Shown here piece by piece: positions 1 through 64,000 of a stretch of 64,000 bases of DNA. The first letter of the stretch is position 1, and each line of letters begins with the position of its first letter. The stretch comes from Anthoceros angustus (taxonomy: Eukaryota; Plantae; Anthocerotophyta): positions 1 through 64,000 of the forward strand of contig VJWM01000296.1 in NCBI GenBank assembly GCA_010909165.1, in the 5' to 3' direction. The notes beneath the pieces are model-generated. The model saw only the letters and a program-made list of their open reading frames with translations, did not search any database and had not been told where the DNA came from. Both the position numbers and the translations under genes were made by a program.

Positions 1-1578
1 TACTATATTTTGTTTATCGACTACAGCGGGGAAAGCGTGTACTTCTGCGGAAGAAGTGGCTCTCCAAGCATTTCGGATGTTCGAGGCATGCGGAGAAACA
101 AACGGAAGAAGTTGAAGAAACTTGATGATGGGGAGGAGAGTATTTGAGTAAACTCTTCAAGGATGAATGCACACGGCCGGTGAGAGAGGCACTTGATGAC
201 AAGGTACATAGCAGGCGAGGATATCGGCGGAAGAATCGTACCATCTGCAATGGCGCTAGGAGTATGCTAGCGGAAAGCGGGATGCCAAAATATTTTTGAT
301 GGCGTTGCAGCGGCCTGTCTGAGAATATGTCAATTACCATGGCGCTAGGTGGCTCTATGACACCCCATGAAGCTTGGTTTGGTGAGAAACCAAATGTCTC
401 ACACTTGAGAGTGTTTGGTCAGTAGCATATGTGCATGTTCCTCGCAAGCTGTGGAAGAAGTTGGACGAAGCATCAAATGCGACTTCATTGGTTATGCGAA
501 TGAGCGAAAGGCTTCTGATTGTGGGATCCGTCGACAGCCAATGCATGAAAGTTACGATGTCGTGTTCGAGAACAACATTGGAAGTCATCACGGAGGGGTC
601 ATTTACCACGGACCTCGACTACGAGTTTATCCAGACACCTTCCTTGTCCATCCTGTGAGCGAGAGGATCACCACACCGGAGGGTGATGGTGAGGACATCC
701 AGCGGTGAGGTCGTACCACCTATTGTTCCGCAGAATTCTCGGAGGAAACTCATAAGGAGCATGACAAGTTGAGGAGTTAGTTCCGGCATTGGAGGATGCG
801 GAGGATGAACCAGCGGCTATTAGGACGGTCGACAAGGGTCGGCGGCCTTGTGGAAGGTCCTTGAGAATGCCCAGCTCAACATGGTGAGCGGACCAGAATG
901 GTGTTTTCTTCTTGAAGATGATATCCCGCTCACAACTGAGGAAGCACGAAACGGACCTGAAGGTGAGTTCTGGAATGAAGCTATTCGTACTGAGTATAAT
1001 TCGATGCTCGAAAACTAAGTTTGGATGTTGGTTGATTTGCCACCCTGGAGAAAAGCCGTCGACTGCAAGTGGACTTTCAAGAAGAAGTACAATGCTGACG
1101 GATCTCTGGAAAGGCATAAGGCGAGACTAGTGGCTCGCGGTTTCACTCAGGTGAAAGGGCTGGACTACGACGAGACCTTCTCCTCGGTAGTTCGCATGAA
1201 CAGCTTGCGAACCTTATTTGCCGTGGCGGCAAAGCAGGACTGGGACTTACATCATTTGGACGTTACGACTGCATTCCTTTACGGCGAGTTAGTCGAAGAA
1301 ATCTATATGCGGCAACCTCCAAGTTTCAAGGTTCCCGGCATGGAGGATAAGGTGTGCAAACTTCTTCGGTCCATTTATGGTTTGAAGCAATCTGCCTTAC
1401 GGTGGTTTATGAGATGCGACAGACTTGATGCGAGAGACCGATGCGAGAGACAACTTTTTTTCTGGGTATGCATATCCACAGGGATAGACAGAAGCGGACG
1501 AGGCGCTCAACGGCGCAAAGTTTGCACATTTTCGTTCAGATCTTGGCGTCAGTAAGTAGCTTTAGCTTGAAGGGGGAG
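1..1578 (+). mobile_element. Degenerate Ty1/copia LTR retrotransposon, internal 3' region (integrase C-terminus, partial RT, RNase H tail, polypurine tract)
   Basis: Integrase-tail fragments (VAYVHVPRK..IKCDFIGY) near 420-500. RT motifs WTFKKKYNADGSLERHKARLVARGFTQVKGLDYDETFS, LHHLDVTTAFLYG and YGLKQS in ORF 1025-1555. RNase H tail ALNGAKFAHFRSDLGVSK* near 1503-1559. PPT GAAGGGGGAG at 1569-1578. Frameshifts throughout. Confidence 0.92.
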
Positions 1579-1770
1579 TGTTAGAGATTCAATCCTCTGC
1601 TACTTACTCCAGTATATTAGGATATACTAGGATATTGCACTCTCGAGACTAGGGCTTACCTCGTCGATAGTTGCCCCGCCTAAGGGCTATATATGTAGCA
1701 CCATGTGCACCATATTGACTGGTACCGTGGAGCCTATCTAAGCCAGTGGTGCTATTGTGTGTGCCATCCA
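1579..1770 (+). repeat. 3' LTR of the copia element (right end uncertain)
   Basis: Starts TG (TGTTAG) immediately after the PPT, with a TATA-like CTATATAT near 1688. The end coordinate is a guess because no 5' LTR is in the window. Confidence 0.6.
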
Positions 1771-1789
1771 TTGCCTCTGCTTGTGTCTG

Positions 1790-2263
1790 CTAACTGTCGT
1801 CTGCGTTGGCCAAGGCGGCCAACACCAACAACAAGAACAAGGCTACAGTGACGCCTGACACCGTGCTCCAGTTCCCAGGCCTCAACACAGTGGGCATTTC
1901 CACTGCGCGCATCGACTCCGCTGTGGGAGGCCAGAACGTGCACCCCCGCGCCACCGAGCTCCTCTTCTTGGTGTCAAGTACCTTGGAGGTGGGATTCGTA
2001 TCGTCCAACATTAACGGCAACGTCCTCTGCACTCAGATGCTGAATGCGGGCGATTTGTTCGTCTTTCCTCGCGGCCTCCTGCACTTCCAGAAGACTCGGG
2101 GAAACGGTTTGGCCCTGGCCATCGCCGCACTCAACATGTAACCCGGAGTGCGGCAGGCGGTCACACCTGTTCGCCACCCCACGGTATCTCGGCGTTCTTG
2201 AGCGTTTGCATCGATGCTAAGACAGTGCAGGCGCTCCAGGCTGCCCAGAAAGTGAAAACGTAG
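1790..2263 (+). pseudogene. Germin-like (cupin) pseudogene, 5'-truncated
   Basis: FPGLNTVGISTARID..GGQNVHPRATE and GDLFVFPRGLLHFQ match germin boxes 1 and 2. Box 1 lacks the first His (usual PHTHPRATE). Stop at 2139-2141, then a shifted tail IDAKTVQALQAAQKVKT*. No signal peptide or QDFCVA motif. Confidence 0.8.
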
Positions 2264-2830
2264 CTACTAGAAGCTTGGCTTGCCGTCGCCGAATACCTGT
2301 AATCATGTCTTCATGACCTGACTTTGTACGGTCTTATTATTATTAATAGACGCGTTCGTTTGGCTCCATTTGTGACTCGTGAGAATGCAATAAAAAACAC
2401 AGTTTAGTCTATGTATGTATCCTATTCATCCATTGATGTCGATGTGCATCGGACCTGCTGCATCCCATTTGCCTCTTCCAAGTCGACTGTAAGAGACTTC
2501 TTCTTCTTCTCTTCCTTCATATGTACATATGTATGTACCATGCTGATGTCTCATGATGGGACATGGATGGTGTTAATGCCCTGGGATGCCTTAAGAATTT
2601 GTCTTGTGCTGAACTAGTGCTTCTTGGAATCGAGCTTATGGTAGTCTATCTTCAAGACGCGGAAGAACGTTCCTTTCGTTTTCGTCCTCTTTGTACCCGG
2701 CCCCACCCTCTGAAAGATACTGAATGTGTTTCCCTGTCTGTCTGTGAGCAGTTGGTGTGCCATAGTGTTTAACCCTAGGACCGGTGCAATTGGACAGCCA
2801 TGATGGCAGCAGCAGCGGCTCTCCTCCTCT

Positions 2831-3041
2831 TCTTGATTGTCAACTTCAACTGAAAGCTTCACATTCCTCGCCTCCCAGCCCTCTACACATCAGGTTTGCA
2901 TAACACCTCGTGGCTGCAATCTTCACACCTTAGGCTCTTGATTGTCAACTTCAACTGAAAGCTCCACATTCCTCACCTTCCAGCCCTCTACACGTCGGGT
3001 TTGCAGAACCCCTCGTGCCAGCGATCTTCACACCCTAGGCT
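2831..3041. repeat. Tandem duplication, 2 x ~105 bp
   Basis: TCTTGATTGTCAACTTCAACTGAAAGCT...CTAGGCT starts at 2831 and again at 2936, with scattered substitutions. Confidence 0.9.
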
Positions 3042-4111
3042 GATTCATCATGTGAGCCTCGCCTTCGATGATGATGGCTTGCGTGCGGAATTGGTTCCCC
3101 GGCACCAGAACCAGGCCGTCCTGGATGACAAGTGTCTGCAGCAGAGGCTTCAAAAGCAAAATTGAGATGACGCATCATCTCAACATGGAGACTCAAAATG
3201 ATGTCATAAGACATTCTCCTGGAACATCACCCTAGCAGTGAACTAGGGAAGGCAGATGATGTAGCAGCTGAGGATCTGTCCTCGTAAAATCCTGCAGACA
3301 GCTTATTTTAGTCTACAGGAAAGGGTGGCATCAGCTGAGTTTGCAAAACTGCCGAACGTGTTGGAGGCTCAACACATGAGGCTAGCATTTTAGCACAAGC
3401 AAACTCGGCAAAGGAGTCCCAGGAATCAGGATGCCGGCAGTAGTAAAGTGAAGGACAAGCACAGTTTAACCTGATGTCTTACCACGGACAAGGCCCCTCC
3501 TGCTGACAATTGCAATCGCTTTACCCTATAACTACACCTGACTGCAATGGCCCAGAGGTGACGACACATACTCCGGGTTTCGCGCGTTGAAACAAAAGTG
3601 TAACGCCTCCTGGACAAATAGTACTCCGGCTTCCTTGCAGGTTTCAAACCAAAAATTCAACATGAGCCACCACTGGCGTGTGCTCCACTGCCGACCTCCA
3701 CAACACTTGCAACAAACACGCAGACTGTGAGCAGCAAGACACAAACTGTGCAGGAATGGCTTGGGATGTTTTGATTGTTTGAATTACTGGCCCACATGAA
3801 CGGAGCCAAATTGTACATGGGAGCCTGGAAAGCCAGGATTCCCCTCCTACAATACATATATACAGACAAACCATGGCTGCAGTGACGCCGTAGCATCTAC
3901 AAATAATGTTGTTCCCCAATACGGGTGTTCAAAAAGGAACCCATACAAGTCGGGACTGGGCCATCCCTCCGCAGGCTTCGTTGCACCCGCCACCGGTGTG
4001 CTCCAGGGCTCTCGCCATCGGGGGAGCCACCTCAATGAAAATGTACAGGTGAAGCACACCGGGCGCGCGCAGCTGGGCACACCACCACAGCCGGGCGGAA
4101 TTGCCACGTCC

Positions 4112-4768
4112 TCACCAGCACTGATCGGTCTCCCAGCTCTTCCCCTTCCATTGCGTAGAAGCCCCGGCCGCAGACGGGTAGGAGACGGAAGCATAGGACG
4201 TGAACCCCTGGCTGTCCCCCCCGGTCTGGGCCGCGCAGCTGTGGCCTGCATAGCCGTAGCCGTAGCAGTAGGGAGCAGCATAGGACTGCGCTGTGCCAGC
4301 GTAGCCCGCGAACGCAGTCCCCGACTGCTCCGCGGCCACGCCCGCAACGCCGTGCCTGCCGGTGTACCCCGAGGCCTGAAACCTCCGCAGCGAGAGCTGC
4401 AAATCGAAGGCCGCCCTGGCCTGCGGATCCGACAGCACCGCGTACGCCTGGTGCACCTCCAGGAAGCGCGAGGTGCAATCCTCCTTGTCCTGCACCGGCA
4501 CCACGTCCGGGTGGAACCTCCGCACCAGCTGCCTGTACGCCGCCTTCACCTCCTTGGCTGTGGCGTTGCGCTGCACCCCGAGCACCTGGTACCAATCCTC
4601 CGCCTTCCCCAGGCCATGGCCCTGCCTCTCCTCCGAGCACGGTTGCGCGGCGGCCTGGCACCACACTCGCCGCGGGGACGCGCGCACTGCGGCCGCGCCC
4701 GGCGCTGCCAGCCGCGAGCACGGGCTCCCCAAGGCCTGCTCAATTCTCGTTCTCCCCAGCAACGCCAT
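4112..4768 (-). CDS. DnaJ (J-domain) co-chaperone, plastid DJC/dnaJ11-20 type, single exon, 218 aa
   Basis: WYQVLGV..ATAKEVKAAYRQLVRRFHPD..FLEVHQAYAVLSDPQARAAFD J-domain with HPD, and the family C-terminus WETDQCW. ATG at 4768 is followed by a transit-peptide-like segment. Confidence 0.9.
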   Translation of the reverse strand: MALLGRTRIEQALGSPCSRLAAPGAAAVRASPRRVWCQAAAQPCSEERQGHGLGKAEDWYQVLGVQRNATAKEVKAAYRQLVRRFHPDVVPVQDKEDCTSRFLEVHQAYAVLSDPQARAAFDLQLSLRRFQASGYTGRHGVAGVAAEQSGTAFAGYAGTAQSYAAPYCYGYGYAGHSCAAQTGGDSQGFTSYASVSYPSAAGASTQWKGKSWETDQCW

Positions 4769-5496
4769 ACTCTTGTTGCGTTGTTGCGTTTCGATGTCCG
4801 TCACCAAGCTCCTTTCCCCTTTCAATGGCAGTCGTCTCAACAGTCGCGTCTCAGGAGTCGGAGTCGCAGTGGGAGTGTTGAAGGTGCGCGGCGGGACGAG
4901 TAAAAAGGACTCGGGGGGGCGCTGTCGGCGGAGCCCGCTGGCCACTCCCAGGCTGGCCCCATCGTGGGTCTGGCCCGGATAAAATCGAAGCTGGCCCGGC
5001 ACAGGATAAGATTAACCCAGGCGCTGAGTCGGCTGCTGTGTCCGCTTGCTCCCTGCTGACGCACGGCATCACCTCTCTGACGTCTTCTTCTCCTTATCCC
5101 ATCCCCACTACCGTCACTTTCCACCTGCCCTTCGGTTTCTGCAACGCGGCAACTGGCTGCAAGCTCGGCAACGCGACCCGGACACATGTGCTGCCCGCAC
5201 AACGGTCGCGCCGGACAGTATCCGCCGAGTCCGGGAAAGATGGCACGCAAACACAAGCACCCGGCTCGGCTGCCACAACCCTATTCTGTTATTACTCATA
5301 GGAGCCGAGACCCTATTCGGCTCCTATGAGTCTGCATACTGCATGCAGGCATCCTGACACACGCCAGGCAAAGGACAGCCACCGAGCTCGATCGTGGAAG
5401 TTTGAAACCAATCCCACTTTGCCTTCTACCAATTTTCTTATACACAAGGAAGCAAGGTACAGGATGGATGCTACACACTCTCCCACCGCCAGGCAT

Positions 5497-7386
5497 CTAT
5501 CCTGGCGGTGGCGACTTGCTCCTTGCCATCCCGAACTGCACCACTCTCCGCACAGCCATGAGGGAGGACACTGTCAGGATAAGGATAAGGCCACCGAGCT
5601 TGCCGGGCATCGTGTCAGGCTTTCGTGTCAGGCAAGGGGCCGCACACGCGCCGGAGACGGACGCAAATAGGGTTCCGGTGCTGCTGCAGCTGCAGCACTG
5701 GCTGGGGCCACCCACCTGTTGCTTCTGCGCCTGCGAACAGTAGACGATGTCACCGGAAGCAGGGTTGGTGTGGGCCACGGTTGCAGATGCGGCAGTGGCC
5801 TCTCCTCCCGCTGGACCTTCTTCGTGCTTGGCGATGTAGAGGAGAGGCACGAGCCCCAGGAGGCACCCAAGCGTCACTCCGATTGTGGAACCAACAGTGT
5901 CTGCCCACCAGGCTTCTTTGGATTGCATCTGCACGGACGAGATTTTGATCTCTGGCATGAAGTGATTTGATACCATCTCGATGTAGCCTCGGAAAGCTGT
6001 TCCCACCAGATCTGCAATGGCGTTGCCCAGTCCTGCTGACTGCGCAGTGTGCAGGCACATGAGATCTCCAGATTTTGCAGCAATGCCGATCAAGCTGCCA
6101 AGGAGCCGTGTATGGGAGGGAGCTTTCACTCACCATTAGGGTGGAGAGGCCCAGCCCTACTCCGATGCTGTTCTGTATCGCATCCCCAGCGATTATCATG
6201 ATGGCATTATCTGTTCGTTGGATCCACACTTGGAATCAGCAAATTGTTGGGCAATGCAAGGTCATGCATTTGAGGCCAAGGGGGAGCAGGGAAGTAGATA
6301 CCTGTGAAGCCGAAGCCAATCATTCCTGAGCCACTCCCACACACGGCACCACAATTAGAAGTCTCTTGGACAGTTTGCAGCTGCAGAAAGCTAAAAGAAC
6401 GCAACTGTAGGAGAAGTTGGGTTTGATGATGCTGGAACACAAAGCATGAAATTCAATCTCAGGGCTGTTCACAGGCAGGAATGAGGAATTGCAACCGCCT
6501 GATCGGATGCACACGAGGCAATGAGAATTGTACTACGGGATGGAAGTGGAAACCATGCAAACCCGGCAACCATTTTTGCACTAGCCTGTCATTGGCATTC
6601 CTCCCTTGAAGTTTCTCCTGCCTACCAGCACCCCATGTTATGCATACCATAAGCAGTGGACTCACCAACGCCAGCTCGCACCCCAAGCTGGAGAAGCTGC
6701 TCTGTAGTCAGTGGCTTCTTGGACGTGCCATACTTGACTGCCTGCGCCTCAACAAAATTTGCAAACTCAATTCGATCAACCACACCATCAGAATTGGTAT
6801 CAGCCTCTTTAAAGTGCTCATCTGATTCTGCATCCGGGGCTGCACACAATTACCAAACACACACTAATGAGTTCTGGCGTTGCATAACCAGGCAGAGCTT
6901 AATTGTCACCCTCACTACCTGGCTTATCTCGTCAGGAGCATGCACGCCAACCTTTCACTATTGTAACACGTGCAACATAAAAACATGAAGTTGCACAACA
7001 TCGGTGCAGATTGACCTACCACTTGCAAACAGGGCTGACAGCAATACCGCACGCCCCTGTTTATCAATGTTCGTCACAAGGACCCGTGCTACTTGTGCTG
7101 CTGCCTCAGGATCTCCCGCAAGCAACTCTCCCACTCCCACTACTACCTCCGCATTGCTCAGTGTCAAAGCACCCGAGTTATCCTCACCAGCAGCACAAGC
7201 CACATGCACCCGGCCACTCCTGTAAGGTACAAGCCGAGCGCCTGAACACAACCTGCCGTTCAATCTGACAATGCCGTCACTGGAAGCAGAAAGAACTCCT
7301 GGCTTGCTCCACCAACCATTGCCTCCTGCCTGCAGCTTGCCTCTTCCGAGCCAGGAATGACACCGTAAGCACACTGTTCCCGACAT
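5497..7386 (-). CDS. TMEM65: TMEM65-family membrane protein with an N-terminal EF-hand (multi-exon; start codon uncertain)
   Basis: Spliced GMIGFGFT|DNAIMIIAGDAIQNSIGVGLGLSTLM|SAGLGNAIADLVG...TIGVTLGCLLGLVPLLY aligns with the TMEM65 signature as I recall it (VGFGFLDNAIMIVAG..STMAAAALGNLVSD..GVTIGCILG). The upstream exon (~6672-6839) has the canonical EF loop DTNSDGVVDRIE. Confidence 0.82.
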
Positions 7387-8188
7387 CCTGGCCGAACGAT
7401 TAGATGTCGTCCAACACCACAGAATCCCCGCTTGGGACGGTCAGTACTCATGCGGTGCCTGGGGCACCATCGGTTCAGGACCCTTCCTTCCTCAGCCCTG
7501 CCTCTGCGTCTCTGATGATTCCACCTGGGCTACCGGGGTTCGCCACATATTCTGCAAGCTGATGGAAAATGCAGTCCGCCTTTCGCATCAAAGCCGCCCC
7601 GAATGCCTGGCCAGCATGTCCATCGGCTTGGGCACGTGCTCTTCAGAACGGTCGCCGCAAGCATAACGAAGGCATCCATGGCACCAATGGGAAGAATCCC
7701 TTGAGCTCGAATGGATTATTTTATTCCAGGAAAATCATCCAAACGCAAATAAATCCCAGAACTTGTGTTCGAAGCTCGACTCTCCCCGGCGGAGACAATG
7801 CCGGAGAGGTTACGGGAGAGGTGACGGGGGCGCTGAACGGATCCTGTGGCGGAGCAACACCGGTCCGGAGTGTGCGACGGGGAAGAGACCAGGGCAGGGA
7901 TAAGAGCTTGTGCCGGAGGAGTCAAAGGGCGGCTAGGGGCTCGGGAAGCCATCACCGGAGCCAGCGCCTGCGCCGGAAAAGTCACAGGGACGGGCCATGG
8001 AGACTGTACTACACACACCAAACGACCAAAGACTTGAAAGCGCGTCCTATTTCGGACACAACAAAAATGGCTTTGCTTCATAGTGACCATGATTGATAAA
8101 AGTCCGACTAGAAGAAGAAGAAGAAGAAGAATTTTATTGAAGTCCACTAAGGATGATTTCCGTCATGGGACTTGGTACTTAACAACTT

Positions 8189-8433
8189 GTACCATGCTAT
8201 GCCTAAGCTACTTGCACCAAGGGCATCCATTTTCTTTAGGCACCCCATCCAAGCGCAGAATACTTAATAAGCATGTTCTTATAAATGTGTGTCCATTTGG
8301 CCTAAAGCCATTTGGACACACAAAAGGCTTTGCCTCTATCCCCTCTCCTCTCATGGGTAAGTAAGTAACTTAGATGGGGTGCCTAGAGCGAGTGGATGCC
8401 CTTGGTGCAAGTAGCTCAGGCACACCATGGTAC
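8189..8433. repeat. Foldback element: ~65 bp inverted arms with an internal hairpin (MITE-like)
   Basis: 8189-8253 is the reverse complement of 8369-8433, with an uninterrupted shared core GCTACTTGCACCAAGGGCATCCA. A 9-bp stem GTGTGTCCA/TGGACACAC lies at 8287-8321. Confidence 0.85.
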
Positions 8434-9294
8434 TATGATAGGAAACCATGAATGTTTTTGTATGCCGCTGACACATGAACTCTTTACTTTGTCTCTCTGC
8501 GGGCTCGTGTGACTTGCATTAAGTGTGCGTGGGCTGCTCGTACCACTTAGTGCAATGGAGCTCTTCTTTTTTTCTCTAGGGGCCTGCTTTGGCATCCTTC
8601 TAGTCTGGTTCCTCAGCTTTAGCTAATGTTCTTCGCACATTTGTATTTGTTTTTTTCCTCATAAAGCCTTTAATTCTCTAAAAAACATAAATGGCTTTGC
8701 TCTACACAACATTCTTGGACCTGCGAGAGGTTTATCCAAGAAAGGTATGTTTGGCATTTGTATTGGAACCATATGAAGATATTGGGCCTGTCACGATTGA
8801 ATGAATAACTATTTGGTGCCAGTTCTAATGTTATCTACATATTTATCTCCTCATCCATATGTGGAATAGATCCCGGAAAATTCTCCAAAAAAATAAAATA
8901 TGGAGTAGAAATAAAGGTGATAGGTGATGGGGGACTTGAGAAGAGCAGAATGGCACACACATATATTAAACCAAAAAATATGTCTAGGTTACTCAGCTAT
9001 AGAGACAAAGGCAGGTAGAACTTCAACTCGTCACTCAAGAATTGGAGTAGTCACTGACTTTTCACTATTAATCTATTGCACTATCGAGCCTAAGACCAAT
9101 GTGCATGAAATGCTTGCTTGCATGACATAAGGCATTGCTTTCGAAAGAATGGATGCCCAAGCTTGCCACAATTCAAATTTGAACAATATGGTGTGCAACC
9201 ACTCTCAATTTCATGAGAAGCATTGTTTTGAATGATGTTTTATTTTTACATCACTAAAATAAAACTATTGAATATATTTTTAACATGAAAAATA

Positions 9295-12200
9295 TTATTC
9301 AAAACAATATTTACAATCGAGTTCATTACATCCTAACAACTCCCTCTCCTCTTCTAGTAAGTCATCTCTTTTAGTCTCCAGTTGGAATATAGACCAACAT
9401 AGAGCTTCATCTTGATTTGATTGTCGTCTCAAAACTTTAATCCTCTCATCAATTACAAGTAATGCTGCAGCATAACCTATCCTAATTTGTTCCTCATACT
9501 GGTCTATACCCTTACCAATTAGTTTCTTTACCTCCTCTATTTCAACTGATTTGGGGATCGATGCATCAATCATATCAAACAAAAATTTTCCAGTTTCTTT
9601 TGCAGGGTCTTCTTGAACTACCTCATCTTGCACCTCGAGTTTAGGCTCAAGTTCCTCAAGCTGAACTGCAACATCAAACTCCAACTTACCTTGAGATTTT
9701 TTATCTACATTTTTGCTCGGCTTGTCTTTTGAGATGTCCACCTTTGACTTAGGGTTTTTCTTATTGTCGTTAATTGTGCCTACTACTTCATCCTTGGATG
9801 ATGGTTTTACTTTAGATTTTGTATCATCAAGCTTTGATAATTTGCTAAGAGGTTTGGATTCTATTTCCTTAACTTCACTTTTTGTTTTCGAACCAAGCTT
9901 TTTATCATCTTTTGAAGAAGAGTTTTTACTCGTCTTCTTTTTTGACTTTTTGTCGTCTACAATGTCCGCTAGTTCTTCATGTTCTTGTGTTGGTTTCTCT
10001 TCAACTGCTTCTGATAAATATTGAAAACGCAACTCGCATTCTTCAAGGGTTTTTCGTGGGTCATCCATCACAGATTGAAAAACTTCTGAAAAAGCCCCCA
10101 TAACATCATAAACAACTTTGTACATAGCTACATATAATAAAGCAAATCTACTAGGTGGTACCGCTGCAGCATCTAGAAGAGTTGCTATGATATTCCTGAA
10201 CTCATTTCTTTTATTATAATTTTGAATGGCAGCTATTCCTTGTAAGATAGTAAGACTGGAGCCATCCCACACAGTCGTATACACAAGATTGGGTATCTTT
10301 GCAAAAGAATCTATAACTGAAGGATATTTTGGATCCATGCTTTCTGTTCTATTGAGAATAAGGTCTGGTACTCCAAAACCACATGGGGGTGCCAACAAAG
10401 GGGGAAACCAAAAGTTTTGCCAAAATGGATTCTTTTCCGTACCAGGAGGAATAGTAAAAGGTATAGGGTTAGGAGGTGGGGGAGGGGGAAATATATGAGG
10501 TCTATGTGGTGGTATATTTTGAGGTATTGTGGGATCTTTAGGTATAGGAATAAATCGGGGCTTTTCAACTTGGATTGCGTAGTAAGGAGAAACTTCATCT
10601 ATCCATGCACGGTCTGGGAATAATATGGCATTAGGTGAAGGGTATAAAGAAGTGTTGATAGCAAATCCTCTATTACGCAAGGACACCGGTCCTGGTGCTA
10701 TAGCAGCTGCTGGCCGAAGACTAGCAACACCATATCCACAAGGTGGCACAAGATTGGCCGTAAACCAAAGTGTCATTGTTTCTTCTGATTTAACCACAAA
10801 AGGTATTTCTGTAGATGGCTTAGGACGAGGCTTCTTTAAGGGTGTAAGAGGCCGTACTGGGCCTCCATCGACGGGAATCACTGCAGGAGTTTGAATAGGA
10901 TTTGTTTTTGGATATGGATTATATGGAACTGCATTTGGCAAAGATTGAAGAGGAAAAGATTCATCCAAAAGAGATTCATGGACATGTATCTCAATAGATG
11001 GTCCTTTATATGCTTGTGGTTTAATATAGGGTCCAGGAGAGAGAAATATAGTGTCCAATATTTTTGTACATAACCCTTCTTCAAAAAGTTCTAATCGCAC
11101 CATTTTATAAAGATCTAGCAACTCCTTGTATAATGCTTCCGAAAAATATAAAGGTAATTTGAAAAATTGATTTTTTCTTATAAAGTTCTTAGATTCCATG
11201 CGATTTAACACAAACTCGCCCACTGTCGGAATTGGCTTCGCCATAGCAACTGATGTTAACCATAAATATTCATTCACCTCCTCTACTCCACGGTGCATTT
11301 CTCTTTGCTCTAGCAATGCCACAAGTTTCTCACGAGGTATCCTAGTAGAGAGGTCAACCAAGATAAAGATCAGAACATGTCTAACTCATAGTAAATAAAC
11401 ATGTTTTAGAAGTGAGGAATATCGTTCACCTAGTCGGGTCTTCATCTGAAAATGCAAGTCCTTTGACAACAAGAGGTTGTATGGGCTCTAATAATTTAGG
11501 ATCAAATATAACATCCCATTTCTCTAAGAAAATGCCTGCAACTTTGGATTTAAAACTAAATAGAAATTCTTTGCTCTCGCCAGGGACTAGGCTTCCGCTA
11601 CCGCACATTACATGGAATACTCTGTTTGGGTCAGGTTGGGGATCTACATCATCAATCTGAATAAGAAAACTTGACAGTTTTGGGAAATTGTAAGTATATT
11701 AATGGAGAAAATTCTCTCCAATGAACTCATTCTAAAGCTTCAGAGACTAGAACATAGAAAAAATCACAAAGGTACCTTTTATAATATATGGTCTAATAGG
11801 TACATGTTCCCAAGTAAAATAGAGCACTGTAGTGCCTATATTTCTTAATTTTATTTTTGAAGTTGCAACCACATCTTATAAAAAATAGAAAGCAAGAATT
11901 AAAAACCACATAGTATTTTACCAAACATGAGAGAAGAGATTATGATACCTCTAGTTGGTTTCTTACCTACATGCCCAGGCAAAAGTACCCACATGCAATC
12001 TATTTTTGCAGCTGGTCCTCTAAATGGAGATATGTCCTCCTCTTCCTAATTGATATGGGTAATGAGTTATTATATATGTTAAAAGTATTTAGGCTATACT
12101 TGAAATTTTATAACTAACTGAATATTCCATCCAGCCATCCATCTCCATATCAATATTCACCTTCTTTGGAGGAGGTTGTGAAACTTTTTCGGGAGGAGAT

Positions 12201-13454
12201 TTAGGGGGCCAATTACTTTGGCCAACAACCTACTACAATAACATCATGAAAGTTAAAAAATTAAAAATAACATAAATTGATCACATAAAAGTTTGTAAAT
12301 TATTGCATGTAAATATAAAAAATAATATATCTTAGAAAAATATTGAAAAATATTTTGATATTACCTCAAATCCGGGAAAATTTGGCTTGAAAGGCAACTT
12401 TTTTGGAAGCTCTTTTTCTAGGGTTTCAAAATAAAAGTCTCCTGGCTTCCATTTACTTCTTTCCTCATGTGGTGGGTGTTTAGTACAACCACAAAAGAAG
12501 TCATATTTGACTTCTCCTTTTTTTGGATAACCTATTTGTTCTGGAACTTCTAGTGTTCTCTTTGGAGGCTCAGTAGCGAAAGCTAACGGATCAACAGGTT
12601 GCCCATAGTCTCGTAGACTTGCTTCCCACTAGTAGAGCATCGATAAATTAGTTGATCCGTATAGCATGAATATCTAAGTCATGCTCTAAACGCATTTAAC
12701 CTATAGATGAAAACATATTCTTAGTATGAATACAAAATTCGAAATAACTTATATGGGGTTCTTGTTCATCTGTATAATACAATACAGCTTCTTTCACCTC
12801 TAAGGTGCAAAGATTAACTATTTAATTAGCAAGGAATTTGCTTATTGAACTATGCTCTTTCTTACAAACAAACTCAAAGAGCAACTTTAAATATTGATCA
12901 AGGGTGCAGTTTCACATTGTTCAATTGTCTTACCGCATCTCCTGAAGTAGGCATTATATCTCCTGGTGGCTTTGCATATTGAAAAAGATCACTTTTTTCC
13001 ACTCTGTAACGATAGAGATAAGCATTCTCCATCAATAATTCTTGTTCTGTCTTTCCAATTCCTCGAATGATGCGACCTTTTGCACCCTCAAAACCGTGTA
13101 TTTGATTCTTATATTCCCTAATGCATCATGAGTATTAAGCACATTAATCATGATGTCCATTGAGATATTGGGAAGAAATCCTGTGCACCCATACTGTAAA
13201 CAATGCTCCCGTTACAAAGACAAGAGATATTACTCTAGGGCTTTGATTTCTTTTTTATCTTCAATGCGTTGAAATATATGTCGTTTTATCTTTTCTTCCG
13301 GTCCTTGTTCCCAAATGTGAAGTCTAGGTCTCTCTGGTATAGATGGTCGTAGTCCCCTACCATGGTAAGACCATGCATATCCTTGGTTCATTGGAAGATG
13401 GAATGTCATGTCTGACATCCTCCTTATTGCCTCCATAAGGTGATGGTCCCCCAT
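9295..13454 (-). CDS. MYCBPAP: MYCBP-associated protein (MYCBPAP/FAP147)-like ciliary protein, multi-exon, AT-rich
   Basis: Successive GT-AG exons give ELLMENAYLYRYRVEKSDLF, PNFPGFE|VVGQ, LRNIGTTVLYFTW, GSLVPGESKEFLFSFKSKVAGIFLEKW and VWDGS. These occur in the motif order I recall for MYCBPAP. The long last exon lies in ORF 9295-11361. The true start may be further upstream. Confidence 0.78.
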
Positions 13455-14508
13455 TTTGAGTGCACTTGGAATTGAAGCAAAATTTAGACAAGTAACTATG
13501 TAATCTCAAGAAAGAAATGAGTTACAAGTTAGAGACACTCATCCTTCTTAGTTTCATTCACTAGCAAGTATGATGATCAGGAAACCAGCCCATCTAGCAA
13601 GAGGGATGAGAAGCTTTATGCACAAACTTGAATGGTTGCTTGCAGGCTCAACAAGTGAACATCAAGCCCAGCAAGTTCACATCACCCCAGCTAGCACCGG
13701 TGTGTACAATGGATGGAGGGTTGGCGCATATGTACTACATATGATTGTCCGGAGCAAGGGCAAGGGGAGCTGGTGGAGGAGAGGGGCTCGAGCAAGAAGG
13801 CGAAATGGAGCGCTCGTGGGCGTCAAGTCCAGTGTACTGACCCGGTTGTTCTTGAAGTTGAAGGGGAATTTGAAAATGCAGGACAACAGGCCACCGGGTG
13901 GGGCCGGTTAGGCGGTGGAGGGGAGGGGGGAGTCCTTCCTTGCCAAAGGCAAGCCTAACGGTCTTGCAACTGCCCCCTGGGCCCTCCGCTCCCTTGTCTG
14001 CCTATGCCTAAAAGCCTCTTGTTCTCCTGTCTCCAGCGCAACCCGGCCCGTTCTGGCCTCCGCCAATCCGAACCTGGCCGGCGCCTCGCTCCGCTGTGCC
14101 CATGCCCCTGCCCCTGCCCCTGCCCCTCCTGCCCGCACGAACGCATGCGTATGCCCGGCAGCATAGATGCCCCTCCCTCCTCCTACCATAGCTAGCTAGC
14201 TAGCCAGCGTGGGGCAGCGAGCAGCGAGCAGCAAACGCTGCGATCGGCAATCCAATTCAGTTCATATGCGTTTGTATGTGTATCTTGCCGCAGGTGGCCT
14301 GTCTTGGCAGGCGCTGAAGCCGGCAAGAAATGAAAATGGCAGCGGCAGCTGAGACGCGCTCCAGGGCGGGCGCGGCAAGAATCTGGCACCGGGACCTCCG
14401 CGACTGCTACTGCTGCTGCCACTGCTAGCCTCAGGATTTCTGATTTCTTCCACACTGATCACTGCCACGCCGCGCTCTCGGGACCCGGACCAGCTAGCGG
14501 ACAGCAGC

Positions 14509-16583
14509 ATGGGATCATATGAGCCCGCGTTAAAGAAGGCGCGGTCCAGCTACGACCCTACCGCTGACGCGCTCCACGACCAGGCCATCGCCAATGGCCA
14601 TTGTGCAGGTTACGACGTGACGGCCCCGGCTGCGGCTCTGGAGGATGACACCGCGCCCGGCGTGGATCCGGAGCTGGGAGGCCAATTGCAACACGCACCA
14701 GCTCACTATTACTCCAATGGAGCTGCCAATGGGAATGGGAACGGTAACGGCAACGGCAACGGCGCTCACTGCTCTGATTGCAACGGCGTGTTGCACTATG
14801 CGGATCCGCAGCAGCAGCAGCAGCACCAACAATTGCAGGGGGATCTGGAATGCCGGCGCTACACCACCACCGAGGGCTGCCCCTACGGTAGCCAATGCCG
14901 CTTCAAGCATGGCCCTTCTGGTTCTCCCCCCTCCATCCTCATATTTTCTTGATCGTCCGCTTAGATCCGCGCACCTATCAGCATCCTGCAATTCACTTCC
15001 AGGTGCCACATGAATCTCTTGCTTGCAGCCCGCCGGCACCGGCAGGCAGGCAGGGGTGCCTCTCTTCTCAGCCTGCCGTCAGAGCTTGCCTCTCTTCTCA
15101 GCCAGCAGCCTGATCCGCGGCCTCCAATTGGGAGCTAGACATCCCTGCTTCTCTGTCGACCTCCGAGGCTACTTCCCTTGCAAATTTTAGAGTAGCTAGG
15201 CTCCGTGGCTTCCGTCCCTGCTGCTGCGTCTGCGCATTCATGCATGTCTTCATTTTGCCCTCAAATGTACTCCCTGTCATTTCCGTAATCGCCTGAACTG
15301 GCTGTGGATGCAGATGAGAGGGACTTAGGGCAACAGCCTTCAGCATTAGGAAGCAAAACAAGGCCGTGCATCAAATTTTTCAGGTGTGTTGCAAATTCAA
15401 GATTGTCGAACTGGGTTGGAACTCAGTCTGCAACTTCTCCCCAGAAGCTTGACATTGAAGTGTTGCTTGCCACTATCGTTCAGTTTCTATTCATGATCAA
15501 GGAATGTTGCTGCAATCGCTCTTACGTAGTACTTCAAAGATCTGCATTGCAATGTTGATAGCCGCATCAATTCGTTAGTCTGGCCTGGCCGGGGAAACAG
15601 CTTCTGGCCGATTGGATGACCCGATTGAGGTTCAGGAGAATGCTCAATGTCCCTCCCTCTTCGCACAATTTGCTGGCAAGCATACATGTACCTGCAGCCC
15701 ACGCGTGCACTTGGATTCTTAACTGATATCTCGTTCTTTTGTTTGATGACTATGATTCAGCACTGCAGGGTGTCCATACGGGGAGGGTTGCCACTTCTTG
15801 CATTACGTACCAGGAGGCATCACTGCCCTAGGCCTGGCACCTTATTCCTCCGTCAACCCCACTGCTACATCGGCTGGAGTGAGAAAGGTAGTAGGTGGCG
15901 TGGGACCTGCAGGAACTGCTAACGGAGCAAACGCTGCAGATCCGAGCTTGACCGTGGGAGGCTACAAGACTCGGCTGTGTAACCGCTACAACACTCCCGA
16001 GGGCTGCAGATTTGCGGACAAGTGCCATTTTGCCCACGGGGAGAGTGACCTGCGCCCTTCCAATGGCCGAAACGGAGCTCCACCCTTGCTGGATCTCTCT
16101 GGAGCGTCCGGAATATACAGCAATGGCCTACCGGCTTATAATCCGGTAGGCACCTCTGTTTACTATGGAGAACCCACTCCTCCAGGAGTATCAGCAACGT
16201 GCTGTTTTGGAGCCACCTCCACAACGAAAATGAGCATTGAGGCAGTATTTGCAGGGGCCATTATAGGCAAGGCAGGCTCTAATGTCAAGCAGATCAGCCG
16301 TCTAACAGGCGCCAAGCTCTCCATTCGCGATCACGAAAATGACCCCAACATGCGCAATGTCGAGATGGAGGGCTCATTGGAGCAGATTGAGAAGGCCCGT
16401 GAGATGGTGCGTAATTTTCTCCAGAACAGGGAGGTCCAACCAGCCCGACCCGCTTCCCTTGGATCTCACAATTTCAAGACCAAATTATGTGAGAATTATG
16501 CTCAAGGAACCTGCACATTTGCAGACCGCTGCCACTTTGCTCACGGTGAACACGAACTTCGAACAACCCCCATCATGCGATGA
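14509..16583 (+). CDS. KH-domain and CCCH zinc-finger protein (KHZ1/KHZ2-like); join(14509..14920,15314..15383,15761..16583)
   Basis: Four C-x7/8-C-x5-C-x3-H fingers (CRRYTTTEGCPYGSQCRFKH; CIKFFS|TAGCPYGEGCHFLH; CNRYNTPEGCRFADKCHFAH; CENYAQGTCTFADRCHFAH) and a KH GxxG motif (AIIGKAGSNVKQI). Splice phases check out. Confidence 0.93.
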
Positions 16584-18775
16584 ATGTGCAGGACGTTATT
16601 TCATGAAGACCTGTAGCTGAATGGCGTATTTATTTATGATTGGAATGCACTCCTGCAGCAGGTGGCCGGCCCAAGGGTAAGTGAAGCACACAAGTCAGAA
16701 AAATCTCACCAAATGAGTTAAGAGTCATCACTGCAGATTTAGACTCATTAGTCGGAGTGAGGCTTCCTGCAAATTCCCAGAAAGGAGAGAAAAGTACATG
16801 GGCTGGTATGCGTTCCTTGCATCTCACTTCTTCTACCAATTTGTATTATGGTTGATTATAGATGTTTGGTTGTAAAAAGATACCTCATTTTTTGTGATGT
16901 TTAAATAGATATAAATATAAATAAAATAATTTTATAAAATAATTCCTATACATGGATCTTGTTGGCAAATGCATTTGAAGAGTATAATTTGGCTTTGTCA
17001 TGAGAATGTGTCACATAATATGGAAGTATGTGGTTTGTCATGAGTTTGTGTTATAATGATATGAGAGCGCGTCATAATGAGATGAGAGATGTAAGAGGAC
17101 TCATGACCCAAGGTTTCGAATGGTTCTCCTAGTACCTATATTTCCTTTTTTTGAATATATTTATGCGTTTTCATCTTGTAATTATATATTTGATGTAAGA
17201 TAATAAGTTTGATTTGTAGTACAATTTATAATAGTTAGAGAAATATGGCAGGCATGTTATTTTCGAAGGAAAATAAAATGGTGAATATAGTTTTTTTTGA
17301 AGTGATACTTTATCTTTAGATAAGTCATATTCTATTTTAAATAAATTATATATCTTTTCTATTTATCTATTATAATAAATATATAATTAATAAAATGTTG
17401 ATTTAATATTTACACATAGAGATGACATGGTCCCGATCGCTATGAAGGGAGACACAATATTGAAGAATTTGTCCTGCCCTGTCGTGTCTCGCAAGAGGGC
17501 TCTTCACGCGAGGGCATTTACTCCTCCCCTGCCCTGTTGCTCGTTCATGTCTCGCACCTTGCTCCAAGACTATTGTAATGTTCCTCTATCCATACAATCT
17601 TAAGGAATCGCGATTAAAAAAAAAAAGGCAGTATTCAAGAAAACCTGTTAGGAGCCCACATAAGCTAAGACTGAGGAAGACCCCTCGTAGCAGAGGGTGG
17701 CCTGATTAGAGAGAGCTTCCTGCTACTCGGCTGCACCGAAGCTTCTTGCACCAGCACCAGCACTAGCATTGCAGGCTGGAGCCCAAGCAAGCCAGGCGAC
17801 GCACACCCACAAGCCCACTGCTGCAGCTGTCATTGTGCCACCACACTGGGAAGTTGGGGCCATGCTTCAGCGCTACTAAGCTCTTGCTGCTGCTGAGCGA
17901 CCAAGCTCCGATTCCAGGAAGGGGCTGGTGGCGAGTGAATGATCACCAGAATGCGATGCCAGAAACATCGTGCAGGGTGCCATTGAATACAGCTCCAGGG
18001 ACACACCATTGGAATGGAGAATTAGGATAAAATATTTCTACCCTATAATTGAAACAGTTATGGTAATTCGTATTTACTTATCAATATAGTTCGTACAGTT
18101 ATCTTTCTAGACTTTTACCTATAAACCCATTTTTTCTCTTTCTGATTACTCTTAATGCAATACACTTTTGTGATCTGCGGTGTCTCTCGTGCGCACCGCC
18201 TCATCGCCATCGTCCGCCATAGCCAAGGAAACTATCCTAAATTCATTACACACTACGTCTGCTTATCGCACCCGCGAATGCGCCTCAGTCAGCCTCGGTG
18301 ATCAGGGCAGGGATACGAGCCACATTTCACGCCGTTCACTGCCTACTGTGAAAGCTGCTGGTGTGGTCCGTAGTACGGGTGAACGGTTGCGGCAGTTGCG
18401 GGGACCAAACTAATTCAAGCTTCCGCTGAACGTTGCTGCGGATTGATTCAAGGGCGGGCCGCCTTCACAGGCACAAGGCCACCAGCGTCACCGAGGGCAA
18501 ATTTACATATCTACATAGCAGTTTGCAGCAAAAGCCTTTTCTTTCGTACAAGATAAGTTCGTTCTTATAGGTCTAAACAAATAAACCTGGTGCCTTAGGT
18601 AGGGTATCTCCATGATAACGACTGGGACCCAGCCGTTACGAGAGATCCCAGCGACATTGGATGCGAATTGTAACTCAGGTGGGCGCTTCTTCTTCTAAGT
18701 TGCCCAAAACCCTTGCGATGAGTAATGAAGCATTCTGGGCGTGCAGCGATCACACCTAGTCAATCTCATAGGTAG

Positions 18776-18994
18776 TCGATCCTCAACCCGAAAACTATTC
18801 TGATCCTCAACCAGAAAACCTTTGTTGTCCCCAATTGGAAAACTATTTTGATCCCTTACCAGAAAACTCTTCTGCTCCCCAATCAGAAAACTGTTATGAT
18901 CCCCCACTCAGACAACTGTTACGATCCCCAACCCAGACAACTGTTAAGATCCCCAACCCAGACAACTATTCTGATCCCCAACCAGAAAACTATG
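18776..18994 (-). repeat. Nine-unit 24/25-bp minisatellite made from the PPR E+ motif HSFLVGDQ
   Basis: Units start at 18776, 18800, 18824, 18848, 18872 (24 bp), 18896, 18921, 18946 (25 bp) and 18971 (24 bp). Plus-strand consensus CTGATCCCCAACCAGAAAACTATT. Confidence 0.9.
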
Positions 18995-21630
18995 TACCAG
19001 CCCGTCAATCTCTGTCCACCAGCTCTGGCCTGGCTGCTTCCATGCCTTGTTTCTTAATCTCCTTAACTTCATCTCCTGTGACTGTTCCCACATTTGGGCA
19101 CCAGTATATATGTCGGACATCAACACATATGCTGTATACAGCATCTTTCGTGTCGAGCTTGACTGCTTCATGGAATGCATGCCGTCCCACCTCCACATTG
19201 CTCCACTTTTGACGAGCACCCAGAAGGGTGTGCAAAACTGCAGCCATGCATGTGTACTAATCTGCCATGGGAGTGATGCAATATTTTCTCATCATAGCTT
19301 CGAAGTACTCTCGCGCTTTGTTCACTAGACCGCTATGACTGCATATTGCTAGTACACTAAGCAACGTGATGCCATCAGGTTCTATACCATCTTCTATCAT
19401 TCTGCGAAACAACTCAAAGACCTCTTTGCTGGAATTACTGCAGTCCAAGAGACAACATCTATTTCTGGCAAAGCATCAAACACCTGCTGTGAATCAAGCA
19501 TGCAACCTGCCTTTGCATACATGTTTATCAAACTGTTGCTTACGATGGGCTCAGCTTGAAACTTCTGATCTCTAATCGGTGCCTGAAGCTGCCTTCCCAC
19601 ATGCAAAGTTGCTACACTTGCACATGCCTGTAGGAGGCAAGCAAATGTCACATAATCGAGGGTAACAATGCCTCCTGCTTGCACAGTCCTGTAAAGATGA
19701 AGCGCTTCCTGCCCCATGCCCTTCTGCTAATATCCTGCTATCATGGCCCTCCACGTCACCACATTCTTTTCAACGAGTTTGTCCAACAAGCCAGGAGCAT
19801 TCTCTAGGCTGCCACACTTTGCCACACTACGTGCTCACCAAACTGCGGACTAATAGTCAATCAGCATGTAGTCCTTGCTCTCTAATTTGCGTATGTAGCT
19901 GCTTTCCCATCTCCAACCTGGTGTACCCAATTGTTCACATGCCTGCAGAAGACATACAAATGTTACTGAATCGGGTGCAGTCATTCCGTTTTGCATAGCC
20001 CTGTAAAGACCAAGGGCTTCCTGCCCCATCCCTTGCTGAGAATAGCCTGCTATCATGGCATTCCACTTTGCCACATCTTTCTGGGGCAGAGTTGCCTCCT
20101 TGTAATCTACTCTGTCTGCTTGATTACAAGGAGGATGCACATATGATGTAAGTCAACCTTAATACCACAAGAGGCAGACTTTAACAAGAGCAGGCGGTGG
20201 AGGCCGCCAGCGTGCCAACAGCGATGGTGAGTGCTCTTTGTCCGTGCCTCACCACTCATTTGTAAAACATAAAACACGCCCTGAGCATCCGTTGGGCTGC
20301 CGCACTGAGCATCCGTTGCATACATATTTACCAAGCTGTTCGCTACAACCACGTCAGCCTGATGGCCCCGATCTCTAATTTTTGCATGAAGACGTTTGCC
20401 TTTCTCTAAAGCCGGGGTGACCATTTGGCACATACCTGCAGGAGGGACACAAACGTCAGTGAAACGGGCGCACCGATCCCTTCCCCTTGCATAGCTGTGT
20501 AGAGATCAAGGACTGCATGCCCCATGCCTTGCTGGGAATACCCTGCTAGCATGGTATTCCACGTCACCACGTTTTCTTCAAGCCCATCAGACACACTCCG
20601 AGCATCCGTTCGGCTGCCACACTTTGCATACATGTTTACTACACTGCTGCCTACAAATAAGTCAGCTTCAAGCCCTTGTTCTCTAATTTGTGCATGAAGA
20701 CCTTCCCCTCCTCCAAACCAGGGCTCCCAAGACTAGCACATGCCTGGAGGAGGGACACAAAGGTCACAGAATTCGGTTCCACTATGCCTTCTTCATGCAT
20801 AACCCCGTAGAGATGAAAGGCTTTCCGCCCCATGCCCTGCTGGGCATATCCTGATATCATGGCACTCCACGTCACCACACTTTTATGAACAAGCCCGTCA
20901 AACACGCTTTGAGCATATTCCAAGCTGCCACATTTTGCATACATGTCCACCAAGCAACCAGAGAGAAACTCATCAGGCTCAACCCCAGAAGCCAACACAT
21001 TGGCATGCACCTGCTGCCCAGATGTCAAGTCTGCTCCCCTGCCACAAGCTTGAAGAGCTGCTAGAAACAACTGGCCATCTGGCTGCACACCTGACCTGCA
21101 CATCCGACGATACAGTCGTATGGCTTGCTTATCTTCTCCATGTTTCACATTCGGAGAAATTACAGCAGACCACCTGAAGCATCTGGTTTAGCAGCTATGG
21201 TGAGCACATCCATCGCTTCTTTCAACCTGGCCTGAGAAGCATACATTCGCAGCATGCGGTTGCACAAGGACGAATACGACCCATAGCCCTCCTTTAAGGC
21301 GAGAGCATGGACAGTGCGACCCAGATACAGATCCTTTTGTGCCAGACATTCTTTCAGGACCGTATTGAAAAGAGATTTGGATACCCGACAGTCTTTGTGC
21401 ACCAGAACTCCCGATGTCTCAACTGCCTCACTGAGCTGCCCCTGCTGACGTAGACTGTTAACGCTTTCAGAAGTTACGCCACTTTCGTATCCTGCAGACC
21501 TGCAAGGGCCCCAATGCTCCGGCAAGCTCCAGGTGGATGATCTGTTACCCCAGCCATTTGTGAAAAGTCGTCTCCACAGGAACGCTCCCAACAACGACCC
21601 TCGCTGGAAGATCGATCTCCAGTGATACAT
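18776..21630 (-). pseudogene. PLS-class PPR (E+) pseudogene
   Basis: P/L/S motifs (VDMYAKCGS, VVTWSAMISGYAQQG, VTFVSLLQAC) and an E domain ending AWKQPGQSWWTEIDGLVHSFLVGD. They are split over at least 8 ORF fragments by frameshifts and stops. Confidence 0.9.
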
Positions 21631-21940
21631 AGTTTGGACGAGATGGCTTTCTATTCAAGGTGCTGGACCTCGAGCCTTCCTTATTTCCCACTGAAGTCGA
21701 CCGAGCGGATTCTCTTCCGACAATTCCCGTTACCCTCCGGACAGCCATTGCTTGTAGGAGCACGTTCTGACTCTGATAAAGCAAGAGGCACTGAGATGGG
21801 CACCGAGGCGCATGTTGAGTACGGACAAGTGGAGCGAAAAACAACGTGTGGAGCGCCCGCGATCACGCCAGCAGTAATACAGTCCCGCAGTTCCAAATAT
21901 CCTGTCCAGCAGTGCTGGTGCCCTTCAGCACCTCAATCAC

Positions 21941-22088
21941 TCAATTTCCACTCAATCTGCTCAATTTCCACTCAATCTGCTCAATTTCCACTCAATCCAC
22001 TTCAACGACAAAGAAAACCACCATGTCCAAGTGCTCAATTTCCACTCAATCCACTTCAACGACAAAGAAAACCACCATGTCCAAGTGC
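21941..22088. repeat. Nested tandem repeats (20 bp x ~2.8, 54 bp x 2)
   Basis: TCAATTTCCACTCAATCTGC at 21941, 21961 and 21981 (partial). A 54-bp unit occupies 21981-22034 and 22035-22088. Confidence 0.9.
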
Positions 22089-22562
22089 CACCAGGGTTGC
22101 CTTGTTCCATGATTATGTTTGAAGTTCACAACTGGCGTCAGCGGCAAAGCGTCAGGAAAAGCTCAGTTCTCAAGCTCGGGATTCAGCCACTAATGCAGTC
22201 GTCTCTAATAGCAATCTCAGAGACCTATAAGCCTTTGTTAGCCAACATGAGACAGCATGTCCTTTATCATTCACACAGTGGCATGCCTATCACAGGGAAC
22301 TCTCCATCCTCCTCGGGATTGGGATCGACAGGCAATCAATCCACCATAGCGAACGAAACACGACCTTGATTCGACAACCTACGCGCCCAGGCAAGAGAGT
22401 TACTTTGACGTGGAGACAGCCAGCTATGCATACTGATTAGAGAAGGCAGAGGGCAAGTGCAACTCCCATTCAGTAATAAATCAACAGTACATTTCCACAA
22501 CCACCAAACGACTTCACTACTCGGTTGCCATTTCCATGCTGCCTAAAAACTCCTCTTCCACT

Positions 22563-24017
<1,455 letters not shown>

Positions 24018-24083
24018 CTAGGGAGGAGAAGCCGCAACCCCACGTCGTGTGAAGATGTGGGACTGAGAGGGACAAGATGAGAG

Positions 24084-24090
24084 CTTTATA
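24084..24090 (-). promoter_or_regulatory. TATA box of the polyubiquitin gene
   Basis: TATAAAG on the minus strand about 150 bp upstream of the ATG, followed by a pyrimidine-rich leader. Confidence 0.6.
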
Positions 24091-24299
24091 CCACAAATAA
24101 CAGTACACAGGGTGCACTAGCGAGAGTAGAACAGAGCCCTAAAAGGGACTTGATGTAATCAGGTTTTTATTAAAGAAAGAGGGGATGGGTCAAAGGGAGA
24201 CCCCAAGGGTCCAAGAGCAACTAAGCTCCGCGCCTTAAGTCACCTACACAAGCTCCGTGTCTAAAGCGCCCATGTTGGGCGAGTTGCCCGATGGTGGGC

Positions 24300-25100
24300 C
24301 CCACTCCTCTGGCGATGTTCTAGCGTGTGGCCATCTGCCTTGTTGATGCAGCTCACCGACGGAAAAGTATGTTTTGGACATAGACTGTCTTACCATGCTG
24401 ATATCTTCCTCCACTCACCCGTTGCCCAAGATTCTCGCAAGTTCACCATCCTGAGGTGGACCAGAAACCTCGCAGCTGCTGGAACGTTCACACTTGAACC
24501 CGTTCCACCTTCCCGTTCTCATGTCAGCTGATTCTCCATATGGCAGTACCGGATCTGGAGTTCTGGACCAGACAACTTCTAACCTCATGTGCTTTGAAAA
24601 TTGTCCACACTTTTCGAACTTTCTGGTCTACAAGGAAGGAAAGAAAGGATGCTACTTGTTGGATTTCTCAGAATCCAAATGGCTTAGGCCAAATGGAGGA
24701 CGTTCCTTGTTGGCCTGCTCAGAGTCCAAATGGCTTAGGCCAAATGGACACACATTTCTGAGAACCGTCCCTGTCCTTAGATCGTTACCTGGATGGATCG
24801 GTACCACTCTTGGTGCTGGTTGCCTAGATACCATGCCCCATGACAATACATGTCTCTCCGAGCATCGACATGATCATGTCGAAGTTGTATTGGGCCCGTA
24901 AGTACCGTACCTTCAATAAGCAGCCACATACTTCGTGTGGTGTTCGTTGCGTGTGCGATCTCACCGGTTCTTGAACGTAATAAAAACTTGGCTGTAAGTG
25001 CTCCACGACCTGTGGAACTCAGCAGAAGGCGCCTGGTTTTCGGGGAGCCAGCCATCTAGAATCGACGCGGCCAGAGCCTGTACCATCACGGTCGTGGCTC
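24300..25100 (-). mobile_element. Highly decayed transposon remnant (integrase-like traces) with a 51-bp tandem duplication
   Basis: Broken-frame HENGKVERVQ resembles the integrase NGxxER motif. Duplicated unit at 24668 and 24719. Segment 24724-24840 is homologous to the 8.2-kb foldback element. Confidence 0.4.
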
Positions 25101-25183
25101 CACGATGCTGCCGTCTTTGTTCCTTGTGAACACCCAAGGGGTCGAAGAAACTATGGGGCTTCACTGATCACGTCAGAAGAGAA

Positions 25184-27688
25184 TCACAGTATACAGTCTT
25201 GATATGGCATATACCCTGCCCTCCTTAGCTCTGACTTGAGCGTCTCCAGGACTTCATACACGCCTGCCTGTTGTTGATGCCTACGGTCCCCGACCAGAAA
25301 AGTGTGGACCTCCTGCTCATGCTCGATCCAGCTCTGCCCAGGTTTCTTCCACGCACAAGCTTTGTCCCTCATTGCTCTCGTTTCATGTGCATGTTCCCAC
25401 ATTCCAGCATCCGTGTAGATATTGGACATTAGAACATACGCTGAAGCTTCTGTTGGCTCCAGGCCTACTGCATGATTGAACGCGTGCCTCCCCACCACCA
25501 CGTTGCCATGCTTTTGGCATGCACCAAGCAAACACAACCACAAGGGCAACTTTGGCTCCATGGGCATCTCCAGAATCAAGTCTTCAGCCTCTTTGAAACG
25601 TCCAGACCGACCAACAAGATCAATCGCACACACATAGTGCTCATGTTTTGCTACGATGCCATATTCTCTTGTCATGCTCTCAAAGTACGCCAATCCTTCA
25701 TCCACCAGACCAGCATGACTGCAGGCAGACAGAAGCGCCATGAATGTAACTCCATCTGGCTTCAGGCCCCTCTGACACATAGCATTGTAAAACTCTATAC
25801 TCTTCTGACAATCACCTTGCCGGGAATAGCCAGCAATCATTGCGGTCCATGAAACCACATCAGGCTGGGGAAGCAAGTCAAACACACGTTGTGCATCTAC
25901 CATGCTCCCACATTTTCCATAGGAATGAATCAGACTAGTTGCTATGGACAGACTGTTCTCAATTCCATCAGCAATCATAGTTTGATGGATTTGCTTGCAG
26001 GTATCCAAGGCTCCAGTGCTGCTGCACGCTTCTAGGACAGAAAGACATGTGGTCTCATCCAACTTTACTTCTGCCACTTGCATTTGCCTATAGGCCTGTA
26101 ACGCTTTTTGTCCCTCGCCTTGTGCGGCATATGCCGCGATCATTGCACTCCACGACACAACATCTCGGTGGGACAACCCATGGAATGCATGACATGCATC
26201 TGTAATACTCCCACACTTGGAGTACATACTAACCAAACTGTTCCCAACAAACACATCCGACTCTAAGCCCATAAGAGCAGCTTCAGCATGTAGTTTCCTC
26301 CCCTTCGCAAGTGACTGCACTTTTACGTATTGTCCATCGACAAGTGCACTTTCCTCTTTCTCTGCCAGGCTGCCACATGCTTGGAAAACGCTTACAAACG
26401 TTCGACTGTTGGGCTTGATGCCTTCTTCTTGCATTTGTGCATAAATCTGCAACCCTTGTTCTCCTTGTGCAAGCTGGGCATAAGCTGCAAGAATCGCATT
26501 CCATGCCACTACGTCGCGCTTGGACAAGCCATCAAAAACCAGCTGTGCATCCACAACGCTCCCACACTTTGCATACATGCTAACCAGGCTGCTACCAACG
26601 TAGGTGTTTGAACCATAGCCTAGTGAAGCAGCTACCGCATGAATCTCCTTCCCTGTTTCCAGGGACTTCGATTTCAAACGTTGCGTCTCACTCTTCTCCA
26701 CCTCTGCGAGAGTGCTACACGCTTGCAGAACACTTGACAAGGTCCAAGCATCTGGCTTAACTCCCTCTTTCTGCATTTGATAAAACATTCGCAGAGCCTT
26801 GTCTGCTCCTTGCTCCTGCTGAGCGTATGCTACAAGCATTGCATTCCATGAGACCACGTCCCGCTTACGCAGGCTGTCAAAAACCTCTTCTGCATCCACG
26901 ATACTGCCACATTTTGCATACATACTAACCAGAGTATTGCGCACAAAGACATCAAACTCGAAGCCATACTTCACAGCATCAGCATGAATTCGCTTGCCCA
27001 TCTCTAGGTCCTCCATCCTACCACACACCTTGAGTAAGCTGACAAAGGTATAGTTGTTGGGCTGGACACCTGATTCCTGCATCTGCTGGTAGCAGACCAG
27101 AGCCTCTCTACATTGCCCAGCATTGCCAAACCCAGAAATGAGAGCCGTCCAGGAAAAAACTGCTGGCTTCGACAACCTTTGAAACACACGAAGACCGTCT
27201 GCCAGGCTTCCGCAGTTGATGAGCGTGGTCACAATGAAGTCGCCCAAAGCCCTGTCTGACTCCAGTCCATGCTTTGCAATATGAGCACAAACCCGCTTCG
27301 CCTCCACGATTGCCTTCCTCTTCATACACGCCTGCAAAAGGCTTCTGTACACTGCCACCGGAGGCACACAACCCCGCTGATCCATGGACAACAAGACATC
27401 CAGCGCCCCATCAATCTTTCCATCCTTGCACAAATTGTCTACTTCACGCACCACGCTCCCTCGCTTAGGACCCATCCGAGCAGGATTCCGGCTGCTGAGC
27501 AAGACAGGCTCTGTACCCCAGTTCTCCCTGCACTCCGGAGGCCTCGGTCCATGCTGCAGGCCCGGTGCCACAGACTGGCTTGAAGTCGAAATTTCCCGGT
27601 AACAGACACATGGTAATGGGCAGATGAGAGTCATTTTGTCTGGCCTCGCCGCATCTAGCCTCCTTGCACTTCTCTTTGAAGAGATCAC
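25184..27688 (-). CDS. PLS-class PPR protein, E+ subgroup (organellar RNA-editing factor type), single exon
   Basis: 834-aa ORF with repeated P-L-S triplets, E1/E2 motifs and PG-box KKPGQSWIE. It ends at GYMP, before the DYW deaminase motifs (no HSE or CxxC). Confidence 0.95.
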   Translation of the reverse strand: MISSKRSARRLDAARPDKMTLICPLPCVCYREISTSSQSVAPGLQHGPRPPECRENWGTEPVLLSSRNPARMGPKRGSVVREVDNLCKDGKIDGALDVLLSMDQRGCVPPVAVYRSLLQACMKRKAIVEAKRVCAHIAKHGLESDRALGDFIVTTLINCGSLADGLRVFQRLSKPAVFSWTALISGFGNAGQCREALVCYQQMQESGVQPNNYTFVSLLKVCGRMEDLEMGKRIHADAVKYGFEFDVFVRNTLVSMYAKCGSIVDAEEVFDSLRKRDVVSWNAMLVAYAQQEQGADKALRMFYQMQKEGVKPDAWTLSSVLQACSTLAEVEKSETQRLKSKSLETGKEIHAVAASLGYGSNTYVGSSLVSMYAKCGSVVDAQLVFDGLSKRDVVAWNAILAAYAQLAQGEQGLQIYAQMQEEGIKPNSRTFVSVFQACGSLAEKEESALVDGQYVKVQSLAKGRKLHAEAALMGLESDVFVGNSLVSMYSKCGSITDACHAFHGLSHRDVVSWSAMIAAYAAQGEGQKALQAYRQMQVAEVKLDETTCLSVLEACSSTGALDTCKQIHQTMIADGIENSLSIATSLIHSYGKCGSMVDAQRVFDLLPQPDVVSWTAMIAGYSRQGDCQKSIEFYNAMCQRGLKPDGVTFMALLSACSHAGLVDEGLAYFESMTREYGIVAKHEHYVCAIDLVGRSGRFKEAEDLILEMPMEPKLPLWLCLLGACQKHGNVVVGRHAFNHAVGLEPTEASAYVLMSNIYTDAGMWEHAHETRAMRDKACAWKKPGQSWIEHEQEVHTFLVGDRRHQQQAGVYEVLETLKSELRRAGYMPYQDCIL

Positions 27689-28420
27689 ACGTATGCAAAC
27701 TTGAAAGGCATAGCCGTATATGACCTTCCACCGTGCTTTCAGCGAACGTGTTACCTACCTGTCCTACTACTCCAAGTCCCCGAACAGCGGAAGAAGGCAC
27801 GAACCACGAATCAGGAATCACAACAGCGCATCCCATATCATGTATCACGATTTTGGAATCGCGAATCATGAACCATGAAACACGTTGGTATTCATATACG
27901 GTATTCATTGCTCAAATGCAGTTCCCTTCACAGACGCTCAAAAATATGGAAGCAAGTGCACCGTTCACTTAGCCTTGCTAATTGATATGCACACGTGGAT
28001 GATGGGCAATGGCAAGCTTCTCAGCTCCAGTATGTCGTGCATACGTTAGCAGGGAAGCTGCTGCGAGAACCATTTTCCACACAACCCAAGTCAATAGCCC
28101 TTGTGCAACCACAGAGACCCCATACAGCCTGCTGAAAAACGTACCCCGGGAACGAACGAGATACTGCTGATGAACGAGCCTCAACCACTTCAATGCAAAA
28201 CTTCCACCACATTGGAGTCAGGATTGGGTGACACCCCCAGGCCATATGACACCAGGACTGTTGCTGTGGTGATCAACATCAACGCATTTCCCGTTTTACT
28301 GTACAGTAGGACTGAGCAAAAGAAGAAAAACAAGCAAACCCTTGATCATGTTTGAGACATCAACGAAATAAGTAGATCGCATACTACTTCGCCATAATCC
28401 TTGTGATCTTCCACAAGTAT

Positions 28421-28486
28421 AGAAGCCTTTCTTGTGGGTAGATGGGGTTCAAACTTCAACCCATCTACCCCACAAGGAAGGCTTCC
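28421..28486. other. Near-perfect 66-nt hairpin (pre-miRNA-like or mini foldback)
   Basis: Left arm AGAAGCCTTTCTTGTGGGTAGATGGGGTT, 8-nt loop, right arm AACCCATCTACCCCACAAGGAAGGCTTCC. About 27 bp of stem with one G-U pair and two single-nt bulges. Confidence 0.8.
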
Positions 28487-28550
28487 ATATTAAAGCTTCT
28501 TATTTTTAACCAAGCGGCCTTTGCAGCAACGGTACTTAGAGTTTCATCAG

Positions 28551-28956
28551 GAGGTTTTTGCAAAGTAACGGCTTGATTAACAAAGAAGAACAATTAAGAG
28601 TCTATATCATGAATAGGTGCAACGAACAATTAAGAGTCTATATCATGAATAGGTGCAACGGTTCAAGATGAAGAGGTGTCATGCAGAAAACCTAACGAGG
28701 TTTTTGCAAAGTAACGGCTTGATTAACAAAGAAGAACAATTAAGAGTCTATGTCATGAATTAAGAGTCTATGTCATGAATAGGTGCAACGGTTCAAGATG
28801 AAGAGGTGTCATGCAGAAAACCTAACGAGGTTTTTGCAAAGTAACGGCTTGATTAACAAAGAAGAACAATTAAGAGTCTATGTCATGAATTAAGAGTCTA
28901 TGTCATGAATAGGTGCAACGGTTCAAGATGAAGAGGTGTCATGCAGAAAACCTAAC
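28551..28956. repeat. Tandem array, 3 units (146, 130, 130 bp) with nested duplications
   Basis: GAGGTTTTTGCAAAGTAACGG starts at 28551, 28697 and 28827. Unit 1 has an internal ~36-bp duplication; units 2-3 have a 20-bp duplication. Confidence 0.95.
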
Positions 28957-28970
28957 GAACTAACGAAAAT

Positions 28971-29176
28971 GTAAAATAATGTACCTCGCTAATGTGCCCT
29001 AACATGCTCAATGCTGAGTGCATCTCTATTTCTACACTCCCACTCGCACCAAAATCATTGGAGTTTGAATATAACGTAAAATAATGCACCTCACTAATGT
29101 GCCCTAACATCTCAATGCTGGGTGCGTCTCTATTTCTATACTCCCACTCGCACAAAAAGCATTGGAGTTTGAATAT
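28971..29176. repeat. Tandem duplication, 2 x ~105 bp
   Basis: GTAAAATAATG...GGAGTTTGAATAT starts at 28971 and again at 29076. Confidence 0.9.
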
Positions 29177-30024
29177 ATTTCCAGAATCTAAGATACGACT
29201 TCACATTCGTGATAGTGGGATTTTCTTTAAGAAAAATAACTTCTCCCACTGATTTGTAAGAGAATTCTTTAGTCTTTAACATTAATGCCAAACTTCACTG
29301 TCTTGATTTCTTGAACTTTTAAACACACACAAACTACGAATCCCTCTAAATGTTTGTAATGTAGATATTTGGGCACAGATTTTGTCAACACATCATAAAC
29401 CTCTGCCCGAAAGGGCCCTGCTGCCTAGGCTTGCGATACCTCTATAGAAAAGAGTAAGTAGGTAGTTAATAGGTCTCACGCAGATGACTTGCCCAATATT
29501 GCGATGATATTAGGTACCCCATGTTACGGTGATCAGAAAGAACGAGAGTCCTCACGCCCGAGGTCTGTGTGTACATACATGAAATACATATTGCTTTTGC
29601 CAAACTCATTACATACTATTTTCGAACTTTAAGGAATGCTAAAATCCTGTAGCTTTTGCAATGGGTCGTGCTTGGGTGCAAAGTCTCCGCAGGAGGACGT
29701 CACATGGTATGCAAGAATGCTAATGGCAATGACGAAGCCACAATCTGACGCATTTGCTCCAATGCGAGGTAGCGTCATCTCAGAGAACTAAAGTCCTGAA
29801 GACCTGAAACTACGAGTAAACCTACAAGTGAAGAATTAGGGGACGGCAAAAACCCACCCGGTTAGAAACTCGTGGCTTCACAGCAGGACAAGCATGTTGC
29901 CATAAATCGATCCCGGCAAGATGTAAATCCATGTGCATCGTTGATCAGCTACCATGTGGAGAAGTCTGAGCAGTCAGAGACAAATTTGTCCATCCAGCTC
30001 CTGCTACAGCTTCAGCTGCCACAA

Positions 30025-30453
30025 TCACGGGGCCTTGTTGCTCTCATAGAAGCTTTTCAAGAAGGGAGACTCGCCGTGATCCGCCACCCCCAATTTGCTG
30101 GGATTAACCGAGCCCTCACGTCCCACCACATACTCGCTGATGAGGTGATGCCGTTGCTTGGCATGATCTAGACAGTACTGCAGCTGCTCCTCGCCCTTGT
30201 AGACTAGCATGTCCAGCACCAAAGGATTGCTCACATTCTGGTGCTTCCGGAATTCCGACGAGATCTTGGAGCGCAGCTCGCCTAAGCCGATAACCTCATC
30301 CAGATTGTAACGCTCCATGATGAAGGGCAGGCTGCGGCACACATCCCTGAAGAAATCCAGCGCGCGGCGCTTGGCCTCCGCCAGCGACTTGGAACTGGCC
30401 GGCGTGGAGGTCCTGCGCGCAGACGACAAAGAGGATCGCACGATGCTCGCCAT
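30025..30453 (-). CDS. NDUFA6: Complex I subunit NDUFA6/B14 (LYR family), single exon
   Basis: SKSLAEAKRRALDFFRDVCRSLP..YNL..LRSKISSEFRKH..LDMLVYKGEEQL..AKQRHHLI matches plant B14. Confidence 0.9.
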   Translation of the reverse strand: MASIVRSSLSSARRTSTPASSKSLAEAKRRALDFFRDVCRSLPFIMERYNLDEVIGLGELRSKISSEFRKHQNVSNPLVLDMLVYKGEEQLQYCLDHAKQRHHLISEYVVGREGSVNPSKLGVADHGESPFLKSFYESNKAP

Positions 30454-30622
30454 CTGCCTGTCTGCGACCTGGCGCGCCCTGCCGGTGAATTGATTCGACC
30501 CTCTTCCCCTTCCCTGCCCTGCTTGTTAACGAGACGATTTGGGGCTTCAGGGACTTATTAGTGCACTAGGGCACCGTGAGGTTTTCTTCACCGAGAAATT
30601 CCCGACGAGAGGCTCGGCCAGC
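30454..30622. promoter_or_regulatory. Putative bidirectional promoter (NDUFA6/PRP3)
   Basis: Only 169 bp between the divergent start codons. Confidence 0.6.
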
Positions 30623-33014
30623 ATGGGAATGAAGAGGAAGCAGGAGCGCGAGGACTCGGGATCCAGGATGGGCACCAAGAGGAAGCAGGAACCGGAGCAG
30701 GAGAAGGAGCAGGATGAGGTCCCTTCCGCCTCCAAGCGGAAGCGAGACGAGGTGGCCGCACCACCCGTGAGCAAGCCTGCCCCTGCGCCTCCGGCTCCGT
30801 CTTTGCAAGATGGGGCGCCGGCAGCGCAACCCGTCGTGCCGTCTCTGGATGCGCTGGCCAAAGCTAAGAGAGCATTGCAGCAGCAGAAGGAGCTGGCAGA
30901 GAAGATTAAGAAACTCAAGGGCTTTCCCAAGGTATCAACCTTTCTGTCTCGGAAGTAGCAACGATGTCGTGTTGCAGTTTCTTCGCTGCTATGGATTTTG
31001 AGCCCTGTGTGAGTATTTCAGCTATTTGGTTGCAGGTGTCCAAGCCTGCAGCGGATAAAACGGAATCCGGTGCGGTGTCCTCAGCTGCTCCGACCACATC
31101 AAATGCCATGGCATCTGGTCACGCTACCCTGCCCCTCCCTGCAAGCTTGGGGGGTGGAGCTTATGTGTCTGGCCTACCTGGCATTGTATCCAATATTGAG
31201 GCTGTCAAACGGGCACAAGACATCGTTAGCCGGATGGGATTCCCGCAGGCTCCAGGAACTATGCCCTTGATGGGATTAATGCCAGGTCAGGGAGATGACA
31301 TGGGATTGGGACTGTCTAAAACTGTGAAGGCTCCAGTCCTCCGCCTCGATGCCCAGGGAAGGGAAGTTGATGAGCGTGGGAATGTGATGGAACGACCAAA
31401 AATTTCTACCATCAGTACTCTCAAGGTAGTGGCTGTTCCTTGCATTCATATCCAATACACAGCAGTTTGGCACCAGCTCAAGCTGGATATGACAGAATCC
31501 ATGTCGTTTGCTTTTTCAGCTGTCATCTGGTGACAAGTAATCATAGTTTTGCAGGGTCAGGGTGACGTATTAGCTCACTCTGGTGCACATTGGCTCTTGC
31601 GAAGGTTAATATCAACAAGCGGAAGAAGGAGGCGTTTCAAATATTGAGGCCAGAATTGGAGGAGGATCCTGTTGACAACCCCTTCTTTGATGCTAGGATG
31701 GGTGTTGACAAGAAGAAGCTCATCCGTTCCAAAAAACCAACCTTTCAATTTGTTGAGGAGGGAAAATGGAGCAAACATGCAGAAATGTTGAGGCTCAGGG
31801 TACGTCTGTGATGATAGTCATGGCTATCTATGTTGGCATATTGGTTGTAGAAAGATTCTTCTGACTTGCCAAAGTTCTTTTTGTGCAGAATCAATTTGGG
31901 GAGGCTAAAGCGAAGGAAATCAAAGCAAAGCAGGCATCCTTGGCTAAAGCAAAGGCTGAAGCTGACGTGAATCCTAACCTCATTGAGTTGACAGAAAGGG
32001 CTCTGGTTAAGGAAGAAAAGAGCAAGGACCCGATTCCTGATGTGGAATGGTGGTACGTGCTGTCCTTCACAACCTCCTTGTGCTTTCCAGATGACCCGCA
32101 TGATTCTTCATTGCAAATATTTTGTTTTGGTGAGAGGCCTTCTCTGGAAATGCAGGGATGCTGTCCTGTTAACAAGTCACAGCTACCCGGATATTGACCG
32201 AGAGTGCAATGTGAGAGATGGGAAGATTACTATCTACGTTGAGCATCCTGTTCCCATTGAGCCACCGGCAGAATTAGCACCTCCACCTCCTCAGCCCTTG
32301 AAGCTTACCAAGAAGGAGCAGAAGAAGCTACGTACACAACGGCGGCTGGCTAAAGAGAAGGACAGGCAGGAGATGATACGTCAAGGGCTGCTTGAACCTC
32401 CGAAGCCAAAAGTAAAGATGAGTAATCTTATGAAGGTTTTAGGGGCTGAGGCAACACAGGATCCAACCAAACTTGAGTATGAAATCCAAAGTGCTGCTGC
32501 TGAGCGTGAGCAAGCACACACAGACAGGAATCTGGCTCGCAAGCTGACTCCTGCTGAGCGGCGGGAGAAGAAAGAGAAGAAGCTTTTCGATGATCCTCAT
32601 ACTTTAGAGACAATTGTCTCTGTTTATCGGGTGAATGACTTGTCTCACCCTCAGACTCGGTTTAAGGTGGATGTCAATGCACAAGAGAATCGGCTGACTG
32701 GATGTGTGGTCATATCGGATTCCATCTCAGTCATTGTTGTTGAGGGGGGGGCGAAGTCGATTAAGAGGTATGGTAAGTTGATGCTGCGGCGCATCAACTG
32801 GGCCACAGCTGTAAAAGAAGTGGAGGAAGGTGATGAGGACGCTCAACCTCGTGAGAACAAATGCGTCTTGGTTTGGCAGGGCAGTGTGGCCAAACCCAGT
32901 TTTGACAAGTTTCTTATTCAGACCTTCCGCTCTGATATTGCTGCAAGGAAGTACCTAGCTGATGCTGGAGTGGGACATTACTGGGACCTCTCATTGAACC
33001 ATATTGAGGAATAA
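30623..33014 (+). CDS. PRP3: U4/U6 snRNP protein Prp3 (RDM16-like), about 5 exons
   Basis: APVLRLDAQGREVDE, VNINKRKKEAFQI, FQFVEEGKWSK, IPDVEWWD, IYVEHPVPIEPP, LTKKEQKKLRTQRR and FKVDVNAQENRLTGC are Prp3 motifs separated by GT-AG introns. Confidence 0.95.
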
Positions 33015-33841
33015 AAGCACAACAGGCTCGCTGGAAGTAAGCGTTTTCTTGGATTGCATGAAGCCCGAACCTTTGGCATAGAATTAAACTAGTAAGTGGA
33101 AGGCATCAATTGTTTAAAACTTGTATGTCCTGTTTGCAGACTGTTGAACTGATGGCTAACATCAACTTGTCTCTGATATGACCAAAGTTTGGAGTTGGGA
33201 CATACCGAGTGGCTGACAAAGTGCTCAGGGCCTTTTCCTATGTCTTCTGTCTGGTGAGTAATAACTTTTCTAATAGATTCAAAGAGACGTTTTCCATTAA
33301 TCACGAACAAATTGTTTCATATTAAATAACAGCTGTTGGCTGTTCCATTGAATGTGTACAAGGGATTCTGCCTTTGGTGTACTACATTTCCTTGGTGTAC
33401 CAGAATGATGAGCATAGTACTTCGGGCGCGGCCCAGCTCTGATGGATGTGGAGGGCGGATTCAAGTTTTGAACTCCTTGCAGCGCACTTGCTAGATTGTT
33501 ATCTCAATAATCAGTTAGACTTTACAGGTATGTCAGGATGTGCCTTAGAAGGATGTTTTGTAACATGTTGATGTGGGCAAATGCCTACAGTGAGGTCGCA
33601 GCCTGCGGCTTACACAGTTTGCCCATGCAATCTACAAATTGCCTACTGAACTATACTAGGAAAAGACCACCGAGTCCAACTCACTGGACGTTCGCCACCA
33701 CGACTCGCACTAACCCTTTATATACATAAAAGGAAAATAGAGCCATGCGAACTACGCACTCAGCCTTTCGTTTTCGCGCTCAAGGAGCTACGACCGACCA
33801 ACGAAATGATCCCTTCAGACACCACACGGCCGTGCACAACA

Positions 33842-34603
33842 TTACCATGTACCTTCCGCTCCAGCTGAGGGATTTGTGAATGCCTTCAAGTCCCAGTTTG
33901 TTTTCAAAGCAAAAGGTTCAGACATGGTAACCTCCTTCTCCGTGATGTTTGCCACCTGAAACTTGTTGATGGATGACCTATCCCGGTAAAGCAGCACAAG
34001 CAGACACTTCTGCAGCAGCTGGACTCCTTCCTCAAGAGTCAAGTCCGGCCGCCACTCCTTGCGAAAAATGGGCCGGGCCAGATGGTTCCCAAAACCAGTG
34101 GCGACATGATCATCCTCATAATGAACGCCAATCATGCTCACCACTCCAAGATGCTTCACTCCGTTCTTCACCCCACCAAGTACCAAGCTATTCCAGAGAG
34201 GATCAAACTTGTTGCGTCTATTGTACATAACCCTGTTCAAGTAATTGTGGACCTCTTTGGGGCCCAAGCTGTTCCCATCATCCCACATCTGATCATCCAG
34301 GACGAGCTCATCCAGTAATTCACAAATCTGCTGAAAATCACTGACCTCCCCGGAGGCCCCAATCAAAACATGTTTCCCAACAGCTTTTAACCGGCTGACG
34401 CTCTTGTATCTCAGAGTGGAGCCGTATGACCCCGCAGTATCCGCCGCGATCAAGACGCCATCCTTGTACTTGATCCCAAGCACAGAAGTTCCTGTGACAT
34501 ATGGAGTCTGCGTGTGCCCCACTGGAGTAGCAGGTGTCAGGCTGAACTTTCCAGGCCCCCCGACCACGGCCTCACCCACATACGGAGCCTGTGCATTAGC
34601 CAT
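33842..34603 (-). CDS. PBG1: 20S proteasome subunit beta type-4 (beta7), single exon
   Basis: TQTPYVTGTSVLGIKYKDGVLIAADT, YNRRNKFDPLWNSLVLGG and ATGFGNHLARP are beta7 motifs. Confidence 0.96.
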   Translation of the reverse strand: MANAQAPYVGEAVVGGPGKFSLTPATPVGHTQTPYVTGTSVLGIKYKDGVLIAADTAGSYGSTLRYKSVSRLKAVGKHVLIGASGEVSDFQQICELLDELVLDDQMWDDGNSLGPKEVHNYLNRVMYNRRNKFDPLWNSLVLGGVKNGVKHLGVVSMIGVHYEDDHVATGFGNHLARPIFRKEWRPDLTLEEGVQLLQKCLLVLLYRDRSSINKFQVANITEKEVTMSEPFALKTNWDLKAFTNPSAGAEGTW

Positions 34604-35366
34604 TGCCCCGTTCCCCTACACACACAGCTCAGATTAGAGGGCCAAACACACAGTCGAAAGCCGCTGCAACTGAGATCAGCAACGAGAACTGAAAACCTAC
34701 AACGCTGATCGGGGGCCCGTCCACCAAGCGCGGGAGAAAATCGACAGCCCACTTCGCACACCGACGGCAAATGAACTGATAAATTAGGGCCAATTTTAGG
34801 GTATGGAGCTTCCATAAAGGTTATCAAGCTCGCATCCAAGATTTGGCTCAGCCAAAAAAAAGGAAACTCCGTCACTTTGCGTGCCTCCTTCAGGCAAGTG
34901 CAAGTTTGAGCCTCACTCTAGACATGTTTCCTTGAATCATGCCTTGCTTGCGTGTCAAGGAAACCCGCAGTTCTGAGAACATGCCTCAACACACCTGCTT
35001 ATCTTCCGTTGATCCGCAGAGCTTTGATACAGCTACAAGCTACAACCGCGCTGGCGTGAATGGCAAATGCGCAGGTGTGTTAATCCTGTTCTAACATGCT
35101 CCTGACGACGTCCATTGTGAGAGGCTTTGTTACCAAGGGTCCACGAGATCTCAGATTCAAGGTCTGAGCTTTTCAGGAATTCTAAGACAGCCGAGTGCTG
35201 AATCCGTTCCTCGCTGGAACTGCTTATGCTTCCCAGACGCAAAGCGGGTGCAGCTTCTTGTGCTAAAGGTGCAGCTTCTGGTAGCGCGCTGTGGGCTTCA
35301 GCTGCCGGACTCGCATCTGTGCTCTTGGGTGGGGAAAATCGCGGAGGGATCTTCAGGCGGAAGAGC

Positions 35367-36129
35367 ATGACGGACAAGAGCACTCTGCACAGGCTGGGAA
35401 CGAGGCAGGATGCCTTGGTCGTGGGGGATCTTTACGTGAAGACGGTGCCTCCACCTGATTCGAATAAGAACACCTCTTGGTTTCTGTACCCCGGCGTGTG
35501 GAGCATATACATCATAATCATCTTCGTGACCTGGCTCACCATTTTCTCAGTGTTCAGTGTGGAGGCAGGCTCTGCCTGGAGCATTGTTAACCTCATCCAT
35601 GCTGCTGTGAGTGACCCTCCAGGGCTTGCTGCCCTAGTGACATTTCTGCATGCAGCTGCCCTGCCCTAGCTGAGCCTTGCGTTGCCTTACCCTGTGTGAC
35701 GTGATGATCAGGTGACATACCGATGTTTCCACTGGAAGAAGGGCACACCCTTTGCAGAAGACCAGGGGGAGTATAGCATGCTCACGTGGTGGGAGCAAGT
35801 GGATAATGGGAGGCAGTTAACTCGCAACAGGAAGTTTCTGACTGTAGTACCTGTTGTTCTGTAAGTGCCCCTCGTTGTATGTTGTTTGCAGGGACTCAGC
35901 GTTAGCTTGAACGAATTTCTGAGAGCTCGTTATGGTACCTGATCTCGTGCCTGACCTTCCCTGCCCTCTTACCCTCCTGTGTAGGTACTTGATTGCATGT
36001 CATACCACAGACTACAGGATGCCTTGGCTCATCCCGAACACCATTGCAGTATTTGTGATGGAGGTGGCAAAGGTTCCCAACATGCACCGAGTCCGGATTT
36101 TTGGAATAAATTCGGATTCCCCGACATAA
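35367..36129 (+). CDS. ORM: ORM1/ORMDL sphingolipid-synthesis regulator, 3 exons
   Basis: DSNKNTSWFLYPGVW, |VTYRCFHWKKGTPFAEDQG..LTWWEQVDNGRQLTRNRKFLTVVPVVL|YLIACHTTDY..AKVPNMHRVRIFGIN. Confidence 0.93.
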
Positions 36130-36559
36130 TGTGCAACAGAGCGCAGGTGTTTGCGGCACCGTTTTGGGTGGTGGTATCTTAGTATATGACTGCAAAAAAT
36201 GTTCATGCCTTAGCCAGATTCATGGTTTTAATTTACACAGATGCGCTTTCTTCTGTCCTGCTCAGCAAGAGGCCATTAGGTTGGTGTCAAGTGTTTTTTT
36301 CTTGCTCACAACGAGCAAGCCCTGGACACACTCCATCCCAAGCTGCAGCTGATTTCCAAGGTGAATGACTAGTGGCAGGTTTCAGATCGAAGTCATCAAT
36401 TCGAGTAGTACTCTCTTCCTTCCTTTTCAAGACTGTGAAAGAAGTCGGAGGAAAAAATGTGTGCCTCATTTCTCAAGGTTTGTGTTTTGGCAGGAATCCT
36501 AAAATTGCCGATCGATGTGGATACTTTCGTTCCTTTGGTACTACACAAGCTCGCCTTGC

Positions 36560-36782
36560 CTACGATTTGTCTGCGTTCGTGTAAGGAACATGACTAGCAC
36601 CCTCCGCAGCTTCCTGTAACTCCCTCTAGGTCCCGCAACTGGTGCTGACAAATTGGTCCCGCAACTGGTGCTGACGCATAAGTACCTAGTTCGTTCTCTA
36701 CGATTGGTCCGCGTTTGTGTAAGGGAAGCATGACAGGCACCCTGCGCAGCCTCCTGTAGTTCCCCCCGCAGCTGGTGCTAAA
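36560..36782. repeat. Diverged ~138-bp tandem duplication with a nested 26-bp duplication
   Basis: CTACGATT..GTGTAAGG..GCACCCT..GCAGC..CTGTA..CGCA.CTGGTGCT starts at 36560 and 36698. GGTCCCGCAACTGGTGCTGAC occurs twice in unit 1. Confidence 0.8.
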
Positions 36783-36850
36783 TTCATTTCTAGCTGGAAG
36801 TACCGATGCTTACCAGACGCAAAGTGAGTGCATAAAACGATATCTCCTAA

Positions 36851-39740
36851 TCAGTTCAAAGGAGCCTCCGTCCATGTTGGATTTTCGGTGGCAATATATT
36901 TCCTGATGCTTTCTGGAAGCAAGTCAAAGCTATCTAATCTCCAACCTGTCATGTGCATGACAGCATTCTCCGCGAAGGGAGGGGTTGATCCAACGCGTAC
37001 CATAGTGCAATGGTTGCTGACGTCTTCGTCTGCTTTGTCCATAAAGTAGTCATAGCTTTCGTACGACTGATAGTTCCCTGCACAGAGATAACAGTTTTCA
37101 GCGGCTGCCGCTGCTTGCAAAGGGGGGATGCAAAAGACAAAAGGAGAAACCCCATACCATTCGGCGTACGAAGATTCACAAAGACTGGAGAGGTGAACGA
37201 CAGCAGTGTCGAATTCTTCAAATGCCGAAGGCTTACTACATTCCCTCTCAAAGGTACAAGCGGCTCCCCTTGTCCATTGGCTGCCTGGATTTCGACGGGA
37301 GTCAGATTCATTATGTGAACTCGAAATGTATAAGCAGCATCAAAGTCAAAATCCACCACTGCAATCACCTCGGTCAGAAGCTGACCGCCCTCCAGGGTGT
37401 AAGCCATCTTTTGGTACCGATACATCACAGGCACGACCCTTGCACCCCGATACTCTGTCAGCACCTCGTTGGAGCTCTTGTCGCGGAAAAGGTATACTTT
37501 TCTTGACACCTGGTGAAACTTGTGTGGTCCTACAACCACAGCCCTTGTGACCTCAAGACCCTCCACATGGGCGAGCACATCCCCACTGGGAAATTCGAAA
37601 AGCTCTCCAGTGCTGTACCAGAAGACAGTCCCTCCCCTTCTCCCAAGCCTAAGAGAAATCCACCTGCGCACAGCATCAAATCGTAAGCTCTCAGAAAATC
37701 CACCAACGCATACCCTCGACATGTGCAACCGGAAAAAAAAGAGTACCTCTGAAAGTTGGGTTCATCAAAGAAGTCGTTATCAACCGTCTTGAGAAGTTTG
37801 TCTCGATAGTTGACCTTGGTTTGCAACACCTCTACCTCGCGTAGCTGCTGCTCAAGCTCGTGCTGCTGTTGAACAAGGGCCTCCCTGGCTATCTCAACCT
37901 CTCTCTCCCTTGCCCCCACGCTTGACAATCTTATTTCCAGACGAGCACCCTCTTTCCTGATCCTGTCATCAGTGAGCCTTCTCTTTTCATCTTTCTCTTC
38001 TTGTAGTACACGCTGCTGCTCTCTATCCTTCTCTAGCCTCTTCTTCCATTCAGTCTCTTGAGCAGATCTCCACTTTTCTCTCTCCTCCACTAATCTTCTC
38101 TTCGCCTCCTCAAGCAGAACGGCTGTGATTTCTTCCTTATGTGCGTTTATCTTTTCGGTCCACTGAGTCTGAAGTTTCCCAATCTCCTTCGTCCTGTCTT
38201 CTTCTAGCTGCTTCTGGCACGCCAGCTGTTGGGCAAGCTTTTCTTCCTCCAACACTACTCTACTTTGTTCCCAAAGCTTGGCTTGCTCCACCTTCCTTGC
38301 CTTCGCTAACTTTGACTCAAGCTCCGTTTCCCAGGCCAGCCGCTGGTTCTCAAGCTCTTTAGCACCCTCCTGAACTTGTGCAATCAATGCTGCTTTTTCT
38401 TTCTCAGCTTCCTTGATCTTGGTTTCAAGCTCAACTATCACCCTTCCATTTCTGGCAATGTCAGCCCTCAACTCTTGCAGTTCGTCACTGAGGGCCGCAA
38501 GCCTGGCACTAGACAACGCTTCTGACTGCTGTATTGCAGCCTGCACCCTTCTGCTGGATTCAGCCTCCGCTTCTCTAAGCCTCAGGTTCTCGCCTTCCAC
38601 TTTTGCTAAAACCAGACAAACGTCCTTCAATTTTGCTTCCCTTGCAGCCCGCTCTTCTTCTATCACCTCCTTCATCCTTCTGCTCGACTGAGCCAGCAGT
38701 TCTGTCTGCTCCCGATTTTTCACTTCCAAAGTAGCAAGAACGAGCTCAAGGCCAGAAATCTTGGCCTCTGCTTCCGCCTGCGCTTGCCCTTTTTCACGAA
38801 TTTCCTGAGCCGTCTGTTCACGTAGTTGAACATAATCTGTCTCCAGTTGCGAAATAGCCTGCATCCTATCCTGTTCCGCCCTGGTCCAGTTCTCCGTCTC
38901 TGCTTCCCTATGCAACCTTAACAGTTCTCTATCCGTCTCAAGCCTTTGAATCCACTCTTTGTCAAATATCTTCAGATACACCTGTTCCAGGTTTCTCCTG
39001 TTCTCTACCAGTTCGACCTCCCTCATGTATTTGTCCCTCTCAATAGAGAGGAGGTCAGTCCACTCCTTCTGAAAAGCATCCAAATAATACTTCTGCTCTG
39101 CTATCGCCTCAATTGCGTGATCAGAAAGCTCTGGCGCATCATATGGCTTTACAAAACTCTCACTGTGCAGAATCTCAGCTACATTCCCCTCCTGCGCAAA
39201 CTCCCACTGCCTTGAATCATCCCTCTGCCTGACGGGTACATCTGACTGGACTCCCGGGATTGCTGCCCCGTCTTCCCTGCAAAGCTCTGGCTGGTTGCCC
39301 TTGCATTCAGAATCAAAAACTTCTCTGAGGGAATGCATCATCCCTTGTTCTTCAGCAACAGCAGGAGCCTGCGGCTTCATCTCGGTTCCTCCGTCCGTTT
39401 GGCACACCATCTTACTAACGCCTCCCTCTACGGCGGCTTCCACCTTCTCCGATGCAGCGCAAGCACCATTGCTGCCTTCCCGCTTCTCGGAGACTACAAG
39501 GCCTGGCTTATCACTATCTAATCCACCCACTATCTCCCGTGCAGGCAATACGCTGTCATCCTTCCTGGTTCTGTTTCGGTGCTCAGCATTCACATCTTGC
39601 GATCCCTCTCGAACTCCTCTTCTCCGGGTAACTCCTGCAGCATTGTTACCTCCTGCTGCTCCAGAACTGTGATGTTTCACAACATTGCCTAAAGAGTACC
39701 CGACGTAGGCCGCAGCAACTGCTCCCAATACACGGATCAT
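36851..39740 (-). CDS. Long coiled-coil protein with an N-terminal hydrophobic anchor, probably fused to a C-terminal DUF1838-like domain
   Basis: ORF 37530-39740 has an N-terminal hydrophobic stretch and ~400 aa of E/K/Q/R-rich heptads. A 59-nt GT..AG intron (37688-37746) would join it in frame to LRFDAVRRW..VFWYSTGELFEFPSG..EGLEVTR..SRKVYLFRD..GWRLDSFDLLPESIRKYI..P.WTEAP, which resembles DUF1838. Confidence 0.6.
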
Positions 39741-40262
39741 TTTCCCCGCTGGATTTAGCGCTCAGAAATAGCAACTTCACGCCTAAAAGAGCCAGTCCAT
39801 AGCGGGAGCCCGCGCGATGTCATTGTGAGCCAAGCTTAAGCATTGTATTGGAGTTGGATGGCGGTCCAAGCAGCCGTAGTAGAAAAGTGCCCTGCCAGCC
39901 CCATGCTCATAGACGCAGGCGGAGGGACAATGCAGGGAAACCGACGGCAGTACCATGGAGCCAAACAGGAAGCGATGAGCCTCCTTGTTTTGGGAAAGCG
40001 GAACCATGGAGATCCGAGAGCGATGCCAGCCACAAACGGATCAGAAGCAAGTGACAGGACGACAGCATCGTGCTCACGTCACTGGGCATAGTTGGCGAGA
40101 TAGAGTGGAACACGCATCTCGACAACTGGATAATACGTTCCTTTCCCTCCTGGAATTTCCTCTGAGAAACTGCTGCTAAGCTAGGCTTGGTACCAACGCG
40201 TCAGAGAATGATGTAGTCTAGGGTTAGGTTGGCCCGTGGTCAAGTGATCAGGAGGAGGTGGC

Positions 40263-41346
40263 TTGAGGGAGAGCCCGATGATTGCCCTCGCCATTACCAG
40301 GAGCTTTGGCAAGGTGTTTTTCGGGCAGGCATCTGCAAGGCTGCTGTATAACCCTGCCGTGGTTCGCAATGCAGCGGCTGGTGGAAGACGTTTTTGGGTG
40401 CCGGTACCAGTGGAAATGGGCAGGAGATCCTCCAAAATTGCCATGCGTAAGGGCGTACAGGATGCCAAAAAAGCCAAGCTGTATGGCAGGCTGGGCAAGC
40501 AGATCGTGACTGCAGTCAAGGGGGGGGGCCCCAATCCTACTGCCAACGTGGAGCTGGCTGCTTTGATCGAGAAGGCCAAGCAGTATGACATCCCCAAGGA
40601 CATCATCGAGAGGTAGGCTATGTCATATTCCTGCCTCTGCATCGACACGTGAGATTTCAACGGAGCTGCTCAAACTGTGGTTTTGGCCAATGTCCGTTGC
40701 CTTCACGTTGCCAGCCCTTCAGCCTGAGTGTATTCTTTGGTAGTATTCTCCAGCGCTTCTGCGGGCAACCGCCCTGTTTCACATGTAAGGTACTCGACGC
40801 AGGAACATCAAGAAGGCCTCAGAAAAGGGCCAGCAAGACTTTGTGGAAGTAATGTACGAGGTGTATGGGGCTGGCGGTGTGGGGATCCTGGTGGAAGTTC
40901 TGACCGACAACTCAAACAGAACCGCAGCCAATGTGAGGGACATCGTGAAGAAGGGTGGGGGCAAGATGGCAAATCCAGGGTCAGTGTTGTTCAAGTTCAA
41001 ACGGTCGGGCATAGTGTATGTGAATGCCAACGAGGTCGAGGCTGACGAAGTGCTGCTGGCCGCCATGGACGCTGGGGCAGAGGACGTCATCGATCCCTCA
41101 CCCGATGAAGCAGAGGAAGACAGCGACAAGTACTTCAGGGTTGTCACACCTGCTGAGGAGCACGCTTCCGTGCTTTCGAAGCTGAAAACTGAGGGCTTGC
41201 TGGTGGATGCCGAGAGCTCTGGTCTAGAAATGATCCCCGTGGACACAGTGACTCCCGACCCTGATGCCGCCGAGGTGAACAGCATTCTTGTCGAAAGACT
41301 GCTGGAGCTAGATGATGTGGACGCTGTGTACATAAATCAACGATAA
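40263..41346 (+). CDS. YebC/PmpR/TACO1-family protein with an organellar presequence; one intron 40613-40802
   Basis: MGRRSSKIAMRKG.QDAKKAKLYGRLGK, NPTANVEL, YEVYGAGGVGILVEVLTDNSNRT and LLELDDVDAVY. Confidence 0.95.
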
Positions 41347-42037
41347 TAGAGTTGCCGTTCGGGCAGGCTTCCCCAGGCCCAAGAGGGGGACATGGTGAGC
41401 TCCAAAGAGCTTCCAGGGAACGTGCCTCAACATTCTCTTCCCCTGCAGAAGGATGGCCGCGTATAGGCATATCCCCGCCATGCACATGCCGCAAGTGTTG
41501 CCTGTCCAGGAAACACCGCAGTGCTTGTCTATAATCTTATAAGGTGGGAAAGGAATCGAAAGCCGGCCGGTGGGCATTCTCCATTTTGTCTCCCTGCAGT
41601 AGGAATGCAATGACCTCCATCCAAAAGCACCCCTTCCAGAAAAGAAACGCTGCGTTCAGAGTCGTGACCGGTTAGGTGAACGAAGTGATAATACAGAGAC
41701 GTGCTCGTGTCGGGTTGTTGTCTGAGAGCCGCGGTGAGACGATGCCGATCGCGGTCGCTTCCGGGGACCAAAGGTCGTTGGCCATCGACTCCACTTGTCA
41801 CGGTGGTTGAGCAGGAAGTAGCAGGTTTTTGGTTGCGAGAGCAGAAAGGAAAGTATCGCCTTGTCCTCGCGGCCTTCGCCCAGCAGAGGCTCCGCTCTCG
41901 GCAATAGCGAGGAGCAGGCTGCGGCAACCCTAGCTAGCGGGGGAGCGAGCGAGCTGGCTGCTTGGGCTGAAGCTGCAGCTGTTGTGCTACTCCAGTCAGC
42001 GCTGTAGCGGAAGCAAGCGAGCACGCGAGCAGCAGCC

Positions 42038-43603
42038 ATGGCGTTGGACGCGGCCACGCTCTCCCGGATCGGGCTGGCCGGGCTGGCGGTGATGGGCCAG
42101 AATTTGGCGCTCAACATCGCGGAGAAGGGATTCCCCATCTCCGTCTACAACCGCACCAACAGCAAGGTGGACGAGACGGTGCAGCGCGCGGCGGAGGAGG
42201 GGAACCTCCCGCTCAAGGGATACCACAGCCCGGAGGAGTTCGTGCTGTCCATCCAGCGGCCCCGCTCGGTCATCCTGCTGGTGAAGGCGGGGCGGCCGGT
42301 GGACCAGACCATCGAGACCCTGGCCAGGTACCTGGAGCCGGGGGACTGCATCATCGACGGGGGCAACGAGTGGTACGAGAACACGGAGAGGCGGGCGGAG
42401 GCCGCGCAGCACAAGGGGCTGCTGTACCTGGGGATGGGGGTGAGCGGCGGGGAGGAGGGAGCTCGGCACGGCCCGTCCCTCATGCCCGGGGCACGCCGGA
42501 GGCTTACAGCTACATCGAGGATGTTGTGACCAAGATTGCTGCGCAGGTGGACGACGGGCCCTGCGTCACCTACGTGGGGCACGGCGGGGCGGGCAACTTC
42601 GTCAAGATGGTGCACAATGGCATCGAGTACGGGGACATGCAGCTCATCTCCGAGGCCTACGACGTGCTCAAGAACGTGGGGGGGCTCACCAACCAGGAGC
42701 TGCACCAGACATTCGCGGACTGGAACCGGGGCGAGCTGGAGAGCTTCCTGGTGGAGATCACCGCCGACATTTTCTCCGTCAAGGACTACAACAGCAGCGG
42801 GGAGCTGGTGGACAAGATTTTGGATAAGACGGGGATGAAGGGGACGGGAAAGTGGACGGTGCAGCAGGCAGCGGACTTGTCTGTCGCAGCGCCTACCATT
42901 GCCGCCTCCCTCGACTCCCGCTTCCTCAGCGGGCTCAAGGAGGAGAGGGTGGAGGCGGCCAGAATTTTCGCCGAAATTGGCTTGCATGATGTGGCCGCGG
43001 TCAAGAATTTGGACAAGAAGCAGCTCATCGACGACGTGCGCCAGGCGCTTTACGCCTCCAAGATCTGCAGCTATGCGCAGGGCATGAATCTCATCCGCGC
43101 CAAGAGCTTGGAGAAGGGATGGGACCTGAATCTGGGAGAGCTGGCCCGCATTTGGAAGGGCGGCTGCATCATCCGAGCCATCTTCCTGGACCGCATCAAG
43201 AAGGCGTACGATCGTAACCCCTCCTTGTCCTCGTTGTTGGTGGACCCTGAATTTGCCAAGGAAATGGTGGACAGGCAAGCAGCGTGGAGGCGGGTGGTGT
43301 CTCTTGCCATTCAAGCCGGCGTGAGCACACCAGGTAGGTGCAGCTGCTTCTCTTCCTGGTATTCATGCATGGTGTGCTAAGTCTAACCACCTCTTGTGAT
43401 ATCTATTAGGTATGAGCGCCAGCCTCGCTTATTTCGACACATACAGGAGGGCTCGCCTTCCTGCCAATCTGGTGCAAGCTCAGCGGGATTATTTTGGAGC
43501 CCACACCTACGAGCGTACTGATCTGGAAGGCAGCTTCCACACCGAGTGGTTCAAAATTGCAAGACATGCCAAGAAGCAGAACAAGGTTTTGGCCCCTCTT
43601 TGA
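42038..43603 (+). CDS. PGD: 6-phosphogluconate dehydrogenase (decarboxylating); apparent single-base frameshift at 42488-42491 and one intron (~43335-43410)
   Basis: [54 protein letters not shown] and [13 protein letters not shown]. The frame changes at ATGCCCGGGGCACG. Confidence 0.93.
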
Positions 43604-44157
43604 TTTTCGTTTAGCCTTTTCAAGACCTACAACACAAGGGAATGGGACAAGTGGGCTCTGGAAGGCGGCAGCCAATGTCGTTGGATCGATAACCATCATC
43701 AGGATGCATTCCAGGCTGGTGCCCTAGAGTTTTGAGTTTTGATGTAATCCACATTATTTACAGCATTGTACTTACATTATTTGGGAAGCTATTAGAGATA
43801 CATTGTCTGCGATACTTCACAAAGCTATGCATAGCGCATGCCATTCATGTATTTTCACTTATGGTATCTTAATTCACCATTACCACCTAACAAACGGTAG
43901 ACTTCCCACACCACCAAAGACTCGCTGCCAACTTGGGTGTATAGTTACCTGAGGTGCAGGCGCTCGAACCTTGACGTACATATTTACGAGGAACTCTGCA
44001 TTAGTCTAAGAACCAGAAATGTTTCAGCCATTTTCTGCTACAGTCTCTTGAGTTGAACTACCGGTCTCTCATTACTGAAAATCAGCTCGCGTACCGCGCT
44101 GATCGCTGACAGTTCGAGCACCAACAACTTTAGATTATCTGTCAATACCTTCTCCTG

Positions 44158-46934
44158 TCAAACATGAACTGAGTACCCTTTCCTAGACAGTAACACGGCA
44201 CAAGCACCAACAAACACCATGACCGACACACCATTTGTCAAAGGTGCCTTCGTCATTTGCACAAGGGGCTTACATATAACTCGGCCAGTGACAGCGGGGA
44301 TACACCTCACTAGAAAGTTTGCCCCACAACTCTGCTGAAAATTTTTGATAGAAAACCCCTGTCAAGAGTCAAGAGTGGCTTGGATCAGTTGTCACAGCCA
44401 CACCAACTAATAACACTTCTGAGGAGAAACAGCGACGATAAAGACTAGCTAACCTAAATACGTACCGGAGGAAGTTTCTTCCAAAAATCGAGGTGCTCCA
44501 CATGCAGCTTGACATTCGATAAGGCCGCCGCCCAAAGTGTGGGAGACGTGTCTGAATACACTTGAGAAACGATCTCAAATGCTGTTTGTGCCCCACCTTC
44601 GATCGCTTTGAGGATCTTTGTTTCCCGGCTCATTCTGTGCCTGCGCATCACACGCGTCGCTGCCATCAGTCACCTGGTAGAAGACAGCATTTGCATGGAG
44701 AAACATTTGATTGCTTTTGCCTACTTGATATAGTCATTCAGCATGTGCATCGGCCAGAAGTTGGGACGCCCATGTGCTGGCACAATAACTTTCGGATGCA
44801 GTGCAAGGAATCGGCGTGTAGTCTCAAAATAATCCTGATTAACATGAAACGTGAGGCATAAGCGGTTGAGGTAACTGCAAATTGCCGAGTTCATAAAAGC
44901 CAACTCCAGAGGCCCACTTCACCTACCTTCATGTTTCCACCCGAGTTCACATCCAAAACAGAGCTGCCCTGCCTGCGGACACAGCCCCACAACGAGTAAG
45001 CTACTGATTACAAGAACTTCAAACACTTTGCACCATAAGCTTAGGATCTTACCCCACACAGTGATCTCCAGCCACGAGACACCCAGTCGATCGATGAAAC
45101 AGTGCAAGATGGCCATCCGTGTGTCCCTGACAAGATGCAAACATACAGGTTCAGAGACCCCCTTCACTTCATCGTGCAGCCGATCACCATCAAGACTATT
45201 ACACTTAATCTTACCGGTGCCGATATTACTTCCAGTTCCTGACCAGCCACGTTCAGCTTGCTGCCTCCATTCACAGCTACACAAGTGAAGTTGTTCACAG
45301 CTGCAAAAGTACCCACTCAGAAGGTTAGCCAGTCCGACTGCGCAGGGTGCATACGGTGAATTGTCAGTCACGAACAAGGAACTTTAGCAGGCAAGAAAAG
45401 TACGCCCCAACGGCCGTACCTGCTCCCATCCGACGGAAAGTAGCCTGGTGGGCAAGGAGAACCACTTCTCTATCTTTCAATGCTGAAAGTCCTGATGCAC
45501 CAACAATTTCAGGTCGAACCGTGGTCAGACGACTTGTCACAAAGAAGAAAGCACAAAAACGCCTTACTTCCATAACAAAATGGGAGTTACCAGCGGTATG
45601 GTCGAAGTGATGATGCGTTAAGAAGACCAGCAATCGTCCTTGCAGATTGGCCACTATGTCACGCAGCTGAATTCCCACCAATGCAAGAATCAAGCCCCAG
45701 AGACCCGTCATCCAGCAAGTAAGTTGCTCTGCTGATGCTCCCATGCAGAATTTTGACTGACAGAACATGAGTTGACATCAACATACCAGTCCTCGACCAT
45801 GACCCGAGCATCCAGGATCAACAATCAAAGCACCTCCAGTTGCAGCAGCGAGTGAAGCATCACTTTCATCTCCTAAGGCAACGGTGGGAGCGAAAACCAC
45901 AAGATTGGTCTTGCTGAACGGCCTTATGGTACATGAATCCATGGGCAGGACCAAAAAGCCAGGAGGGTAATCCTGCAGACAGAAAGGACGGAAGAGCTAA
46001 CTTCAAACCACTAATACTTTCGTGCTCCCGCCAAGAAACACCCTGGCCAGCCAGCGGTCTTGACTCCCTCAAACAGCTGAGCTCAAGAGCATACCTGACC
46101 AGGCACACGAAGCGGAAACCTCAAAGATAAGCCTTCCGGAAAATGGGGAGAGAAGGCATGCGTCGCCAGCTTCCCAATGCGCATCACTTGTGTGCTTGCA
46201 TCAATAAGCAAATCCATCGCTGAACAGGAGTCCATCCACACTGCACCGCCTGCACCCGACGCCATATAACGGTAAGTCCCAAGAGGCAGGCCCCACGGCG
46301 GAAGTACAAAGCAGCAAGCGTAGGCCGCACGCCACCATACCTCGAAGCAGCTCAGGGACAGGATGAACGTCAGTCATAAATACGATCGTGTGCAGAGGAG
46401 GGGCTGGCCCAAAATCCGGCTCCTCAACCAGCTTCCAGAGTCTCCATGGTCGGACTAAAACAGCCGGAGAAGTAAGCAATACAATCTGCACTCAAGAACA
46501 CAAACAACAAACCTCCCAATAAGCTGAGCAGCAGCCTCCCGCACTCCCAAGAGGCAGCACCCAGGAACCCACGGAAGCAATTCACAGATGCCTGCCCAGA
46601 ACCAGAAGCAGCGACACTAGCCGTCCTAGGACCAGCAGAAGCAACCCACCTTACTCACAGCCTCGCCCACATCGAGGCCCCTGAGGCCGATGCTGTGCAG
46701 CGAGGTGTGCACTAGGCGCACGACGTTAGAAATTTGGTCATCCTCGCCGCCACGGAGAGCGGAGGCGTGGGGAGCCTTGAGCGGAGAGAGCGCAGCCGCC
46801 GGGAGGTCGCAGAGCTCCGTGTCCCAGAGCTCCTGGGCTTCGGGAGGCGAGGGCCTCCGCTGCGGGGTCAGCAGCAGCTCGTAATCCTCGTTCTCAGGGT
46901 CCGCATTGCGGGCAATGAGCGCCAGCTGGTACAT
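44158..46934 (-). CDS. Metallo-beta-lactamase-fold hydrolase (LACTB2/At1g25375-like), multi-exon, with a C-terminal hydrophobic tail
   Basis: Exons give MYQLALIARN, DYPPGFLVLPM..TNLVVFAP, ALIVDPGC, VFLTHHHFDH (metal motif), VIVPAHGRP and GFSIKNFQQSCG..VSVMVFVGACAVLL..*. Confidence 0.85.
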
Positions 46935-47045
46935 GGCGGCGAGCAGCGGCAGGCTCGGCAGCAGCAGCAGCGCAAGCACCAACAGCAGCCCAGCTGCCCA
47001 GACGCTCAAGCCTGCATCTCAAGCCACCCTCAACCGCCAGCTACT

Positions 47046-47070
47046 CTCTGCTCTGCTCTGCTCTGCTCTG
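47046..47070. repeat. (CTCTG)5 microsatellite in the leader of the MBL gene
   Basis: Read directly from the sequence. Confidence 0.95.
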
Positions 47071-49737
47071 CTCCTCTCCGCTCTTGCAGCCTGCATCTGG
47101 GCTTGGAAGAGGGGCAGCAATTTATGGTGGGGGCAATCACGGGACCGGGCGCCGGGCGCCGGGCACCGGGCACCGGGGACGGGGAGTGGGGCGGGGAACG
47201 GGGAGCGTGCGTTCCGGATTGTACAGGCCACCCAACTGGGGGAGGGGAATTGTACAGGGGGATGGGAACTGGGGGAGGAAGGAACGGCGTTGAGCAGGAG
47301 GCAGGAGGTGGGCTGGCAGCATTGGCTGCGCCACAGGATCGATGGGCGCGGTCACTGCATGCCGGAGACGCAGCAGAGGTTGAGCCCGGGAGCGGCGAGA
47401 GCAATGAGCACTTGGCCCCACGCAATCTGCTGTTGCTCTGCCATGGCCTGCGCTGCCATGCCCTCATGGCCTCTTTTTGACTACCCCACCCCGATGCAAG
47501 CAAACGTGACGGTCAGATTTTGTTTCCTTTCGCGTACCTTCCGCTCCAGCCTCGAGTGCCTCGCAGGCTTACTCCACCCTAGAATATTCCTTCCTCTTGT
47601 TACTTGGCGGCGGACCTAGCGTTTCGATTACCACCAACTCCTATAAATGCACTATTTCCTCATATTTTCCTCACTTTGCTACCTATTTCCTTGTATTTTT
47701 CCCCATAATGCAGTCTGATTTTTTTGAAAATTTGAACATAATGGAAATCGATAGAATATTCCTCTCCTATTTATAATCATTTTCATTCATACAACATGAC
47801 CTCACACTGACATCATCTCCTCGAGCCAAGGAAATTCATGTCTTTTATGTGTGGAGCCCCAATAATGTTGAGACTTATCCAAATCCATGTTCTATGGGTA
47901 AAGATATTATTTTTATTTCATATTAATATTTACATGTAAAGATATTTATCTATATCTATATATTAATAAGATCTTTACATATTATTCAATATTTATGTAA
48001 TAATTCATTTCTGTCTAAGTTATAAGGATGATTGTTCAATTTGAAAGTTTCAAGAGTATTTTATGAAATCATGCAAAGATGCTCTTATCCCACCAAGCAC
48101 TGTAAAAAAGGCCAGGCCCGAGAATAAAGAGAATAAACCATGTTCAATGGCTCAAAACTTGAAGTCAACGTGGGACGTGGGAAGCTTGTCACTAGGAAAT
48201 ACCATGGGAAACATAGCAAGTCTTAGTGTCTAATTGTGTCGATCATGAATAAAAGTATGAGGTGTTAATAATATTTTTAATAACATGTTACGTTATTACA
48301 TCATGATCACCAGTTGATGTCATTGTGTTGTACTTGAAAAACTTGTTAAGACAAATAGAAGTGTAACTTCTAAATGTCAAATTGCCAAAACCAAATTCTC
48401 TATTTTCTAGAGTTTTCCTTGAATTTATCGGGTGATAGATGTGAGTTCTTTAAATAAAATAATGAGTTTTTTTAAATAACTCAAAGATGTATGTTTCTTA
48501 AGATATTTCTAATATTATTGGATTTTTCTCGATATAATCAATCTCATATTTATGTAGAGATATAATTATTCACAAGTTTGAACTAGGAGAAAACATATTC
48601 TCTCTAATAATCTTGTACAAAGGAAGGAATTCGATATTTATCCTGTTTTTTAGTGAAACTAAGCAAAAACTATTAAACAAGTAGCTACTTCTTTTTGCAT
48701 CTACTCCTATTTACTCTTATTGCCCCCTGCGCTTGCATGTCCTACTCCCATTAGAGGCGGGGCCATACAATGGGCTGTTTTTATGGAGCATAGCTTTGCT
48801 TTGCTTTGCTTTCCTTTGCTTTCCTTTCCCGTGACTTCGATTCACATGGTCTTCCATGCTATTTAAAACTATTGTAGAAAAAAAGCTGGTTCGTGCACTG
48901 CACACTGCGGCGGTTCTGTGGTTTGGTGCAAGATGAGGGGCCGGGGTGTTCCGGGTGAGTGGGAGACCGAAGAAAACATGTGATGTCGGGTGGAGTGTCC
49001 GGTCCGGTGCGTTCCGTTGCGTTGCGTTCCGAGACGTGCCGTTCCGTTCCGCCCCTTCTCATAGTCATCGATCGTGGTGGTCATGGTGATCGGCATCCTC
49101 GTCCCGGGACCCGGGGTGCGAAGGAAGAAAGCATGTGACGGTCCTGTGTACCAGCACAAGTCCCACAACAGGGCAATGTGGCGAGAATGACTGGGCGACG
49201 CGTCACCGTCACCAACCCCCACTCGCGCATGAACAACAGCATGGCAGGCCTGCAGCAGACTGTCTGTGAAGGTGGGAAGAAGGCTGCAGCTGGCTGCCAA
49301 AGGGACGCTTCCCATTGGCATTTCCATTTTGCACACCAGTCTAGGAAGACTGGTGGGAAGGGACCCGGTGAGTTGTGTGCACGGTGTGCGTCGCGGCTGG
49401 ATACTGGATAATGATATTGGGAGCCTGCTGCCTGGATAATGTGAGGCATGAAAAGCTCGGGCAGGTATCGGGTAGATGGTTGAGCGAGGCCAGCGTGCGG
49501 GAAGCAACCGAGAGGACATGCGACACGAGGTGTGGTAGCGGTGAGGTGAGGTGACATAGCACCCACCATGCCAGCCATGGGCAGGCGTACGTCGAAGCGG
49601 GCAGATGAAGATTATCCGATTCCCGGCCTAGGCCTGCAAGCAAGTCCAGGTCCAGGTCCAGGTCCAGGTCCAGGTCCAGGCCCAGCAGACCAGGTGCCCA
49701 GCCCAGCCCCTCCTTGGGCATCAAGCTAGCTATGCAT

Positions 49738-49829
49738 GTACAGTAGTACTGTTATGAGCAGTGAGCAGCATGTACGTGCACTGGTAAGTACATGACTGCA
49801 GTGCAGTGTGCTGCTAACCATGTAGGTAC
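49738..49829. promoter_or_regulatory. Cluster of five GTAC cores (candidate SBP/SPL-binding or copper-response elements)
   Basis: GTAC at 49738, 49746, 49772, 49788 and 49826: five in 92 bp, against roughly 0.4 expected at random. Confidence 0.45.
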
Positions 49830-50774
49830 AGTGCCCCGCCTATTGTAGCCTACGAGAGGAGGTGGGAATCAAAGTTAGCTAATGGGGCCTGGCCTGGCCT
49901 GGCCCTGCAGGTGCACTAGTGGTGCCCGCATATCATCACAGTGTTGACAGCGTGAGTGCACAGTGCCGCTCGTTGGGCCGACCATGGGGATTCCATTCCG
50001 AACTAATTTGGGCTTGCATGATGTTGTGTAGCTAATGGCGGTGCACCACAAGAGCCGCTTTCGCTGTCACAGGCTCCCGACTGGACCAGGTGCTGGATGC
50101 GGGACCACAGCAAAAGCTTGGGAGGTAGCCTTGAGCTTGTCAAGGACGGGGCATGCAGGCAGTGTGGCCACTGCGTGGAGCAGCAGCAGCAGGAGGCCCT
50201 GCCTGGGTCGGGATCCCGGGAGCCTCAGGAGAGATTCCTGGTGCAGAAGCAAGCAGTGGGCAATTCAAGGGGCGTGCGCTTCGCCTCGCCTCGCCTCGCC
50301 TCGCCTCGCCCTCTCATGGCCTGCGCTGCTGCCCGCACCTGCATGTACATACGGCACCTGTTTGTTAGCCTGCCAGACGGAGTGAGTGTGCCTGACGTCT
50401 GCTTCACTCCTTTTCCCCGACTCGGATTCCGGATCCCCGATCCCCGACTTCCACGCCTGCCCGCCTCCCGTGATGCCACCAAAACAGTGCGCCACTAAGC
50501 CGTCGCCAACACGCCAATCGGACTACCGGCTTCTCCCTTCGACGTTACATTTCACGGACTTGGGAAATAGGTGCTCGTCATAGAAAGAATGTTCGCGACA
50601 CAACAACCACTGGGGCACGCCACTCAAGGCCGCCACAACTGCATTTCTCATGCCCACGACTCTACGGCTACCGCTTTACCTATGTACTGGGGTCCAGGCC
50701 GCTCATATATGTATGTGACTATGTGCTGAATGTCTCCTGCCACTCGCAAAGACAAAGTCCCACATTCGTGCCTT

Positions 50775-53700
50775 TCACTCGTACGGATTACGGAATTTCT
50801 TGAGCAAGTTCGGAATATCATGACCCAGCATGTCATCCACTGCCTGAATCATCTTGGGACGTATTTTCTCAAACTTGTCGATGCTGTAACCCGATAACCT
50901 GTCTCGGAAATGGTCCACGTTTGGAAAATCCCCAGCGGGTAGATGGTACTCTCGTTGTACCTGCTCTCGTCGAGATTCAACATGTAACTTCAGTGCCCCA
51001 CGTATTTGGCAAGACACATAAATGGCTGAGGGGTGGTCCAAAATCCATACCTTGGCAAACTCAAGATCCAAATCATCGATAAGTCGTTGTTGTGCTTTGT
51101 TTTTCCCCATCATCGCAGGCATCTCTCTTTTCAGGTGGCTGATGATGTAAGCATGAATTTTGGCAGCTCGAGCACGTTTCACAAACTCATTAATCTGTAC
51201 AGCAACCACGCAATGGTTTGAAAAATCGCAACACTTAACTGCCATCAAACAGCATCTGTCCTGACACAAGTCATTCTTACACGTCGGTCACAGGCTTTTC
51301 TCGGGATGTCCTTCAAGTCTGCCAAGAGGTCGTTTTGTTCCCTCTCAAAAAGCTCCTTGCCAATCGGACCCATGGCATTTTCATTGATAGCCTTGTCGTT
51401 GAATGACCTGCAAATTAGCAAATTGTAAGAACCACTAGTTCAATCGTCACTTACAGCAGGAGGGATCAACCGTTGCTTACCCAATGTACACTCGCATGAC
51501 CTCAGGAGTATTAAGGACCTTCCCGAGAGACCACATCAAAGCTCCATACACCCGCATAAGCTGTCCCGCACAACACACACATGATGAGGAAAGCCTCTCT
51601 CGTGAGGAATCACACCCTCTTCTTCTTCAGAAGCTCACCTGCTGTGTATCAACTTGATCAGCCTTGTTCAGGACAACCCGGATTTTGTCATCATGCCCTC
51701 GTAACGACCCAATCACGCGCTTGAATTCATCACTGATGTCCAGCTTATGCGGGTCAAAAAGAAGCAAGATCATGTCACACTTGGCTGCAAACCATTCAGT
51801 GACACCAGTGAAATCGTAGCTCCGTTGAGTGCGCTGCTTCTCTCCGGATAACACACCTGGTGTGTCCACAAAGGAAATGTGCTCCAAAAGCTGCAAAGCA
51901 CATCCCAACAACATCCAACGTGAAGAACATCAGAAGACTCACTCACGCAGCAAACGAACACTCTCAAAGCACAATTCAGTCACATCAGCTCTCAGATCAC
52001 AATTCAACTCATCAACTCACCGAATGTGGCATCTGTGAGCACTCAAACTTCGACAGGAAAGCAGTTCCGAATCTTGTCAGCCCACTGAAGGGCATATCCG
52101 CTTGTACTGCTATAGTATTCCCTGGAACATTTCTTTCATCTGTGCCACCCTGCCAGGCAAAAAGGAGTCATAACAGAACACAGTTAAGCTTAATAGAGTT
52201 TGAACGAGATTGAAGATGAATGGCAACACACATACCATCACAACTACAAATCGATCTGTTGTGGGTTCTGGCCCAATGTGAGCTCCTACACATGGAAGAG
52301 CAACACTTTAGAATATCCATACAGATTACAATGAAACAAAAAATGCTTTGGAGATCATAAGAGAAACCTTGTAAAACAAACAGAAGGAGTAACATGGGCA
52401 CCTCGGTCTTACCTGGATAGCTAGTTCTCAAAAGATGTTTAATAAACGTGGTCTTCCCAGTGGAATATTGCCCAAGCAACATAACCATGGGTTTTGCATC
52501 AAAATCACTCTCCGTCTGCAGAGACCGATGAAGATCAGTGATTTAAACAAGTGTGACGAGCAAACAAAGATCAAACACACCCTGTGCATCATGGATTTGC
52601 AATGGCAAAACAATAGCTGAGAAAGCTTACCAATATAGGGGACACAAAGTCATTGAATCTGTAGGTCACCTCCAAAGGCTTAAGTTTCTCTAGATACAAC
52701 TTCTTCAGCCCATCAATCACCGAGGTTACTGATGCTTTGGACAACTCCTGCAACTTGCCCTCATCAGACATAAAAGGAGTCCACCACAGAAAAAATTTGA
52801 TATGTGCAGCTTTGGACCTCTGCGGAAAAGACTAGGAATTGAGTTGCAGCAGTTCGTAACAGCATACCTTCCGTGGGGTTTTTTGTGAAAACCATTGCGC
52901 AGTCTGTGATTGCTGCGGAGGACTGCCTGCCATCAAATTCCCCTCACTACCTTAACAACTGCAACATCGAAACAAAAGTCCTTCCCTGTTTGCAAAACAA
53001 GCCCAATGCTCTTTGAGCAAGGCGGGATAGGCAAAACAGACTAACCATTGGCATACCCTGCTTCCACTGGTGGGGACTGAAAATGGCCAAAGAAGGAATC
53101 AGGTAACACACTACAGCAATCTCAGTGAAGACCTTGACCAAATCATAGAAAACACCCCTGGCTCTGCATCTGTGCTCTCGCTTGAGGCATACTCACATTC
53201 AGCAACTCGTCGAGTCCATTAAAAACTGGGGGGCTTATCTCTGACAGATCTGATACAGACAATACAAGGTCAGAAAAAGGAGTCCCACTTTCGTTAAATT
53301 TAAGAGGTAGTCCATCTTCCAGAGATTGTGAGCTGAGATTTACCACGCCTCTTGAGGATATCAGCACTGATCTCGTTACCTGTTTGTGCAAGAGAAATAA
53401 TCTGCACGGCCATTTGGTGTCAGGCCTAGGCCATGGATATTAGAGGCACGCTTTACCATAAAATGGCTTCGAGCTTCAACACACACAATGCAGAAAAGTT
53501 TCTTGCATTTCACTGCCAGCTTAGTCTGTGGAGACAGATCCAAGGACAAACCTGCATTGCAGTGACAAACTCTTTGAAGCCCAAGAATCCCTGCCGCTTT
53601 GAGTCTGCAACTGCCCACACCTAGAAGCACAGGGATTAGCACCACTTGTCACCACTACCACTAAAAGACCCACAGCTCCAGAGACTGCCAGCGATCAAAA

Positions 53701-54227
53701 GCTGTGCAGGCACTAAAACACTGACCAGTAGGCCTTGTCGAGAAGAGTACCTGCTTGAGGTCGTTCCTCGAAAGCTCGGATAGAGAAAAAAATTTGACAG
53801 CATCTTGACCTGTGATCCGCCCATCGCCGTCTGCTCGCAAGAAAAAAGCAGTTCAATCAGTGCCCGGGCACGAATACACTCGCGATCCAACACCCAACGG
53901 CGAGTCTTATTTGGTCCAGATCGAGCAGTGGCAGCAGTGAATGGTTCATAGCACAATCAACAGAGCGGCTACAAATTACGACTGGGATCGCCTCCATCAT
54001 CAGCCAGCTCCAGTAAGCTGAGCGCGGCTGGTTGCTGCAGGGAGCGATGAGAACGCAAGAAGCTGGTATCACGCTGAGGTTAAAGAACGCTCATGCCATT
54101 TGAGCCAAGATTGGTGAATTCCGAACACGACAGACAGCGCACCTGCGTCCGCGTAGTCGAACCAACGCCTGTAGAGCTGCTCATCCTGCTTGGCGTAATT
54201 GCCGGACTTGAACTCGAGGATGTCCAT
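50775..54227 (-). CDS. EHD1: EH-domain-containing protein (plant EHD1 type), many exons
   Basis: [17 protein letters not shown]|DGDGRITG (EH domain), [27 protein letters not shown] (P-loop), [21 protein letters not shown] and KKFRNPYE*. Confidence 0.96.
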
Positions 54228-54839
54228 GTCGAGGCAGCTGGGAAGGCAATCCGGAAGCAGAGGATCACAGTGAAAAGTAACAACCGGAGAGCGTGCGCGA
54301 CGCAGCTCTGATTCGAGTGCGAACCGGTGCTTCTGCCTCCATCCAGAAGACTCAAATGTTCGGCGGGTTCGGCGGGAAAGACGAGCTGGGCAGGAGGGGG
54401 AGAGTAGGAACCGCGGAGATACTGTACAGGAAGGGAAGAAATGCAGACCGATGTTAACCGCGTCCGCGTTCGAACCACAGGCTGCAGCGAATCAGATGGC
54501 GCCACCCCGAGATCAATACGTACCGACTGCGCACTGATGATGGGGACGGGCCTGCTGGCCTCACAGGAAATTGAAAGACAAAAAGGAGAAGGGGGTGAGT
54601 TTCCCTTTGAATCGCACGACGGCATGCAAGCATGCGTCACATGTGCACAGAGAATAAAGTTCGTGAATATACAAATCAAGTCTCTTTCCCAAGAAGCTAA
54701 AGGAATGATAACGAAGGGATGGTTGCTGTCCACCTTACAGGAAAACAACCATCCCTTACTACACCGTGTTCTAACAACCAGCCAAGACGAGACAGACAGA
54801 CCGACGGCTGTTTCCATCGTCCGCCGCCCAAAGGGCCCT

Positions 54840-57800
54840 AGATAACCGTCCCGTCCTTGATGATGGAGTTCTTCAGGATCACCGCGATGCCTGAGCGGAT
54901 GTAGAAACCCTCCGATGGCCTTTCGGCTTCCAATACATTCTGGACGACAAGCGACCAACAAGGGGTCACTCATAACTCAGTGTACTACCAGCTACATTCC
55001 AGGATTGTGGGGCACTAGGCACTTACATCCGTGTTGGCGATCACCACGTCTCTGCCGATTCTTGCGTTCTTGTCGATTATAGCATTGCTGCACGAAATTC
55101 ACAACGGCAGGCTCACACACACTGGCCATCCGAAATACAAATGCAACCATGCACTGTTGGGCCAGTACAACACCTGATTTTGCTGTTCTCGCCGATCCCT
55201 ATTGGCACTTTGCCTTCAGCAATAAGGGCAGCCCTCTCTACGTCCGTTTCGTAGAAGTCTGCTCCCAGCATCAGAGTGTCCTGGACAAGCCCCAAACGAC
55301 AGCTGAATGAAACCATCGAGTAGATCGAGTATCATGCCCCGAAGCTAAGTGCAGAACACACCTTCAATTCAACACCGTTTTCCAATCGGGATCGGACCCC
55401 TACGATGGAGTGAACAACGCTACACTCCCGCAAAAAGCACCCATGTGACACGATGGAGTCCTGGATCTGAGATGAGCAACCAATGACTATTAGCATTTTG
55501 TCACGATCCACATACTTCTCCCTCTCGCTGCAGGCCATCAAACTTACCCTGCACCTCTCAACCTTTGTTGGTGGGAGATACCGGGGTGATGTGAAGATGG
55601 GCTTGTTTGCGTCATAGAAGCTGAACTTCGGGGGCTGTAGTAACAGGTATACCATGAGGGACAGATTAACCAAACTAAGTCATGGACCCAGCCAGCATTG
55701 TGGACAATTAGCAAATAGCCAGTATCTTAACGTACCTGCGCAGTCAAAGCTAGATTGGCATCGTAGAAAGACCTAATTGTCCCAATGTCTTCCCAATAGT
55801 CATCAAATAAATACGCCTGCAGAAGGCCAGTCATGCTTTCACTAAACGGTCCAACCGTATGCAGATAATTGGGTACTTCAAATCAACTTTCACTTACCTG
55901 TACATTGAACTCCTTCGCAGATGCAGGGATAATCTCAGAACCAAAATCATTCGCTAAGGGATATCGCCATCTGCAAATTCCATGGCACAGAAGTTTTACA
56001 GAGGGTGTACAAACGACACATACCTTACGCTCGGCCAAGAGTAGGAATCCCAAGACACTTTCGAGCAGTAAGGACTTCCTTCTAATCCAAGTTCATACGG
56101 TACCTCAACAGCTTGAGAAGGATGTCCTTCTTGAAGACATAAATACCCATAGAAGCAATGTAAGGCTTTTTCTTGGCATCTTCTGCAGATAGACCTAGGA
56201 CGGTCGTGTCGACTTGCTGGTGGGGTACACCAATACACCCCATCAGTGCCTGAACGTGACAGCACATGGCCACAAGCATAGAGTATACGATAATCAGTCC
56301 GTACCATAGCTCTTAGATCAGCTCCCTTCGGTTTCTCACTGAAGGACAATATTTGCCCCTTGTCGTCAATCTTCATCAGGCCAAAGTCGGAGGCCCGACT
56401 GCCAAAACAACATGACCACAAAATGTCCCGTTACTAGAATGTACAAGGTAATTCACATAGCAGTACCAACCATCCACAGCGAGGAACTCCATGCTTCTCC
56501 TCGCTGCATACCTGTCATCCATGGGGACACACGAGATGGTGATATCTGCACCACTGTCTTTATGTTTCTGCACATTCATTTGCATATTGCACTATGAGTG
56601 TCGTCATTTGGAGTACCAAACCATATCCACTGACCCATAAAAAAAAAGAACTATAACAACAATCACAGGGAAAAGGTCTATAAGGGACCTGCACAAAATC
56701 CATGTAGTCCATGCGGTACAGATGATCTCCAGAGAGAATCAACACATTTTCAATCTGCTTGTTCTTTGCATCCTGAGAAACAAAAGTTCAACCTCAATGC
56801 TCGGAAAAGTGATGTATACAGTTACGGTCTGGAGTGTCCCAGCGTTAGCCCTATATCGGAGTCAAATCCCACCATCCCAGTCAGTGCCCACATGTCTGCC
56901 CGCCGACCCACCCACCTATTCCTGACACACTCCCAAACGCACCTCAAACAACCACAAGTACTGCCGCACAGCATCAGCAGTCCCCTGAAACCATTCCATG
57001 CCACCTTCCCCAGGTGTCTGGGTGGCCGCCAAAACCTGCTCGAGGCAAGAACAGACACATGACAAAACTGAATTCAGTCAAATTCTTACGATTAACACAC
57101 CTCAAATACCCACAGAAATTGCCGCACAGCATCAGCTGTCCCCAGAAACCAATTCATCCCTGTTTCACCTGTTGTTTGGGTGGCTGCCAAGACCTGCTAA
57201 ACGACAAGCTTGTTATTTACACATAATCACAATAGTGGTGTTGGAGGGGCAGGGGCAAAACACTACTAGAGTGTTGCAAGCTAAAGGGAGACTGTGTGGG
57301 ATATCCAAGGCCCACTGTTACCTATCTACGCCAAACATGAAATGGGTAAAGAGTGCCAGTAACAGCTCACCTCCACAAACCCGTCCCCGAAGTTTACACC
57401 GTTACCAAAGTTGTAGGTGCGAGCAAGGTGCCGATTAAGCGAGGCTGAGTTAAACTGTGTCAGAATGAACACTTTGTTGATCCCACTGTTGATACAATTG
57501 CTCATGGGGACATCAATGAGCCTGTAATTGCCACCAATTGGTACCTGCAGCACACATTGGTATCAGCATGAGCTCACTGTCTACTGTAAAAGGCAATACC
57601 CTCCTCCATGCTGCATTCAAGCTAAAGTCTTGAGGCTGCACTATCTGGCTTCGCACTTTAATAAGGCAGCCGCAGACCTAGTATCCAGTTGCCAGACAAA
57701 AATCCATTTGAAGATATCAGACGAAGATGGTGCAGCAGGCATAGAGCTTCTAGAAAAACGGGGCTTACAGCAGGTTTTGCTCGCCTCTTTGTAAGCGGGA

Positions 57801-59180
57801 AAAGTCTGGTTCCCGCTCCACCTCCCAAAATGACAGACACTACTGTCCTGGGGTCCACTCGGGACTGATCAACAGAAGTGGCCTGAGGAGGGCACCACAA
57901 ATTCTTGTCAGTAAACAGCATTGTAAAACAGGTGATGGAACCAACAACTGCAAACAGCTGGAGGGATCTGAAAGAGACGAGCTGAGGTCATCACGTATCA
58001 TCCCTTTGTCTAGACAGGCAACGGTAGACAGATGAAGCAAAAAGCAAACCCAGTGAGCGGAAGAGACATGCTGCCATCCAACAATGCCGTGTGGCAAGAA
58101 CACGAAAACATGGGCATAGAAAATAGGTACGCCAGCTACACTAAAAAGACCTAACTGATCATCAATCCGTGGTGAAAGCAGGTCTGAGCAGAAGTAAACA
58201 AAGTATGAACACACTTTCATATCACGGAGCTCTAAGGAAATGGTCGTTCTATCAACATAGTCCCATGAAAGCAAACAGAAGCAGGGTCCAGGTTAGTGCA
58301 GAACTCAAGAAAGCAGCTTGACACCTAGTCCCATGGGTCTACTATGTGCATGATATGAGTTTGCACCTGCAATGCAGACACAGATTACAGGTCACACAAG
58401 GCTTCGAGCCATATTGCTCACGGACTCAAAACTTCAGGCTCCAATTGTCTGTCAACACACACTATTATCACACATAGCGTAACATGACGCGGTAAGATTG
58501 AATTTCATTCAACATTTCATGTTACTTGGAAACATTAAGCTGACAGCCAGTCAAGTCCCTGCAACACGGCCATACCTTTCTATATAACACTTCAAGCATT
58601 GGGTAGAAACAGGCAGCGGCAACCGCAAGCATTGATGGAATTACCCACCAGAATCCATACTGCCAGCAAGAAACCATTGCACTAGTTTGCGCATATTCTG
58701 AGTCACCACTACAATCCCTCATCACTCGTAACTACCTGGTCGTTGTTGACATTCACTTCTTCCACACGACCAGTCAAACGACTGACGCGATTGGCCTCGT
58801 TCAGACAGACAGACAGGAACAAAAATCTTAGACAAGCAAAGCGGAATGAGGCATGTCAGCTGCGGGCTTACCACGGTCTCCTTGGCCACCAAATCCGCCA
58901 ACACGGCAGTGGCTCTGACAGCCTTGGAAGCCCTCTCCGCTCTCCTGGGCTGACCGGAGACGGCACACAGCCGGGAGCCCCCCAAAGCAGCGCTGAAAAA
59001 ACCGCCGGACACGGGGGTGCCGAAGAAGGCGGCCCGCCCCAGTCTGGTGGCAGGCAGGGAGGAGTAGGAGGTGGAGGAGGAGGGCGAGGAGGCGGAGGAG
59101 GCAGAGCCGGAGGGCGAGCAGCAGGCTGCAGGCGCGGTGGATGACATGGTAGCCAGGCCACCTGCTGCAGCGGCTGCCAT
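54840..59180 (-). CDS. APL: ADP-glucose pyrophosphorylase large subunit, plastidial, multi-exon, with a duplicated internal exon
   Basis: Ser/Ala-rich transit peptide, [23 protein letters not shown]|[41 protein letters not shown] and [19 protein letters not shown]. Confidence 0.97.
56943..57035 (-). other. AGPase alternative exon B (93 nt): [31 protein letters not shown]
   Basis: GAGCAG acceptor, GT donor, open frame, phase 0/0. Confidence 0.9.
57101..57193 (-). other. AGPase alternative exon A (93 nt): [31 protein letters not shown]
   Basis: TAGCAG acceptor, GT donor, open frame, phase 0/0. Confidence 0.85.
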
Positions 59181-59575
59181 GGCGATCTACAATGTGCGCA
59201 CAGCCGCCAGAGCTAGCACTGCGCCGGGCAGCTTCTCTGCTGCCTGCCTAACCCTGAGCCTGAAGCACAACCGCCTCGCCAGAGATTGGCGCAATCCGAG
59301 TCTCAGCCAGAGATTGGCGCGCGCGCTCTAGAGCATGCCTGCCGCAGACCCGATTCCCGGCCTGGGCGCAAGAGACCAATGCCTGATCCCGAACTGGAAT
59401 GGAGAAAATCTAGTTGCGCTTTTCGTCCCCCGCTCGGCTGCTCTCCTGCAGACAAAATGACAAGAATCCCGTGCCAGCACCCGCACAGCTTGCACGTCAA
59501 TCTCCGAATGCCAGCAGCCCTGCGCTACGTCGCTCCGACTCGGTCCGTCCCACAAAAAAGCTTGCTCCGGCCGGG

Positions 59576-59654
59576 TGTGCTGTGCTGTGCTGTGTTGTGC
59601 TGTGCTGTGCTGTGCTGTGCTTCTGTGCTCTGCTCTGCTCTGCTCTGCTCTGCT
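59576..59654. repeat. Compound (TGTGC)n(TCTGC)n microsatellite upstream of AGPase
   Basis: Read directly from the sequence. Confidence 0.95.
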
Positions 59655-60869
59655 TGCGCTGTGCGTTCCAGATGCGATGGCAGCCTGCCACAGGCTCCTA
59701 GGAGAAAGGAGGCCTAGACAGTGAGAACGAAACAGTAACGCCTTCTCTCTCCGCAATCGCCAATCGCGCGTGTCCGGTGAAAGTTTGTCAAGACGCCAGC
59801 ACCAGGATGGTATGCAGGTACGTATGGACGTCTGCGCATCATCGTCCTTTATATATTACACAAACCACACACCTCACCCAGGAACATACCATCCATGCTT
59901 GCCGGATATGTTCTGAGGGCCTGATTTCGCAATAACCTGCTGACTAGATACATACCATCCGTACTTCGATGCTGCTAATATTTACACTACCAAAAAAGCG
60001 CACATTCCCAATTAGGATCTCTACCCAAAACACTCGACTCGAGTTCTGGATTCCCAGTTGTGGCTCTTGCGTAATACGGATGGGGATGGGAGAGCTTCAT
60101 GATCTCTTTGATTTACCGGACACGCGCAACGAAATCTCGAAAATGGCATATTCTCATGGGTGTATCATAGGAAAGCGAGGGCATGGGCCGCATGGCTGTG
60201 GGGCGGACACTGAATTGGGGCCCACTTTAGTAAGGCCCAGACAGTTATCCGCCACGCGGCACATATCCACGTGGCAAGGCTGCGCAGCCCACCCCTGATT
60301 CCTGCGTGTGCCCGTGCCACAAGTGTTCATTCGCTTCATTCCTGGTCTTCGTAATCGGATCATGCCTCGGACATGGAGCCCGCCGTCGATGGTCGCAGCC
60401 CGTGCCACCACACAGCGTCCCGGACAAGTTCGCGTCTCCCGTTCGGTAGTCGCGACCTTGTCGAATTCCCATGTCTCACACAAAATTTCATCGGTTGTTT
60501 TCCATCGGTATATAGGTCCAAGCAAGCGCGAAGAACGCGTGCCTTTCCGCCTAGGATTGTTTATGACCTTGCACAACAAGACACAACAGGGAGTACAAGA
60601 CACAACAGGGAGTACAACACTCCCAACAAGCTTGACCTGCCTACCAACCCGCTGTGGACAGTTTCATAGTAACTGGAGTTCTACACAGGAGCAAGCTTCA
60701 AGAGTGGAAGAAGATGCAATGCAGCACTAGGGCCCTTCCTCCGCTGCCCTAATTTTGTCGAGTCAACAGTAAAATAAAATGAGCTCCAGAGGAAAAGCCC
60801 TTTTAAATGGACTGCATGCGGCAGATGCAGACGATGTTTGGGCTAGCCCTGGGAGCTGCGGAGAAAACC

Positions 60870-61673
60870 TCACGTCTTCTTCTTGATGATCCGGTCTTCA
60901 GGTATCTCCTGAGGCACAGGGCCGAACCTGGCAGGGGGCCAGATCACATGGGTCACTCTCCCATGCATCAAGGCGAGCGGGATCTGCAGAGGCACGTGCT
61001 CTGTGTGAGTACGTAGCCGACGGGTGCTCTGGGCACACAGCCTTGGAGGGACAGACGGGGTGGTTGGAGGGACTCACAGGACCGAAGGCTCTCGAGTCAA
61101 AGCTCACTTCGGCGTTGTCACCCTCCACCCAGCAGTGGCCCTTGGGGACCTGGAGGATATCGTAGGAGCCGGGCACGGTGACCCAGTCGCCCTGCAAGGC
61201 AATCAGCCTCTTCACCATGAGAATGCTAGGTTCGCCCGGGGACCTGCCATTTGAACGCCACCACCAGGTTCCCGCTCAGAACGAGCTGTAGCAGGCAGGG
61301 ATCACAGGCGACAACATCAGAACGAGCCCTAATTCCGCGTCAACGGCAGCAGTCAGGGCTTGCTTCCTCGCAAGCACTGCACACGAAAGCAAAGCAAAGC
61401 CAAGCCAAGCCAATCACGGCACACATCCGGATACCTGAAGGCAACCACGTCTCCCCGCGAGAAGCTGTACCCCCGCAAGCACAGCCTCTCCAGCAGCACA
61501 ACGTCGGACTCGAACCTCCCGAACGGGCCGTGGCTCCCGGGATGCAGCGTCGGCTCCATGGACCGCCCGCTCATGGTGGCCACAGTCCCGAACCTGTCGG
61601 AGATGGTGAGCCCGATCACCACGCCCCCCATCACCCGCTTCATCGTGAGCCACAGCAGCTGCCCGACTCCCAT
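60870..61673 (-). CDS. IMP2: Mitochondrial inner membrane protease subunit 2 (S26 peptidase), 3 exons
   Basis: GRSMEPTL (catalytic Ser), RGDVVAFR|SP..MVKRLIAL.GDWV (catalytic Lys), VPKGHCWVEGDN..DSRAFGP|IPLGL..WPP. Confidence 0.94.
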
Positions 61674-61945
61674 CCCGCCGGCGCGCCAGCGGCAACAACC
61701 TTTCCAGATCTGAACTTGCGCTATAACCCGCTCCTCCCGGAGAGCATTAGGGCGCCTTGCGCGTGTGAATTAGGGCAAACAACCTTGAGGATAATGCGCC
61801 GGAGTTAGGTGAACCAATAGAGTCGCTCGCTGGCGCCTTCCCAGGGCCTCCCACAAGGAAATGATTCTTCGCCGAGGACCAGCACGGGGAGAAGGAGCTA
61901 CGGACAAGCGGCAGCCATGGCCGCTCCCGAGGGCATTCTCGCATC

Positions 61946-62950
61946 ATGGCGCTCTCCAGGCTCCTCGCACCTCCGCTCGACGGCGCCTGGATCGGCTGTG
62001 CATCCGCCGCTTCCTCCATCTCCTTCCTGTCCCCGGCTGCTACCAGATCCCGCTCCTGGCGATGGAGGCGGGATTTCGCGGCCGAGCGAGAGAATGTGCG
62101 CCGTCTTTTGACGTGTCCGTCGTCACTGTGGGGGGAGCCGGTGTGTAATAAGCAGGGGAAGCGGGTAGCCATGTCCGTTTCATCGGCAGCGGTGGTGGCA
62201 CCGGCTGTGGCGGCTGTGAGCATGCAGTCGGCGCTGATGAACGATCTGCTGGCGTGCGCGGCCACTACAGCCGGGGCGCTGGCGCTGCTCAAGCTCTTCG
62301 ACGAGCTGGCGCAGAGGAATGCGCTGGAGAAGAAGCTGAGCCGGAAGCTGGTGCACGTCACCATCGGCCTCACTTTCATGCTCTTCTGGCCGCTCTTCAG
62401 CAGCAGCGCGCTGTGCCCGGTGCTGGCGGCGTTGGCGCCGGCGGGGAACGCCGTGCGGATGCTGCTGCTGGGTCACGGGATCTGGAAGGACGAGGCCCTG
62501 GTGAAGGCGATGAGCAGGGAGGGGGACCACAGGGAGCTGCTCAGAGGGCCTCTGTATTACGCCATCACCATAAGCATGGTCACTATACTCTTCTGGCGGA
62601 CCTCGCCTGTGGGGATCGTGGCTGTGGTGAATTTGTGCGCAGGAGACGGATTCGCTGACATAGTCGGCAGGCGGTTGGGATCCGGTGCCAGGTTGCCCTA
62701 CAACGCTAGTAAGTCGTACGCCGGTTCCGTAGCTATGTTCACCATGTCTAGTTTGGTGTCACTGCTCTACCTCTGGCTCTTTTCTTCCTTGGGCTACTTT
62801 CCGTTCACCCTGCAGCTGGGTTTGGGAGCTGTCGTGGTTGCACTCGCTGCGGCTCTGGTGGAATCGCTGCCTATCAGCACAACTTTGGACGACAATTTCA
62901 CGGTCCCTTTCTCCTCTATCTTGGCTGGCCTAGTGGTGTTCAACTTTTGA
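61946..62950 (+). CDS. Phytol/farnesol kinase family (VTE5/FOLK), single exon
   Basis: LSRKLVHVTIG, ELLRGPLYY, GDGFADIVGRR, KSYAGS and LDDNFTVP are polyprenol-kinase motifs, preceded by a transit-like N-terminus. Confidence 0.93.
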   Translation: MALSRLLAPPLDGAWIGCASAASSISFLSPAATRSRSWRWRRDFAAERENVRRLLTCPSSLWGEPVCNKQGKRVAMSVSSAAVVAPAVAAVSMQSALMNDLLACAATTAGALALLKLFDELAQRNALEKKLSRKLVHVTIGLTFMLFWPLFSSSALCPVLAALAPAGNAVRMLLLGHGIWKDEALVKAMSREGDHRELLRGPLYYAITISMVTILFWRTSPVGIVAVVNLCAGDGFADIVGRRLGSGARLPYNASKSYAGSVAMFTMSSLVSLLYLWLFSSLGYFPFTLQLGLGAVVVALAAALVESLPISTTLDDNFTVPFSSILAGLVVFNF

Positions 62951-63158
62951 TCCCGGAAGCCCAGTTTCCAAGACATTTTTGTCCAGACTCTGGACCTTGC
63001 TTGTACCTAAACATCACAGCCGCTCAAGCGGCCAGCAGATTCCACATACAGACTTGCCTTTAAGGGGTCCCTCCTTATTCGAGGGACACATTCCTATGCT
63101 CCACAAGTCATACCATGGAAGTTGAACCGCCCGGTGTTGCAGAGGGTGAGGCCTCGAC

Positions 63159-64000
63159 TCAAGCCACAAACGCGCTCTCTGCTAGATCAATAGCTCGCCC
63201 TAACCCAGCAGCTTTGTTGCGGCATTCTTCCATCTCAGAATCTGGGTCACTGTCCGCCACAATGCCTGCACCTGTTTGCAAATGCACGATCCACTCACGC
63301 CTGTTGTTGGCAGTCTTGTAGGAGTACATGGTATCATATCGGGCAAATGTGGGGAAAACCATGGTGCGCAGAGCTAACGCTATGTCCATATCCCCAGAAA
63401 ACGAAACGGCTCCAATGCCACCACTGTATGGCCCTCGCATGGTTGGCTCCAACTCATCGATGATTTGCATTGCTCTAACCTGCAACAGAAACACATGTTA
63501 GAATCGAGCTGAGAAAAGCAATCATTCTTCTTTCCAACTGGGTCCGTGGCTTGGACCTTGGGTGCTCCACTGACTGTGCCTACAGGTAGAGCAGCACGAA
63601 GTGCATCCCAGCAAGAGTAGTCGTCAGCCAAATCCCCCGTCACCTGAAAACAGACAAGGAAGTGAGTCTCGATACGCGCACAAGGACGAAAGCCCAGTAA
63701 TCTGCCATTCGTGTACACACGATACTCACTGTTGAGCTTATGTGCATCACATGGGAGTAACGCTCCACCTCCATCAGCTTTTCCACCTTCACAGTACCAG
63801 CCTTGGAGACCTGCATTAAGACAACCGTGCTGTCAAAGCACACACTTCCCCTCAGCGTTACTATCCCCATTTCAAGCTTGGCACCTGGGAAAAATACCTT
63901 TCCAACATCGTTTCTTCCCAAGTCAACCAGCATAACATGCTCTGCTCTCTCCTTCTCATCTGCCAATAACTCTCGTTCCAAAGCCAGGTCCTCTTCCAAT
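63159..64000 (-). CDS. ASA: Anthranilate synthase alpha subunit, 3' part (continues beyond the window)
   Basis: [59 protein letters not shown] and [10 protein letters not shown]. Confidence 0.97.

Follow-up and report, generated by a model that had tools for sequence, protein, structure and literature searches.

An AGPase (glucose-1-phosphate adenylyltransferase) large-subunit gene in the window (the whole stretch of 64,000 nucleotides that was analyzed) carries its fourth exon twice in tandem, as an upstream copy (exon A) and a downstream copy (exon B); both encode the loop that precedes GTADAV and contains a Trp. Exon B, which retains the ancestral sequence, is the one used by default in the mRNA, from which exon A is removed inside a 335-nt intron. 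We give nearly an even chance to the reading that exon A is a conserved alternative to this default, used rarely or conditionally.

Starch synthesis is controlled at AGPase, whose large subunit determines how the enzyme reacts to 3-PGA and phosphate, and in seed plants this reaction is varied through several large-subunit genes. The sequence-only reading had identified the gene as one for a large subunit, and this identity was supported by Pfam, by matches to solved structures, and by the names of homologs. Exon 3 matched PF00483 (NTP_transferase) at 38.4 bits, above the cutoff of 21.2, and exon 13 matched PF25247 (LbH_GLGC) at 31.3 bits, above the cutoff of 27; this is the domain order of a plant AGPase large subunit, namely, nucleotidyl-transferase followed by the GlgC left-handed β-helix. 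The best match among solved structures was a plant large subunit, 9xuk_B, which scored higher than small subunits for exon 3 (95 versus 74 bits), exon A (40.7 versus 28 bits), and exon B (46.9 versus 34 bits). Full-length alignments to large subunits showed 70 to 81% identity, and among the matches listed in the full-length homolog searches (P0005 and P0151), the relatives were all at 81% identity or below; the nearest homologs carry the name "large subunit." In addition, the loop before WFQGTADAV is two residues longer (TPGExG) than in small subunits, which align with a two-residue gap. On these sequence features, we assign the gene to the AGPase large subunit. It has 16 exons, 15 of which are used at once, with exon 4 as the duplicated one, and the gene model gives a coding sequence of 550 amino acids whether exon A or exon B is used.

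Table 1 Features of the AGPase large-subunit gene around the duplicated exon (positions in the window)
Feature	Position	Strand	Remarks
AGPase large-subunit gene	54838..59180	(-)	AG/GT at every border; single open frame
Exon 3, ending in GDGFVE	57371..57544	(-)	Gene model; donor joined to exon B in mRNA
Intron upstream of exon A, 177 nt	57194..57370	(-)	Covered only by low-depth unspliced contigs
Exon A, upstream copy of exon 4 (31 residues)	57101..57193	(-)	Intact, conserved; no spliced form seen in contigs
A–B intron, 65 nt	57036..57100	(-)	Shorter and richer in U (40% T) than all other introns of the gene
Exon B, downstream copy of exon 4 (31 residues)	56943..57035	(-)	Default mRNA exon; both runs show its junctions in their main contigs
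B–exon 5 intron, 170 nt	56773..56942	(-)	Skipped as 170 nt in both runs; depth inside it 0
Exon 5	56689..56772	(-)	Gene model and RNA contigs

The two copies of exon 4 are adjacent, homologous, and equal in length and phase (93 nt each, phase 0/0, no stops, no indels), and each has its own splice sites (acceptors tttagCAG and tcgagCAG, donors GTGTGT and GTGCGT, for A and B, respectively); they form a tandem homologous exon pair, and the original description of two intact phase-0 copies between the GDGFVE exon and exon 5 was confirmed from the sequence. They are 78.5% identical in nucleotides and 81% identical in amino acids. Of the 93 nucleotides, 20 differ (12 in the third position of a codon), and six residues are changed: P8T, G11T, E14N, Q17L, Y26F, and L29V, the second letter being that of exon A. 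The differences adjoin the conserved Trp, with E/N at −1 and Q/L at +2. That the duplication is an assembly artifact, one of the events that the sequence-only reading had named as fatal to its proposal, has a negligible probability, and we found no point in its favor. An RNA contig of the same organism that was assembled independently (record 2 of assembly X1) runs from exon 3 through the intron, exon A, and the second intron to exon B with zero differences to the window, the contig of a related organism also contains exon A and its upstream intron, and 20 differences in 93 positions are unlike a collapsed or duplicated assembly.

Exon use was examined in two transcriptome assemblies, X1, which matches the window without differences, and X6, which is from a close relative; such contigs drop rare variants and are a poor gauge of intron retention. 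The dominant mRNA in both assemblies joined exon 3 to exon B and exon B to exon 5, with contig depths of 231 (X1) and 1166 (X6) at the exon 3–B junction, and exon A was removed together with the 177-nt and 65-nt introns as one 335-nt unit (57033/57369 in both runs). Exon A was confined to low-depth contigs with unspliced flanking intron, at 4 to 5% of the mRNA depth in X1 and X6. It adjoined its upstream intron without a break in both assemblies, and so no branch at its acceptor survived assembly. Neither exon 3–A nor A–B nor A–exon 5 junctions were seen in the X1 and X6 contigs, in which rare variants may be lost. No read of the raw-read runs X29 and X30 mapped to the stretch examined. The sequence-only reading had proposed mutually exclusive use of A and B, expecting each copy to be joined to both neighbors and almost never to the other copy. 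Of the junctions so expected, exon 3–B and B–exon 5 were present, the exon 3–A and A–exon 5 junctions were not found, and mutually exclusive use is not supported so far by contigs that show the exon 3–B–exon 5 mRNA alone.

These junctions also bear on whether A and B are ordinary cassette exons, with both included (581 amino acids, with a repeated loop) or either skipped (519 amino acids, with no loop). Inclusion of both or neither would keep the frame, 93 being a multiple of 3, and land plants do splice introns of 62 nt. However, we saw no A–B and no exon 3–exon 5 junction in the contigs of either assembly and no double segment in well-formed gene models among more than 300 homologous proteins, and a catalytic domain with the loop doubled or missing would be unlikely to fold correctly; we consider cassette use very improbable. 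The lack of junctions with both copies or neither in the X1 and X6 contigs fits exclusion but is uninformative while inclusion of exon A is unseen.

A different possibility is that exon A is a relic, i.e., an exon that once worked, or was constrained for much of its history, and is now an unspliced passenger of the intron and appears in RNA as precursor only. The contig pattern described above favors such a relic, as does the protein collection, in which a 47-residue junction-spanning peptide matched only two distant fragments and no product containing exon A. Exon A words occurred in RNA runs from five studies and were absent from several runs that do contain the AGPase gene. All six residue differences can furthermore be placed on the branch of exon A because exon B agrees at 29 to 30 of 31 residues with B-like large-subunit genes from liverworts and Sphagnum. 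In favor of an alternative use of exon A, one X6 contig with exon A stopped exactly 1 nt past the donor of A, and this end may hint at donor use: it fits a branch of the assembly graph between continuing into the intron and joining exon 5 because both continuations start with G.

The age and constraint of exon A stand against the relic. For the A/B pair, dS was about 0.98 and dN was 0.12 (dN/dS 0.13), and no similarity remains between the flanks of the two exons; judged by these values, A and B are an old duplicate pair, and exon A has kept its frame, its phase, and its two splice sites intact over this divergence. Under a strict null in which A has been neutral since the duplication and B has been constrained, the maximum p value was 0.013 to 0.019 (about 0.02, from 31 codons only), and neutrality of A since the duplication was therefore rejected. 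A naive randomization test gave p = 6e-5 and was discarded in favor of the strict null, this value being overstated because all differences were treated as lying on the branch of A. The earlier description of both copies as intact is borne out, and coding constraint has acted on the pair. Comparison of the relative with the window showed one listed difference in exon A (synonymous, at 57140) and at most three in its 93 nt, as against seven to nine differences and one indel in an 85-nt stretch of the adjoining intron; the 177-nt intron upstream of A is approximately 10% divergent between the two organisms, and the other exons had 16 differences in 522 nt. The Fisher p value in this comparison ranged from 0.004 to 0.12, depending on the placement of two unlisted differences. 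Purifying selection on the pair is thus seen both within the gene and in a related species, with modest support from 31 codons and one relative. Exon A also has residues that match variants in large-subunit genes elsewhere (see below). Taken together, these data suggest that exon A is an intact, spliceable coding exon under purifying selection, and we regard the relic as somewhat unlikely.

Exon A might instead act at the RNA level as a decoy pseudo-exon that engages splicing unproductively, so that some transcripts retain the A-containing intron; since this intron has an in-frame stop soon after exon 3, the decoy would tune enzyme output down. In X1, the A-containing interval alone had an unspliced contig (depth 9.7), and the depth of the three other introns in the covered stretch was 0. 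The related organism showed a similar fraction of 5%, and A has an acceptor and a donor that resemble the consensus. A decoy, however, needs splice sites and no open frame, whereas the dN/dS value and the excess of third-position differences (12 of 20) point to translation, and intron retention is poorly gauged by assembly contigs. We consider the decoy quite improbable.

We then return to the preferred reading, in which exon A is a conserved and seldom or conditionally chosen alternative, and to the means by which choosing it could exclude exon B. The A–B intron is 65 nt, compared with a minimum of 81 nt among the other 13 introns of the gene, and contains just two YTNAY motifs, 9 and 23 nt from the donor; the A of its TTGAC lies 23 nt from the donor. 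The argument that a short distance from donor to branch point sterically blocks joining of A to B stands as far as the short intron and the position of the motifs go, but it is weaker than had been claimed: such a block is not assured because Selaginella splices introns of 62 and 79 nt flanking the same exon. The donors of A and B are both U2-type, which leaves no U2/U12 incompatibility between them, and a search for competing RNA structures and docking or selector sequences found none (fold z = +1.68; inverted repeats short and imperfect). Because 93 is a multiple of 3, inclusion of both copies keeps the frame, and nonsense-mediated decay (NMD) cannot police the pair, as the sequence-only reading had pointed out. 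Weak splice sites or composition as the cause of the skipping of A were also considered and found to be unsupported: the donors are equal, and the polypyrimidine content (0.48) and GC3 (0.45) of A are inside the range of the gene, with a somewhat better tract for B (0.65).

A second copy of exon 4 was found at none of 89 other loci with exon 3 as the search anchor, and among the loci and homologs examined, the A–B exon pair did not occur outside the lineage of the window itself. Plant AGPase large subunits are encoded by paralogous genes (Georgelis et al. 2008; PMC2529307), and in liverworts and mosses, the loop exists in two flavors, one B-like, given as a stretch of 18 residues, and one A-like, with GMNWF followed by Q, M, or L and a further 12 residues. 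Exon B matches the first flavor, and exon A has N14, F26, V29, and the hydrophobic residue after Trp-Phe of the second. In those plants, however, the two flavors belong to two separate genes in separate clades, which have diverged along their whole length and have a single exon 4 each, whereas here both are in one gene, the remainder of which the two forms would have in common. The idea that one gene does the job of paralogs has a real counterpart in this respect because other bryophytes use two genes for the A-like and B-like segments; the second isoform was not seen in the contigs. Two of the earlier motif assignments needed adjustment. WFL in place of WFQ is not unique, since WFM occurs in four annotated liverwort large-subunit genes and WFL in a fern-like assembled transcript (P0177). 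QYLWLFE is indeed common to small subunits and cyanobacteria but is also present in liverwort and moss large subunits, and intron-poor green-algal large subunits carry a close variant, QYSWLF. By hand count, exon A agrees with the A-like consensus at 26 of 31 residues and with the B-like consensus at 24 of 31; so small a margin does not establish a common origin of exon A with the A-like genes. The gene tree, viewed for an ancient versus a lineage-specific origin, had an unresolved backbone. Met13 is present in both A and B, and other B-like genes have Lys or Asn; the shared residue is a hint, though not a decisive one, that the duplication is lineage-specific.

The Trp loop is the trigger of AGPase allosteric activation, with Trp113 in the Escherichia coli enzyme and W116 (StuS) and W128 (StuL) in the potato enzyme, and its mutation alters 3-PGA activation and Pi inhibition, including in the potato large subunit (PMC3691274). 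These published mutants support the earlier link between the loop before GTADAV and the allosteric response, and the duplicated exon encodes exactly that loop. In these mutants, alanine replaced the Trp or a Gln of a neighboring loop. None of the six A/B changes is covered by the published substitutions; therefore, we only infer that the six differences would alter the 3-PGA/Pi response.

As we see it, exon 4, with the Trp loop next to the ATP site, was probably duplicated in tandem long ago in the lineage of the window itself, probably the hornworts. Exon A would then be a minor or a condition- or tissue-specific alternative to B that yields a large subunit with an altered loop and hence altered allostery. 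More tentatively, choosing A might entail skipping of B, given the short intron and the branch-like motifs near the donor of A. A working and regulated either-or switch, in which one gene produces two enzymes that differ in the Trp loop only and mirror the A-like and B-like genes of bryophytes, seems unlikely. The exon pair and the bryophyte paralogs could share an origin, with an ancestral pair later resolved into paralogs. If the switch were real, it would provide a natural minimal experiment, in which two enzymes differing at six residues around the Trp indicate which residues tune allostery. Very few internal pairs of mutually exclusive exons have been documented in plants, and this one would join them; in addition, sister lineages would serve one functional split by duplicating an exon in one case and a gene in the other. 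Should exon A prove to have no use, the locus would be an old duplicated exon of an ordinary kind, and its slow decay would call for an explanation.

A tandem homologous alternative exon pair is a known kind of arrangement; the AGPase pair is a new candidate in which splicing of A is putative. In exons 2 and 3 of α-tropomyosin, the branch point is too near the upstream donor. Animal tandem homologous mutually exclusive exons such as exons 7a and 7b of ATE1 (PMC7797038), as well as genome-wide sets (Kassiopeia; PMC3923563), resemble the AGPase pair in that the exons have the same length and phase, arose by tandem duplication, encode the same structural element with few changed residues, and are separated by a very short intron. 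The AGPase pair differs from them in that its mRNA contigs show B alone that no competing structures were found for it, that its donors show no U2/U12 clash, and that NMD cannot act on the choice. In plants, few internal mutually exclusive exons have been reported, and most of these are predictions (PMC3923563); our literature search turned up no description of exons that are duplicated or mutually exclusive in an AGPase gene. In Marchantia CLU (bioRxiv 10.64898/2026.03.13.711532), splice isoforms of one bryophyte gene reportedly do the work of two paralogs, and splice isoforms replace gene duplicates as they might here. Both CLU isoforms are reported to be expressed, whereas the second AGPase isoform was not seen in the contigs. 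Within AGPase itself, the small-subunit gene of barley and wheat has alternative first exons that give plastidial and cytosolic forms, and it is similar to the present gene in that alternative splicing inside an AGPase gene would yield two forms of a subunit. In barley and wheat, however, the exons swapped encode N-terminal targeting sequences and are selected via alternative promoters, whereas here the duplicated exon is an internal one that encodes part of the catalytic domain of the large subunit.

The AGPase gene of the window was rebuilt exon by exon into a complete model in which every exon has AG and GT borders and the reading frame is open from end to end. Two intact copies of exon 4, the upstream exon A and the downstream exon B, were present as the sequence-only reading had described, and re-translation reproduced its sequences of both exactly. 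The predicted protein has 550 residues with either copy and 581 with both, the frame being kept. The next gene downstream (approximately 53000-54230, minus strand) encodes an EF-hand/EH-domain-like protein as judged from the sequence.

Coordinates of the AGPase gene and of the exons surrounding the duplication
Feature	Position	Strand	Remarks
Plant-type ADP-glucose pyrophosphorylase gene, complete	59180 to 54838	minus	exon-by-exon reconstruction
Exon 3	57544-57371	minus	ends GDGFVE
Exon A	57193-57101	minus	93 nt, phase 0/0; CAG acceptor, GT donor
Exon B	57035-56943	minus	93 nt, phase 0/0; CAG acceptor, GT donor
Exon 5	56772-56689	minus	

Structure matches, Pfam domains (NTP_transferase and the GlgC β-helix), and the closest full-length homologues, which are large subunits with 70 to 81% identity, bear out the earlier assignment and identify the product as an AGPase large subunit. 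Exon 3 scored 95 bits against a solved large subunit (9xuk_B) and 74 bits against small subunits; exons A and B aligned to the large subunit without gaps, whereas the corresponding loop of small subunits lacks two residues. No liverwort, moss, lycophyte, fern, or seed plant gave a closer match, in keeping with a hornwort as the probable source. The exon 4 product is the Trp-containing loop adjoining the ATP site. Replacing this Trp with Ala in the E. coli, Anabaena, and potato enzymes reduced or abolished activation, and potato large-subunit W128A was also altered in 3-PGA activation and Pi inhibition, an effect that its authors tied to loop dynamics (PMC3691274). The differences between A and B flank the Trp (E/N at −1 and Q/L at +2), and they could plausibly change allosteric behavior.

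The two copies differ at 20 of 93 nucleotides, 12 of them at third codon positions, and at 6 of 31 residues (Nei-Gojobori dS 0.98, dN 0.12, dN/dS 0.13). No similarity was detectable between their flanking introns, so the exon duplication is old. A first randomization test (p = 6e-5) was set aside because it wrongly counts all differences as neutral and on the A branch. Under a stricter null, in which A is neutral since the duplication and B accepts synonymous changes only, the maximum probability over all rates of data as extreme as those seen was 0.013 to 0.019. This result modestly supports the view that exon A was under coding constraint for a large part of its existence; 31 codons cannot yield more. 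Splice-site quality does not discriminate between the copies: both donors match the consensus at 6 of 8 positions, and polypyrimidine content is 0.48 for A and 0.65 for B within a gene range of 0.39 to 0.74. The GC content (0.51) and GC3 (0.45) of exon A are likewise inside the range spanned by the other exons.

Elsewhere in land plants, exon 4 is a discrete, single, phase-0 exon of 93 nt in every fetched locus, with AG and GT borders common to liverworts, mosses, and Selaginella. A second copy was found in 0 of 89 other loci, which came from Marchantia paleacea, M. polymorpha, Sphagnum, Ceratodon, Selaginella, Physcomitrium, Calypogeia, the alga Closterium, and metagenome contigs (approximately 25 plant and green-algal and 55 cyanobacterial); the tandem pair thus looks specific to the lineage of the window. 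The loop itself occurs in two flavors. Each sampled liverwort has a B-like gene, identical to exon B at 29 to 30 of 31 residues, together with an A-like gene; mosses also have B-like genes, Ceratodon has an A-like gene too, and vascular plants and Closterium have the QF form only. Since intron-poor green-algal large subunits (metagenome loci L010, L014, L019, and L022-L024) carry the B-like flavor, the B-like form appears to be the ancestral large-subunit state, with the QF flavor arising in streptophytes.

Exon A shares with the A-like flavor N14, F26, V29, and a hydrophobic residue replacing the Gln after Trp-Phe, but retains L27 as in B. By hand count, 26 of its 31 residues agree with the A-like consensus and 24 with the B-like one. 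WFL in place of the near-invariant WFQ motif had been regarded as unusual, but loss of the Gln recurs in some large subunits. In every sampled liverwort, one of the two large-subunit genes has Met for the Gln of WFQGTADAV (proteins P0158, P0170, P0172, and P0272), and a fern-like transcript (P0177) has Leu. A 186-residue fragment of a Sphagnum-like gene model (P0015) has a mixed loop, B-like in its first half and with QFL as in exon A; therefore, intermediates between the flavors exist. A Cocos nucifera protein of 853 residues (P0270) was the sole member of the set with two GTADAV motifs, and its length, like an additional Pfam domain, points to gene fusion or mis-annotation in the model rather than to a tandem exon.

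Two origins of the pair were considered, an ancient exon pair later resolved into paralogues and a lineage-specific duplication with partial convergence, of which the second is held to be more likely. Met13 is common to A and B, whereas Lys or Asn occupies this position in other B-like genes, a hint that the exon was duplicated within the window's own lineage. In a gene tree of large subunits built without the exon-4 columns, the backbone had no resolution, and the window gene grouped weakly with lycophyte genes (SH-aLRT 87), outside the liverwort and moss B-like clades as well as the A-like clades.

Exon B is the default exon, accounting for at least 95% of steady-state RNA in two samples, the transcriptome assemblies X1 (without differences from the window) and X6 (a related organism with approximately 3% exon divergence). 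In the main X1 contigs, exons 6 and 5 are joined to B (depth 248), and the exon 3-B junction stands in a contig of its own (depth 231). A is spliced out together with both flanking introns as a single 335-nt unit. The only X1 contig with exon A (391 nt, depth 9.7) starts 28 nt inside exon 3, extends without interruption across the 177-nt intron, A, and the 65-nt intron, and reaches into B, a continuity beside which an assembly artefact seems next to inconceivable. It begins and ends exactly where an assembly graph would have to split and rejoin for the form spliced to B and the unspliced form; there is no internal break at the acceptor or donor of A, so no A junction survived assembly. The other three introns of the examined stretch had a depth of 0, whereas the A-containing interval (57036-57370) had 9.7 against approximately 240 for the mRNA, and this intron therefore looks selectively retained at approximately 4% in X1. 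Exon A acting as an RNA-level decoy would fit such retention, but is improbable given the signs of coding constraint.

In X6, one contig contains exons 2-3-B-5-6 (depth 1166), and exon A lies in a 180-nt contig (depth 58, 5%) with 85 nt of the upstream intron. The latter stops 1 nt past the A donor, where a branch is expected between intron read-through (G TGTGT) and splicing to exon 5 (G ATGCA), which is a hint that the A donor is used. Compared with the window, this contig has 10 differing positions and one insertion. Of the 10, eight are listed: exon A has one (57140 C>T, GGG>GGA, synonymous when the codon was read by hand), and the upstream intron has seven as well as the insertion. The two unlisted ones lie within approximately 31 nt of the contig ends, either in the final 30 nt of A or in intron sequence. 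Exon A thus has 1 to 3 differences per 93 nt, the intron 7 to 9 plus the indel per 85 nt, and the other exons 16 per 522 nt (Fisher p 0.004, 0.027, or 0.12 for the three possible placements). These small numbers modestly suggest that exon A evolves like an exon rather than an intron.

Sampled exon A words were found in RNA runs of five studies and were absent from several runs under the same organism label that do contain the AGPase gene. Junctions were read from the X1 and X6 assemblies, the raw-read runs X29 and X30 having contributed no read. Neither an A-B nor an exon 3-exon 5 junction occurred in the X1 and X6 contigs, which show presence, not absence; an ordinary cassette exon, or inclusion of both copies, is very unlikely even though the frame would be kept. 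The 47-residue exon 3/A/exon 5 peptide had no counterpart among the short proteins of a large collection, which is only a blank. Mutually exclusive use was not seen in these contigs, where the mRNA carries B and no spliced A occurred. The missing spliced A would suit a relic no longer in use, which is a possible but less likely reading beside the constraint on A. Sequence evolution suggests that A was translated over much of its past and probably still is today, at a low level or confined to a particular tissue or condition. We tentatively favor exon A as a conserved alternative to B that is used rarely or conditionally; of the original interpretation, the large subunit, the loop exon, and the coding constraint are supported, and the alternative use of A was not seen in X1 or X6.

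As to how the copies would be kept apart, U2/U12 incompatibility was ruled out because both donors are U2-type, and NMD because an exon of 93 nt keeps the frame. No competing RNA structures were found (fold z +1.68, with only short imperfect inverted repeats), which leaves the short A-B intron as the candidate mechanism if A is used. None of the 13 other introns of the gene is as short as its 65 nt, and six of them cluster at 81 to 88 nt. The YTNAY motifs of the A-B intron are 9 and 23 nt away from the donor, in keeping with the proposed steric exclusion. Selaginella exon 4 (L087:3275-3367), with AG and GT borders, is flanked by introns of 79 and 62 nt. Because Selaginella splices such introns here, the steric argument depends on the minimum intron size of the window species itself.

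Searches of the literature yielded no AGPase gene for which exon duplication or mutually exclusive exons had been reported. Large-subunit duplication and divergence were described by Georgelis et al., where liverwort and hornwort data are explicitly missing (PMC2529307). Internal mutually exclusive exons are rarely documented in plants and are mostly predicted (PMC3923563), and the exon pair of the window is a new candidate among tandem homologous exons, a kind already known.
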